Below are positions 1 to 64,000 of a stretch of DNA of 64,000 nt, one piece after another. The notes under the pieces were generated by a model. That model was not told the origin of the DNA and searched no databases. It saw only the letters and a list, made by a program, of their open reading frames with translations. Numbering within the stretch: the first letter of the stretch is position 1; each line of letters opens with the position of its first letter. The position numbers and the translations under genes are program-made. Location of the stretch: positions 256,001 to 320,000 of the forward strand of contig CAVSGP010000004.1 in the NCBI GenBank assembly GCA_963727505.1, read 5' to 3'. The DNA comes from an uncultured Trueperaceae bacterium. Its GTDB lineage: Bacteria; Deinococcota; Deinococci; Deinococcales; Trueperaceae.

Positions 1-1
1 C

Positions 2-1132
<1,131 letters not shown>

Positions 1133-1148
1133 ACGCCGGCGACGCGCA

Positions 1149-2288
1149 TCACGCCACCTGCAACCTGCAGCGTGCCACGGCCCGCCCGAACAAACCTGCG
1201 GCCTCGATAGCGTCGGCCTCGCTCACGGTGTGCGCGAAGCTGAAGCGTACGCTCGCTTTCGCCTCGGCCGCGCTCAATCCCATCGCCATCAGCACGTGGC
1301 TCGGCTCAAGACTCCCGGCGGAGCAGGCGCTCCCCGCGCTCGCCTCCACGCCCAGGTCGTCGAGTGCGAGCAGGAGCGTCTCGCCGTCGACGCCGTCGAC
1401 GCGCAGGTTGCTGTGCTTGACGCTGCGGGGCGCGCCGGCCCCGTTCACCCGGACGCCGCGCACGCTCGTGGCGGCCGCCTCGAAGGCGTCGCGCGCCCGC
1501 TGCACCGCCTCGCGGCGGGGGCTGCGCTGCGCTGCGGCGCGCTCTGCGGCCGCGCCCAATCCCACGATGGCTGGGGTGGCGTGGGTGCCCGGCCGCAGGC
1601 CCCGTTCCTGCTCGCCTCCGGAAAGCAGCGGCCGCACCTCCACGCCGTCAGCGACGTAGAGAGCGCCCGCCCCCTTGGGGCCGAAGATCTTGTGTCCCGA
1701 CACCGCCAGCAGGTCGACGCCCAAGGTAGCAACATCCAGTGCCTCCAGCCCGAAGCCCTGCACCGCGTCGCAGAACAGCAGCGCCCCATGGCGATGCGCC
1801 ACCTCCGCCGCCGCGCCGATGTCGGTGAGCACACCGGTCTCATTGTTGACGGCCATCAGCGCAACCAGGCGGGTGTCCGGCGCGTCGGCCAGCAAGGCGT
1901 CGAGGGCGTCGACGCTCAGGCGCCCGTGCTCGTCGGGGCGCAGATAGGTCACCGGCGTGCCGGCGTCGTGCAACACGCGCGCCGTGGACAGCACCGCAGC
2001 ATGCTCCAAAGGGCTGGTCACGAGACCGCCCGTGTCGCCGTCCAGGACGCCACGGAGGGCCTGGTTGTCGGCCTCGGTCGCTCCGGACGTGAAGTGGATC
2101 TGTCGGGGCCGCGCTCCCAACGCCGCAGCGACCTGTTCGCGTGCCCGCTCGATGAGCCGGCGCGCGCGCTGTCCCGCGCGGTGCACGCTGGCGGGATTAC
2201 CGTAGGTGTCGGTCAATGCCGGCATCATCGCCTCGAGCACCGCCGCATCGAGCGGCGTGGTGGCGGCGAAGTCAAGGTAGAGGGGCAC
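1149..2288 (-). CDS. Cysteine desulfurase (IscS/NifS family)
   Basis: YLDFAATTP, GNPAS, FTSGATEA, SGHK PLP lysine, catalytic SAGSACS; start placed at GTG 2288, just downstream of the Rrf2 gene. Confidence 0.92.
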   Translation of the reverse strand: MPLYLDFAATTPLDAAVLEAMMPALTDTYGNPASVHRAGQRARRLIERAREQVAAALGARPRQIHFTSGATEADNQALRGVLDGDTGGLVTSPLEHAAVLSTARVLHDAGTPVTYLRPDEHGRLSVDALDALLADAPDTRLVALMAVNNETGVLTDIGAAAEVAHRHGALLFCDAVQGFGLEALDVATLGVDLLAVSGHKIFGPKGAGALYVADGVEVRPLLSGGEQERGLRPGTHATPAIVGLGAAAERAAAQRSPRREAVQRARDAFEAAATSVRGVRVNGAGAPRSVKHSNLRVDGVDGETLLLALDDLGVEASAGSACSAGSLEPSHVLMAMGLSAAEAKASVRFSFAHTVSEADAIEAAGLFGRAVARCRLQVA

Positions 2289-2314
2289 GTCGCGCCGGGT
2301 GCCGGGGGCGGGAA

Positions 2315-2770
2315 TCAGCTGGCCCGCCCGACGCTCTCGGGTTCGCGGACCCTCCCCAGCCCGAGGATCTGCCGCTGCGCCACCAGGTCGGCGAGCGAGG
2401 TCGAACCCAGCACCTCGCGCACGGCGGCGTCCACGCGGCGCCACAGGATCTCGGTCGAGCAGTGGCCCACGCGTTCGCAATTGCCCTCGTCATCGATGCA
2501 GGTAACCGGCGCCACGCTACCCTCGAGCAGCTCGACGACCTCGAGCGCAGGTACGGTGTCGAGCGAACGCGCCATGCGGTAGCCTCCACGGGCGCCACGC
2601 ACGGATTCCACGATCCCGGCGCGCCGCAGCACGGCGAAAATCTGCTCCAGGTACTGGTGGCTCAAGCTCTGGCGGTCGGCGACCGTCTTGAGGCTGGTCG
2701 GTTCGTCACCGCCTAGCGCCACCTCGACCAGGGCTCGCATGCCGTATTGGGCCTTCGTCGAGATCCACAT
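2315..2770 (-). CDS. Rrf2 family transcriptional regulator (IscR/CymR-like) with three conserved Cys
   Basis: STKAQYG, YLEQIF, SVRGARGGY, C-x6-C-x5-C; lies upstream of the cysteine desulfurase. Confidence 0.93.
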   Translation of the reverse strand: MWISTKAQYGMRALVEVALGGDEPTSLKTVADRQSLSHQYLEQIFAVLRRAGIVESVRGARGGYRMARSLDTVPALEVVELLEGSVAPVTCIDDEGNCERVGHCSTEILWRRVDAAVREVLGSTSLADLVAQRQILGLGRVREPESVGRAS

Positions 2771-2795
2771 GGTTTGTCATCCCCTAGGCATATCC

Positions 2796-2856
2796 TCGGA
2801 ATCATTCCGAAGAATCGTTACACGTGAGTATAGCCGCGGGGCCCTACCAACGTCAA
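2796..2856 (-). promoter_or_regulatory. Sigma70-type promoter (TTGACG-18-TATACT) and perfect palindrome TCGGAAT-C-ATTCCGA, a candidate Rrf2 operator
   Basis: Minus-strand -35 at 2851-2856, -10 at 2827-2832; 7-1-7 inverted repeat at 2796-2810. Confidence 0.6.
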
Positions 2857-2910
2857 CGAAATCCGATGCGAACGGCGCTTCTCACCTGTCGCTGGGCGCG
2901 CTCCGAGGCC

Positions 2911-3462
2911 TCAGCCTCCGACGGTGGGTTCCGCACTCGACGCGATCACGCCCTTGGCGAGCTCGACCAACCGTCCCGGCCGGAAGGGGTGACGAAGCTC
3001 CTTCCACGGCGGCGCCAGGAGTCGACCGTCGAGGTCGGAGGACGCCGCGAGCTCGGAGGATGCCGCGACCTCACCGGTCGTTGGCACGCTCTCCGGCCAG
3101 CCTACGCCGTCAGCGGCGTCGTGCCGGATGCGTTCTTGGCGGGTGGTCTCGTGGTGCGCTGCCAAGGCATCGCCGGCGCGATGGATCGGGAAGCCCCAGT
3201 GACCGCGCCCCTCGAGTACGATCACCGGTACCCCGCGGAGCTCCGGATCACGGGCCAGCAGACCCGCCAGGTCGAGTCCACCGGCGTCACGCACCGAGCC
3301 CTCCACCACGATGAGGTCGGGCAGGCCACGACGGGCCACGCCCAGCGCTCCCTCGCCGTCGACGGCTTCCACCAGCTCGAAACCCTCGCGCGCGAAGCGG
3401 CGGCGGAAAACGCGCCTCAGGTGATCGTTCGGCTCAACCAGAAGGACCGTGGGCACGGCCAC
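2911..3462 (-). CDS. Stand-alone receiver-like domain protein with degenerate phosphorylation site
   Basis: VLLVEP...EAVDGEGAL...PDLIVVEG...VPVIVL...RHPF follows the REC pattern. Confidence 0.7.
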   Translation of the reverse strand: MAVPTVLLVEPNDHLRRVFRRRFAREGFELVEAVDGEGALGVARRGLPDLIVVEGSVRDAGGLDLAGLLARDPELRGVPVIVLEGRGHWGFPIHRAGDALAAHHETTRQERIRHDAADGVGWPESVPTTGEVAASSELAASSDLDGRLLAPPWKELRHPFRPGRLVELAKGVIASSAEPTVGG

Positions 3463-3510
3463 ACGCTACGCTCCAGGGCGGAGCCTCGTCTGTGTCCATT
3501 CCGGGACCGC

Positions 3511-4698
3511 TCAGGGCGTCGCCATGCCCTGCAGGTAATCGAGAGGATCGACGGCGCGGCCATCGAAACGCAACTCGAAGTGAACGTGTGGCCCCGTCGA
3601 CGCGCCGGTGCTGCCGGCCAGCCCAAGCACATCCCCCTGCCGCAGGGACTCCCCGTCGTGCACCTCGATGCGGCTGAGGTGCGCGTAGCGCGTCTGCGTG
3701 CCGTCGCCGTGGTCCAGGTAGACCACGTTCCCGTAGGTGCCGCCCCAGCCGGCCTTGGCGACGACGCCGTCGCGGGCGGCGCGCACCGGCGTTCCCAGCG
3801 CTACCGCAAGGTCGACGCCGGCATGGAAATGGTTGCCGTTCACGCTCAATGCGCGCCAGCCGAACCGGGAGGATACCCTCCCCTGCACCGGCGCCCGGAA
3901 GGTGTGGTCCTCGAAGGACACCGCCGGCAGTCGCGCCACGGCCGCGCTCAGGTCGGCGTCTTGCAGGCGGCGCAAGCGGTCGCGCGCCGGGGCCGCGTCT
4001 CCGGGCACCGCCGCTGCGGCGACACCCGGAGCAGCGCCGGACGCCGCGGGCGGTCCCGGCGCGATTGGCGCCATGGCGGCGCCGTTACCGGAGCGGCCGG
4101 CATCGGTCATGGGCCCGGTCATGGGCCCGGCGCCGCCCACGCCTCCACGTCCTCCCGCGAGCCCGTCGGCGCCTCCCGGCAGGAGCACCGACTGACCGCG
4201 CTGCAAGACCGTGTCGCCCGCGATGTCGTTCACACGGGCCAGAGCCTCGGCAGTCGTTCCCGAGCGCGCGGCCAGGCTCGCAAGCGTGTCGCCGGGAGCG
4301 ACCTCGACGGTCACGCCGTCGGCCGGCGGGACCGAGACCGCCGCACCCGCCGCGACGCTCCCCGAGGCAAGGCCCGGGTTCGCCGACGCCAGCGACGCAG
4401 GCATCCGGCCAACACGCTGCGCCACGTCGAGCAACGTCTCCCCCGGCCTTGCGATGGTGATGCGATATCCGCTTCGCTGCCCGCCCGGCACCTCGAGTAC
4501 CTGACCGACGCGCAGGACATCGCTGTCGAGCCGATTGGACGCCACCAGGGCGGCAACGGTGGTGTCGAAGCGCCCGGCCAGCGCGAAGAGGGTGTCACCT
4601 GGACGGACCACGTAGACTTGCTGAGCGTGCGCCACGGCGCCTAGCACCAGCCAAGCCAACACGAAGACGCTGGCGACGCCCAGCCTCAACCTGACCAT
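3511..4698 (-). CDS. Secreted LysM-repeat M23 family metallopeptidase
   Basis: Signal peptide, three LysM-like repeats (e.g. YVVRPGDTL), M23 motifs HAGVD, YAHL, STGPHVHFE. Confidence 0.93.
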   Translation of the reverse strand: MVRLRLGVASVFVLAWLVLGAVAHAQQVYVVRPGDTLFALAGRFDTTVAALVASNRLDSDVLRVGQVLEVPGGQRSGYRITIARPGETLLDVAQRVGRMPASLASANPGLASGSVAAGAAVSVPPADGVTVEVAPGDTLASLAARSGTTAEALARVNDIAGDTVLQRGQSVLLPGGADGLAGGRGGVGGAGPMTGPMTDAGRSGNGAAMAPIAPGPPAASGAAPGVAAAAVPGDAAPARDRLRRLQDADLSAAVARLPAVSFEDHTFRAPVQGRVSSRFGWRALSVNGNHFHAGVDLAVALGTPVRAARDGVVAKAGWGGTYGNVVYLDHGDGTQTRYAHLSRIEVHDGESLRQGDVLGLAGSTGASTGPHVHFELRFDGRAVDPLDYLQGMATP

Positions 4699-4728
4699 GA
4701 GACGACGCTCATGGCTCTACGCTGTCAC

Positions 4729-6531
4729 TCAACCCTGGCCGAGCGTGGCGAGGAATTCCTCATTGCTCTTGGTGCGCGAAAGCCGCGAGAGCAGCATCTC
4801 CATCGCCTCGGCGGCATCCATGTCACTGATGACCTTGCGAAGCAACCACATCTTGGCCAGGATCGCCTCACCCAGGAGCAGGTCCTCGCGACGCGTGCCC
4901 GACTTCAGGATGTCGATGGCCGGGAAGATGCGCCGTTCCTCGAGGCGTCGGCTCAAGTGCAGCTCCATGTTGCCGGTTCCCTTGAACTCCTCGAAGATGA
5001 CATCGTCCATGCGGGAGCCCGTCTCGACCAGGGCGGTGGCCAGGATGCTGAGGCTGCCGCCGCCGCGGATGTTGCGGGCCGCGCCCAGGAAGCGCTTCGG
5101 CCAGTGCAAGGCGTTGGAATCCAGACCACCCGACAGGGTGCGTCCGGTCGCCGGCGTCACGAGGTTGTTCGCCCGGGCCAGACGGGTGATCGAGTCGAGC
5201 AGGATCATCACGTGGCCGCCCTCCTCGACGATGCGGCGCGCCCGCTCGTGCACGAACTCGGCCACGCGGATGTGGTTCGAGGGGGGCTCGTCGAAGGTGC
5301 TGGCGATGACCTCCACGCCGCTGACCGACTCCCGGAAGTCGGTGACCTCCTCGGGCCGCTCATCCACCAGCAGCACGATGACCTTGATGTCGTCCTCGTT
5401 GCTGACCACCGAGTTGGCGATCTTCTTGAGCAGGGTGGTCTTCCCTGCCTTGGGCGGCGCCACGATCAGTCCGCGCTGCCCCCGGCCGATCGGCGCGAGC
5501 AGATCGATGACGCGGGCCGAGAGCTCGTTCTGCACGGTCTCGAGCGTGATGCGCTGTTCCGGGAAGGTGGGAACCAGATCGTCGAAGCGGGGACGCTTGG
5601 CGGCGTGGAAGGGGTCGACCCCGTTGACGGCCTCGACCCGGATCAGCGTCCCGTAGCGCTCGTTGTCGCGCGGGCGGCGCGCCTTGCCCAGGATGTAGTC
5701 GCCGGCGCGCAGCTTGAACTGCTTGATGAGGCCGGCCGACACGATCACGCTGCGCGAGCTGAGCTGCAACAGCGACTCCTGCAGGAAACCGTAACCGTCC
5801 GACGAGATCTCGAGGTAGCCCTGAACCACCTTGAGCCCTTCGCTCTCGGCCGACCGCTCGAGGATCGCCAGTGCCAGGTCGTCCTTGCTCATCTGGCGGT
5901 AGTCCTCCAGCCCGACCTCCTTGGCCAGCAGGTGCAACTCCGGCACGATCTTGGACTGGAGCTCGCGGAAGTTCAGGCCACCCTTGCGCCCACCGCCCGA
6001 GCGACCGCGCCGGTTGCGGCCGCCGCGACCGCCACGGCCGCGCTCGTCCTGATCAGCGTCGTCACCGGAACGCTCCTGCGAGCCTCCGGATCCAGCCTGG
6101 TCGGCCGGGGCGTCGTCGGCGGCCGCCGAGCCACCTCGGCCACTGCCGTCCTGGTTCCGCTTGCTCTTGCCGTTGTTGCCGCCCCCCTTGCGGCCGCCCG
6201 AGCGGCCGCCCTTCTTCTCACCGCTGCTCTTCTCACCACTGCTCTTCTCACCACTGCTCTTCTCACCGCTGCGATCGCCCTGCGGCTTCTCAGAGGTGCC
6301 GCCGTCGCCGCCGGCCTCCTGCCGGGCGACGTCGGCCGCTGCCTCGACGGCGCCGCCCGTTCCCGGCGCGTCATCGGCCACTGCGCCGTTGCCAGCCGCC
6401 GCGTCGGCGACCGCCGCGTCCTGCTTGCGCGGCCGGCCGCGCTTGCGCGGCTTCACGTCCTGGGCGTCCGTCGCCTCGGACACTTCGTTGGCGCCGCTGT
6501 CGTTGGCTGTCTTCCGGCTTCTGGGGCTCAT
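4729..6531 (-). CDS. rho: Transcription termination factor Rho with long low-complexity N-terminal extension
   Basis: GYGFL, PIGRGQRGLIVAPPKAGKT, DERPEE, DSITRLARA, FEEFKGTGNMEL; start ATG 6531 after GGAG. Confidence 0.97.
   Translation of the reverse strand: MSPRSRKTANDSGANEVSEATDAQDVKPRKRGRPRKQDAAVADAAAGNGAVADDAPGTGGAVEAAADVARQEAGGDGGTSEKPQGDRSGEKSSGEKSSGEKSSGEKKGGRSGGRKGGGNNGKSKRNQDGSGRGGSAAADDAPADQAGSGGSQERSGDDADQDERGRGGRGGRNRRGRSGGGRKGGLNFRELQSKIVPELHLLAKEVGLEDYRQMSKDDLALAILERSAESEGLKVVQGYLEISSDGYGFLQESLLQLSSRSVIVSAGLIKQFKLRAGDYILGKARRPRDNERYGTLIRVEAVNGVDPFHAAKRPRFDDLVPTFPEQRITLETVQNELSARVIDLLAPIGRGQRGLIVAPPKAGKTTLLKKIANSVVSNEDDIKVIVLLVDERPEEVTDFRESVSGVEVIASTFDEPPSNHIRVAEFVHERARRIVEEGGHVMILLDSITRLARANNLVTPATGRTLSGGLDSNALHWPKRFLGAARNIRGGGSLSILATALVETGSRMDDVIFEEFKGTGNMELHLSRRLEERRIFPAIDILKSGTRREDLLLGEAILAKMWLLRKVISDMDAAEAMEMLLSRLSRTKSNEEFLATLGQG
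6214..6272. repeat. 15-bp tandem repeat, about 4 copies, encoding (S)SGEK units in the Rho extension
   Basis: Unit CTTCTCACCRCTGCT at 6214, 6229, 6244, 6259. Confidence 0.9.
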
Positions 6532-6731
6532 GCCATCTCCGTTCTGTGCGCTCGCCCTCGCAGGGTTCCGAGGCTGGGATGCAGAACTCGAACTGGATGT
6601 CGAACGTTGAAGTGAATCACGGAAACACTCGTTGTCCATCGCTCGGCAGGGTCGCACGCCGTGCGTCCGTGGAGCATGCGCGCACCGCGAGGACGCACGA
6701 ACAGGTTGTGCGAGGAGTCGCAGCGGCGAGA

Positions 6732-6791
6732 TTGACGTTGTCACGGCCTGCTGCTAGGTTTAGTATATGCGGGGCCGCTGAAGATTGTAAA
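6732..6791. promoter_or_regulatory. Overlapping divergent promoters for ileS (+) and rho (-)
   Basis: Plus strand TTGACG(6732)-17-TAGGTT(6755); minus strand TTTACA(6791)-18-TATACT(6767). Confidence 0.55.
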
Positions 6792-6837
6792 GCGGCTCCG
6801 AACCGCCGGCCACGGCACGGTGCACTCCGGCCGGCGA

Positions 6838-7143
6838 AAAGGCGATGACGGGAACGAGTACGCCTGCGCGAAGTACTCTCCAGCGAACCGGGGACGGTGC
6901 GAGCCCGGTCGGGTACCGACAGGCGGAAGATCCTCCCCGAGCCGCTCCCCGAACCCGCGACGCCCTCGGGCGGAGGCGGCAGTAGACGGAGCCGCGCGGC
7001 GCGCGTCACAGCGCCAGACTCTTCCGCTTCCCGTGAGCGGGGCAGTCGATCGAGTCCGGACCCCGTGAGGGGCCGGAGAAGTTGGGTGGTTCCGCGCGGC
7101 ACGTCACGCGCCCCAACGCCGCAAGCGTTCGGGGCGCGTTCTC
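6838..7143 (+). ncRNA. T-box riboswitch leader (Ile specifier)
   Basis: GCGATGA at the Stem I base, GAAG-ATC specifier at 6930-6932, AGTA box, T-box AAGTTGGGTGGTTCCGCG at 7079-7096, then a CGCGCCCC/GGGGCGCG hairpin; directly upstream of ileS. Confidence 0.9.
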
Positions 7144-7173
7144 GTGGCCGCCCCCGGAGAGCGAGGTAACACC

Positions 7174-10100
7174 GTGTTCCGTGAGGTGCCGTCCGGCGTC
7201 CGCTTCCCCGATCTGGAACAGCGCATCATCGCGTTCTGGCGCGAGCGCGACATCTTCCGCAAGACCCTCGACAAGCCCGCCCCCGAGGGCCGCTTCGTCT
7301 TCTACGAGGGACCCCCCACCGCCAACGGCAAGCCCGGTGTGCACCACGTCATCAGCCGGGCCTTCAAGGACCTCTTCCCGCGCTTCAAGACCATGCAGGG
7401 CTACCGTGTGGGGCGCAAGGGGGGCTGGGACACGCACGGGCTGCCGGTCGAGATCGCCATCGAGAAGCGGCTCGGCTTCACCAACAAGCAGCAGATCGAG
7501 GCCTACGGCATCGAGCGCTTCAACCGCCTGTGCCGCGAGGACGTGTTCAGCAACATCCAGGACTGGAACGCCATGACCGAGCGCATCGGGTTCTGGCTCG
7601 ACCTAGAGAACGCCTACGTCACCTACACCAACGACTACATCGAGTCCTGCTGGTGGGTGCTCAAGCAGCTGTGGGACCGTGGCCTCCTGACCGAGGACTA
7701 CAAGACCACCTGGCACAGTCCCAGCAGCAACACCACCCTGGCGTCGCACGAGGTCGCGCTCGGCTACAAGGAGGACGTCGAGGATCCCAGCGTCTTCCCC
7801 ATGTTCCCGGCGATGACCGAGGACCTCGTCGAGCGCGGCCTTCTCGACGAGGGAGAGCGGCGGACCGTGTTCTTCCTGGCCTGGACGACGACCCCCTGGA
7901 CGCTGGCCGCCAACACCGGCCTGGCGGTGGCCGCGGACGCAGACTACGCGCTGGTCGAAGCGCCGTCACGCAAGCAGGATCCCGCCGGCGAGCGCACCCT
8001 GCTGTGGCTGGCTGCCGAGCTCGCACCCACCGTCCTCGAGGGCACGGACTGGCGCGAGCTGCGGCGTGCGCGCGGCCGCGAGCTCGAAGGGGTGCATTAC
8101 CGCCCCGTCCTCCAGGGGCGGGTCGACGCCGGCCAGGACTTGTCGAGCGGCTTCCGGGTGGTGAGCGATGAGCTCGTCAGCCTCGAAGACGGCACCGGCA
8201 TCGTCCACCTCGCGCCCGCCTACGGCGATCTGGAGCAGGGACGGCGGCACGGCCTGCCCACGCTCTTCTCGGTGGATCTCACCGGCCAGGTCCTGCCCGA
8301 GGTGCGGGCCCTCGACGCCGCAGAGGGCGACGGCCCGTACGCCGGGCAGTGGTTCAAGGACGCCGACAGCGCCATCGCCGACGACCTCCTCGCACGTGGC
8401 CTGATGTGGCACCGGGGCGTCGTACGCCATGCCTACCCCTTCAACTGGCGCGACGACACCCCGCTCATGAACGTCGCCAAGCGCAGCTGGTACATCCGCA
8501 CCAGCCTGCTCAAGGACAAGCTGCTGGCGAACAACGACAAGGTGCACTGGCACCCCGATCACATCCGCACGGGCCGCTTCGGCAAGTGGCTCGAGAACAA
8601 CGTGGACTGGGCGCTGAGCCGCGAACGCTTCTGGGGTGCGCCGCTCCCCATCTGGGTCAGCGAAGACGGCGAGGAGCAGGTGTGCGTAGGCAGCATCCGT
8701 GAGCTCGCCGAGCTCACGGGGCGCGACCTGGAAGGGCTCGAGCTGCACCGCCCCTACGTCGACGACGTCACCTTCGAACGCGGAGGCAAGACCTTCCGGC
8801 GTGTCCCCTACACGGTCGACGTGTGGTTCGAGTCGGGCGCCATGCCCTACGCGCAGTGGCACTACCAGGGCGACGCCTCCACCCCCGAGGCGGCGCGGGC
8901 GCTCGCCGACAACTTCCCCGCCGACTACATCTGCGAGGCCGTCGACCAGACGCGAGGCTGGTTCTACAGCCTGCACACCCTCGCCACCCTGCTCACCGAC
9001 AGCGGCGATCCGGCGGCATCCCGACCGGCCGGCCCCCTGGCAGACCTCGCGCCGGATACCTCGGCGTTTCGCAACGTGATCGTGCTGGGTCACATCGTCG
9101 ACGAGCGTGGCGAGAAGATGTCGAAGTCCAAGGGCAACGTCGTCGATCCCTGGGCCGTGCTCGACGCGCAGGGGGCCGATGCGCTGCGCTGGTACCTGTT
9201 CAGCGTGTCCCCGCCCGAGGCCACCAAACGCTTCAGCGCGGGACTGGTCGACGAGACGCTGCGCGACTTCTTCATGACGTTGTGGAACACCTACAGCTTC
9301 TTCGTCCTCTACGCCAACCTGGATCGCCCCGCGTTGCAGGCGGCCCCGCCGGCCGACGAGCGGCCGCTGGTGGACCGCTGGCTGCTCTCGCGGCTGCACG
9401 AGCTCATCGCTGCCGTCACCGATCACCTGGAGGGCTACGATCCCACCGCCGCCAGCCGCGCGCTGCGCGACTTCGTGGTCGACGATCTGTCGAACTGGTA
9501 CGTGCGCCGCAACCGCCGGCGCTTCTGGAGGTCGCAGGGCGATGCCGACAAGCTCGCGGCCTACGCGACCCTGTACGAGGCCCTGGTGACGGCGGCGAAG
9601 CTGATGGCGCCGATGGCGCCGTTCACCTCCGAGGAGCTCTACCAGAACCTGGTGCGCTCGCTCGACGATGGAGCGCCCGAGTCGGTGCACCTGGCGGACT
9701 GGCCGGTCGCGGACGCCGCACGCATCGATGCCGACCTCACGCGCGACATGCGCGCCCTGATGCGCCTGGTCGAGCTCGGCCGGGCAGCCCGCGCTGCCTC
9801 CGGGATCAAGGTGCGCCAGCCCCTTCCGGAGGTGCTCGTGCGACTGCGCAGCGCCGAGGAGCTCGCCGGCGTGAGGCGCCTGGAGGATCAGCTCCTGGAG
9901 GAGCTCAACGTCAAGCAGGTGCGCTACCTGGGGGTGCACGACGACTTCGTCGACTACCAGGTCAAGCCCAACCTGCCTCGCGTCGGGCCGCGGCTGGGCA
10001 AGCTGGTGCCGGAGCTGCGACGGGCGCTCGGAGCCCTCGACGGCCGCGCCGTGGCGGCGGCCGTGCGCGACGGCGAGGACACCGTGCTGGAACTGCCCGG

Positions 10101-10482
10101 TGGCGAGGTACGGCTGCAGCCCGAGGACCTGCTGCTCGATGCGCGGAGCCCGGAAGGCTTCGCCGCGGTCGAGGAGCGTGGTTACCTCGCGGCGCTCAAC
10201 ACCGCCCTCACGCCCGAGCTGGTGCGCGAGGGGCTGGCGCGCGACGCCATAAGGCTGGTGCAGAACGCGCGCAAGAACGCCGGGCTGGCAGTCTCCGACA
10301 CCATCGCGCTGACCCTCGCGGCCGACGGCACCCTCGCCACCGCGCTGCGCGAGCACCGCGACGCCATCGCCTCGGAGGTGCTGGCCAGCGACCTGACGCT
10401 GGGGCCTGCCGAGGCAGACGCCTACGTCGAGGAGCACGACGTCGAAGGCGAGCGCCTCCGGCTCGGCCTGCGGCGGACCTGA
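7174..10482 (+). CDS. ileS: Isoleucine--tRNA ligase, type II
   Basis: FYEGPPTANG, GWDTHGLPVE, WTTTPWTL, DWALSRERFWG, KMSKS; GTG start 7174 after GAGGT. Confidence 0.97.
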   Translation: MFREVPSGVRFPDLEQRIIAFWRERDIFRKTLDKPAPEGRFVFYEGPPTANGKPGVHHVISRAFKDLFPRFKTMQGYRVGRKGGWDTHGLPVEIAIEKRLGFTNKQQIEAYGIERFNRLCREDVFSNIQDWNAMTERIGFWLDLENAYVTYTNDYIESCWWVLKQLWDRGLLTEDYKTTWHSPSSNTTLASHEVALGYKEDVEDPSVFPMFPAMTEDLVERGLLDEGERRTVFFLAWTTTPWTLAANTGLAVAADADYALVEAPSRKQDPAGERTLLWLAAELAPTVLEGTDWRELRRARGRELEGVHYRPVLQGRVDAGQDLSSGFRVVSDELVSLEDGTGIVHLAPAYGDLEQGRRHGLPTLFSVDLTGQVLPEVRALDAAEGDGPYAGQWFKDADSAIADDLLARGLMWHRGVVRHAYPFNWRDDTPLMNVAKRSWYIRTSLLKDKLLANNDKVHWHPDHIRTGRFGKWLENNVDWALSRERFWGAPLPIWVSEDGEEQVCVGSIRELAELTGRDLEGLELHRPYVDDVTFERGGKTFRRVPYTVDVWFESGAMPYAQWHYQGDASTPEAARALADNFPADYICEAVDQTRGWFYSLHTLATLLTDSGDPAASRPAGPLADLAPDTSAFRNVIVLGHIVDERGEKMSKSKGNVVDPWAVLDAQGADALRWYLFSVSPPEATKRFSAGLVDETLRDFFMTLWNTYSFFVLYANLDRPALQAAPPADERPLVDRWLLSRLHELIAAVTDHLEGYDPTAASRALRDFVVDDLSNWYVRRNRRRFWRSQGDADKLAAYATLYEALVTAAKLMAPMAPFTSEELYQNLVRSLDDGAPESVHLADWPVADAARIDADLTRDMRALMRLVELGRAARAASGIKVRQPLPEVLVRLRSAEELAGVRRLEDQLLEELNVKQVRYLGVHDDFVDYQVKPNLPRVGPRLGKLVPELRRALGALDGRAVAAAVRDGEDTVLELPGGEVRLQPEDLLLDARSPEGFAAVEERGYLAALNTALTPELVREGLARDAIRLVQNARKNAGLAVSDTIALTLAADGTLATALREHRDAIASEVLASDLTLGPAEADAYVEEHDVEGERLRLGLRRT

Positions 10483-10572
10483 ACGCAGCGCCCGCCCTCC
10501 GGGTCGTTTGCCCGATTGCGGACGCCCCGTAGGGCGGGAGTATCATGAGGCCGTTGTCATCGGATCTCGTGA

Positions 10573-11592
<1,020 letters not shown>

Positions 11593-11645
11593 ACGGGCCT
11601 TCCGGCACCGCTCGCCCCACCGCGAACGCTCGGTTAGGAGCCTCC

Positions 11646-12824
11646 ATGTTCAGGACCCTCGAGGACCTCGACGTCAAGGACAAACGCGTCCTGGTCCGGG
11701 TCGACTTCAACGTCCCGATCAAGAACGGCCGCGTCGGCGACGACACCCGCATCCGCGCGGCCCTACCCACCCTGGAAGCGCTGTCCTCGCGCGGCGCGAC
11801 GCTCATCCTGATGAGCCATCTCGGCCGTCCCAAGGGGGTGGAAGAGTCGGCGCGCTTGCGGCCCGTGGCCGCACGCCTCGAGGAGCTGCTGGGGCGCGAC
11901 GTGCGCTACCTGGCCTGCGACGGGCCCGGCTCCGCCGAGCAGCAGGCCTTCGTCCAGGAGGCGCCGCACGGCAGCATCACGCTGCTCGAGAACACCCGCT
12001 TCGACGCCCGTGAGACCAAGAATGACCCCGCTCTGGCGCGCATCCTGGCGGGCTACGCCGACGTCTACGTCGACGACGCGTTCGGCTCGGCCCACCGTGC
12101 ACACGCCAGCACCGAGGGCGTGGCGCGGCTGCTGCCGTCGGCCGCCGGCCACCTGCTCGAACAGGAGCTGCATTCCCTGGGCAAGCTGCTCGACCGCCCG
12201 GAGCACCCGTTCGTGGTGATCCTGGGCGGCGCCAAGGTGTCGGACAAGATCGGTGTCATCAGCAGCCTTCTCCAGGTCGCGGACCGCATCCTCATCGGCG
12301 GCGCCATGGCCTTCACCTTCGCGGCGGCACAGGGTGGCAAGGTGGGAGCCTCGCGTGTCGAGGAGGACCAGTTCGACACCGCCCGGAGCCTTCTGGCGGA
12401 GGCTTCGGAGCGCGGCGTCACCGTGGTGCTCCCCGAGGACTCGGTATGCGCCAGCGAGCTGAAGGAGGGCGCGAAGACCTCGGTCCACCCCACCGATCAG
12501 ATCCCCGACGGGCTGCTCGGACTGGACGTCGGCCCGCGCGCCATCGAGGCCTTCCGTGAGGCGCTCGACGGCGCGCGCACGGTGTTCTGGAACGGTCCGC
12601 TAGGCGTGTTCGAGACGCCCCCGTTCGACGCCGGCACGGTGGCGATGGCGCACGCCGTCGCCGAGCTTCCCGCCTTCACGGTGGTGGGCGGCGGGGACTC
12701 CGTTGCCGCCGTGAACGGCACGGGTCTCGCCGACCGCATCGGCCACATCTCCACCGGCGGCGGGGCCGCGCTCGAGTTCCTCGAAGGCAAGACCCTCCCC
12801 GGCGTCGCGGTGCTGGGATCCTGA
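11646..12824 (+). CDS. pgk: Phosphoglycerate kinase
   Basis: RVDFNVP, SHLGRP, LGGAKVSDKI, HISTGGGA; ATG 11646 after AGGAG. Confidence 0.98.
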   Translation: MFRTLEDLDVKDKRVLVRVDFNVPIKNGRVGDDTRIRAALPTLEALSSRGATLILMSHLGRPKGVEESARLRPVAARLEELLGRDVRYLACDGPGSAEQQAFVQEAPHGSITLLENTRFDARETKNDPALARILAGYADVYVDDAFGSAHRAHASTEGVARLLPSAAGHLLEQELHSLGKLLDRPEHPFVVILGGAKVSDKIGVISSLLQVADRILIGGAMAFTFAAAQGGKVGASRVEEDQFDTARSLLAEASERGVTVVLPEDSVCASELKEGAKTSVHPTDQIPDGLLGLDVGPRAIEAFREALDGARTVFWNGPLGVFETPPFDAGTVAMAHAVAELPAFTVVGGGDSVAAVNGTGLADRIGHISTGGGAALEFLEGKTLPGVAVLGS

Positions 12825-12843
12825 GCGTTTCCCCGACGAGCCC

Positions 12844-13482
12844 GTGACCACGCCGCTACTGCAGCTCGATTCGAAGTTGTTCGGCCCCGCCGCGTCGCAA
12901 GACGCCGGGGCCGACGTGGCGAACATGGCCGGCGACTACGGCTACCTGGCGAGCGGCTATTACGGCTCGCTCGACGGTGAATTGCAGGGCCTGCGGCTCA
13001 TCCCGACCACCGGCGACGCGCTCGACGCCTACGTCGTGCCGATCGCCATGGAGAAGGCTCGTCTGGCCGGTCTGCCGGTGCCCGCGTTCCTCATCACGAC
13101 CTCGCGCTTCCCGCCGCCGCCGCTGATGGCCTACCCGGTCAACCCCTTCTCCGACAAGGGTGAGTTGCTCGTCGACGCAGACGCCATCGAGGCTCGTCGC
13201 AAGGGCCTGACCTACACGGGCAAGTATGCCGTGCTGTGCCAGGAGTTGCCGCCCGACTACCGCATCGACGTGGTGCGCTGCGTGCTGGGTCGGACCCTGG
13301 TACCGGAGTACGAGGCGTTCGCGCACGCGGTGTTCGCCACCTTCCGGCTGCCCCTGGCACGCGTGCGCGTGATCGTGACGCCCAGGGCATACCTGCTGTC
13401 GGCCCTGATGCCGCTGCCGCTCGCGCAACTCACGCCCGAGGAGCAGGCTCTGGTCGAGGAGCTGGGATCGTGGCGCGACTAG
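12844..13482 (+). CDS. RimK-like ATP-grasp N-terminal (RLAN) domain protein
   Basis: VANMAGDYGYLASGYYGSLDGELQG..IPT resembles the RLAN consensus (N...DYxYLSxGYYxSLxAE.RG..P); overlaps the next ATP-grasp gene. Confidence 0.72.
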   Translation: MTTPLLQLDSKLFGPAASQDAGADVANMAGDYGYLASGYYGSLDGELQGLRLIPTTGDALDAYVVPIAMEKARLAGLPVPAFLITTSRFPPPPLMAYPVNPFSDKGELLVDADAIEARRKGLTYTGKYAVLCQELPPDYRIDVVRCVLGRTLVPEYEAFAHAVFATFRLPLARVRVIVTPRAYLLSALMPLPLAQLTPEEQALVEELGSWRD

Positions 13483-14345
13483 CCATCTTCGCCGAGCGCT
13501 ACACCATCCGCTCGTCCGTGGAGCTCACCGCCCTGACGAACTTCCGCCTCGCGGCGTTCGAGATCGGCCACGAGCTCGACTTCCTGTTCAAAGACGAGCT
13601 GAAGTACCTCCGCAACTACGACGGGGTGCTGATCCGCGCGCTCACCGACCCGCTCAACACCAGCTACGTGGTGGCCCGCACCGCCGAGATGCTCGGCATC
13701 CGGGTGCTCGACCACGCCGAGTCGATCCGCATCTGTTGCGACAAGGTCAACATGTACTCCCGGCTCGAGAAGGACGGCGTACCGATCCCCGTCACCCGCT
13801 ACCTGGCCGAGGACGAGGTTCGCGAAGCAACGGCGGAGGCGTTGTTCGAGGCGCTCGGTTCGCCGCTGGTGCTGAAGGCGCCGAACTCCAGCTTCAGCCT
13901 CTACGTCGACAAGGTGGCCACGCCGGAGGCGTTCGTGAAGGTCGGCCGTCGCTTCCTGCGTCGCGCCGACCGGCTGGTGGTGCAGCAGTACATGCCCAGC
14001 GACTTCGACTGGCGCGTGATCACGCTCGACGGTCGCGTGCTCGCGGTCGTGAAGTACCGCTTCCCGCCGCAGGGGTGGCGCACCATGGACCGCAGCGATG
14101 CCGGCGAGTTGGCGAGCGTCGAGGGCGTCGCCCGGGAGCAGGCCGACCCCCGGTTGCTCGAGGTTGCGCTCGCCTCGGCGCGCGCCATCGGCAGCAGTCT
14201 CTACGGCGTCGACATCAAGGAGATCGACGGCGACTACTACGTCATCGAGGTGAACGACAACCCGACCATCGCGGCCGGTGAGGAAGACCAGGCCAACCCC
14301 GAGATCTACGCCGAGATCATCCGCTACCTTGCTGGCGACGGCTGA
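13470..14345 (+). CDS. RimK-like ATP-grasp ligase
   Basis: CCDK, PLVLKAPNSSFS, VVQQYMP, DWRV, YGVDIKE, VIEVNDNP; GTG start 13470. Confidence 0.88.
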   Translation: MARLAIFAERYTIRSSVELTALTNFRLAAFEIGHELDFLFKDELKYLRNYDGVLIRALTDPLNTSYVVARTAEMLGIRVLDHAESIRICCDKVNMYSRLEKDGVPIPVTRYLAEDEVREATAEALFEALGSPLVLKAPNSSFSLYVDKVATPEAFVKVGRRFLRRADRLVVQQYMPSDFDWRVITLDGRVLAVVKYRFPPQGWRTMDRSDAGELASVEGVAREQADPRLLEVALASARAIGSSLYGVDIKEIDGDYYVIEVNDNPTIAAGEEDQANPEIYAEIIRYLAGDG

Positions 14346-15495
14346 CCCGTCCCCAGCGCTCGACGAGCACCATGGCGCGTTGGCGACGCTTCCCGAAGCG
14401 ACTCACCGCCTCGAAGGTGTCGCGCCTGAGCGGCAGATGCACGCTGTCGGCGCGACCGGCGCCGTCGGGGATGAACGGGTCGTGGAGGTACAGGTGGCTC
14501 TCGTCGAAGCCGGTCGCGATCACCCAGTGCGGCACCTTCTCGGCATACAGCCGGTAACCCGACAGCATCACCAGCGGGACCGCCCCGCGCTTGAGCGCCT
14601 CCACCACGTCGCGGTCGGTGAAGTCGCGCAGCTCGGCGCGTCCGCCCAGGTCACGTAGGTCGCGCTCGAAGGTGTGGTGCGCGATGCGGATGACGTCCTT
14701 CTTGTCGTCGCTGCGGACCGAGTCGAGGAACGGCACCTCACCGTCGCTCGTCACCACGGTCGCGCGGAACCCGCGCCGCAACGCCGCCACCGCCAACCCG
14801 TGGGCGCTGCAACCGCCGTGCCCCGAGAGCATGAAGATGGTCGTCGCCTCGCGCCACAGAGCGAGCTCCAACCAACGTTCGAGCGGCACCGGGTAACCGT
14901 GGTAACGCATCGCCATCATCAGCGCGGCCGGCCCGCAGGTGAACTCCAGCGATTGCGGGTAGTAGGGCACCCCTAGCAAGGTGGCCCCGCCGGCGGCGAA
15001 GCTCTTCTGCATCCGCACCGCATCGGAGTGATCCTGGTAGTAGTCGGCGGTGCGGCCCACGACTTCGTAGCCGGCCTTCCGATACAGCGTGATGGCGGTC
15101 GCGTTGTCCTCGCGCACCTCGAGGCGCATGGCCACGGCGCCGCGCTCGCGCGCACCCTCCTCGGCCTTCGCCAGCAGCAAGCGCGCCACGCCCCGGCGGC
15201 GGCTCTCCGGCCTCACCACCAGGGAGTACAGTCGCGAGGAGACGAAGCCCTTTCGGAACAGCACGACAGCGTCTCCGACGACGCGTCCAGACGCCTCGGC
15301 AACCCACAGTTGAGCGCTGTCGCGCCCCAGCAGGCGGGACAGGGAGCTACGCCGGAGGCGGTCGCCGGGGAAGCTGCGCTCGAGTTCGGCCAGCGCCTCG
15401 AGGTCGACCTTGCCGGCACGCCGCACGCGCACCTCGCCGCCCTCGGCCTCCATGGGGTCGCCTCCGTCCGCCGGCTCTGCGTCCCGGCCGGTCAT
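14317..15495 (-). CDS. GNAT (RimI-like) acetyltransferase fused to C39-like (DUF3335-type) cysteine peptidase
   Basis: RLYSLVV..RRRGVA..LEVREDN..AITLY (GNAT); YYPQSLEFTCGPA, PHWV, HDP (Q/C/H/D residues of a papain-like fold). Confidence 0.85.
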   Translation of the reverse strand: MTGRDAEPADGGDPMEAEGGEVRVRRAGKVDLEALAELERSFPGDRLRRSSLSRLLGRDSAQLWVAEASGRVVGDAVVLFRKGFVSSRLYSLVVRPESRRRGVARLLLAKAEEGARERGAVAMRLEVREDNATAITLYRKAGYEVVGRTADYYQDHSDAVRMQKSFAAGGATLLGVPYYPQSLEFTCGPAALMMAMRYHGYPVPLERWLELALWREATTIFMLSGHGGCSAHGLAVAALRRGFRATVVTSDGEVPFLDSVRSDDKKDVIRIAHHTFERDLRDLGGRAELRDFTDRDVVEALKRGAVPLVMLSGYRLYAEKVPHWVIATGFDESHLYLHDPFIPDGAGRADSVHLPLRRDTFEAVSRFGKRRQRAMVLVERWGRVSRRQQGSG

Positions 15496-15496
15496 G

Positions 15497-16468
15497 TTAG
15501 CCCTGGCGCTCCGCCAGCGCCTCCTTGAGCGGCGGCACGACGGCGTTGACGTCGCCGACCACGCCGTAGTCACACACCTTGAAGATGGGGGCGTCGGGGT
15601 CCTTGTTGATCGCGACGATCACCTTGGAGCGGTTCATGCCAGAGAGGTGCTGGACCGCGCCGGACACGCCGAGCGCCAGGTAGAGCTCGGGCGCCACCGT
15701 CTTGCCCGTCTGCCCCACTTGCTCGGCGTAGGGGCGCCAGCCCGCGTCGACCACGGCGCGCGTCGAGCCGACGCCGGCTCCCAGCAGATCGGCCAGCGGC
15801 TCCACCAGGCGCGTGAAGCCGTCGGCATCGCCCACGCCGCGACCGCCGGTGACGACGATCTTTGCGTCCTCCAGGGCCACGCGCCCGCCCTTCGCGCTGG
15901 TGCGGTCGCCGACCTCGACGCGGCCGTCGTTCTCGCCGAGCGCAACGTCGGCGTCCTGTACCTCGCCTGCCGCGTCGGCGGGCTCGGCGGCCGTGAACAC
16001 GTTGGGCTTGACGCTGACGACGGCGGGCAGTGCCTCGGCCCGCACGGTCTCGGTCACGCGCGACAGATACGTGAAGCGCGTGGCCGTCACCTTGCCGTCC
16101 TGCACCCCGACCGCGTTGACGTCCTCGAGCAGGGGCACGCCAAGGCGCATCGCCAGACGCGGGCCCAGGCTCTGGCCGGAGCGCGACGCTCCCATCAGCA
16201 CCACCTGGGCGCCGGTCCGCTGCACGAGCCCGTGAACGGCGCTGGTGAAGGGTTCGGCCCGGAACGGCGCCAGCGCCTCGGAGGCGAGGCGGTACACGGT
16301 CGGCAGGTAGCGAGCGAGGTCTTCGGCCTTCGGCGCCGGGTCGGCGCCGAGCACCGCCGCGGCGAGCGGCTGGCCGAGCGAAGCGGCGAGCTCGCGGCCC
16401 GCTCGGATCAGCTCCAGGTCCGCCTTCTGTGCGCGGTCCGCGTTGGCTTGGGTCACGATGAGGATCAT
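15497..16468 (-). CDS. etfA: Electron transfer flavoprotein alpha subunit
   Basis: VVTGGRG, GSTRAVVD, QVGQTGK, GVSGAVQHLSGM, AINKDPDAPIF. Confidence 0.96.
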   Translation of the reverse strand: MILIVTQANADRAQKADLELIRAGRELAASLGQPLAAAVLGADPAPKAEDLARYLPTVYRLASEALAPFRAEPFTSAVHGLVQRTGAQVVLMGASRSGQSLGPRLAMRLGVPLLEDVNAVGVQDGKVTATRFTYLSRVTETVRAEALPAVVSVKPNVFTAAEPADAAGEVQDADVALGENDGRVEVGDRTSAKGGRVALEDAKIVVTGGRGVGDADGFTRLVEPLADLLGAGVGSTRAVVDAGWRPYAEQVGQTGKTVAPELYLALGVSGAVQHLSGMNRSKVIVAINKDPDAPIFKVCDYGVVGDVNAVVPPLKEALAERQG

Positions 16469-16485
16469 GCCGTCTCCTTGCACGC

Positions 16486-17244
16486 CTACGACAGCACCTT
16501 GGCCTCGTCGGCCAGGAGGCGTGCCAGCTCGCGGGCGGCCTCGTCGGGGTCGCCCTCCAGGACGTTTCCGATGCGCTCGCGGGTCTGGATGGTCTGTTCC
16601 AGCGTGGTCGTCAGCGGCTCGGCGCCGCCGAAGTCCTCGAGCGTCTTCTTGGCAAGCTCCTTGCGCTTGGCCTTCATGATGTTGGGGAGCGTCGGATAGC
16701 GGGGCTCGTTGAGTCCCTGCTGCGTGGTCACCACCGCCGGCAAGGGCAGCGTCAACGCCTCGCTTCCGTCGTCGGTGTCGTGGCGCGTGCGGAGCGTACC
16801 GCCACCGATCTCGAGCTCGGTCGTCCAGTCGCTGTGCGGCCAGCCCAGCGCCTCGGCTACGGCGGCGCCCAGGGCCGCGCTGTCCCAGTCGGCTTCCTTG
16901 CCGCCCACCAGGACCAGATCGGCGGACTCCTCCTGGATGACGTGCGCGAGCACGCGCGCCTGCGCGATGGCGTCGAGGGCAACGTCGGTCTCGATGTGCA
17001 CAGCGCGGTCCGCACCCATGGCGAGGGCCGTGCGCACGGCTTCCTCGAAGCGCTGCGGACCGAGTGCCAGCGCGATCACTTCGGCCTCGACCCCGCCCTC
17101 GCGGATCCGTAACGCCTCTTCGACGCCGTACTCGTCCATGCCGTCGATCACGAAGGTGACCCCACCGAGGTCCACCTTCCCGTCGCCGGTCCGCACCCGC
17201 GCCTCGGCGTCGGGCACCTGTTTCAGGATGGTCACGATCTTCAT
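16486..17244 (-). CDS. etfB: Electron transfer flavoprotein beta subunit
   Basis: [27 protein letters not shown]. Confidence 0.96.
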
Positions 17245-17387
17245 GGTGTCCTCCAGGTCGCGCCGGAGGGCGCGACGTCGGTCGAGGGTCTCAGGGGTGG
17301 GGCTCTACGGCGGGAATGCCGGCCCGCGTCGGCCCGAGCGCGGCGCGACCCGCCAGCACGGCCGTCCGCCGCCGACGCCCCACCCGA

Positions 17388-18539
17388 CTATTCTAGGACC
17401 TGCCGCAGCAGCCCACGTGCGATCACCACGCGTTGGATCTCGTTGGTCCCCTCGTAGATCTGATTGAGCTTCACATCACGCATCAGCTTCTCCACCGGAT
17501 ACTCGTTGACGTAGCCGTAGCCGCCGTGGACGTTGAGCGCCTCGTCGGCGGCCTTGAACGCCATGTCGGAGGCATAGGCCTTCGCGATGGCGGCGGCCTC
17601 CCCGTGCGGCAGGCCCCGATCGGCCAGCCAGGCGGCGTGGTAGGTCTGCCAGCGCGCAGTCTCGATGCCGATCTTCATCTCCGCGAGCTTGAACTGGATC
17701 GCCTGGAACTGCGCGATCGGACGACCGAAGGCGTGTCGCTCGGCCGCGTAGGAGAGCGACTCGTCCAGCGCCCGGCGCGCCACCCCCACCGACCCTGCGG
17801 CGACCGGGATACGAGTCTTGTCGAGCGTCTGCATCGCGATGCGGAAGCCATCCCCCGGCTCGCCGAGGATGTTGGCACGCGGCACGCGTACGTCGTCGAA
17901 GGCCAGCTCGGCGGTGGGGCTGGCTCGCTGCCCCAGCTTGCCGTGCAGCTTCGTTGCGTGGAATCCCTCCCGACCGGACTCGACCACCACGGCCAGCGTG
18001 CCGCGGTGCTTGCGCTCCGGGTCGAAGGTCGCGAACACCACCGTGAACTCGGCCCGATCGCCGTTGCTGATCCACATCTTGTTGCCGTTCAAGATCACGT
18101 CGTCGCCGTCGAGGACGGCCCGCGTCTTCATGGCGGCGGCGTCGCTGCCGTTGTCGGGCTCGGAGAGCGCGAAGGCAGCGAGCTTCGGGCCCTCGGTCAA
18201 CGGACGCAGGAAGCGCTCGTGCTGTTCGGGACTGCCCGCCAGCAGCAGTGGTGTGATCCCGAGCTCCGAGGCCATGAAGATGGTGTAGATCCCCATGCAA
18301 CCGTACGCGAGCTCCTCGCCGATGATGGCCTCGTCGACCGAGCCCAGACCCAGGCCGCCGGCCGACTCGGGCACGATGGTGTTGAGCAGGCCCAGCTCGT
18401 GGCCGCGCCGGATCACCTCGTCGGGATAGCTCTCCTCCCGATCGTGCTGCGCGGCCACAGGCTGGATGTGGTCGCGCGCGAACTGCCGCGCCAGGCTCTG
18501 GAACTGCTTCTGCTCGTCGGTGAGCTCGAAATCGATCAC
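17388..18539 (-). CDS. Acyl-CoA dehydrogenase
   Basis: FALSEPDNGSD, KMWISNG, GGYGY, IYEGTNEIQR. Confidence 0.95.
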   Translation of the reverse strand: MIDFELTDEQKQFQSLARQFARDHIQPVAAQHDREESYPDEVIRRGHELGLLNTIVPESAGGLGLGSVDEAIIGEELAYGCMGIYTIFMASELGITPLLLAGSPEQHERFLRPLTEGPKLAAFALSEPDNGSDAAAMKTRAVLDGDDVILNGNKMWISNGDRAEFTVVFATFDPERKHRGTLAVVVESGREGFHATKLHGKLGQRASPTAELAFDDVRVPRANILGEPGDGFRIAMQTLDKTRIPVAAGSVGVARRALDESLSYAAERHAFGRPIAQFQAIQFKLAEMKIGIETARWQTYHAAWLADRGLPHGEAAAIAKAYASDMAFKAADEALNVHGGYGYVNEYPVEKLMRDVKLNQIYEGTNEIQRVVIARGLLRQVLE

Positions 18540-18576
18540 TCGTCCGCTCCTATTCGAGGCGACCGGCCGTGGTCAC

Positions 18577-19731
18577 CTAGCGGCGCTCCAGGTCGCGGTA
18601 GATCTGGCGGTGGATCACCATGCGTTGGATCTCGCTGGTGCCCTCGTAGATCTCCGTGACCCGTGCGTCCCTGAAGTAGCGCTCCACCGGGTAGTCCTGT
18701 GTGTAGCCGTACCCTCCGAACACCTGGATGGCATCGTGGGTGATCCGTCCCGCGGCGCTCGAGGCGAAGAGCTTGGCCTGCGCCGCCTCCCGCGTCACGC
18801 GGTAACCACGGTCCTTCAGCCAGGCGGCGCGCAGCGTCAGCATGCGGGCCGCCTCCAGCTCGGTGTCCATGTCGGCCAACGAGAAGCCGATCGCCTGGTA
18901 GTGGTGGATCGCCTTCCCGAACGCGGTGCGCTCGGCGGCGTAGTCCCGTGCCGCCTCGAAGGCCGCACGCGCCACGCCCGTGGCCAGGGCCGCGATGCCG
19001 ATGCGGCCGCCGTCGAGCGACGCCATGGCGATGACGAAACCCTGCCCCTCGGGACCGAGGAGCGCGTCGTCGGCCACGAAGCAGTCGTCGAAGGTCACGG
19101 TGGTGGTGATGGCGGCGTGCTGGCCGAGTTTCCGCTCGGGCCGGCCGAAGCTCATCCCCTCCGCGCCCTTCTCGACGAGGAAACAGCTCACGCCGCGCGC
19201 GCCGGCGTGGGAATCGGTCTTGGCCATCACCAGGTAGAGCTGGGCCTCGCCGCCGCTGGTGATCCAGGCCTTCGTGCCGTTGAGCACGTAGCCCCCGTCG
19301 GCGCGCCGGGCGCGCGTGGTCATGGCCACAGCGTCGGAGCCGGCGTGCGGCTCCGAGAGGCAGAAGGCGCCGATCCAGGCACCGCTCGCCAGTTTCGGGA
19401 GGTAGCGCTCCTTCTGATCGTCCGAGCCATAGCGCAACAGCATGCTCTGCGGCAGTCCGTTGGTGACGCTCATGATGGTGGCGTGGCTGGCGTCGGCGGC
19501 GGCGATCTCCTCGAGCAACACGACGTAACTGAGCGTGTCGAGGCCGGCGCCGCCGTAACGCTCCGGGGTGGTGACGCCGAGCAGGCCCAGCTCCCCCATC
19601 TTGCGCAACGTCTCCCAGGGGAAGCGCGGCTCACGGTCCAGCTCGGCAGCCAGCGGCGCCAGCTCCGTGCGGGCGAAGTGCCGCACGTGCGTCTGCATCG
19701 CCAGGAGCTCTTCGGAGAGGGAGAAGTCCAT
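18577..19731 (-). CDS. Acyl-CoA dehydrogenase
   Basis: FCLSEPHAGSD, KAWITSG, GGYGY, IYEGTSEIQR; start at MDFSLSEE. Confidence 0.95.
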   Translation of the reverse strand: MDFSLSEELLAMQTHVRHFARTELAPLAAELDREPRFPWETLRKMGELGLLGVTTPERYGGAGLDTLSYVVLLEEIAAADASHATIMSVTNGLPQSMLLRYGSDDQKERYLPKLASGAWIGAFCLSEPHAGSDAVAMTTRARRADGGYVLNGTKAWITSGGEAQLYLVMAKTDSHAGARGVSCFLVEKGAEGMSFGRPERKLGQHAAITTTVTFDDCFVADDALLGPEGQGFVIAMASLDGGRIGIAALATGVARAAFEAARDYAAERTAFGKAIHHYQAIGFSLADMDTELEAARMLTLRAAWLKDRGYRVTREAAQAKLFASSAAGRITHDAIQVFGGYGYTQDYPVERYFRDARVTEIYEGTSEIQRMVIHRQIYRDLERR

Positions 19732-19836
19732 GGTCACCGGCGCGCTCGCGAGAAGGGCGCACCGCCGAGTATACCGAGCGCTCGCGGATGCGCCGCGAGC
19801 GGCCCTCGGCCCGCGTACAACCGCTAGACTGGCGCC

Positions 19837-20160
19837 ATGACAGCGAAGGAGCTGCTCCACCGCATCCCCCAGAGCTTCGACGCCCGCGATATGGATGAGA
19901 AGGCCGTCATCCAGTACGCCATCTCCGAGCCCGTGTACCACGTGCTCGAGGACGGCAAGTTGACGGCGCACGACGGCGAAGCCGATGCTCCCGACGTCAC
20001 CATCCGCGTCAGCGACGAGAACCTCATCCGGCTGATGAAGGGGGAGCTCAACCCCATGTCGGCGTTCATGACCGGCAAGCTGAAGGTCGACGGCAACGTC
20101 ATGCTGGCGCAGCGCCTGGTCTCGCACGTCGACCGCTCGAGCCTGGCCGACCTCTCCTGA
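19837..20160 (+). CDS. SCP2 sterol/lipid-binding domain protein, probably leaderless
   Basis: PDVTI...GELNPMSAFMTGKLKVDGN; TAGACT 6 nt before the ATG. Confidence 0.9.
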   Translation: MTAKELLHRIPQSFDARDMDEKAVIQYAISEPVYHVLEDGKLTAHDGEADAPDVTIRVSDENLIRLMKGELNPMSAFMTGKLKVDGNVMLAQRLVSHVDRSSLADLS

Positions 20161-20673
20161 TCAGCCCGCCTCGCCCTCCTCCACGCCGAGGAAGACACCG
20201 CCCTCGCCGTAGAAGGCCGCCCGGTAGCCCCGGTAGCGGCCCTCTTCGTAGCGCAAGCGCGCGGAGAAGAAAGCAGACCGGTCCAGCCACGGCAGGAACA
20301 CGCGATCGCCCGGCCACAACATCAGGTCGAGCAAGGCCTCGTCCGGCACCCAGTGCAACGTGCCCTCGGGCGAGCGCGCCACCAGCTCGCCCGAGAATCG
20401 CGGCACGACGTAGACGAAGGCGTACCAGTCGTCCTTGCCGTCGAACGCCGGGAACGTCAGGAAGCCCTTGAGGTGCGCTTCCTCGACGAGCAGACCCGAT
20501 TCCTCGAGGACCTCGCGCCGAACGCACGCCTCCGGCGACTCCCCGGGCTCGAACTTCCCGCCCAGGCCGTTGTAGCGGCCGCGATGGTAGTCGTCCGCCC
20601 GGCCGCTGCGGTGGAGCATCAGGGTGTGGCCGTCGTGGCGCAGGTAGGCCAGCGTAGCGAGCTTCAGGCCCAT
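20161..20673 (-). CDS. Nudix hydrolase, 8-oxo-dGTP diphosphatase (MTH1-like)
   Basis: NGLGGKFEPGESPEACVRREVLEESGL Nudix box, WPGD. Confidence 0.88.
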   Translation of the reverse strand: MGLKLATLAYLRHDGHTLMLHRSGRADDYHRGRYNGLGGKFEPGESPEACVRREVLEESGLLVEEAHLKGFLTFPAFDGKDDWYAFVYVVPRFSGELVARSPEGTLHWVPDEALLDLMLWPGDRVFLPWLDRSAFFSARLRYEEGRYRGYRAAFYGEGGVFLGVEEGEAG

Positions 20674-20721
20674 GGCGCCACGCCCACGGTGTCGCGACCA
20701 GGTTCAGCTACTCCCACTCGG

Positions 20722-21024
20722 TTACTCCCACCCCGTGTCCTCGACCCCTTCGCGTGCCAGTGTCGCCGCCAGCAGGTCGCGCAGGCGGGCGTCGTCGACC
20801 AGTCCGTCGCCACGCTCGACCCGCAAGCGCAGCCGGCCGGACGCGGCGATGCCGCGCCGGGCCAGGTGGGTGCCGGCGAAACGCACTGCTTCCTCGGGCG
20901 AGCTCGTCGGGGCTTGCAGGGTCTCGCGCTCCCGATCGCCGGCGGGAGACTCCAACACCATCAACAGCTCGATGCGGCCGCCACGTCGCCGCACGAAGAG
21001 CTGCTCCACGCGGTCGACGCGCAC
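20722..21024 (-). CDS. Hypothetical protein (100 aa)
   Basis: Fills the gap between ask and the Nudix gene on the same strand, with a GGAG RBS. Confidence 0.65.
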   Translation of the reverse strand: MRVDRVEQLFVRRRGGRIELLMVLESPAGDRERETLQAPTSSPEEAVRFAGTHLARRGIAASGRLRLRVERGDGLVDDARLRDLLAATLAREGVEDTGWE

Positions 21025-21034
21025 CGCTGCGCTC

Positions 21035-21532
21035 CTAACCCGCCTGCTCGGGCGCGTCCAACCCGAAGGCTGCGTGGACGGCGCGCAGCGCCTCCTTGGC
21101 GCGTTGCGCCGGGATCACGACGCTGATGCGGACCTCGCTGGTGGTGATCATCTCGATGTTGGCCCCGGCCGTGGCAACGGCGTCGAACATCCGGCCGGCC
21201 ACGCCGGGCGTGGAACCCACCGCGATGCCCACGATGGAGAGCTTCGCGACGTCCGGGTCGGCCGTGGCGCTGGCCCCGAACCCCTCGAGCACCGGCTGGA
21301 TCGCGTCGAGCGCCTCCTGCATGACGTCCTGCGGCACCGTGAAGGCCATCTGCTGACGGCTCTCCGAGACGGCGCGCACCCCCTGGACGATCATGTCGGG
21401 GCTGACCCCGGCGCGGCCCAGCGCCGCGAACAGGCGCGCGGCGATGCCCGGCTCGTCGGGAACACCGTGCACGTCGATGCGGGCATGGTTGAGGTCGAGG
21501 GCTACACCGGTGACCGGTTTCTCCGTGATCAT
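21035..21532 (-). CDS. askB: Probable in-frame aspartate kinase beta subunit (internal start)
   Basis: GAGGAGG 5 nt upstream of an internal ATG (MITEKPVTG) at the start of the ACT region. Confidence 0.7.
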   Translation of the reverse strand: MITEKPVTGVALDLNHARIDVHGVPDEPGIAARLFAALGRAGVSPDMIVQGVRAVSESRQQMAFTVPQDVMQEALDAIQPVLEGFGASATADPDVAKLSIVGIAVGSTPGVAGRMFDAVATAGANIEMITTSEVRISVVIPAQRAKEALRAVHAAFGLDAPEQAG

Positions 21533-22318
21533 GCGGGCCTCCTCGGGACGCTCGATCCGGGCGACGAGGGTCCCCGGGTTGTAGCTGAACGAGCTGCGCA
21601 CGTGGATGCGCACGCCGTACCGCCGGGCGTACCAGACGCTGCGCGGGTGGAGCACCCCGGCGCCCAGCGCCGCGAGCTCGAGCATCTCGTCGTAGTCGAC
21701 GCTCTCGAGCTTCCGCGCCGTCGGGATGAGGTGCGGGTCGGTGGTGTACACCCCCTCGGTGTCGGTGTAGATCTCGCACTCCCGAGCGCCCAGCGCGGCC
21801 GCCAGCGCCACCGCCGTGGTGTCGGAGCCACCGCGCCCCAGGGTGGTGATGGCGCCGTCCGAGTCCACGCCCTGGAAGCCCGCCACCACCGCGACCTCTC
21901 CCGCGTCGAGCGCGGCTCGCACGCGCCGCGTGTCGACCTCCAGGATGCGGGCGCTGCCGTGCTGCGCGTCGGTCAGGAACCCCGCCTGCGCCCCCGTGAA
22001 GGAGCGCGCCTTCACCCCCAGCGACTGCAGCGCCATGGCGAGGAGCGCGATCGACTGCTGCTCGCCCGTCGTCAGCAGCACGTCGAGCTCGCGCCGCGAC
22101 GGGCGGGGCGCCAGCTCGCGCGCCATCCCCACCAGCCGGTCCGTGCTGTGGCCCATCGCGGACACGGTGACGGCGACCTGACGGCCGCCCGCCACGGTCG
22201 CAGCGATGCGCGCCGCCACCTTGCGGATGCGTTCGACGTCGCCGACGCTGGTGCCGCCGTACTTCTGCACCAGGGGCGTCTCCGGGGGGGCAGCGCTCGC
22301 CGCGCTCCTCGAACTCAT
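21035..22318 (-). CDS. ask: Aspartate kinase (alpha subunit)
   Basis: VQKYGGTSV, TTLGRGGSDTTA, YTTDP, two C-terminal ACT domains. Confidence 0.96.
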   Translation of the reverse strand: MSSRSAASAAPPETPLVQKYGGTSVGDVERIRKVAARIAATVAGGRQVAVTVSAMGHSTDRLVGMARELAPRPSRRELDVLLTTGEQQSIALLAMALQSLGVKARSFTGAQAGFLTDAQHGSARILEVDTRRVRAALDAGEVAVVAGFQGVDSDGAITTLGRGGSDTTAVALAAALGARECEIYTDTEGVYTTDPHLIPTARKLESVDYDEMLELAALGAGVLHPRSVWYARRYGVRIHVRSSFSYNPGTLVARIERPEEARMITEKPVTGVALDLNHARIDVHGVPDEPGIAARLFAALGRAGVSPDMIVQGVRAVSESRQQMAFTVPQDVMQEALDAIQPVLEGFGASATADPDVAKLSIVGIAVGSTPGVAGRMFDAVATAGANIEMITTSEVRISVVIPAQRAKEALRAVHAAFGLDAPEQAG

Positions 22319-22457
22319 GGCCTGCCACGATACCCGCCGCTCCCTCGCAGACGCAAATCCGGGTCGCGGGCGAGCCCTCACGCGCCCGAGGACATTCAAC
22401 CTTAGGTGGGACATTTCGCCTTTTTGTGCCCCCGAAGCCCCGTGGTACAAGGAACGC

Positions 22458-23837
22458 ATGAGTTCTGTGCAGCCTTCTCCCCTGCGCGTCGCCGTCATCG
22501 GCGCCGGGCCGTCGGGCTTCTATGCCACGGACGCGTTGCTCAAGCAGCGTGAGGACGTCTCGGTCGACCTGATCGACCGCCTGCCGACCCCCTACGGCCT
22601 GGTGCGTTACGGTGTTGCGCCCGACCACCAGAAGATCAAATCGGTGACCAAGCTCTACGAGCGCACCTGCAGCGATCCCCGGGTCCGTTTCCTGGGCAAC
22701 GTCGACTTCGGTCGCGACCTCACGCACGAGGACGTGACACGCCACTACCACGCCGTGATCTACGCCGTGGGCGCACCGTCGGACCGCAACCTCGGCATCC
22801 CCGGCGAGGACAAGTCGGCCTGCCTGTCGGCCACCGAGTTCGTTGCCTGGTACAACGGTCACCCCGACTACGTCGGCCTCGAGGTCCCGTTGGACGCCCA
22901 GAGCGTGGCCGTCGTCGGGATGGGCAACGTCGCCGTCGACGTGGCACGGGTGCTGGCGAAGTCGGTGGACGAGCTGGCACAGACCGACATGGCGGACTAT
23001 GCCGTCGATCACCTCCGCACCAGCCACGTGACCGACGTGTACATGCTCGGGCGCCGCGGCCCCGCGGAGGCGAAGTTCACCACCAAGGAGCTGCGCGAGC
23101 TCGGCGAGCTCGCCAACGCCGACATCGTGGTCCTCCCCGAGGAGCTCGAGGTGTCCGAGGCGAGCATGAAGGGCATCGAAGACGACGCCACCAAGCTCAA
23201 GAACCTCGAGGTGCTGCGGGAGATGGCGGCCAAGCCTCTGGAAGGCAAGCCCAGGAGGCTCCACATCCGCTTCTGCGTCTCCCCCGTCGAGGTGCTCGGC
23301 GACGAGCGCATCGCGGGCGTCAGGCTCGAACGCAACCGCCTGGAGCCCACCGAGTCCGGTTACATGCGTTCGGTCGGAACCGGCGAGTACGAGACCCTGG
23401 ACGCGCAGCTTCTGCTGCGGTCGGTCGGCTACCAGGGCACGGCGTTGCCGGGCATCCCCTTCGACGCCCGGAAGCACGTCATCCCGAACGACCAGGGCCG
23501 CGTGCTCGAGAGCCCCGACGGCGCGCCGCTGGCCGGCGAGTACGTGGCCGGCTGGATCAAGCGCGGCCCCACCGGCGTGATCGGCACCAACAAGGCCGAC
23601 GCCATGGAGACGGTCGCGTCGCTGCTGGGCGACGAGCTGCCGTCGATCGATGCAGCGAAGGCCTCACCGGCCGCGGTCGACCGGTTGCTGCAGGAGCGCG
23701 GCGTGCACCCGTTCGACTTCGAGCGCTGGCTGGCGCTGGACAAGTACGAGCAGGAAGCGGGCAAGGCCGCGGGCCGCCCGCGCGTCAAGGTGACCGCCCT
23801 CGAGGAGATGCTTCGCCTGGCGAAGCCCGAGGTCTGA
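22458..23837 (+). CDS. Ferredoxin--NADP+ reductase (adrenodoxin reductase/FprA-like)
   Basis: GAGPSG, PYGLVRYGVAPDH, GMGNVAVDVAR, GWIKRGPTGVIGTN. Confidence 0.93.
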   Translation: MSSVQPSPLRVAVIGAGPSGFYATDALLKQREDVSVDLIDRLPTPYGLVRYGVAPDHQKIKSVTKLYERTCSDPRVRFLGNVDFGRDLTHEDVTRHYHAVIYAVGAPSDRNLGIPGEDKSACLSATEFVAWYNGHPDYVGLEVPLDAQSVAVVGMGNVAVDVARVLAKSVDELAQTDMADYAVDHLRTSHVTDVYMLGRRGPAEAKFTTKELRELGELANADIVVLPEELEVSEASMKGIEDDATKLKNLEVLREMAAKPLEGKPRRLHIRFCVSPVEVLGDERIAGVRLERNRLEPTESGYMRSVGTGEYETLDAQLLLRSVGYQGTALPGIPFDARKHVIPNDQGRVLESPDGAPLAGEYVAGWIKRGPTGVIGTNKADAMETVASLLGDELPSIDAAKASPAAVDRLLQERGVHPFDFERWLALDKYEQEAGKAAGRPRVKVTALEEMLRLAKPEV

Positions 23838-23910
23838 CCGCCCCGACGACAGCCGAGGAACCGAAGATGCGCTGGCGACGGTCTCTGCGGACCGTCGCCA
23901 GCGCCGTGCT

Positions 23911-24876
23911 CTAGTCTCCGCCGCTCCCGCCGAGCTGCGCCTCCCGGGAGACGACCGCTTCCTCACCAATGATGCCCCGCGGGCGCGCCATCAGGATTCC
24001 GAGCAGCACCAGGCCGATCAGGATCACCTGCAGGGCTCCGCCCTTGACCTGGAGCCCGGACGGCAGCACCGCCTGGGCGACCGAACCGGTGCCGGTCCAG
24101 AACCCCCAGATGAGGACCGTCCCGAGGATGGCGCCGCGGTTGTTGCCGCTGCCACCGGCGATCAGCATGGCCCAGATCTCGAACGTAAGGATCGGCAGGA
24201 AGTCGGTGGGCGCGACGAAGCCCACGAAGCTGGCGTTCAGCGCTCCGCCCAGCCCCATGATGACGCAGCCGATGACGAAGGACTGCAGCCGGAAGCGCAA
24301 GGGATCCTTACCGAGCGAGGAGGCAGCCGATTCGTCCTCGCGGATCGCCTTCAGCACGCGCCCCCACGGCGACCGGACCATCGCCTCGAGGGCGAAGTAG
24401 ACAACCACGACCACGGCGATCACCAGCAGCAGGAAGACGACGTTGTTGGCGAAGTTGTTCTGGATCACGTCCTGGAAGGGCCTGGGGATGCTCTGGGCGC
24501 CCCGGCTCCCACCGGTCAGTCCCTTGGCGTTGAGCGCGATGAGTCGCAGCACCTCGGCGATCCCGATGGTGGCGATCGCCAGGTAGTCCTCTCGCAAGCG
24601 CAGCGTCGGTATGCCGACGACGATTGCAACCAGGCCTGCGGCCGCCATCGCGCCCAAGACGCCCACGACGATCGGAAGGCCGAACCCGCCTAGGTGGGTG
24701 GCGTAAGGCGGACCGCTCAGGATGGCGAAGGTGTAGGACCCGACCAGGAAGAACCCTGCCACACCGATGTTGAACAGGCCGGTATAACCCCACTGGAGGT
24801 TGAGACCCAACGCCACGATGGAGTACACCATCGCCTGGATCAAGAAGAAGACGACGTAGGACAGGATGCCGATCAC
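23911..24876 (-). CDS. livM: Branched-chain amino acid-type ABC transporter permease (LivM-like)
   Basis: GLNLQWGYTG, LRLREDYLAIAT, GRVLKAIREDE; GTG overlaps the livH stop. Confidence 0.88.
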   Translation of the reverse strand: MIGILSYVVFFLIQAMVYSIVALGLNLQWGYTGLFNIGVAGFFLVGSYTFAILSGPPYATHLGGFGLPIVVGVLGAMAAAGLVAIVVGIPTLRLREDYLAIATIGIAEVLRLIALNAKGLTGGSRGAQSIPRPFQDVIQNNFANNVVFLLLVIAVVVVVYFALEAMVRSPWGRVLKAIREDESAASSLGKDPLRFRLQSFVIGCVIMGLGGALNASFVGFVAPTDFLPILTFEIWAMLIAGGSGNNRGAILGTVLIWGFWTGTGSVAQAVLPSGLQVKGGALQVILIGLVLLGILMARPRGIIGEEAVVSREAQLGGSGGD

Positions 24877-25763
24877 GAGCGTTCCCCCAGGATCCCGCTC
24901 GGTAGGACCAGCAGGATCAGGAACATCAGCGCGAACGCCACCGCGGGCTTGTACCCCGGGTCGATCCATATGACCGACACCGACTCCGCCAGACCGATCA
25001 CGAGTCCGCCCAGGACCGCGCCGTACACGCTGCCGACGCCGCCGAGGATGGCCGCGGCGAACATCGGGAGGATCAGGGTGAAGCCCATGGTGGGGATCAT
25101 CTGCACGGTCAGCCCGTAGAAGACGCCGCCGACCGCCGCCAGCGAGCCCCCGACCACCCACACCATGCGGATGACGTTGGTCACGTTGACACCCGTGACC
25201 TGCGCCAGCAGGGCGTTATCGGAAACGGCGCGCATCGCCTTCCCAAGGCGGGTGCGCGTCAGGAACAGGTGCAGCGCCACCATGAGCACCGCCGCGAGCA
25301 CCACCACGAAGATCTCGTCGCTGGTGACCCGCACGCCGGGCAGGATGGGCCGCGCGATGGCGATGGCGCGGGAGTAGTACTCGGGCTGCGGGCCCCAGAT
25401 GAACACGACTACGTTGCGCAGCATCAGCGAAGCGCCGAACGAGGCGATCACCAGAGCCACGGCTACGTCGCTCTTCCGGAGCACGCGGTAGACGATGAAA
25501 TCGATGAGGACCGCAAGGCCGGCCGTGAGCGCCGCCGCCAGCACGATGACCAGGATGAACCCCCAGCCGAAGGTCAGGTTGCCCAGGTTGGGCCCGAACG
25601 CGAGCGGTCCGGCGAGCGTCAGACCGAAGTATGCGCCGAACGTGAGCAGCTCCCCGTGGGCGAAGTTCGCGAACCGCAGGATGTTGAACGTGAGCGTCAG
25701 GCCGATGGCACCGAGCGCGAGCGTCGCACCCAGGATGATGCCGTCGGCGATGTACTGACCCAC
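24873..25763 (-). CDS. livH: Branched-chain amino acid-type ABC transporter permease (LivH-like)
   Basis: NFAHGE, GKAMRAVSDN, AAILGGVGS. Confidence 0.88.
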   Translation of the reverse strand: MGQYIADGIILGATLALGAIGLTLTFNILRFANFAHGELLTFGAYFGLTLAGPLAFGPNLGNLTFGWGFILVIVLAAALTAGLAVLIDFIVYRVLRKSDVAVALVIASFGASLMLRNVVVFIWGPQPEYYSRAIAIARPILPGVRVTSDEIFVVVLAAVLMVALHLFLTRTRLGKAMRAVSDNALLAQVTGVNVTNVIRMVWVVGGSLAAVGGVFYGLTVQMIPTMGFTLILPMFAAAILGGVGSVYGAVLGGLVIGLAESVSVIWIDPGYKPAVAFALMFLILLVLPSGILGERS

Positions 25764-26491
25764 TAGGCCAACCCCTTTCGCGCCCCGAGGTAGAGCTCAC
25801 CGACCTCGGGGTTCTCCAGCAGTTCCTGGGCGGGCCCGGAGACCTGATCCTGCCCCTCCGCGAGCACGTAGCCGCGGTCGGAGATGGCCAGGGCCGCCTT
25901 GGCATTCTGCTCCACGATGAGGATCGTCACCCCGATCTCTCTCACCTCGCGGATCTTGTCGAAGACGTGTCCGACCAGCAGCGGGGACAGGCCCGCCGAA
26001 GGCTCGTCGAGGAGCATCAGGCGAGGCTGGAGCATCAAAGCCCTGCCGATCGCCACCATCTGCCGTTGCCCGCCCGACAGCCGGCCAGCTGCCTGCCGGC
26101 GCAACCGATGCAGGTCGGGGAAGGTCGCATACACCTGCTCGAGGCCGCGCCGGATCTCGCGGGTCCGCACGTACGCCCCCAGCTCGAGGTTCTCCTCGAC
26201 CGTCATCTTGGGGAACACGTTGTTCGTCTGCGGCACGTATCCGACCCCGTGCGCCACCATCTTGTGGGCGGGCAGGTTGGAGATATCGTCGCCGAAGAGC
26301 TTCAACGCTCCCGAGCGCACGCGCAACAGCCCGGCGACGACCTTGATCAGGGTCGACTTGCCGGCACCGTTGGGCCCCAGCACCGTGACGATCTCGCCGT
26401 GCTGCACCTCCAACCCGACACCGCGCAGGATGTCCACGCCGGCAACGTATCCGGCCACGACCTCCTCGACGGACAAGGCCAGTTCGCTCAT
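25763..26491 (-). CDS. livF: ABC transporter ATP-binding protein (LivF-like)
   Basis: GPNGAGKST, LSGGQRQM, LLDEPSAGL. Confidence 0.9.
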   Translation of the reverse strand: MSELALSVEEVVAGYVAGVDILRGVGLEVQHGEIVTVLGPNGAGKSTLIKVVAGLLRVRSGALKLFGDDISNLPAHKMVAHGVGYVPQTNNVFPKMTVEENLELGAYVRTREIRRGLEQVYATFPDLHRLRRQAAGRLSGGQRQMVAIGRALMLQPRLMLLDEPSAGLSPLLVGHVFDKIREVREIGVTILIVEQNAKAALAISDRGYVLAEGQDQVSGPAQELLENPEVGELYLGARKGLA

Positions 26492-27285
26492 GCGGGCGCC
26501 CCTCCCAGATACGCCTCGAGTACCCGCGCGTCGGTACGGACCTCGTCGGGAGAGCCCACCATGAGCAGGCTTCCCTGCGCCATGACCAGCACCGGGTCGC
26601 ACAGCGCGGCGATCAGGTCCATGTTGTGCTCGATGATCAGGAACGTGATACCGGTCTCATGGATCTCCTGCAGCTTGTCCATGATGGTGCCCAGCAAGGT
26701 GGGGTTGACGCCGGCGCCGGGCTCGTCGAGAAGGATCAACTTGGGATCGGCCATCAACGCTCGGGCGATCTCCAGCAGCTTCTGCTGACCCCCCGAGAGG
26801 TTCTTGGCATACTCGCCGGCGAGACGCTCGAGCCCGAGGAACGCCAGCATCTCGCGCGCGCGGTCGCGTGAGCTGCGCTCCTGCGTGCGCACGGCGCCGC
26901 GCTGCACCCAGTTGTTCCAGAAGCGCTCGCCCGCCTGATCCATCGGCACCAGCATCACGTTCTCAAGCACCGTCATCTCGGCGAACGGCCGTGGGATCTG
27001 GAAGGTCCGCACCAGGCCCGTTCGGAAGATGGCGTGCGGCGGTCGGCCGTCGATCCGGTGACCGACGAAGGAGATGGTCCCGGAGCTGGGACGCATCGCA
27101 CCGGCCAGCATGTTGAACATGGTGGTCTTGCCGGCCCCGTTGGGACCGATGAGACCGGTGATGGTTCCCTCCGCGACCCGGAACGTCACCCGGTTCACGG
27201 CGCGTAGCCCGCCGAAGTCCTTGACTAGGTTCGTTACCTCTAGCATCCCGTTCCCTGTCATGTGAAGAGCCGCATTGGCGCGCAT
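26488..27285 (-). CDS. livG: ABC transporter ATP-binding protein (LivG-like); exact start uncertain
   Basis: FGGLRAV, GPNGAGKTT, RTFQ, LLDEPGAG, AYLG. Confidence 0.9.
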   Translation of the reverse strand: MRANAALHMTGNGMLEVTNLVKDFGGLRAVNRVTFRVAEGTITGLIGPNGAGKTTMFNMLAGAMRPSSGTISFVGHRIDGRPPHAIFRTGLVRTFQIPRPFAEMTVLENVMLVPMDQAGERFWNNWVQRGAVRTQERSSRDRAREMLAFLGLERLAGEYAKNLSGGQQKLLEIARALMADPKLILLDEPGAGVNPTLLGTIMDKLQEIHETGITFLIIEHNMDLIAALCDPVLVMAQGSLLMVGSPDEVRTDARVLEAYLGGAPA

Positions 27286-27458
27286 GGACCGATCCTGCGC
27301 CCCGACCGTCTGTATTCGCTCGGAAAGATATTAACAGATGGAGCGCCCCGCGAGCGCATGCCCTCCGAAAACCGGGAGCGCCCCTTCCGCCGCAGGACCC
27401 GCGTGGCCACCGCACCGACGGCCAGCATTGCCCTCGCCGGAGCGGGTGAAACCATGAA

Positions 27459-27491
27459 GAGGGGGCCGCCGGACGAACCGACGGCCCCCTC
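27459..27491 (-). terminator. Strong stem-loop after the substrate-binding protein gene (terminator or mRNA stabiliser)
   Basis: Inverted repeat GAGGGGGCCG...CGGCCCCCTC about 20 nt past the stop codon. Confidence 0.6.
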
Positions 27492-27509
27492 GCCCAGGGT
27501 CGCGAGGAC

Positions 27510-28772
27510 CTACTTCTTGAGCTCGGCCTGGACCTTCTGGATCTCGGCCACCGTGATCATTCCGTTGTTGGCCACCTTGCCATCACTGCCGACCGTCCAC
27601 TTGACGTACGGGCCGGCCACGTCGCCGTACTGGTCGAACTGCAGCGGGCCAGTTGCGCCGATGTACTGGATCGTCGTGCCCAGCTTCATGAGGCCGGTCG
27701 CCGCCTGCAACTCGCTGACCCCGGCGTAGACCTTCTGGCCGTTAGGGTCGGTCACCTTGCGCATGGCGTCGCGGATGGCCGCCGTGTCGGTGGTCGTCTT
27801 GGCGTAATCCATCGCCAGACCCACGATGATGGTGGCGTCGTACGCGTTGGTGATGAACGCCTGCGTTGGGAGGCTGCCGAACTTCGCCTTGTACTCCGTC
27901 TGGAAGGTCGTCAGGGACGGCGTGTCCGAGGTACCGGGCGCCGTGCCGTAGACCTTCTTGAAGTACTGGGCGCCCACGTCGTCGATGAAGGCCTGGCCCT
28001 CCAGGCCGTCAGGCAGCAGCCACGTCTGCGGGCCACCGGAGGCCACCCATTCGCGCGCGATGGTCGTGCCGTCACCCGGGTAGCCGATCAGGAACAGCGC
28101 TTCCGGACCGCCCGCGAGAGCCTTGGTGACCTCGGAACGGTAGGAGGGCTGATCCGGGTTGTACACGACGTCTTGCGTCACGGTGCCGCCCAGGCCCTCG
28201 AAGGCCTTGGAGAACTCGTCGTTCAGGCCCTGGCCGTAGGCGTTGTTGAGGTACAACACGGCGACCTTCCTGAGCCCGCCGGTGTACGCGTAGTCGGCCA
28301 TCGCGACGCCCTGGAGGGCGTCCGACGCAGCCGTGCGGAAGAAGAAGCCGCCGGTCTTGCCCTGCTTACCGAGATCGGTCAGCGTGGGCGAGGTGGAGGC
28401 GGGTGAGATCAGGATCACGTTGTTCGGTGCCGTGACCGAGGTGAGGATGGCGGTAGTGATGCCGCTCGACAGCGCCCCGACGATCGCGGGCACGTGCTGA
28501 ACGTCCACCAGCTTCTTGGCCGCGTCGACCCCGACGTTCGCCTGCGTCTGGTTGTCGGACAACGACAGCTTCACGGTGCAGCCGTTCACTCCCCCGGCTG
28601 CGTTCAGATCAGAGACGGCCAGTTGTGCGCCCTTCGCGATCTGTTGACCGAGGACCCCCAGGGATCCCGTCAGTGCCATGACACTTCCGATGGTTACCGT
28701 GCAGCTCTGCGCCATGGCCGAGCCGAACGCCAGAGCTGTGACAACCACGCCTACCTTGAGAACCTTCCTCAT
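27510..28772 (-). CDS. ABC transporter substrate-binding protein (Leu/Ile/Val-binding family)
   Basis: Signal peptide, LTG..G, NAAGGVNG, GALSS, ISPASTSP, NAYG; AAAGGAG RBS. Confidence 0.9.
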   Translation of the reverse strand: MRKVLKVGVVVTALAFGSAMAQSCTVTIGSVMALTGSLGVLGQQIAKGAQLAVSDLNAAGGVNGCTVKLSLSDNQTQANVGVDAAKKLVDVQHVPAIVGALSSGITTAILTSVTAPNNVILISPASTSPTLTDLGKQGKTGGFFFRTAASDALQGVAMADYAYTGGLRKVAVLYLNNAYGQGLNDEFSKAFEGLGGTVTQDVVYNPDQPSYRSEVTKALAGGPEALFLIGYPGDGTTIAREWVASGGPQTWLLPDGLEGQAFIDDVGAQYFKKVYGTAPGTSDTPSLTTFQTEYKAKFGSLPTQAFITNAYDATIIVGLAMDYAKTTTDTAAIRDAMRKVTDPNGQKVYAGVSELQAATGLMKLGTTIQYIGATGPLQFDQYGDVAGPYVKWTVGSDGKVANNGMITVAEIQKVQAELKK

Positions 28773-29129
28773 CAGGCTCGCTCTCCTTTCGCGTTGCAGG
28801 TCCGAGTCTACCGGAGGCCATCCAAGATGTCCAGCAGGCGGCGATTCCCGCTTCGGGCGGTCGCGGCGAGCTCCGAACACCCCAACGGGTCCCGTTCCCC
28901 GACTCGCTTCTCGTCTGCGCTCGTGGCATCTCTGAAGCCCATCCGGCCGTCCCGTCCGGTCACAATCCGTCAGATGACCTACGGATCTTGCTCGGTGGCA
29001 CCGATCACTTGAACGCTGGGCACGATTCTGGTGTACACTTCGCCAACGCCGTACCGGCCCCCGTGGTACCGTCGGGTCCACCGCGGCCTCGCGCCGACCG
29101 GCACAACTCGTCCGAGGAGGGACCACTCG

Positions 29130-30470
29130 ATGGGCTTCAGCAAAGAGGACATCCGCAAGCAGCTACAGGAACACGACGTCAAGTTCCTGCGTCTGCAGTT
29201 CACGGACATCTTGGGGCACAACAAGAACGTCGAGCTGCCCGCCTCGCAGTTCGAGAAGGCGCTCGACGGCGAGATCATGTTCGACGGCTCGTCGGTGCAG
29301 GGCTTCACGCGCATCGAGGAGTCCGACATGCTCCTCGATCCCGATTTCGAGACCTTCCTCATCTTCCCCGACATCATCGAGGGAACCGAGCGCGGCACGG
29401 TGGCACGGCTGATCTGCAACATCAAGCTGCCCGACGGTTCGCCCTTCGAGGGCGATCCGCGGACCATCCTGCAGCGTGAGATCGACAAGCTCAAGAAGCT
29501 CGGCTTCGACGACATGTATGCCGGTCCCGAGCCGGAGTTCTTCCTCTTCCTGCGCGATGCCGACGGCACGCCGACGACCGTCACCCACGACAAGGCCGGC
29601 TACTTCGACCTGGCGCCGGTGGACCTCGGCGAGGACGCACGGCGCGACATGGTCAACGCGCTGGTCGAGATGGGCTTCGAGATCGAAGCGGCCCACCACG
29701 AGGTCGCGCCCGGGCAGCACGAGATCGACTTCAAGTACGACGAGGCGCTCCGGACCGCGGACGCCATCTCCACGTTCCGCATGGTGGTCAAGCGCATCGC
29801 GCTCAACCACGATCTGCACGCGACCTTCATGCCGAAGCCGGTGGCCGGCATCAACGGCTCGGGGATGCATACCCACCTGTCGGTGTTCAAGAACGGCAAG
29901 AACGCGTTCTTCGACGAGAAGGCCGAGTACCAGCTCTCCCGCACGGCGCTGAACTGGATCGCGGGGTTGCTCGAGCATGCCGCGGGCATGGTCGCGATCA
30001 CCAACCCCACGGTCAACAGCTACAAGCGTCTGACGCCGGGCTTCGAGGCTCCCACCAACATCGCGTGGTCGGCCTCCAACCGCAGCGCCATGATCCGCAT
30101 CCCGGCGCGCCGGGGGCTCGGCACCCGCAGCGAGCTGCGTATGCCCGACCCCTCGTGCAACCCCTACCTGGCGTTGGCCGTCATGCTGGCCGCCGGGCGG
30201 GACGGCATCGAACGCGACCTGATGCCGCCCCCCGCCATCCAGCGCAACATCTTCGAGATGAGCGTGCGGGATCGTCGGCGCCACAAGATCAAGGAACTCC
30301 CGGGCACCCTCCGCGAAGCCCTGGTCGCGTTGCAGAAGGACCGGACCATGGTCGAAGCACTGGGCGAGCACGCCTTCGAGCACTTCGTCGGCGCCAAGAC
30401 AAGCGAGTTCGACGACTACCGGATCGCCGTCCACGACTGGGAGCTCGACAAGTACCTGGCCGAGTACTGA
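29130..30470 (+). CDS. glnA: Glutamine synthetase type I
   Basis: [50 protein letters not shown]. Confidence 0.97.
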
Positions 30471-30494
30471 GCCGCACCTCGCGGCTCTCCTGCC

Positions 30495-31028
30495 ATGCCC
30501 AAGCCCGCTGACCAGCGTGCCGACTCCGCTCGGCCCTACATTGTGGTGGGCGTGGACCCCGGCATCGCGAACCTCGGCCTCGGAGCGATCGAGGAGGTGC
30601 GGCGAGACGCCCGCCTCCTCGCCTCCGAGGTCGTCCGCACGCGTTCCGGCGAGGCCCAGGCAACGCGACTGTTGACGTTGCGGGATGCGGTCGCCGCCTT
30701 CCTCGACGCCCACCGGCCCGACGCCCTGGCGATCGAGGGGCAGTTCTTCCATCAGCAGCGCGACGTGTCGTTCCGGGTGGGCCAGGCCTACGGCGTCGTG
30801 CTCCTGGCCGCCGCAGAACGCGGGGTGGCCGTCTTCGAGTACGGTCCCATGCAGGTCAAGCAGGCCCTGGTCGGCACAGGCCGCGCCCAGAAGACGCAGG
30901 TCGCGTTCATGGTGCGGGCGCTGCTGGGTCTCGACAAGGCCGTCGCCAACCACCACGCCGCGGACGCCCTGGCGCTGGCGCTCACGCACCTACACAGCCG
31001 GCGACTACCCTCGCAAGCCGGGCTCTGA
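30495..31028 (+). CDS. ruvC: Holliday junction resolvase RuvC
   Basis: GVDPG, AIEGQF, VKQALVGTGRAQK, HAADALA. Confidence 0.95.
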   Translation: MPKPADQRADSARPYIVVGVDPGIANLGLGAIEEVRRDARLLASEVVRTRSGEAQATRLLTLRDAVAAFLDAHRPDALAIEGQFFHQQRDVSFRVGQAYGVVLLAAAERGVAVFEYGPMQVKQALVGTGRAQKTQVAFMVRALLGLDKAVANHHAADALALALTHLHSRRLPSQAGL

Positions 31029-31127
31029 GCGCCACGCGCGCCGGACCACGTGCCGCCGTGCCGACCGTCCTTCGATCGACAGGTCGGCTCAGCGGTCAAC
31101 GCACGCTCCGTCGTGCGCTTCGTTCCG

Positions 31128-34100
31128 CTACTTCGTCTTCTTGCCCGTCTTCCTCTTCGTCGCTCGCTTCGTCGAATCCTTCGGTCCGCGCTTCGCAGTC
31201 CGCTTCGAGGCGGGTTGCGGCGTTGCGGAACCGTCGCCCCCCGCGGCCGCCGCACGCTCCGCCAGACCCTCGCGCAGCCGGTCGAAGCGGTAGCCGCTGG
31301 CACGCTCGACGCGCTCGAGCTCGCGCCGAAGCGTCCCGAGCACCGTCTTGGCGGCGCCGGAGGCGGCCGCGAGCCCCCGCGCACCGGCACACAGCAGCCG
31401 GAAGCGCTCCTGCCGGAACCAGCGCTCACCCCCGTGCTCGTGCACGTCGAGGAACTCCTGCGCCGCCGCGTCGCCTGTGATGGCGTCGAGCAGCGACGCC
31501 ACCTCGATCTCGGCCCCGTGGGGCGCCAGCCGCGTGAGCAGCGCAGGCAGTCGGGCGGCCGCCCAGGGATCGGCCACACCGGACGACGCCAGCGCACCCT
31601 CCAGGGCGCCCTGCAACCGCAGCGAGGCGTAGAGTTGCTCGCCTCCCTCCAGCGCGCCCAACGCCAGCGCTGCCCGCAGCGCAGCGGCGACGCCGAGGCC
31701 GCTCGCCTCCGCCGCCTCTACGCCGGCGCGATCCAGCGCCGTCGCTGCGGCGTCGTCGATCACGACCGCCACGTCCTTGGCCGCGCTGCCGGAAGCGCCT
31801 GTTTCCGAAGCACCGCCTTCCGAAGCATCGACCTCGGAAGCACCGATCTCGGAAGCACCTGTGCCGCCGGTGCGCGGGGACGCGCTCTCCTCCACCGGGC
31901 GGGCCGCCTGTCGTTGGCCGCCGGCGCCGCGCTTCCGAGGCGTGCCCCGCAGGGCCGTCGTCAGCGCCTCGACCGCGGCGAGATCGCCCGCGGTGTCCTC
32001 GGTTACCGCTCCGCTCGCATCGGAAGCGGCGGATTCGGCAGCGGCGGATTCGGCAGCGGTGGGCTTGGCACCGGCGAGCTTGTCACCGGCCCGCCCTTCG
32101 GCGGTGTGGGCCGCGCCAGCGTCCGTCGCCGGCCCCGGCTTCGACACGGCCGCAGCGGTCGAGCCCGGCGCGGCGCGGCGGCGGCGCGAGGCCGGCTCCG
32201 GGCCCCCGCCTCGTGCCGGCACGACCTCGGCGTGCTCGCGCGCGGCACGAACGAAGGCGAGGGCGGAGCCGGCCACGTCCCCGCCGTCGCGGGCCGCGTC
32301 CAGCAGGGCCAGGAAGGTCCGGCGGGGCCGGCGCAGCGTCCAATCGAGGCGGGCCTGCCTCCAGCTCGGGGATGCCGGCACCGGCGAGCTGGTCGTGAAG
32401 CCCGGCGTAGCTGCCGTCGACGTCGTGCACCTCGCGGACCTCGGTGAAGGCGCGCGCCTGGAAGCCGTCGAGGTCGAAGCGCAATCCCTGCCGGACCAGA
32501 TCGTCGGAGCGATGGAGGTAGTCGAGGCCGGTGAGCCGCTCGCGGAGGATGGTGAAGCGGCGCTCGCCACCCGCGACGCCGAGGGCCTCGTGGAGTGGCT
32601 CGGTGCGCGTCCCACCGTCCGACCAGGGCTCGGCGAAGAAGACGCTGCGGTGGATGGTGACCTCGGCGCGGGCGTAGCGGTTGTTGAACAGCACCAGCGA
32701 GGCTCCGCCATCGGCCCGGTTGCTGTAGGCATAGACGTCCTCGCGTACCGTGCCGTCGTCCCCGTAAGCGTCGAACAGCCGGAAGGTCTCGGCCGGAGCG
32801 AACTGCGCGCGGCGATGCAACAGCGGTGCGATCTCGCGCCGGTGGCGCGCGACCATGCGTGCGTCGGGCTCCTCCTCGAACGTGGGCGCCCGGTACTCCA
32901 TGCCGTACTTCTCGCGAAATCCCTCGACCTGTCCGTGACCGAACATCGGCAGGCCGGGCAGGGTGGCCATCATCACCGCCGCACCGAAGTACTTGTCACC
33001 GTCGCCGAACTGCGCGATGGCGGTCTCCTCGTCGGGGTTGTTCATGAAGTTGACGAAGCGCCCGAGGATGCGCGGGTCGAACGCCAGCACGTTCTTCATC
33101 AGCAGACGGTAGTCGGCGTTCTCCTCCCGCTTCAACATGTTCATGAAGGCGCTGTTGTAGACCCGGTGCATGCCGAGGGTCCGAACGAAGTACCCCTCCA
33201 TCATCCAGAAGGCCTCGGCAAGGAGCAGCGTGCCGGGAGCCTCCTGCGCGACCCGGTCCACCACCTCCCGCCAGAACTCGGTCGGGAGGGCGCGCTCGAA
33301 CTCCTCGGCGCTCATGCCTCCGTAGGCGCTGCGCGACGGGATGGCGCCGCCGTGGCCGGGAGGCGGGTACCAGAGCCGCTGGACGTGGCGCTTGGCCAAC
33401 GTCATGGCGGCATCGAAGCGGATGATCGGCACCGTCCGCGCGACATGCAGGATGGCCTGGATGACCGCCTCGCGGACCTCCGACTTCAGGTAGTCGAGCT
33501 GCGCGGTGTCGTTCCATGGCATGGTCGTGCCGTCGTTGCCGTGGTAGAGGTAGCGCGCCTCGCCGCTCGAGCGCTCGACACGCTTGAACACCACGGCCGC
33601 GTCGCTGTCGTCCCAGTAGTGGTCCTCGATCATCACGGCCATCGACGGGTGCGACGAGAGGTCGGGGCCGTCGAAACGGTAGCCCGGGTAGGGCGGGTGG
33701 TCGAGCTGGATGAACCAGTCGGGGTGCTCCGCCACCCACCGGCCGTCGATGCCCACATGGTTGGGCACCATGTCGCCGGCCAGGCGGATGCCGCGGCGGG
33801 CGGCCCGCCGCTCGAGCTCGCGCAGTCCGGCCTCGCCGCCGAGGTCGTCGGCCACCACGTAGTCGTACAGGGCGTAGGCGCTGGCAAGCGCGTCGGCCTG
33901 ACCGCGACGTTGCTTGATGCGCCGTGACGCCTCGCTGCGCTCCCACAGGCCGATCAGCCACAGGCCGTTGAACCCGCGCTCCGCCAGCTCGTCGAGGGCC
34001 TCATCGGGAATCTGGTCCAGACGGCGGACCTCCCTGCCGAAGCGACGCTCCAACTGCGCCAGCCACACGTAGGTGCTCTTGGCGACCAACACCACGCGGG

Positions 34101-35019
34101 GCATCCAGTCGCTGTCGGGGCTGAACGCCTCGATCTCGCCGGGGCGGGCCAGGGCCTCGGCGTCGAGCACCGGAGCCGGCCCGGGCCCAACCGGGCCACG
34201 GCTGCGCTCCTCCCGGAGGGCGTCGGTCGAACGCAACAGCCGCGCCAACAGCCCGGCATAGCGCTCTCCCAACACGGCCCCCCACAGCTCCTCGGCCACG
34301 CGCAGCTGCCCCTCGAGCGAGGTGGGGCTCCGGCGCTGCGGCGCCCACAGCAAGTCGATCAGCGACATGCCCCCCGCCCACGTCGTGCCTTGCTCGCGCA
34401 GGCCTTCCTCCAACAACGGGAGCGCCCGCTCGTAGGCGCTCGAGCGGCGCAAGGGAGCATCATCGAAGAGCTCCTGCAGGCGCTCCAGCGCCGGATTGGC
34501 GTTGGCCAGCCAGAGCAACAGCGCCTCCTCCAGCACGACCAGCCGGTTGGACGTTCCTTCGGTCGTTCCCGCCAGGTAGCGCTGCGCATCCTCCCAGCCA
34601 TCGGCAACGGCAGGGGCCGGGAAGCGCTCGACGAACGCGCGCTGCATGCCACCCAGAGCGCCGTCGCCGATCGCGCCCTCCAAGCGACCCAGCGCGTCCT
34701 CGACCACGTTCCGGCCCGATCGCTCGGAGGCGGTCTGCAGCACAGCGTGCATCAGCTCGTGCAGCAGCGCCGCGCCGTACAGCTCGCTGCCAGCGATCGA
34801 CAACTCGGGGTAGCGCCCGGCCTCGCGCACGTCGTTCATCCGGGCCGCCAGGCGGTAGGCGGTGGCGAGATCACCGAACATCACACGGCCACGCAGGCCG
34901 AACAACTCACCCTCGATGCGATAGCGGCGCCGTGCATCGAGCGCCACATGAAGATGGCGCGCGCGGTGCGGCTGCAAGGCGGCACACTCGGGGCGGCGGT
35001 TGTCGTTGCATGTGCTCAC
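31128..35019 (-). pseudogene. Large GH13 alpha-amylase family gene with one apparent frameshift near 32358 (about 1296 aa if repaired)
   Basis: DMVPNH, IIRFDAAM, LLAEAFW, FMNNPDE in the frame of ORF 32083..35250; protein-like sequence continues in the frame of ORF 31128..32732 from QARLDW onward; span 3892 nt = 3n+1. Confidence 0.75.
31791..31860. repeat. Degenerate 15-bp tandem repeat (GASE-x units) in the GH13 C-terminal region
   Basis: GAAGC recurs every 15 bp, encoding GASEI/GASEV/DASEG/GASET; a second AESAA repeat lies at about 32021-32060. Confidence 0.7.
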
Positions 35020-35277
35020 GGTCTCGCCCTCCCGGGGGCCTCGAACACCAGGCACGCCGCTCCGGCCCCAGGACGCGGCACTGCCACGCGAGGCCACTCC
35101 GACCCCGCGCACTTCCTCGTAGTCCCCCGGAGCGTAGCACGCGCCCCGCGCGCTGCACGTCCCCCGAGGGACGTGAGTAGCGTCACCGACGTCTTTGCTG
35201 TGAGCGTTCCATTGCCGGGAGGCCGGCTGCGCGGGTACAATCCCATTCATCGGAAGCCCGCAACGGGAGAGGAGCGG

Positions 35278-36141
35278 ATCGCCACGTCACGCCAGCAGGG
35301 AGCCAACCGCACCGTTCGGCGTGCGAGCGCGGCGAGACCGCTCGTCGCCGCCTTGCTCGCCTCCCTCCTCCTGAGCGGCTGCACCGGCGATCTCAACACG
35401 CCCGGCGAGGCGCTCCGGATCCTCGGCACCGGGATCCCCCCCGCATACCTCGGGCAAGCCTACGACCAGCCCATCCAGGCCGTGGGCGGCCTGCGCCCCT
35501 TCGAGTTCGCGCTCGCCGACGGAGCGTTGCCGCCCGGCATCCAGTTGCAGGGTGGCACGCTCCGCGGCGTGCCTAGTAAGACCGGTCAGTATACGTTCAC
35601 CTTGCAGGTCACCGACGCGAACCTTTCCAAGACCGTCCAGAAGTACACGCTCTCGGTGGCCGAACTCCCTCCTCCCAGTCTGACCCTCAACGTTCCCAAC
35701 ACCGAGATCGACCACCGCATCACGCTGCGGGGGTACCTGCACAACGGCCGGGGCTTCCAGGGGCTCCGTACGCAGATCCGGTGGGACCCGCAACGCTTCG
35801 AACTCGTGCAGGGCAGCGTGCGCGCCAGTCGTCAGGGTCTGGCGCTGCTCCACCAGGCGGCCAGCGGGCAGCTCCAGGTGGCACTGGCTCCGCTCGGCAA
35901 CAATCTCGACGGCGACGTCGGCCTCTTCCAGTTCGACCTGCAACCCACGGCAGGCGCGAGCTACCTGAAGCTCGACGCGCAGACGGAGTTCATGTCCGTA
36001 AGGGGCCACGACTTCGCCCAGACGAGCGAGGGACGCCAGCCGCCGCCCACCGGTTCCGGGACGACGGGCACCGGAACGACGGATGGCATCCCGACGGACA
36101 CGAAGCCCTCCTCCCCTGGCAACGGCGGTGGCACGCAGTGA
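35278..36141 (+). CDS. Lipoprotein with Ig-like (He_PIG-type) domain and cohesin-like domain; start codon uncertain
   Basis: Lipobox LSGC (Cys 35380); GALPPGIQL..GTLRGVP..GQYTFTLQVTDA; GLRTQIRWDPQRFELV...GQLQVA...LFQFDL; Thr/Gly-rich tail. Confidence 0.72.
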   Translation: MATSRQQGANRTVRRASAARPLVAALLASLLLSGCTGDLNTPGEALRILGTGIPPAYLGQAYDQPIQAVGGLRPFEFALADGALPPGIQLQGGTLRGVPSKTGQYTFTLQVTDANLSKTVQKYTLSVAELPPPSLTLNVPNTEIDHRITLRGYLHNGRGFQGLRTQIRWDPQRFELVQGSVRASRQGLALLHQAASGQLQVALAPLGNNLDGDVGLFQFDLQPTAGASYLKLDAQTEFMSVRGHDFAQTSEGRQPPPTGSGTTGTGTTDGIPTDTKPSSPGNGGGTQ

Positions 36142-36734
36142 ACGCGCGCTCCCAGGCCCCAGGACGCCACGGCCTGCCAGCATTCGCGCGCCGCCTGGCG
36201 AGCGCGCTGCTCGCCGCGGCGCTGTTCGGCGTGCCGGCCAGCGCGACCACCTATCTGCACATGACGCCGCAGGCGATGCTCGCCAAGGCGAGCCTGGTGT
36301 TCGTCGGTACGGTCGCCGAGGTTCGCGTCACCAACGACGTCGGCACGCCCTGGACGCACGTGCGCTTCAACGTCGACACTGCCCTCGCCGGCGTGCCGGT
36401 CGGCGCCGACGGCAAGGCACGACAGCCCGTCGAGCTCGCCTTCCTCGGAGGCACCGTTCCCGGAGGCCCGGCACTCACCGTGAGCGGCATGCCGCAGTTC
36501 GAGTCCGGAGAGAAGGTGCTGGTGTTCGCCTACGACCAGACCTACGCCTCCCCCATCGTGGGCTTCCGTCAGGGCCTGTGGCGCATCACGCCCGCGGGTC
36601 TGCGCGACGAGGACGGCCAATTCCTGTCGGTGTCAGACACCGGAAAGCTGGTCGCGGGCGGATCGGGCGCCCCGCTCGACAGCATCGTCCAGGCCATCCG
36701 CGACGGACTCGCGAGTTCGGGCGGAACGCCGTGA
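36138..36734 (+). CDS. Secreted beta-rich hypothetical protein resembling matrixin-associated N-terminal domains
   Basis: Signal peptide ending ASA; ASLVFVGTV..FNVD..FLGG..GMPQFESGEKVLVF; GTGA overlaps with both neighbours. Confidence 0.75.
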   Translation: MNARSQAPGRHGLPAFARRLASALLAAALFGVPASATTYLHMTPQAMLAKASLVFVGTVAEVRVTNDVGTPWTHVRFNVDTALAGVPVGADGKARQPVELAFLGGTVPGGPALTVSGMPQFESGEKVLVFAYDQTYASPIVGFRQGLWRITPAGLRDEDGQFLSVSDTGKLVAGGSGAPLDSIVQAIRDGLASSGGTP

Positions 36735-37651
36735 GGGGCGCTCACCGTCGACGCCGGACCGCCCTGGCGGCGCTCCTGTTCCTGCTGGTCGCCGCCCCCG
36801 CTACGGCCCAGGACGGCTCGTCGCTGCCGCTGCCCATCGCTCCGCCCACGACGCCTCCGCCTGCCGCGACGCAGGCCCCCACAGCGACCACCGACGCCGC
36901 CTCCGCGCCCACCAGGACGGTCACCGTCGACGCCGGTGGCGGTCCCGCCAGCCTGCAAGACGACCTGAAGGCGGCGATCGCCGCCTGGACGAAGGCCGCA
37001 CCCGACCTCGCGAGGCTCACCATCGACCCCGCGGCGGCCTCCAGCGTCGGCTACGCCGCGCCCGCCCGACTCGGTCCCGAAACGCTGTCGCTCGACCTCC
37101 GCGTTCCCGGCCGCGACGGCGTCGAGGTCCACATCGCCTCCGGCGCGCCCGCCGAGCACCCCATGGTCCTGCTCCACGAGGTCGGCGTCCTGCTGGGCCT
37201 CCCCGAGGGCGGCAGCGGGGTCATGGCGTTCGCGGTCCCCGCCAGTGACGAGCCGACCGCGCCGACCGCGGGTGACGTGCAGACGCTGCGGGCCCAGCGC
37301 AGCTACGCCCGCGAGGACCTCAACCACGACGGCACGATCGACTTCTACGATCTGGTGCTGTTCGGCCAGGCATACGGGGCGCAAGGCGTGAACCTTCCGG
37401 CGGACTTCAACGGCGACGGACGCGTCGACCGGCAGGACCTGTCGATGCTGGAGAAGGCCTATACCTTCGCGCCCCCGTCGAAGACGGGCCCAGGCGAGAA
37501 CGCACCCGCCCCGGCTCCCTCACCGACCACGCCTTCGGCGCCCCCTGCCAGCAGCGAGACGCCTGCGCCGCCCGCGGCGCCCGGCTCCTCCGACACGCCG
37601 AATGGCGGCGCCACCGGCGGCAAGGGGTCGACCCCAGCGGGCGCCCCCTGA
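36731..37651 (+). CDS. Secreted protein with degenerate metzincin-like domain and type I dockerin-like duplicated Ca-binding repeat
   Basis: Signal peptide; AAIAAW; HEVGVLLGLPE plus Met-turn-like GVM; DLNHDGTIDFYDL and DFNGDGRVDRQDL; Pro/Thr linkers. Confidence 0.78.
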   Translation: MRGAHRRRRTALAALLFLLVAAPATAQDGSSLPLPIAPPTTPPPAATQAPTATTDAASAPTRTVTVDAGGGPASLQDDLKAAIAAWTKAAPDLARLTIDPAAASSVGYAAPARLGPETLSLDLRVPGRDGVEVHIASGAPAEHPMVLLHEVGVLLGLPEGGSGVMAFAVPASDEPTAPTAGDVQTLRAQRSYAREDLNHDGTIDFYDLVLFGQAYGAQGVNLPADFNGDGRVDRQDLSMLEKAYTFAPPSKTGPGENAPAPAPSPTTPSAPPASSETPAPPAAPGSSDTPNGGATGGKGSTPAGAP

Positions 37652-37933
37652 TCAACCCAGCTTCTGGATCGACCCTGCCATCTCCAGGTCGGCGTCTGTC
37701 ACGCCTCCGGCGTCGTGGCTCACCAGCTCGATGACAACGCGGCTGTAGCTGTTCTGGATGTCGGGATGATGGTTGCTCTTCTCGGCCAGCAACGCCACCC
37801 GGCTGAGGAAGCCGAAGGCGGCCGAGAAATCGTCGAAGCGGTACTCCCGTCGGAGCTTGCCCTCCCGGAGGCTCCAGCCTTGAAGGCCGGAGAGACGGTC
37901 GCGGATGGTGGCGTCGTCGAGGATCTGCGCCAT
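37652..37933 (-). CDS. phhB: Pterin-4-alpha-carbinolamine dehydratase
   Basis: AEKSNHHPDI, SHDAGGVTDAD. Confidence 0.93.
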   Translation of the reverse strand: MAQILDDATIRDRLSGLQGWSLREGKLRREYRFDDFSAAFGFLSRVALLAEKSNHHPDIQNSYSRVVIELVSHDAGGVTDADLEMAGSIQKLG

Positions 37934-37987
37934 GGTGCTGCTCCCTTCTCGGGCCGTTACGTGGTGTGTCGTCGGCGGGCGAGCGCC

Positions 37988-39901
37988 TCAGAGCGCCTGG
38001 CCTGCGCCGGTCTTCAACTCCGGTACGTAGAGCACGGCCAGCTCCTGCTCGCCACGAACCAGGGTCACCGTACCGTTACCGACCGGGGCGATCAGGTAGT
38101 CCGTGAACGAGCCCAGCACCTGACCGGGCAACATGGCGACCAGGCTCTCCTGCGTGTCCCGGCTCCGCCCGCGGTACTGACGGACGGTGATCTTCTGCCC
38201 GCCCAGATCGATCGTGAGCGGCTCACCGGTGAGCTGGTAGACGTTGGCGTCGGCGCCGGGAACGCGTTCGATGACATCGGAGAGATCGCTGGCCTCGACC
38301 GTCATGGCATCGACGAAGCGCTGGACCAGACCGAGCACGGCGTTGTCGTCGAGTGTCACGCCGGCCGCGCGGGCGGCCCCTCGCAGCAGACCCTCCACGG
38401 CCTGGCGCCGGTTGGGAGCGCGGGCGCTGACGTTGTTGGCCCGAGCGACGGCGCGCGCGACGAGGTCCTGCGGGTCGCCCTGCACCGAGCTCGCCAGCAC
38501 CTTGAGCACTGTCAGCAGGTCATCGCGCCGGCGATCGGCCAGCACGAACAGCACGACCAGCGCTTCGGCCAGCCTCACCGCCAGCGAGCGTCCCTCGTCG
38601 CGATAGCGGAAGTGGACGTAATCGCCCTCGCTGAACACGCTCAACTTGCTGCGGCCGAGGTCGAGCACCAGCCGGCCCTCGAGCGCCACCTCCTGGTCCC
38701 CGACGAACAGCGAGCGGGACGGTCCCGTTCCCATGATCGCGATCTCGTGGTCCGCCAGCGTGAAGCGCACCGGACCGACCAGCCGAACCGTCAGGGCCGC
38801 AGCGCCCGGGGGCACGGCGTCCCACCGGAGAGCGGGGTTCACGGCGAACAGCACGCCGCCTTCGAGCTGCGGGCCGCTCGCCCTGCCGCCCACCGAAGTC
38901 GGCAGGTAGTCGGCCAGCCGCTCGAAGAAGGCGTGGACCAGATCGCTGAACTGCAGCACGTCGCGCTGGAACAGCTGCCTCTGGTTGCGCTCGAAGGCGA
39001 GCGTCTCGGCCAGGCGCTTCTCCAGCTCCTTACGGTGCGCGCCGCGTTGCCCGTCGGGAAGACGCTCCTTGGCGATCTCCTGGATCGCCAGCCGGAGTTG
39101 CTTGCTGCTCGGCCCCCGGTGTTCGATCAGCGACAACGCACCGGCGTAGGGGTCTTGCGCGACCGCCCCGGCAACCTGACGCACGAACGCCAGCGCGTCC
39201 GCCTCGCGCACCTCCAGATCGGCGAAGGAGCCTCCCCGCTTGCCGAGCGTCATGACGGTGTTGACCAGCTCGCGGACGAGCTCGGCAAGGGCGTCCAGGT
39301 CCGACAGCGACACCAGCGGATCGTTGAACTCCGGGATCGGCTCGTACACCTGGAAGCCGCGCAGGTTCACGTCCTGCGCGAAGGTCTTCTTCGCGCTGTT
39401 GCGCTGCAGGTTCTGCAACGTCGCGTACACCAGCCGGGCCGTCTGACGCTCCCGTTCGGCACGCCAACCGGCTGCCACCTTGAGCACGAACTCGTCGAGC
39501 TGCTCCCACCAAACACGCTGCGCCAGACGTTGGAGGACCGCCTGCTCCTCGCGCTCCTCCGGTCGGTCGGCCGGCGTGGCGATCGGCGCCACGTCGTGGT
39601 CGTCGAGCTCGACGTCGGACTCGTCGCCAAGCACCAGCGCATCGATGTCGGGGGCACGCTGAGCCGAGCCTTGCGCCCCGTCGGAGATGAGTTTGAGGCT
39701 CTGCGACACGGCCTCGAGCCGCGCCCGCTCCTCCTGGCTGAGCGATGTCATCTGGCGGCTGAGGTGCCCGTAGAGCTCCCACATGCCGTTGACGCCGCCT
39801 TGTACCTGCCGGGTGGCGCGATACTCCGACACCTTGTACTCCAGCAGCTCGAGTGCGACGCTCTCCAACTTCAACATACGGTTTCCAGTATACGGTTGCA
39901 T
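37988..39901 (-). CDS. Hypothetical protein (about 630 aa)
   Basis: Long ORF with normal globular composition and strand continuity with lysK and phhB; no family recognised. Confidence 0.8.
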   Translation of the reverse strand: MQPYTGNRMLKLESVALELLEYKVSEYRATRQVQGGVNGMWELYGHLSRQMTSLSQEERARLEAVSQSLKLISDGAQGSAQRAPDIDALVLGDESDVELDDHDVAPIATPADRPEEREEQAVLQRLAQRVWWEQLDEFVLKVAAGWRAERERQTARLVYATLQNLQRNSAKKTFAQDVNLRGFQVYEPIPEFNDPLVSLSDLDALAELVRELVNTVMTLGKRGGSFADLEVREADALAFVRQVAGAVAQDPYAGALSLIEHRGPSSKQLRLAIQEIAKERLPDGQRGAHRKELEKRLAETLAFERNQRQLFQRDVLQFSDLVHAFFERLADYLPTSVGGRASGPQLEGGVLFAVNPALRWDAVPPGAAALTVRLVGPVRFTLADHEIAIMGTGPSRSLFVGDQEVALEGRLVLDLGRSKLSVFSEGDYVHFRYRDEGRSLAVRLAEALVVLFVLADRRRDDLLTVLKVLASSVQGDPQDLVARAVARANNVSARAPNRRQAVEGLLRGAARAAGVTLDDNAVLGLVQRFVDAMTVEASDLSDVIERVPGADANVYQLTGEPLTIDLGGQKITVRQYRGRSRDTQESLVAMLPGQVLGSFTDYLIAPVGNGTVTLVRGEQELAVLYVPELKTGAGQAL

Positions 39902-39972
39902 GGTGAGCTCGTGCTGGCGGAAACCTCACGCGACCCAACCGTCCTGGACGCGGGAACCGGCTCTCGTACGGG

Positions 39973-41073
39973 TTACGCGGGTACGCCCGCTGGCGCGTGC
40001 GCCTCACCGGCGAGATGGGTGAACACCGCGCGCAGCACCCCCACCGCACGCGCGTACTCGGTCAGGTCGATGCGTTCCTCGGGCGTGTGATCGAGCGACG
40101 CGTCGCCGGGACCGTACGCCACCATCGGAACCGCCCAGTGGGGGGCGACGACGTTCATGTCCGAGGTCCCCGTCTTCACCTTGGCCCGCGGACGGGCTCC
40201 TGCCCCGCGGATGGCGACCCGGAAGGCGCGAGCCAGCGACGAGTCCTTCGGGCCACGATAGGCCTGCTCGGGCCCGCTGATGGAGAGCCGCACGCCGTGG
40301 GGCAGGGCCAACGCCTGCAGGCTCTCGCTGAGCGCCCGCGGCGGCCAGCGTGGCGGCAGGCGGAAACCCAGCACCGCCTCGCAGCGCTGGGTGAGTCCAT
40401 CGTTGTCCGAGCGCAGCGATTGCAGCGAGACCTGCAGCGCGTCGAACCTCCCCTCCACACCGTGGTTGTCCTCTTGCACGAAAGCCCGAACGGTCGCGAA
40501 GCCGGTCACCGCCAGCTCGGCGGCGGTCGGCTCGTCACGGGAGGAATGGCTGTTGGGTCGTTCGGCACGCAGGCGCACCAATAACCTGCCCTTGTACCCC
40601 AGGGTGTAGGCGTCCCAGCCGCTGGGCTCGCCGATGATCACCAGGTTCGGGGTCTCGTAGGCTTCCACGGCGTAGCGTGCCCCCTTGCTGCTGGGTGCCT
40701 CCTCCTCGACCGCGCCGATCAGGCGCAGCCGGAGCGCGCCCTTGAGCGACGACGGCAGCCCAGCGACCGCCGCCATCGCGGCGCAGAAGCTCCCCTTGGC
40801 GTCCACCGCGCCCCGGCCGTGCAGGACGCCGTCTTCCCGACGCACCCGGATCTCGCCCGGAACCGTATCGATGTGGCCCAGCACGGTCACGGCCAGGTCG
40901 CCGTGCCCCCACACGCCGACCGCGTTGCCGGCCTCGTCGACGAACGCTTCGTCGGCGAATCCCGCCATGGCCTCCACCAGCAACGCGGCGACGGCGGCCT
41001 CCTGCCCTGAAGGGCTGGGTGTGGCCACCGCGCGCTCCAACAGATCGGCCGGGTCGAGCAACCCTTCGCTCAC
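39973..41073 (-). CDS. lysK: [LysW]-lysine hydrolase (M20 family)
   Basis: SPSGQE, LGHIDTVPG, GRGAVDAKG, VEEE, GEPSG, GTSDMN, DHTPEE; lys operon context. Confidence 0.92.
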   Translation of the reverse strand: MSEGLLDPADLLERAVATPSPSGQEAAVAALLVEAMAGFADEAFVDEAGNAVGVWGHGDLAVTVLGHIDTVPGEIRVRREDGVLHGRGAVDAKGSFCAAMAAVAGLPSSLKGALRLRLIGAVEEEAPSSKGARYAVEAYETPNLVIIGEPSGWDAYTLGYKGRLLVRLRAERPNSHSSRDEPTAAELAVTGFATVRAFVQEDNHGVEGRFDALQVSLQSLRSDNDGLTQRCEAVLGFRLPPRWPPRALSESLQALALPHGVRLSISGPEQAYRGPKDSSLARAFRVAIRGAGARPRAKVKTGTSDMNVVAPHWAVPMVAYGPGDASLDHTPEERIDLTEYARAVGVLRAVFTHLAGEAHAPAGVPA

Positions 41074-42266
41074 GACGCCAGCACGCGCGCCGTCCGGGCC
41101 AGCACCTCGTCGATCTGCGCTTCTTCGATCACCAGCGGAGGCAGGAAGCGGATGACCGTGGCGCCCCCGGCGATGGTGAGCACGCCCTCTCGCTTGAGCG
41201 CAGCGATGAGCGGAGCGGCCTTCTCCTTGAGCTCGACGCCGACCATCAGACCCCGCCCGCGCACCTCCCGCACGCGGTCGCCCCCGATGCGGCGCAGGCC
41301 CTCCATGAGGCGCTCCCCCATCGCTTGCGCGTGCTCCATGAGTCCGCGCTCCTCGATCTCCTCGAGCACCGCCAGGCCGGCGGCGCTCGCAAGCGGGTTG
41401 CCACCGAAGGTGGTGCCGTGGCCTCCCTTGGGCATGCTCGCCGCCACGGCGTCGGTCATGAGCAACGCGCCGATCGGCACGCCACCGGCGAGACCCTTGG
41501 CCAGCGTGACCATATCCGGATCCACGCCGTACGCTTCGCTGGCGAGGAAGGTACCCGTGCGTCCCACGCCGCACTGGATCTCGTCGAATACCAGCATCGC
41601 GCCGGCGGCGCTCGCCACCTCCCTGGCGGCGCGCAGGAAGCTCTCGTCGGCAGGGTGGATGCCCCCTTCGCCCTGCAGCGGCTCGAGCAGCACCGCCGCC
41701 ACGTCCTCGTTCACCGCTGCGCGGAGCTCGTCGACGTCGTTGTAGCGGATGAACTCCACGTCCATGGCATAGGGACCGAAAGGCTCGCGATACTTCGGTT
41801 CCCAGGTCATCGGGAGCACACCTAGCGTCCGCCCGGAGAAGCCGCGCTTGGCGGCAACGAAGCGACTCCGACCCGTGGCGGCGCGCGCCCACTTCAACGC
41901 CGCCTCGTTGGCCTCGCTGCCCGAGTTGCACAGGAACACTCGGTTCAGGGGCGCCGGGACGTGCCGGAACAGGCGATCGACGAACGCGGTGCGGGCGTCG
42001 TTGCCGAGGTTCTGCGGACACACGATGAGTCGCTGGGCCTGCTCGGCCACGGCGCGCGCCAGCCTGGGGTTGGCGTGCCCGACGCTGGCCACCGCGATGC
42101 CGGCCATGCAATCGAGGTACTCGTTGCCGTCCAGGTCGTACAGGAGCGCGCCATCGCCACGCACGAACACCGTGTCCGGTTCCCAGAGACCCGAACGATG
42201 CACGGCGTCGCGCGCAAGGAGCTCGGCACTGGTGATGCCCCTACTGCGTTCCTCGATGTCGGTCAT
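41070..42266 (-). CDS. lysJ: [LysW]-aminoadipate semialdehyde transaminase
   Basis: Class III aminotransferase: NSGSEANE, EPLQGEGG, FDEIQCG, TLAKG, TTFGGNP. Confidence 0.92.
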   Translation of the reverse strand: MTDIEERSRGITSAELLARDAVHRSGLWEPDTVFVRGDGALLYDLDGNEYLDCMAGIAVASVGHANPRLARAVAEQAQRLIVCPQNLGNDARTAFVDRLFRHVPAPLNRVFLCNSGSEANEAALKWARAATGRSRFVAAKRGFSGRTLGVLPMTWEPKYREPFGPYAMDVEFIRYNDVDELRAAVNEDVAAVLLEPLQGEGGIHPADESFLRAAREVASAAGAMLVFDEIQCGVGRTGTFLASEAYGVDPDMVTLAKGLAGGVPIGALLMTDAVAASMPKGGHGTTFGGNPLASAAGLAVLEEIEERGLMEHAQAMGERLMEGLRRIGGDRVREVRGRGLMVGVELKEKAAPLIAALKREGVLTIAGGATVIRFLPPLVIEEAQIDEVLARTARVLAS

Positions 42267-42329
42267 GCGATCCCTTCCTTCCTGGGCGTTGCCGCCATGG
42301 CGGGCGCCGGGCCTGTCGGTCGGACATGT

Positions 42330-43160
42330 CTACGCAACGACGGTGCCCTCGCCCCGCAGGGCGCGCTCGATCGGTTCGGGTACGCGGGCGTCGGCGAACA
42401 CGACGCGCCCCACCCCTCCGGCCACCGCCTCCGCGGCTCCGAGAACCTTCTTCTTCATCCTGTCCTGCGCGATCTCCAAGTACTCCTCGACGCGGGCGGC
42501 GGGGATCTCACGGATCAGGCTGGCCTCGTCCGGGAACGCGGCGAGCAGCCCCGGCACGTTGGAGAGCAGCACCAGCGCCTCGGCCCCGAGCGCGGCCGCG
42601 ACGGCGGCGGCCGCCCTGTCGCCGTCGACGTTCACGGCGACCCCTTCGAAGCTGGCGCCGGGCGGCGTCAGCACCGGCAGGTAGCCGTGGTCGAGAAGCA
42701 GCCGGAGGAGTCCGTCGTTGACGCGCTCCACGGTACCGGTGTGGTCGCCCCGCAAGATGACGGTCTTGCCCTCCTCCACGCTCCGGACGCTCTTCTTGTG
42801 CTTTCCCTCGAACACGCGGCCGTCGAGGCCCGAGAGCCCGACGGCGTTCACGCCGCGTCGCTGCAGTCTCTCGACCAGGCCCTTGTTCATCTTGCCGCAG
42901 TAGACCATCTCGAAGATCTCGAGCGTCTCCCGATCGGTGAAGCGGCTGGTGAAGCCGCTCGGACTCGTCACGAAGCGGGGCGGGTGTCCCAGCGCCTCGG
43001 CCACCCGGTTGGTCTCCGCGCTACCACCGTGCACCAGCAGCAGTCGACGCCCCGCGCTCTGCAGGGCAGCGATATCGTCGCATACGGCGTCGTAGTCGAT
43101 GCCTTCGGACCCGCCCACCTTCACGACCACCAGGCCGCCCATGGCCGCTGCCCCGCTCAC
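42330..43160 (-). CDS. lysZ: [LysW]-aminoadipate kinase
   Basis: VVKVGGS, VHGGS, SRFTD, NVDGDRAAA, RMKKK. Confidence 0.92.
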   Translation of the reverse strand: MSGAAAMGGLVVVKVGGSEGIDYDAVCDDIAALQSAGRRLLLVHGGSAETNRVAEALGHPPRFVTSPSGFTSRFTDRETLEIFEMVYCGKMNKGLVERLQRRGVNAVGLSGLDGRVFEGKHKKSVRSVEEGKTVILRGDHTGTVERVNDGLLRLLLDHGYLPVLTPPGASFEGVAVNVDGDRAAAAVAAALGAEALVLLSNVPGLLAAFPDEASLIREIPAARVEEYLEIAQDRMKKKVLGAAEAVAGGVGRVVFADARVPEPIERALRGEGTVVA

Positions 43161-43587
43161 GCCGCACCCCGCTCACGGATCATGAATCGCTCCCGGCGTT
43201 CGCCCTGCAGCGGGCCGAACCCGAAGCGGCGGTAGAGGTCGTGCGCATCGCGCGTGAAGAGCGTCCAGTAGCGCACCGTCGAGAGCGCCTCGTAGCCGGT
43301 CACGCACTCCAGCAGGAAGCTCCCCAGTCCGCGTCCGCGCTCCGCGTCCAGCACGAACACGTCGGCGAGGTAAGCGAAGGTCAGCGCATCCGTGACGACG
43401 CGAGCGAAGCCCACCTGGCGTTCGCCCAGATAGAGACCGAAAGGCAGGCTGTGGTCGACCGCTACGCGCAGCTCCTCGAGGCTGCGACCGCGGGCCCAGT
43501 AGCTGTTGGTGAGGAACTCCTGCATCATCGCAAGGTCGAGCCGATCGCGGTCGGTGTCGACCACGGCGTCACCCCGGCGCCATACGC

Positions 43588-43591
<4 letters not shown>
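43157..43591 (-). CDS. GNAT family N-acetyltransferase
   Basis: QVGFARVVTD..FAYLADVFV..RGRGLG..TRDAHDLYRRFGF. Confidence 0.9.
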
Positions 43592-45968
<2,377 letters not shown>

Positions 45969-46835
45969 TCAGACCGGCACGACCTGCTCGGCGGCGTAGC
46001 GCACCACCCGTACCGGGATGTCGACCCCGGTGGTGGAGACCGAGTTCCGGAACTCCATGGTGTGGTTCACCTCGACGACCAGCAGGCCACGCTCGGATTC
46101 GATGACGTCGACCGCCAGCACGCCCCCGCCGACCGCTCGGGCGGCGGCGGACGCCACCTCGACCAGGTCGTCGGTGAGAGGGCAGTTGCTGGCGCTACCG
46201 CCACGTGCGGTATTGGTGATCCAGTGCTCGCTCGAGCGGTAGATGGCGGCGATCACCTCGTCGCCGACCACGAAGGCGCGGATGTCGCGCCCGGGCTTGC
46301 GCACGAACTCCTGGACGTAGAAGACCTTGTGCTGCGGGCCCCCCAGCACCTCCTTGTGCTCGAGCACGGCCTCGACCGCATCTCGATCCGAGAGCTTGGA
46401 CACCATGCGCCCCCAGCTCCCGACCACCGGCTTCAGCACCACCGGGTAGCCGAAGCGCTCGCACAGCTCCAGCACCGCATCGGTCGTGAACGCCACGCCG
46501 GTGCGCGGGGCGGGAACGCCGGCGGCGGCGAGCGCAGCGTTGGTGGCGAGCTTGTCGCCGCAGGTCTCGATCACCTCCGGCCCGTTGATGACCCGCGCCC
46601 CCGCCGCCGTGTACAGGCGGCTGAAGGCGAGCCCCCGTGTCTGCGACAGACAACGTTCCATCACGACATCGAACGGCGAGCGCTCGAAGCGGCTGAAGTC
46701 CACCGCCTGATGGGGCGCGTAGACCTGCTCGAACGGCACGCCACCGCGCTCGAACGCCTCGAAGAGCATGCGCTCCTCGGGACGCAGGCGGTCGTAGACC
46801 ACGGCGATCCGGGGGTGGGCGGCAACCTCGCTCAA
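45969..46835 (-). CDS. lysX: Alpha-aminoadipate--LysW ligase
   Basis: [36 protein letters not shown]. Confidence 0.95.
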
Positions 46836-46838
46836 GGC

Positions 46839-47003
46839 CTACTCTCCCCAGTCCTCGTCCTCCTCGGGGGCCGGCTCGAAGCGCAACGGATCGAGCCCGA
46901 CGACTTCGAGCTCGGCGCCTTCGTCGGTGACCACCAGCTCGCCGAGGGTGAGATTCTCCGGGTCCACATCCACGCGACCGTAGGGGGTGTCGATCGTCTG
47001 CAT
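46839..47003 (-). CDS. lysW: Amino-group carrier protein LysW (54 aa)
   Basis: Acidic small protein ending EDWGE; AAGGAG RBS; adjacent to lysX. Confidence 0.95.
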   Translation of the reverse strand: MQTIDTPYGRVDVDPENLTLGELVVTDEGAELEVVGLDPLRFEPAPEEDEDWGE

Positions 47004-47118
47004 GCCTGGTTCTCCTTCTGGAGCGGCGTGGGAGCGCCGCGGGGTTGGGGCCCGTCTGCCTCGAAGCAGCCCACGTCCGCCTCGGGCCCGCAGCGGACGT
47101 GCGCGGGATGGATGATTC

Positions 47119-47657
47119 TCAGCCGGCACGCTCCGGGGCGGAGGCGTCCTCGCCCGGGAAGCGGCCGTGCTTCTTGAAGAACGCCAGCACCGAGCCTTCG
47201 CTCAGGACCTCCTGCAGGAACTCGGGTACCGGCGGCAGCGAAAGGCTCTCCTCCACACCGTCCTCGCGCAGCCGAACGAGGCGCCCGTGCGCCATCTCCA
47301 GCCTCACCCCGTCGCCGTCGCGCAGCGCATCGACGAGGTCGGGGGCGGCGAAGGCGGGGATGCCGAGGTTGAGGAGGTTGCGGTAGTGGATACGTGCGAA
47401 CGAACGCGCAACGATCGCGCCGACCCCCAGGCGCTTGAGCGCCTGCGGGGCGTACTCGCGGCTCGAGCCCAGACCCCAGTTGCGCCCCCCCACCAGCACG
47501 TCACCGGGCGCCACCTCGGCGGCGAACTCCGGCCGCAGGTGCGCGAAGGCGTAGCGATGGAACACCTCCTCACCGACCATGAGGGGAGCGTACTTGCCCG
47601 GGAGGATGTCGTCGGTATTCACGGCATCGCCGAAGCGCCACACGCGGTTGCCTGCGC

Positions 47658-47661
<4 letters not shown>
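47119..47661 (-). CDS. lysU: Homoaconitase small subunit
   Basis: FGDAVNTDDILPGKY, WGLGSSREYA, SFARIHYRN. Confidence 0.88.
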
Positions 47662-50334
<2,673 letters not shown>

Positions 50335-50446
50335 TCGATTCCAAGGAGCCGGATCGTCGACGCCGAGGATCGCCTCACGGGTCCCCTCGGCGGCTTGCGA
50401 TTGCCTGGCCGTGCCCGCTCGATACCTACGATTCGTAATGCGTGGT

Positions 50447-51160
50447 TCAGGCCCCGACGAGCACCATGCCGATGGGTACCTCGCCCCGACCGTCCACCTG
50501 CAGTAGCTCCGACAGCTCGTCGTCGTAGAAGTCGGCCAGAAAGTGCGCTGCCAGGCCCATACCGGAGCATCCCAGCACCACGGACTGCGCCGCGGCCCCG
50601 ACGTCCAGGCATAGGTAGCGCAACGCACGACCGTTGCTGCCGGCCCGATGCCGGGCGAAGATCCCCGTGAAGCACAGCGCCACGGCCTGCGCGCCGACGT
50701 CGACCGGGTCGACCAGACTGGCGGTGAAACCGTCGGTCGGATCGCCCGTCGACAGGTGCTCCAGGGTGTGGTCGCGGGGGTTGTAATGGTAGACGCCGGC
50801 GAAGAGGTCTTCGACCTGCCGGGCCACGACGTAGGTCTCGATGCTCGAGACGTCGACCGCCGACAGGTGGGTACGCTCGAAACCGAAGGTGAAGCCGGCC
50901 GCGCCCCACAGGAGCTGCGAGAGCTGCGCCTGCTTGAGGCGCCCGCCCTCGGCCGCACCGTCGCGAGCGGTCGACAACACGCTCCACAGACCCGAGCCCC
51001 CCCGGAGTTGCGGCACCGGCAACGCGGCGACCTCACGCGGGTTGGCGTACACCTTGAACGGCGGCGCCACCCGCGTACGCGTGCGCGGCACGTTGCCGCG
51101 GCGGTACTTCGTTTGGGCATGGAACTCTGCCCCTATCGACTTGTCACGGCTGTGAGCCAC
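50447..51160 (-). CDS. SagB/ThcOx-like nitroreductase-fold protein with divergent motifs
   Basis: LSQLLWGAAG, ETYVV, GVYHYNP..HTL, DVGAAAQS, FYDDEL..LL. Confidence 0.8.
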   Translation of the reverse strand: MAHSRDKSIGAEFHAQTKYRRGNVPRTRTRVAPPFKVYANPREVAALPVPQLRGGSGLWSVLSTARDGAAEGGRLKQAQLSQLLWGAAGFTFGFERTHLSAVDVSSIETYVVARQVEDLFAGVYHYNPRDHTLEHLSTGDPTDGFTASLVDPVDVGAQAVALCFTGIFARHRAGSNGRALRYLCLDVGAAAQSVVLGCSGMGLAAHFLADFYDDELSELLQVDGRGEVPIGMVLVGA

Positions 51161-51393
51161 GGGTGCTCCCACGCGAGTCTAGCACCCGGCGCGTGTCCCC
51201 TCGGCGACCTCGATCGAAGGCGCCACGACGGCGATGCCGACGGCGTCTCCGGCACCGTTGCGGGACCCGTCGGCCCGTCCGCCGCGACGGCGAGCGCCGC
51301 GCCCGAGGCAGGGTGGGGAGGCCCGGGCGGGGAGGCCCGGGCTGGCGCTGCGGCGGACCGCCACCAACCCGGCGCCGAGGGTACCCTGGCCGG

Positions 51394-52443
51394 GTGAGAC
51401 GCGCCCTCGCGAGCTGGTTCACCGAGCATGGCCGGTCCCTGCCGTGGCGGCCCATGGACACACGCGCTCTCCACGCGCCGCGGGACCCGTACGCGGTGCT
51501 GGTCTCCGAAGTGATGCTGCAGCAAACGCGGGTCGAAGCGGTGGTGCCCTACTTCGAACGCTGGATGCGCCGCTTCCCCGACGTCCACAGCCTGGCAGTC
51601 GCCGATGAAGACGAGGTCCTCAAACGGTGGCAGGGGCTCGGCTACTACCGCCGTGCGCTGCGCCTGCACGAAGCGGCCAGGCTGGTGGCTCTGCAACGTG
51701 CCGGCGTCTTCCCTACCACCCGCGCCGAACTCCAGGCCCTCCCCGGTGTCGGCGGTTACACCGCGGCTGCGGTCGAGGCGCTGGCCTATGGCCGGGACAC
51801 GATCGCCGTGGACGGCAACGTGCGGCGCGTGGCCGCGCGCTTGCTGGCCTGGTCCGCCCTGCCGCCCGACCGGGAGGTCGAGCGCGCGCTGGCCGACCTG
51901 CTCGACGACGACACGGCCGCGGGAGCGGATCCGCGCCCGCCGGAGCCTCCGCTCGCTGAGGCGCTGATCGAGCTGGGGGCCCTGGTGTGCACGCCGCGCA
52001 CGCCGGCCTGCCAGCGGTGCCCGTTGGAGCCCCACTGCCGGGCGGCGGCACGCGGGACGCCCGAGGCCTTCCCGATTCCGAGGGCGCGCAGGGCGACGCC
52101 CCGGCGCCGGCGCTTCGCGCTGGTGGCGCTCGAGGCCGACCGCCTGTGGCTGCGACGCCGCGGCCGGAACGAGATGTTGAGCGGCCTGTGGGGGTTCCCG
52201 CAGGTCGTGAGCGCTCCGGATGGCGCACGCTGCCTGACGAGCGTGCGCCACAGCTACAGCCACTTCCACCTCGAGCTGGTGCCCGCGTTGGTCGAGCCGG
52301 CCCACCCGGTGGTAGCCCGCGCCGCCGACGCCACGCCGCGACCGCTGGCCGATCTTCCGGGCCTGGCCCTGTCGGGCGTCGACCTTCGGGTGCTCGAGCG
52401 GCTCCGGCAGGAAGGGCTGCTGCCCGGACCGGCGTTAAGCTGA
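51394..52443 (+). CDS. mutY: A/G-specific adenine DNA glycosylase MutY
   Basis: VSEVMLQQT, WQGLGYY, LPGVGGYTA, VDGNVRRV, C-x6-C-x2-C-x5-C; TACCCT 6 nt before GTG 51394. Confidence 0.93.
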   Translation: MRRALASWFTEHGRSLPWRPMDTRALHAPRDPYAVLVSEVMLQQTRVEAVVPYFERWMRRFPDVHSLAVADEDEVLKRWQGLGYYRRALRLHEAARLVALQRAGVFPTTRAELQALPGVGGYTAAAVEALAYGRDTIAVDGNVRRVAARLLAWSALPPDREVERALADLLDDDTAAGADPRPPEPPLAEALIELGALVCTPRTPACQRCPLEPHCRAAARGTPEAFPIPRARRATPRRRRFALVALEADRLWLRRRGRNEMLSGLWGFPQVVSAPDGARCLTSVRHSYSHFHLELVPALVEPAHPVVARAADATPRPLADLPGLALSGVDLRVLERLRQEGLLPGPALS

Positions 52444-52446
52444 GCC

Positions 52447-52887
52447 ATGGCCGCGACCGCCGACCCGCCCGACGAGAGCCCGGTCCTTCACCTGCGGGTG
52501 CGCTTCGCCGAGACCGACCAGATGGGCATCGCCCACCACGCCGTCTACCCGGTGTGGATGGAGGCCGGACGCGTGCAGTGGCTGAGGGCGCACGGACTCT
52601 CCTACCGCGGCATCGAGGAGAGCGGCGTGTCGCTGGCGGTCTCGGGGCTCGAGCTGCGCTACCGCCGGGCCGCCCGCTTCGACGATCTCGTCGCGGTCCA
52701 CACCCACCTGAGGGTCGCGCGGAGCCGTGCCATGCGCTTCGAGTACCGCCTGACGAGGGTGGACGACGGCGGCCTGCTCGCGACGGGCGCCTCCGTCCAC
52801 GTCCCCACCGACCGGCGCGGCCATGCGGTGCGGCTTCCCGAGACGTGGCTCACGCCGATCGCGGCGCTCGTCGAGCCGACGTCCTGA
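52447..52887 (+). CDS. Acyl-CoA thioesterase (YbgC/FadM hotdog family)
   Basis: RVRFAETDQMGIAHH, YRRAARFDD. Confidence 0.9.
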   Translation: MAATADPPDESPVLHLRVRFAETDQMGIAHHAVYPVWMEAGRVQWLRAHGLSYRGIEESGVSLAVSGLELRYRRAARFDDLVAVHTHLRVARSRAMRFEYRLTRVDDGGLLATGASVHVPTDRRGHAVRLPETWLTPIAALVEPTS

Positions 52888-52977
52888 GCGCTGCGTGGGC
52901 CCTACCGGTGCCGGCGTGAGGCGCCCGTATACTGTCGCAATGCCGCGCCCGCGAAGCGCGCGACCGCGAGGTGAACC

Positions 52978-54483
52978 ATGACCGAGACCGCGCAGATCCT
53001 ACCGAACCGCGAGCGCACCCGCTCCGCCAAGATCATCGGTGAAGCCCTGACGTTCGACGACGTCCTGCTGGTGCCCGCCCACTCCGCCGTGCTTCCGCGT
53101 GACGTTTCGGTCGTGTCCCGTTTCTCCCGGTCGATCGAGCTCGGGATCCCCGTCGCCTCCGCGGCCATGGACACCGTCACGGAGACGAAGATGGCCATCT
53201 CCATGGCGCGCCAGGGCGGCATCGGCGTGATCCACAAGAAGATGGCGGTCGACGTGCAGGCGGAGATGGTGCGCAAGGTCAAGCGCTCCGAGTCGGGCAT
53301 GATCGTCGATCCCATCACTCTGGGGCCGGGGGCCACCCTGGAGCAGGCCGAGCACCTGATGAGCGAGTACCGCATCAGCGGCGTGCCGATCGTCGACCCG
53401 CAGGGGCGGCTGCTCGGCATCCTCACCAATCGTGACCTGCGCTTCGAGACCGACTTCGCGCGCCGCGTCGACGAGCTGATGACCTCGCAGAACCTGGTGA
53501 CGGTCCCGGTGGGCACCACGCTCGAGAAGGCGCGCGAGATGCTGCGCCAGCACAAGGTGGAGAAACTGCTGGTGGTCGACGAGGCCAACATCCTGCGTGG
53601 CCTCATCACCATCAAGGACATCCAGAAGAAGTTGGACTACCCCGACGCCGCCAAGGACGCGCTCGGCCGCCTGCGGGTGGCCGCCGCCGTCGGGGTCTCC
53701 CAGGACCTCGAGGCCCGCAGCGCTGCGCTGGTCGAGGCGGGCGTCGACGCGCTGGTGCTCGACAGCGCGCACGGCCATTCCCAGGGCATCCTCGACGCTC
53801 TGGTCTACCTCAAGGAGTCCTACGAGGTGGACGTGGTGGCCGGCAACATCGCCACCCCGGAAGCCGCCGCCGACCTGATCGATCGCGGCGCCGACGCGGT
53901 CAAAGTCGGGGTGGGGCCCGGCAGCATCTGCACCACCCGGGTGGTGACCGGCGTGGGCATGCCGCAGCTCAGCGCCATCCTGTCCATCGCAGAGCTCACG
54001 GGCGAGGCCGACATCCCACTCATCGCCGACGGCGGCATCAAGTTCACCGGCGACGTCCCCAAGGCGCTGGCGGCCGGCGCCGACAGCGTCATGGTGGGAG
54101 GGCTGCTGGCCGGGACCAGTGAGGCGCCCGGCGAGGACATCCTGCGCGACGGCCGCCGCTACAAGGCCTACCGCGGCATGGGCAGCCTGGGCGCCATGGC
54201 GGGCGGCAGCGCCGATCGCTACTTCCAGGAGGACGCCAAGAAGCACGTTCCCGAAGGCATCGAAGGGATGGTCGCCTACAAGGGGCCGGCCGAGGACGTG
54301 CTCTTCCAGCTGATCGGCGGGTTGCGCTCGTCGATGGGCTACTGCGGGGCGCCCGACGTGCCCGCCCTGAAGCGCTCCGGCCGCTTCGTGCAGATCACCC
54401 AGGCGAGCCTCGTCGAGTCCCACCCGCACGACGTGACCGTCACCAAGGACGCCCCCAACTACTCGCTGAAGCGCCGCTCCTGA
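52978..54483 (+). CDS. guaB: IMP dehydrogenase
   Basis: [20 protein letters not shown] pair, [15 protein letters not shown]. Confidence 0.98.
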
Positions 54484-54514
54484 GTCCGGGCGGCACCGGA
54501 AGCGGCGCGGAAGC

Positions 54515-56098
54515 TCAGATGCGCACGGCGAAGGCGCCCTCGGCCCCGATCGAGGTGTAGGCCGCCATCGTCGGTTGGATCCCGAACTTCAGGAAGGCCC
54601 CGAACGGGCTGAGCACGCGCTCGGACGGCTGGCCGAGCGGGAGCAGGTGGGCGCGAAGGCGCTCGAACTGCGCCCCTGTGATGGCGTCTTCGCGGGCCAG
54701 CGCGGCCGCCGTCTTGCTCCGGAGACGCTGAAGCGTGTTCTCCAGGTAACCGCGTCCCCGGTCGACCGTCCCCTGCAGGGTGGGATCGATCCCCTCCACC
54801 GAGACGAGCAGACGATCCATAGCACGTTCGAGATCGTCCGCGGTCGAGCGGAAGCGCTCGCCGTGGCCGCTCCGCTCGAGCACCACGCGCTCCAGGCAAC
54901 CCTCCGGGTCCGCCTGGAAGGCGGCCACGTCGAGGCCGTACTTGTCGAGGATGCGCGCGACCGGCGGCTCGACCAGTGTGGCGGTGGCCCGCGGCCACAC
55001 CAGCGGCATCGGCACCCCGTGGCGCGCGTACACGCCCCTGAGTTGCGCGAAGTAGCGCAGCTCGCCCGGCCCCAGCACCACCACGGCCGTGGGCAGCACG
55101 GCGTCCTGCACCACCGGCCGCAGGCCGGCCGCGGGCGTGAGCGAGGCGGCGTCCTGTTCGAGCCGGGCGCGCACGTCGTCGATCGACAGCACCCGACCCT
55201 CCAATCGGAAGTTCCGACCTTCGTGCCGCAGCAGCACCCGGCGCGGCGTGGCGCCGTCGCCGACCTCGAGGAACAGGTTGGTGGCGTCGGCGCCGCGACC
55301 GAGTTGTGGATCGAAACCCAGCCGCCGCAGCCGCCGGGCGGCCCGGTTGACCTCGGCAACGCTCTCCTCCGGCCGCTCCAGCTCGCGCTCGAGCACCGGC
55401 CTGAGCAGGGGGGCGGTCTCGGCGTGCATGGGGTCGAACAGCACCAGTCCCTGGTCGCCGAGAAGCCGGTAGAGCACCGCGGCGAACCAGTCGGCGTAGG
55501 TCACGGCCGGCCCGGCCGACTCCCACAGCAGAGCCACCACCTCGTCGCGGAAAGGTGCCGCCGGGCGCATGGCGTCGATGCCCTGCACCACGCCGTCCAC
55601 CATCGCCTCCGTCAGGCGCACCCGTCCGGCAGGCGCGTCTTCCGGCAGACCGACGCTCAGGTGGTGCAGTCGTTCCTCGCCGTCAAGCAGGTGCGCGTGG
55701 TCGATCTCGGCGGTGTCGTGATCCTGGCTGGCGAGCCAGAACACCGGCACCACCGGCCGGTCCTCGCGGTCCAGACGGCGGGCGAGCTTCACGGCGGTGA
55801 TCGCCTTGGAGAGCGTGTATGCGGGCCCGAGCAGCAATCCCGTCTGCTGGCCGGTCACGACCGCGCGCGACGCAGGGTGCTCGAGCCGCTCAAGGCTCTC
55901 GAACACCGCCCGCGGCGCCCCCAGCGCGCCGGCGTGGCTGCGCATCGCCGCGGCGAGGGCGGGGCGCCCGGCGGGGCGCGGCACCCGCAGGGCCGCATCG
56001 ACGTCTCCCGCCGGTAGATCGAAGAACTCGCTCAGGCCCCCAGACCGGTAGTGGTCCAGGAAGCTCGTACGGGACGGCGGCGCATCGTCGCGGGACAC
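54515..56098 (-). CDS. bshC: Bacillithiol biosynthesis cysteine-adding enzyme BshC
   Basis: VVTGQQTGLLLGPAYT..KA, PVFWLASQDHD..EI, LRPVVQD..LP, GPGELRYFAQ; TAAGCT 5 nt before GTG. Confidence 0.92.
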   Translation of the reverse strand: MSRDDAPPSRTSFLDHYRSGGLSEFFDLPAGDVDAALRVPRPAGRPALAAAMRSHAGALGAPRAVFESLERLEHPASRAVVTGQQTGLLLGPAYTLSKAITAVKLARRLDREDRPVVPVFWLASQDHDTAEIDHAHLLDGEERLHHLSVGLPEDAPAGRVRLTEAMVDGVVQGIDAMRPAAPFRDEVVALLWESAGPAVTYADWFAAVLYRLLGDQGLVLFDPMHAETAPLLRPVLERELERPEESVAEVNRAARRLRRLGFDPQLGRGADATNLFLEVGDGATPRRVLLRHEGRNFRLEGRVLSIDDVRARLEQDAASLTPAAGLRPVVQDAVLPTAVVVLGPGELRYFAQLRGVYARHGVPMPLVWPRATATLVEPPVARILDKYGLDVAAFQADPEGCLERVVLERSGHGERFRSTADDLERAMDRLLVSVEGIDPTLQGTVDRGRGYLENTLQRLRSKTAAALAREDAITGAQFERLRAHLLPLGQPSERVLSPFGAFLKFGIQPTMAAYTSIGAEGAFAVRI

Positions 56099-56242
56099 GC
56101 GACAGCTTACCCTCCGGGTACTGCGGGGGAAGTCGCGTGCTACGCACGCGAGGGCGCGGGAATCGTGCGCGCCTCGTGGTAGAATCCCGTTCGTGCGTCT
56201 GCGCGGCTCTCCGCGCCGCCGCGACCGGCGCAACCCCCACGT

Positions 56243-56977
56243 ATGCGCATCCACACCGACCTCACCCCCACCGGCAGCTACCACGACGTCGTCGTCCTGG
56301 TCGACGTTCTACGGACCTGTACGGTGGCTCCGCTGCTGTTCGAGCGCGGGCTCACCGAGCTGGCGCTCACGCCCAGCCTGCGCAGCGCACGCGCGGCCGC
56401 CCGAGAGGGCTGGCTGCTGCTGGGCGAGCGCCAGGGCGTGCCGGCGGAGGGGTTCAACTACGGCAACTCCCCCGCGGAGCTCACGGGCATCGACGTCACG
56501 GGCAAGCGAGCGGTGATGGTGTCGGAGAACGCGCCGCACTGGCTTCCCCAGATCGCGGACGCCCGACGCGTGCTTCTCGGCTCGCTCTACAACGCCTCCG
56601 CCGTGGCCGAGGTGGCGTCGCGCCAGGCCCTGGAGAGCATCGACCTGGTCGGCTCCGGCTTCGAAGGCGAACCCGACCTCGACGATGCGCTCGCCGCCGG
56701 CGTGCTGGCGGCGATGTTGGCAGAGCGCCTGCCCACGGCCGCGCGCAGCGGCGCCACCCGCTTCGCCCTCAGTCTGCTGCGCGCCTTCCCAGACCCGATG
56801 GAAGCGCTGTGGCAGTCGGTCTCCGGGCACTATCTACGGCGGGTCGGGCTCGAGCGTGACCTGGCGTTCTCGGCCCAGATTTCGGCCAGTAGCGTCGTGC
56901 CGCAACTGGTGGGCCGCCAGCCGGGTGCCGGCAGCGCCCCCCTCTACCTGTTCGCGCCCGCGCCCCGCCCGAGCTGA
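56243..56977 (+). CDS. comB: 2-phosphosulfolactate phosphatase family protein
   Basis: VDVLR, LLGERQG..GFNYGNSP, GSLYNA. Confidence 0.85.
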   Translation: MRIHTDLTPTGSYHDVVVLVDVLRTCTVAPLLFERGLTELALTPSLRSARAAAREGWLLLGERQGVPAEGFNYGNSPAELTGIDVTGKRAVMVSENAPHWLPQIADARRVLLGSLYNASAVAEVASRQALESIDLVGSGFEGEPDLDDALAAGVLAAMLAERLPTAARSGATRFALSLLRAFPDPMEALWQSVSGHYLRRVGLERDLAFSAQISASSVVPQLVGRQPGAGSAPLYLFAPAPRPS

Positions 56978-57717
56978 TGGAACGGGCCCCCGGCCCGCGC
57001 CGCTGGCTGCTCGGCCTCCCGGTGGACGCGCTCACGCTCCCCGAGGCCGCGACCTGGGTGCTGGACGCCGCGCACGGCGACCGTCCCCGGCTGGTGGTGA
57101 CCCTCAACCCCGAGATCGTGGTCGGCGCGCACGACGATCCGCGGCTCTTCGAGGCGCTCCGCGGCGCCGACCTCAGCGTGGCCGACGGCGTCGGCGTCGC
57201 CTGGGCGGCGCGCCGTCAAGGGGAGCGCCTGCCTGGGCGCGTGCCCGGCGTCGATCTCGTCGTCGAGGTGCTGCGCACGGCCGGGCCGGAGCTGAGCGTG
57301 TTCCTGCTCGGCGGTCGTCCCGGCGTAGCGGAGCGGGCGGCGTCCGCCGTGGTGCGCCGCTACGGCACTCGGGTCGTCGGCGTGCGCCACGGCTACTTCC
57401 GGCGTCCCGAGGAGGTCCCCGAGGTCTGCCGCGAGGTCGCGGCGAGCGGTTGCCAACTGCTGCTGGCCGGGCTCGGCGCGGGCCAGGAACGCTTCCTGTG
57501 GGAGAACGCTGCCGAGCTCGGCGCGCCGGTGTCGATCGGGGTGGGCGGCACCCTCGACGTGCTCGCCGGCGAGGTGCAGCGCATGCCCGCCTGGAGCAGC
57601 CGGCTCGGCGTGGAGTGGCTGCTCCGGGTCGGGCTCGACGCCAAGCGCTGGCGACGCGTACCCCGGCTCCTGCGGTTCACCTGGATGGTGCTGCGGCGCA
57701 ACGACACGCGCCCCTGA
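56977..57717 (+). CDS. WecB/TagA/CpsF family glycosyltransferase
   Basis: VTLNPE, ADGVGV, RVPGVDL, HGYF, GVGGTLD, EWLLR. Confidence 0.92.
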   Translation: MERAPGPRRWLLGLPVDALTLPEAATWVLDAAHGDRPRLVVTLNPEIVVGAHDDPRLFEALRGADLSVADGVGVAWAARRQGERLPGRVPGVDLVVEVLRTAGPELSVFLLGGRPGVAERAASAVVRRYGTRVVGVRHGYFRRPEEVPEVCREVAASGCQLLLAGLGAGQERFLWENAAELGAPVSIGVGGTLDVLAGEVQRMPAWSSRLGVEWLLRVGLDAKRWRRVPRLLRFTWMVLRRNDTRP

Positions 57718-57726
57718 AGGCGCCCT

Positions 57727-59190
57727 TCAGACCGGCGCTACCTCGACCGGCCGCTCGTTCTCCGCGTCCAGGCCGTCCTTCTCTGCTTCCTCACCGGGGT
57801 GCCCGGCCGGATAGCGGCCGTCGAAGCACGCTAGGCAGGTCCTGTCGAGCGCGATGGCGCGCGCCAACCCAGGTTCCGACAGGAAGTGCAGGGTGTCGGC
57901 GCCGATGCGCCGGCGGATCTCGTCGACGCTCATCGTGGCCGCGGCCAGCTCCTTGCGGGCGGCGGTGTCGATGCCGTAGTAGCAGGGGAAACGGATGGGC
58001 GGGCTCGATACGCGGAAGTGGACCTCCGTCGCGCCCGCCTCCCGGAGCAGCTGCACGATGCGGCCCGAGGTGGTACCCCGAACGATCGAGTCATCGACGA
58101 GGACGACCCGCTTGCCACGCACCGCAGGCGTCGGAGCAAGCTTCAGTTTCACCTTCTGGTCACGCAAACGCTGGTTGGGGTGGATGAACGTGCGCCCCGC
58201 GTAGGGCGACTTGTAAAGCCCCATGTCGTAAGGGATGCCGGAGGCGCGCGCGTAACCGATGGCGGCGGCCAGCCCCGACTCGGGCACGCCCACCACCACG
58301 TCGGCCGAGACCGGGTCCTCCGCGGCCAGCACCTCTCCCATGCGGATGCGCGATGCATGCACCTCGACGCCGTCGAGAACGGAGTCCCCGCGCGCGAAAT
58401 AGATCCACTCGAAGGCGCAGGGCGTGGGCTTGGGGGAGAGTACCTGATAGCTGTGCAGCCCCTCGTCGTCGGCCATCACCAGCTCGCCCGGCCGGACGTC
58501 GCGCAGGAACGTGGCGCCCATCACGTGCAGCGCCGACGGCTCGGAAGCGAGCACGTAACCCCCGTCGATCTCGCCGATGACCAGGGGCCGCACGCCGTTG
58601 GCGTCGCGCAGCCCGAGGATGCGGTGGCGGTCCATGAGCACGACCGCGAAGCCGCCCTCGAGTTCGCCCATCACCTGCGCGGTGGCGTCGCGCAGGCTGA
58701 GATGGCTGTAGCGGGCGATGAGGTTGATCATCACCTCGCTGTCGTTGGTGGTCTGGAAGACCGCACCCTCGTCGAGCATGCGCGCGCGCATCGACTTGGC
58801 GTTGGTGAAGTTGCCGTTGTGCGCCAGCGCCAGCAGACCCTTGTTGGAGCGCACCGTGATGGGCTGGGCGTTGAAGCGCAGGCTCGAGCCCGTCGTCGAG
58901 TAGCGGGTGTGGGCGATGCCGGTGCGCGCGCCGGCGAAGCGAAGCCTCTCGAGGCGGTCCTCGGTGAACACGGCGCTGACCAGCCCCATGTCCTTCTCGA
59001 TGCGGATCTCGTCGTCCGACGCCACGCAGATGCCGCACGACTCCTGCCCGCGATGTTGGAGCGCGAACAGGCCGATGTGAAGCAGTGACGCCATGTCGCT
59101 CGCCTGCGGCAGGTGCGCCGCCACCACGCCGCACTCCTCGTGCAGCTTGTCCTCGCCAAGGATGTCCCAGGGGGTGCCGTCCATCGCCAT
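57727..59190 (-). CDS. purF: Amidophosphoribosyltransferase
   Basis: EECG, LQHRGQE, HTRYST, VDDSIVRGTT, CYYGID. Confidence 0.97.
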   Translation of the reverse strand: MAMDGTPWDILGEDKLHEECGVVAAHLPQASDMASLLHIGLFALQHRGQESCGICVASDDEIRIEKDMGLVSAVFTEDRLERLRFAGARTGIAHTRYSTTGSSLRFNAQPITVRSNKGLLALAHNGNFTNAKSMRARMLDEGAVFQTTNDSEVMINLIARYSHLSLRDATAQVMGELEGGFAVVLMDRHRILGLRDANGVRPLVIGEIDGGYVLASEPSALHVMGATFLRDVRPGELVMADDEGLHSYQVLSPKPTPCAFEWIYFARGDSVLDGVEVHASRIRMGEVLAAEDPVSADVVVGVPESGLAAAIGYARASGIPYDMGLYKSPYAGRTFIHPNQRLRDQKVKLKLAPTPAVRGKRVVLVDDSIVRGTTSGRIVQLLREAGATEVHFRVSSPPIRFPCYYGIDTAARKELAAATMSVDEIRRRIGADTLHFLSEPGLARAIALDRTCLACFDGRYPAGHPGEEAEKDGLDAENERPVEVAPV

Positions 59191-61412
59191 CAGCGTAGCG
59201 CCTCCGCCAGGGGTCTGTGGTAAGCCGTCCGAAGGTTCGTCAGGGGCACGGCGAACGCCCCGCGGACGGTGCGCATGCGGACGTCCTGACCTTCGCTGGT
59301 CCCCAGCCGGTGGCAGGGAACGCCCGCCTCCGCGCAGCGCCTCTGCGCCTCGACGACCCGCTCCTCGCCCTGCAGCGCCAGCACGATGCGCGCCGCGCCC
59401 TCCCCGAAGAGGACGGCGTCGTCGGACGCCCCCGAAACGCCGGGCAGGGTCGCGTCGAGGCCGAACGCACCGGTGATCGCCATCTCAGCCAGCGCCACCG
59501 CCAGCCCGCCTTCGGAGACGTCGTGCGCGGTGTCGCACAGGCCCTCCTGGATCAGGGAACGCACCACGCTCTGCACCGCCACCTCCCGCTCGAGGTCGAG
59601 CGGCGGTGGAGCGCCGGCGACGGTGCCGTGCAGCCGCGCCAGCATCTCGCTCGCGCCCAGCGAGCCGGCAGCCTCGCCGACGAGCAGCAGAACGTCGCCT
59701 GTTCGCTTGAGAGCCATGTCGGCGCGGTGCCCGACGTCCGGCAGCACCCCGACCATCCCGACCGTGGGCGTCGGGTCGATGGCGTGGTAGCCGTCCTCGG
59801 AGCGGTACTGGTTGTAGAGGCTGACGTTGCCGCCGGTCACCGGCGTTCCCAGCGCCAGGCAGGCCTCCTTCAGGCCTTCAACCGCCTGCTCGAGCTGGTA
59901 GTAGACCTCGGGGAGGTAGGGGTTGCCGAAGTTGAGGTTGTCCGTCACGCCGAGCGGCGTGGCGCCCACGCAGGTGAGGTTGCGAGCGGCCTCGGCAACG
60001 GCGTGGGCTGCCCCCAGCCGCGGATCGAGGCGCACGTAGCGGGCATTGCAGTCCACCGTCGCCGCCACACCCAACGGGCTCCCCTTGACCCGCAGGACCG
60101 CCGCGTCACCGCGACCGGGCAGCACCACGGTGTTGGTCATGACCTGGTGGTCGTACTGCCGGAACACCGCTTCCTTGCTGGCGATGGTGGGGCTCTCGAG
60201 GAGCGTGAGCAGGGCGCCAGCAGGGTCGGGCGTATCGGAGACATCCACGTTGCGCGCGCGCAGGGCCACGGTCTCGGCCGCCTCCACGCCCTCCCGGGTA
60301 TAGGTGGGGGGCTCGTTGAGCGCCGCCACCGGCAGATCGCCGATGAGCCGCCGGCCGTCGTACAGCCGCAGGCGCCCGTGGTCGCGCACCACGCCGATGG
60401 CATGGGCATCGAGCTCCCACCGTTCCAGAAGCTCCAGCAACTCCTCCTCGCGCCCCGGCGTGGCGGTCAGCAGCATGCGCTCCTGCGACTCCGAGAGCAT
60501 CACCTCGAGCGCGCTCATGCCGTCCTCGCGACGTGGCACCCGGTCGAGGTCGAGGTCCACGCCGAGCCCGGCCCGGTGCGCCATCTCGGCCACGCTGCTG
60601 CTCAGCCCTGCCGCGCCCATGTCCTGCACGCCGGCGACGAGCCCGCGAGCGTACGCCTCCAGGCAGGCTTCGAGCAGCAGCTTCTCCATGAAAGGGTCGC
60701 CGACCTGCACGGCCGGTCGGTCCGCATCGGAGGCCTGGCTCAGGTCGGCCGATGCGAACACAGCGCCACCGAGCCCGTCCCGCCCGGTCTTCGACCCCAC
60801 GTAGATGATGCTGTTGCCAACCGCGCCCACCGTGCCCCGCTTGAGCTCGTCATGACGCAGGTACCCGAGCGCCATGACGTTGACCAGCGGATTCTCCTGG
60901 TAGCAGGCGTCGAACGCGATCTCGCCGCCGACAGTGGGGACGCCGATGGCGTTGCCGTACAGGGAGATGCCCTGCACCACCCCCGCCAGCAAGTAGCGGT
61001 TGCGCGCCTCGCTGAGGTCACCGAAGCGCAAGGAGTCGAGCACCGCCACCGGCCGCGCGCCCATGGCGAAGATGTCGCGCAGGATGCCTCCCACGCCGGT
61101 GGCCGCGCCCTGCACCGGCTCGACCGCGCTGGGATGGTTGTGGCTCTCCATCTTGAACGCCACCGCCCAGCCGTCGCCGATGTCGACGACGCCGGCGTTC
61201 TCCCCGGGCCCCTGGAGAACCTGCGCACCGGTGGTCGGCAGGCGTTTCAGGAGCGGACGCGAGTTCTTGTAGCCGCAGTGCTCGCTCCACAACGCACCGA
61301 ACACGCCTGCCTCGAGCGCGTTGGGCTCGCGACCCAGTCGCTCGACGACGTCGTCGAACTCGACGTCGCTGAGCCCGAAGGTGGCCGCCGACGCGCGCAG
61401 GCTCGCGCTCAT
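59190..61412 (-). CDS. purL: Phosphoribosylformylglycinamidine synthase subunit PurL
   Basis: [34 protein letters not shown]. Confidence 0.97.
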
Positions 61413-61455
61413 CGTCCGCTCCGTCGCCACGCACGCCGCGCGCGAAAACATCCGC

Positions 61456-62163
61456 TCATGCGCGCGCCGCCCCGTCGTGCAGGTGCTCCAGCATGCCGCG
61501 AAGCAGCTCCGCGCCATCGACCGAGCCGAGCAGCGGCTCGACCGCGCGCTCCGGGTGAGGCATCATGCCGAGCACGTTGCCGCGCTCGTTGACCACGCCG
61601 GCGATCGCGTTCACGCTGCCGTTGGCGTTGGCCTCGGGCGTGGCGCGGCCCTGTGGGTCGACGTAGCGGAAGACCACTCGCCCGTCACCTTCGAGGCGCT
61701 CGAGAGTGGAATCGTCGACGTAGAAGCGCCCTTCGTTGTGCGCGATGGGGAGACGGAGCACCTGGCCGCGCTCGAAGCGGCGGGTGAAGAGCAGGTCGTC
61801 GCGCTCGACGCGGAGGTGCACGTCCCGGCACAGGAAATGGAGCGAGGGGTTGCGCGCGAGCTGACCCGGCAACAGGGCCGCCTCGGTGAGGATCTGCCAG
61901 CCGTTGCAGATCCCCAGGACGGGGCCGCCCCGCCGCGCGAAGCCGCGTACGGCCTCCATCACCGGGCTGAGCGCCGCCAGAGCGCCGCCGCGAAGGTAGT
62001 CGCCATAGCTGAAGCCGCCCGGCAACACCACGGCGTCGGCGCGGCCCAGAGAGGTGTCCCGGTGCCACACGAAGCGCACCGGAGATCCGAGAACGAACTC
62101 GAACGCGTGCCGGGCGTCGTCGTCACAGTTGCTACCTGGGAAACGGACAACGGCGATGGTCAT
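61456..62163 (-). CDS. purQ: Phosphoribosylformylglycinamidine synthase subunit PurQ
   Basis: [29 protein letters not shown]. Confidence 0.97.
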
Positions 62164-62296
62164 GGTAATCCTGGGGGCGCACGGCGCCCGCCAGCTGCAG
62201 CCGGCGACCCTGCGACGCGCGTACTGTACCACCGGCCGCTAGAGAGGGGTGGGCGCGACGCGTGAGCCTGCTTGGGGCGCTCAAAAGGAGGGATTC

Positions 62297-62557
62297 ATGT
62301 CGCTGCTCCGCACGGTCGCCAGTCTGCCGCACCTGGTGCCGCTCCGCCGCATCGCCCAGGACTACCCCTGGATCCACACCGGTCTGGGCCTGGTCGGGAA
62401 CACCACCTTCTTCGTAGGGAGCATCTTCTTCCTGTTCGCGGGCCTCAAGGAAGCCGGCACCTGGCTGTTCATCACCGGCAGCCTGGGCATGCTGATCGAC
62501 AGCGTGGGCGAGGCGCTCCTGCGTGTCGAGGGCTACGCCGACCTGGCGGAGCGCTGA
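62297..62557 (+). CDS. YrhK-like small membrane protein
   Basis: FFVGSIFFL..AGTWLFITGS; AAGGAGG RBS. Confidence 0.75.
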   Translation: MSLLRTVASLPHLVPLRRIAQDYPWIHTGLGLVGNTTFFVGSIFFLFAGLKEAGTWLFITGSLGMLIDSVGEALLRVEGYADLAER

Positions 62558-62672
62558 CCCCCGGAGCGCAGAATCCGGAACTCCCGGTCCGTCGCAGGCT
62601 CTCGCAGGCCCTTGCCGGACACGGGCCCCTACCGTTACGCTTGGATGCGGGCGGCGTGAGCCGCCTGTCCGG

Positions 62673-62757
62673 GCCGAGATGGCGGAATCGGTAGACGCAG
62701 TAGACTCAAAATCTACCGGGGCAACCCGTGCGGGTTCGAGTCCCGCTCTCGGCACCA
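62673..62757 (+). tRNA. tRNA-Leu (anticodon CAA)
   Basis: GCCGAGA/TCTCGGC acceptor stem, GTAGA-CTCAAAA-TCTAC anticodon arm, long variable arm, GTTCGAG, encoded CCA. Confidence 0.97.
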
Positions 62758-62840
62758 CCTTGCCGTAGGATCGGCGTGAGAGTTCGGCGCGAGAGATCGG
62801 CGGGCGCACCTGTCCGCTTCCCGTTCGCCGCGGAGGAAGC

Positions 62841-63077
62841 ATGTTCTGGATTGCCTTCATACTGTTCGTCATCGACTCGGTCCTGGTGACCGTCGTCATC
62901 CTCATGCAGGAGCCCAAGCAGTCGGGGCTCGGTGACGCCCTGGGGGGCGGCGGCGGGGGAGGCGGCGACTTCGGGACGATGGGTGGCACCGCCGGCGGCC
63001 TGCACCGGCTCACCATCTGGCTCGGCACCGTCTGGGGCGTGCTGGCGCTGGCGCTGCAGGTCATCCCCAGGGCCTGA
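62841..63077 (+). CDS. secG: Preprotein translocase subunit SecG
   Basis: Two hydrophobic segments, ILMQEPK..GL, Gly-rich loop, L.RLT. Confidence 0.92.
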   Translation: MFWIAFILFVIDSVLVTVVILMQEPKQSGLGDALGGGGGGGGDFGTMGGTAGGLHRLTIWLGTVWGVLALALQVIPRA

Positions 63078-63239
63078 CGAGAGCACCGGGGGTGCCGCGT
63101 CCTTGCGCTGCATGAGAGATCCTCTTGATGCAGAGCATGACAGCGGGTAGGCTTGCTGACGTAGTTCCAACGGATGAGCAGGCTCCCTGCGGGTGTTCCC
63201 GCGGTCCAGCCATTCGCATGTCCCCGAGGAGGTATGTCA

Positions 63240-64000
63240 GTGAAGCGAACTCTGTTGTTCGTCGTTGCGGCAGCGCTTCTGGCCGTGGCCACCGCGCAGG
63301 TGGAAACGTTCACCTGGCCGAAGGATTACGCGCCGACGCTGAAGAGCGGCGGTACCGTCAACGAAACATTGTTCGGCGATATCACCACCCTGAACCCCGT
63401 CCTCACCTCGAGCGCCAACGAAGCGGCGATCATCGGCATGTACGCCGGGCCGGCCGCCATCTATCGCGACTGGGTCGGGAACCGCTCCTTCCAGAAGGCT
63501 GACGGCAGCTACAACATGCAGTGGGCCAAGGACATCCAGGTCCTCAAGAAGGACCAGCAGTTCATCGTCACGGTGCGCAAGGGCTGGAAGTGGTCCGACG
63601 GCGTCGAGATGACCACCGACGACGTCAAGGCGACCTGGGACATCGTGGGCGACCCCAAGGTGGAGTCGAACAACTACTCCTGCTCGGTGGTGGGCGACAA
63701 GAAGGTCGACCTCAAGATCCTGGGCAAGTACCAGTACGAGATCACGCTGCCCGAGCCGCAGGTCAACGCGCTGGCCAACAACGACTGCGTGACGCTGAAC
63801 GGCCTGATCCCGGCCCATATCTTCATGCCCGTGTACAAGGCCAAGGGCGCCGACGGCGTCAAGGCGCTGTGGGGCGTCGACGCCGACGTGAGCAAGATCG
63901 TATCGGGCGGCCCCTACATGCTGAAGGAGTTCCGGGCCGGTGAACGCGTGGTCCTGGTGCGCAACCCGCAATACGCCGAGCAGGTCAAGGCCGCCGACGG
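63240..64000 (+). CDS. Peptide ABC transporter substrate-binding protein, family 5 (3'-truncated)
   Basis: GAGGAGG RBS; MKRTLLFVVAAALLAVATAQ signal; GG...DITTLNP; KWSDG..TTDDV; GGPY; frame open to the window end; TTGATG-17-TAGGCT upstream. Confidence 0.9.
   Translation, partial: MKRTLLFVVAAALLAVATAQVETFTWPKDYAPTLKSGGTVNETLFGDITTLNPVLTSSANEAAIIGMYAGPAAIYRDWVGNRSFQKADGSYNMQWAKDIQVLKKDQQFIVTVRKGWKWSDGVEMTTDDVKATWDIVGDPKVESNNYSCSVVGDKKVDLKILGKYQYEITLPEPQVNALANNDCVTLNGLIPAHIFMPVYKAKGADGVKALWGVDADVSKIVSGGPYMLKEFRAGERVVLVRNPQYAEQVKAAD

Follow-up and report, generated by a model that had tools for sequence, protein, structure and literature searches.

What would a cohesin and a dockerin be doing in the envelope of a member of the Deinococcota? 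Such pairs, known mostly from Firmicutes, serve there as connectors for enzyme display, and the question is raised by a three-gene operon (35278-37651, + strand) in a 64,000-nucleotide stretch of DNA from an uncultured Trueperaceae bacterium, hereafter the window. The initial annotation had proposed a non-cellulosomal cohesin-dockerin surface complex in which gene 1 is a membrane-anchored scaffold that captures gene 3, with gene 2 as a third subunit. We consider it rather probable that the three proteins form one lipid-anchored, Ca2+-locked and non-catalytic envelope complex. Of the three outcomes named beforehand as speaking against the proposal (another fold for the end of gene 1, no cohesin-dockerin pairing, no co-conservation of the genes), none was encountered, the pairing being judged on a predicted complex.

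The three + strand reading frames (gene 1, 35278..36141; gene 2, 36138..36734; gene 3, 36731..37651) are translationally coupled as proposed, through GTGA sequences at 36138-36141 and 36731-36734 in which stop and start overlap. A sigma-70-like promoter site, TTGCCG-N18-TACAAT (35212..35241, + strand), lies upstream; one such site was found against 0.1 expected in shuffles, and a similar one occurs in 7 of 10 aligned sequences of the genus. Position 35236, given earlier as the start of gene 1, turns out to be the -10 box of this promoter-like site and holds no start codon. No canonical start that gene 1 could use lies downstream of it, and translation likely begins from a non-canonical ATC at 35278, after GGAGAGGAG, a start read from the sequence. 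Two TTG codons were ruled out as starts, that at 35212 because it falls inside the -35 box and that at 35353 because no n-region would remain. Within the family, 34 of 37 genomes have the three genes side by side (synteny read by eye); two of the three exceptions are in fragmented assemblies, and in the third, gene 1 lies about 195 kb away. The genome (3.26 Mb, 97% complete) yields a single cohesin-family match and a single dockerin match; being the sole one, and lying in an arrangement kept in 34 of 37 genomes, the dockerin match is not due to chance. The neighbourhood gives no functional clue, as nothing among the flanking genes is conserved across families, and an NCBIfam search returned no match above cut-off.

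Gene 1 encodes a predicted lipoprotein made of an Ig domain, a cohesin-fold domain and a Thr/Gly/Pro tail. Its signal peptide is followed by the lipobox LSGC (35371..35382, + strand), as had been noted, whose Cys (35380) is invariant in 82 of 82 aligned homologues, and lipidation is thus predicted. The Ig-like repeat described earlier is instead a single He_PIG/cadherin-like domain (35401..35664, + strand; PF05345, E 4.2e-10), which matches the cadherin-like domains of SraP (Z 11.4-11.5, rmsd 2.2-2.3, 85-87 residues aligned). The segment GLRTQIRWDPQRFELV...GQLQVA...LFQFDL, cited from this gene, was located. The C-terminal domain (35665..36042, + strand) had been suspected of being a cohesin-type beta-sandwich, and it does model as one, a nine-strand jelly-roll of cohesin topology with a pLDDT of 94.9. 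In a structural search of 48,161 chains, the top 12 matches were all cohesins (Z 15.7-12.2), the best non-cohesin reaching 11.9; the first, 2vo8 (Z 15.7, rmsd 2.6, 124 aligned), is also the top Foldseek match (E 5e-7). The Pfam check that had been suggested failed, PF00963 matching neither gene 1 nor any other protein of the genome, and among 40 gene 1 homologues it gave one match, at E 0.13. Searching the PDB with genes 1 and 2, as single sequences and as profiles, gave no significant match to a cohesin or a TIMP; the gene 1 family profile had the cohesin 2vo8 as its best match (E 0.076). As the Pfam Cohesin model misses gene 1, the cohesin assignment rests on structure, and cohesin identity between families is only 15-23%. 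The WDP-type pattern that had been taken as typical of cohesin-like domains is present in the family of the window, but it is seen only there.

Gene 3 combines a signal peptide, a Pro/Thr linker, a metzincin-like domain, a dockerin and a Pro/Ser tail. A dockerin is understood here as two Ca-loop/helix repeats with Asp/Asn at positions 1, 3, 5, 9 and 12. The duplicated repeats (37316..37468, + strand), running from DLNHDGTIDFYDL at 37316 to DFNGDGRVDRQDL ending at 37441, were rightly identified as such, scoring 29.2 bits against the Dockerin_1 cut-off (PF00404) of 22.9 and resembling 2ozn_B (Z 7.4, rmsd 2.1, 54 aligned). The dockerin was detected in 62 of 67 gene 3 homologues, and Asp1 and Asp12 are invariant in both loops (67/67). 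Its assignment to type I is not established: the repeats are asymmetric, with positions 10/11 conserved as hydrophobic and mostly F-Y in repeat 1, and variable and polar, D/R-A/Q, in repeat 2. The symmetric recognition residues of a dual binding mode are accordingly missing, and the modelled complex uses mainly helix 1, the predicted cohesin-binding helix. This cohesin-dockerin model has an ipSAE of 0.88, versus 0.02 for the best of 3 controls, on a scale whose mark is reached by 116 of 157 solved pairs and by 2 of 215 mismatched ones; its runs agree in 100% of contacts and the partners have a pLDDT of at least 86. The predicted contacts involve F205, Y206, L208, V209 and F211-G216 on the dockerin and, on the cohesin, the strands carrying the conserved R34 (29/40) and D72 (36/40; Ala in the window protein). 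As a set, the interface positions are no more conserved than the rest of the cohesin (mean entropy 2.20 vs 2.31, p 0.20). The multimer check came out in favour of the predicted pair, and, together with natural cohesin-dockerin fusions, it supports a putative capture of gene 3 by an anchored gene 1. Both the cohesin-dockerin and the TIMP-MMP-like models may, however, owe their scores to the solved complexes that they resemble.

The middle of gene 3 (36914..37285, + strand) had been overlooked: it is a metzincin that lacks two of its three zinc histidines. It has the snapalysin/MMP fold (profile match to 1c7k, E 1.7e-4), and a model of the fused homologue P0131, with its active-site helix and Met-turn, superposes on 4hx3 (Z 12.4, rmsd 2.7, 121 aligned). 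The motif HExxHxxGxx(H/D) is degraded to HEVGVLLGLPE (37175-37207, + strand), where His2 is replaced by Val and His3 by Glu, and both histidines are absent from 67/67 homologues as well as from 32/32 gene 2-gene 3 fusions. In Trueperaceae, His1 survives in 52 of 67 proteins, the catalytic Glu in 64 and the Met-turn (Met at 37223, + strand, in the window) in 51, and the third-ligand position is a Glu in 40. Proteins of the Deinococcus type have lost His1 and the Met-turn too, and all 23 sequences compared from three families keep the catalytic Glu.

Gene 2 encodes a secreted protein whose probable NTR/N-TIMP fold had likewise escaped the initial annotation, and for which the Atlas lead was TIMP/NtA/NTR. 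In a model of a fused homologue, its domain resembles N-TIMP-3 (Z 9.3, rmsd 3.2, 118 aligned), the PCOLCE1 NTR (Z 9.2) and agrin NtA (8.6). Residue 23 of this model aligns with residue 1 of TIMP-3, and several zymogen alignments begin at residues 19-24, against the zymogen pro-parts; from these ranges, we infer that the N-terminus of gene 2 would sit in the protease cleft. The predicted mature protein starts with Thr-Thr-Tyr (36246, + strand), Thr coming first in 42 of 46 sequences and Thr/Ser second in 41 of 46. It has no Cys, and hence neither the Cys1-X-Cys3 nor the disulfides of TIMPs. The same Thr is found in NTR relatives beside intact matrixins, and of 21 related NTR genes outside the phylum, 17 are followed by the gene for such an enzyme. 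The view of gene 2 as a third subunit is strengthened by 32 natural gene 2-gene 3 fusions, which keep long flexible linkers, by the model of one of them (pLDDT 90.4, pTM 0.85), where the NTR packs on the pseudo-protease, and by a presence/absence profile identical to that of the dead protease.

A genome-wide search for the cohesin family, covering 121 Deinococcota genomes, found the gene in all of them, with one match each, and the cohesin tree follows families. The NTR and the pseudo-protease co-occur in the same 72 genomes and are both missing from the other 49; this joint occurrence and the adjacency within the family agree with the expected co-conservation. Where they are missing, the dockerin is fused to the cohesin in 17 of 18 genomes inspected (one contig is cut). 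Such fusions are present in 16 of the 17 f3/f4 genomes inspected (one contig cut) and in 11 of 12 named Thermus-family loci (one frameshifted); they drop Ca-loop 1 and keep helix 1. A second fusion arose independently in G154, sister to the three-gene G108 within f2. It places about 215 low-complexity residues between cohesin and dockerin, versus only about 10 between cohesin and helix 1 in Thermus. Thus, the loss of the NTR and dead protease along with cohesin-dockerin fusion occurred twice independently.

The closest known systems are the non-cellulosomal pairs of Clostridium perfringens (cohesins 2vo8 and 2w1n/2jh2, complex 2ozn), which provide the best gene 1 matches (Z 15.7 and 14.2) at only 13-16% identity. 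They likewise have a single cohesin and no cellulase, but they connect active glycoside hydrolases in a monoderm, whereas the Deinococcota cohesin is carried by an Ig lipoprotein in a diderm phylum, its cargo lacks zinc ligands and its gene is single-copy in all genomes searched. The proposed non-cellulosomal role is borne out, as the three proteins have no GH domain and the multi-cohesin scaffoldin with several dockerin enzymes that defines a cellulosome is absent. The cohesin 2xdh of Archaeoglobus fulgidus is also close (Z 13.3, rmsd 2.6, 119 aligned) and reportedly shares a chain with a dockerin, with no known carbohydrate role; this system is archaeal, we know of no NTR or metzincin reported in it, and the fused dockerin of Deinococcota has lost Ca-loop 1. 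On the other side of the operon, gene 2 shares with N-TIMP-3 (3cki; PF00965/PF01759) the NTR OB-fold and the aligned mature N-terminus, but has Thr1 in place of Cys1, while gene 3 shares with snapalysin (MEROPS M7, 1c7k/4hx3) the minimal metzincin fold, Glu, Gly and Met-turn. Unlike TIMP-MMP and snapalysin, gene 3 lacks His2 and His3, and the pair is co-encoded, sometimes fused, and dockerin-tethered. Gene order and NTR family are shared with bacterial two-gene cassettes from metagenomes (L073-L093), in which the NTR accompanies an intact matrixin; in a profile comparison, the dead protease is matched to the intact enzyme of L089 (hhalign probability 93.7, E 1.8e-7). Their proteases retain HELGHxxGLxH in 17 of 21 loci, most of those that are full-length carry a hydrophobic tail at their end, and no cohesin or dockerin was detected in these loci.

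How could these parts work together? In the complex that we favour, domain identities, zinc-ligand loss, co-conservation and natural fusions are observed, while both interfaces are modelled. The gene 1 cohesin would grip helix 1 of the gene 3 dockerin, and the TIMP-like N-terminus of gene 2 would plug the zinc-less cleft of the dead protease. The Ig, cohesin and dockerin core is presumably the portion under phylum-wide selection. Judging by conservation, it may act as a stalk or adaptor holding a conserved envelope partner, probably via the Ig domain, as this is the best-conserved part of the core. The head, made of NTR and dead protease, would go back to an inherited pair of protease and inhibitor that was retained as a structural cap and lost twice. 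Since the socket gene is present in every genome of the Deinococcus-Thermus group that was searched, we regard the predicted complex as a likely core component of the cell envelope, with no enzymatic role. Going further, we tentatively suggest a single-copy complex that defines the phylum and combines two borrowed clasps. One would be a cohesin-dockerin pair, kept even when cargo-free and closing on itself in Thermus; the other would be a TIMP-metalloprotease pair that has become a structural latch without zinc, where the catalytic Glu alone would be retained to hold the inhibitor N-terminus.

Gene 2 could instead have remained a functional TIMP-like inhibitor, stored on the dead protease, tethered by the cohesin-dockerin pair and switching to foreign or misactivated metzincins entering the envelope. 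TIMPs inhibit via residues 1-2 (PMC7916773), and the conserved Thr start, shared with relatives beside intact matrixins, and the flexible linkers of the fusions fit such a depot. This reading nonetheless seems unlikely, as it leaves unexplained the 49 of 121 genomes that keep the cohesin gene, with a fused dockerin where inspected, after losing both NTR and pseudo-protease. Defence genes, moreover, usually spread patchily, unlike this single-copy, vertically inherited gene. Less likely still is a calcium or mechanical sensor, whose clasp would open at low Ca2+ or under envelope strain, thereby freeing the head or making the face of the cohesin accessible to a partner in signalling or remodelling. 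Ca2+ is indeed needed for dockerin folding (PMC12484212), and the self-closed, cargo-free form that arose twice would suit an auto-capped switch. However, the operon has no conserved neighbour that encodes a regulator, a membrane transducer or a hydrolase, and the absence of one Ca-loop from the fusions suggests that the unit is closed constitutively.

The fused forms, which carry both halves, might also pair between neighbours and chain the lipoproteins into a lattice, and in G154 the two halves are far apart. We find this highly improbable: in the three-gene form, a single socket and a single plug are found on different chains, so that chaining is impossible, and the Thermus spacing is very short. 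That gene 3 is an active protease with a His/Glu ligand set, held at the cell like a clostridial dockerin enzyme, is scarcely credible, even though most Trueperaceae proteins still have His1, the catalytic Glu and the Met-turn, and a Glu often occupies the third-ligand position. This Glu is not general, His2 is absent throughout, Deinococcus-type proteins have also lost His1 and the Met-turn, and the single dockerin match in the genome means that there is no set of exchangeable enzymes.

If the favoured complex is real, a cohesin-dockerin system serves core envelope architecture and not enzyme display; its single-copy, cargo-independent retention in the whole set of genomes points to a task of another and fundamental kind in an envelope that is unusual and has been much studied. 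The pairing of a TIMP-fold protein with a matrixin in bacteria, and the decay of such a pair to a complex around a pseudo-enzyme, would bear on the origin of TIMP-type inhibition, and divergent, partly thermophilic cohesin-dockerin pairs could supply orthogonal parts for designer scaffolds. A 2009 survey of non-cellulosomal cohesins and dockerins may already include these proteins. The claim that nothing had been described in Deinococcota stands only in part. Supplementary annotation tables already label a dockerin (DR1404) and an Ig protein, very likely the genes of this operon, as single copies in D. geothermalis, D. radiodurans and both T. thermophilus strains, and score them as gained in the Deinococcus-Thermus ancestor. 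These rows give labels only: they name no cohesin, NTR or metzincin and propose no complex, and do not present the proteins as a cohesin-dockerin module.

By gene order, the putative orthologues are DR1407-DR1404 in D. radiodurans and TTHA0131/TT_C1863 in T. thermophilus. Hypothetical proteins of two models amenable to genetics thus receive folds and predicted partners, which makes the proposal testable at once. DR_1364 and DR_0940, accessory lipoproteins of the secretin in D. radiodurans, differ from them by length and tag and are not the same proteins. In T. thermophilus, a Tn-seq study that could not resolve essential genes classed TT_C1863 as 'Intermediate' (mean Z -0.47), outside the least-permissive fifth. 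In D. radiodurans, DR_1407 is listed in the envelope proteome of the wild type, whereas DR_1406 is listed for the supernatant of a tamB mutant with a leaky envelope (PMC5382914).

The three genes at 35278..36141, 36138..36734 and 36731..37651 (all on the forward strand; genes 1 to 3) form a variant of the non-cellulosomal cohesin-dockerin system that is universal in our phylum sample and carries a TIMP-fold/metzincin head turned to a new use. The observation is real and richer than the initial annotation had it. The three reading frames, the two GTGA overlaps, the lipobox and the two Ca-loop repeats were all found where it had placed them in the window, while the left edge it gave, 35236, had to be abandoned, as this coordinate falls in the -10 box. 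A usable ATG, GTG or TTG for gene 1 is absent downstream of the promoter (window 35212-35280), and the conserved GAGGAG is followed by the codon ATC in four sequences of the genus, and by GTC and ACC in one sequence each. Judging from these sequences, gene 1 likely starts at the non-canonical ATC at 35278.

Pfam recognizes He_PIG in gene 1 (E 4.2e-10) and Dockerin_1, above its cut-off, in gene 3, in agreement with the earlier reading of the two Ca-loop/helix repeats as a dockerin; it gave zero matches on gene 2. The AlphaFold2 model of gene 1, built from 82 sequences (pLDDT 94.9), shows two beta-sandwiches. The first, an Ig domain in which most of the invariant residues of the alignment sit, matches the cadherin-like domains of SraP. 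The second (residues 96-221), already suspected to be a cohesin, is almost undetected by sequence methods, and its model matches cohesins first in both Foldseek and structural comparison: cohesins fill the top 12 places among 48,161 solved chains, the Clostridium perfringens module 2vo8 being the best match (Z 15.7, rmsd 2.6, 124 aligned, 13% identity) and again the first in Foldseek, and the top non-cohesin match has a Z of 11.9. In the dockerin, Asp1 and Asp12 are present in both repeats of 67/67 homologues. We are highly confident that gene 1 carries a cohesin and gene 3 a dockerin.

When the two were modelled together, ipSAE reached 0.88, 0.88 and 0.86, with contacts in 100% agreement between runs and partner pLDDT of at least 86. 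The ipSAE mark used is reached by 116 of 157 solved pairs and by 2 of 215 mismatched ones, and since similar complexes are already solved, passing it indicates likeness, not affinity. The proposed capture of gene 3 by gene 1 thus stands on a controlled model (0.88 vs 0.02 for the best of three controls) that likeness to solved complexes may help, and we consider this binding very likely. The modelled contacts lie chiefly at dockerin helix 1 and at the cohesin strands with R34 and position 72 (Asp in 36/40); conservation of the interface above the rest of the cohesin was not significant overall (p 0.20). Because positions 10/11 are mostly Phe-Tyr in repeat 1 and variable in repeat 2, the dockerin likely binds in one way only, with helix 1.

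Between its signal peptide and dockerin, gene 3 has an extra domain that the initial annotation lacked. The profile of this domain matches snapalysin (E 1.7e-4) and MMPs, and its motif HEVGVLLGLPE is followed by a Met-turn. Zinc ligands His2 and His3 are missing in 67/67 aligned homologues; the Glu is present in 64/67, and when 23 sequences from three families are aligned it is one of three residues that never vary. In Deinococcus-type proteins, His1 and the Met-turn are gone too. For gene 2, the nearest named Atlas clusters are TIMP/NtA/NTR (0.89 and below), a lead only. Natural gene2-gene3 fusions occur at 4 genome loci and in 28 database proteins, partly redundant. One of these proteins, P0131 (429 residues), was modelled with pLDDT 90.4 and pTM 0.85 despite a linker of roughly 50 residues, which implies that its gene 2 and gene 3 parts pack confidently. 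Its model matches snapalysin (Z 12.4), a C. perfringens dockerin (Z 7.4) and N-TIMP-3 (Z 9.3, model 23-182 aligned to chain 1-121). As the alignments of the ADAM17, astacin, meprin and profragilysin precursors start at model residues 19-24, opposite their pro-parts, Thr1 of mature gene 2 would lie near the protease cleft, a placement read off alignment ranges and not coordinates. TIMPs are described in PMC7916773 as binding through residues 1-2. We consider binding between genes 2 and 3 very likely.

We count the folds (by model), the ligand loss, the co-occurrence and the fusions as observed, and the two interfaces as modelled. After export, gene 1 would be lipid-anchored; Ca2+ would fold the gene 3 dockerin, whose helix 1 would dock onto the cohesin, and the free N-terminus of gene 2 would latch in the zinc-less cleft of gene 3, pairing with its retained Glu. 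The core (Ig, cohesin and dockerin) is kept without cargo, and therefore enzyme display is not its general purpose. We favour over all rivals a structural stalk or adaptor, which probably holds a conserved envelope partner. That the complex is an inhibitor depot seems unlikely to us, and that it is a sensor rather more so; a polymer is very improbable, and an active protease the least probable reading of all.

The homologues bear the label Trueperaceae in their sources. Single-protein queries of 61 relatives found gene 1 in 60, gene 2 in 46 and gene 3 in 52. The operon withstood the synteny check, the three genes lying side by side in 34 of 37 family genomes. One clear break is seen in this sample, in genome G034, where gene 1 is ~195 kb away from the gene2-gene3 pair (G034:C2:1546698-1547848 and 1741555-1742259). 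The window's own genome (3.26 Mb, 97% complete) has a single dockerin match and one apiece for the cohesin, NTR and protease family profiles. Across the phylum sample, the cohesin profile matches 121/121 genomes, once each, and the NTR and pseudo-protease profiles match an identical 72/121: 4/4 in family f1 plus the own genome, 67/68 in f2 (Deinococcaceae), 0/6 in f3 and 0/42 in f4 (Thermaceae), f2 and f4 being assigned via named relatives. The three genes are located together in 70/72, the remaining cases being at contig ends, as judged by eye.

In 16 of the 17 genomes inspected among the 48 of f3 and f4, dockerin helix 1 and repeat 2 are fused after the cohesin; in the other, the contig is cut after helix 1. 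Named Thermus-family loci, which may overlap these genomes, show the same fusion in 11/12, one being frameshifted. The sole f2 genome without NTR, G154, has its own cohesin-dockerin fusion, Ca-loop 1 again missing, and is sister to the three-gene genome G108 inside f2 (support 98/85; f2 100/99). Because of this nesting, head loss with dockerin fusion occurred on two separate occasions; kin not being independent, the losses are two events, not 49.

Outside the phylum, an intact HELGHxxGLxH matrixin lies directly downstream of the NTR gene in 17 of 21 loci (L073-L093), found with four NTR homologues as one narrow query and not independent; two of the other four stop just past the NTR gene. A cohesin or dockerin was detected in none of the 21. 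The dead-protease profile matches one of these intact matrixins (probability 93.7), and this match and the gene pairs suggest that genes 2 and 3 likely descend from a protease-inhibitor cassette. In the tree, the unfused genes 2 and 3 of the window fall within a clade of mostly fused forms. Two or more fusions or fissions are needed to explain this, so the lineage may be a re-split. The NTR family counts 7,509 representatives (E up to 0.001) and no common Pfam family. In one metagenome lineage its members lie ahead of intact matrixins, most of which have a hydrophobic C-terminal tail. At L091:5377-8115, a non-Deinococcota locus, a long matrixin-like ORF after the NTR gene has the degenerate motif QQLGFGIGLG, possibly a separate instance of a dead protease.

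Among the openly accessible papers listed for cohesin, dockerin, Deinococcus, Thermus, the locus tags and bacterial TIMP, we found no description of a cohesin/NTR/metzincin module. PMC1978522 lists an Ig-like cell-surface protein that is single-copy in four genomes and was scored as a gain in the ancestor of the phylum, and the D. geothermalis homologue carries the same wording. Orthology to the D. radiodurans and T. thermophilus tags was judged by order, length and neighbours. DR1407 (365 aa), DR1406 (157 aa), DR1405 and DR1404 (dockerin) are tabulated in PMC1274311, as is TTC1863 between a dCTP deaminase and a macro-domain gene, the neighbours seen at our Thermus loci. PMC5382914 reports DR_1407 from the envelope of the wild type and DR_1406 from the supernatant of the tamB mutant; in PMC13140390, TT_C1863 is classed as Intermediate and as a persistent gene of Thermaceae. 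The gene 3 orthologue of D. radiodurans is annotated in two pieces, DR1405/DR1404 (PMC1274311), and one gene 1 record, P0356, is a fragment of only 92 aa; both may be sequencing errors, of the kind that PMC5382914 demonstrated at the tamB locus.

On the opposite strand, a divergent alpha-amylase-like ORF with an Arg/Pro-rich end (32083-35250) overlaps the ORF 31128-32732 in another frame, possibly through a frameshift. A 637-aa protein (37988-39901, reverse strand; cluster 21) is conserved next to the operon at 12 loci of the family. Further on, at 39973-49062 of the same strand, the translations resemble what we take to be a Deinococcus-Thermus LysW-type lysine/arginine biosynthesis cluster.
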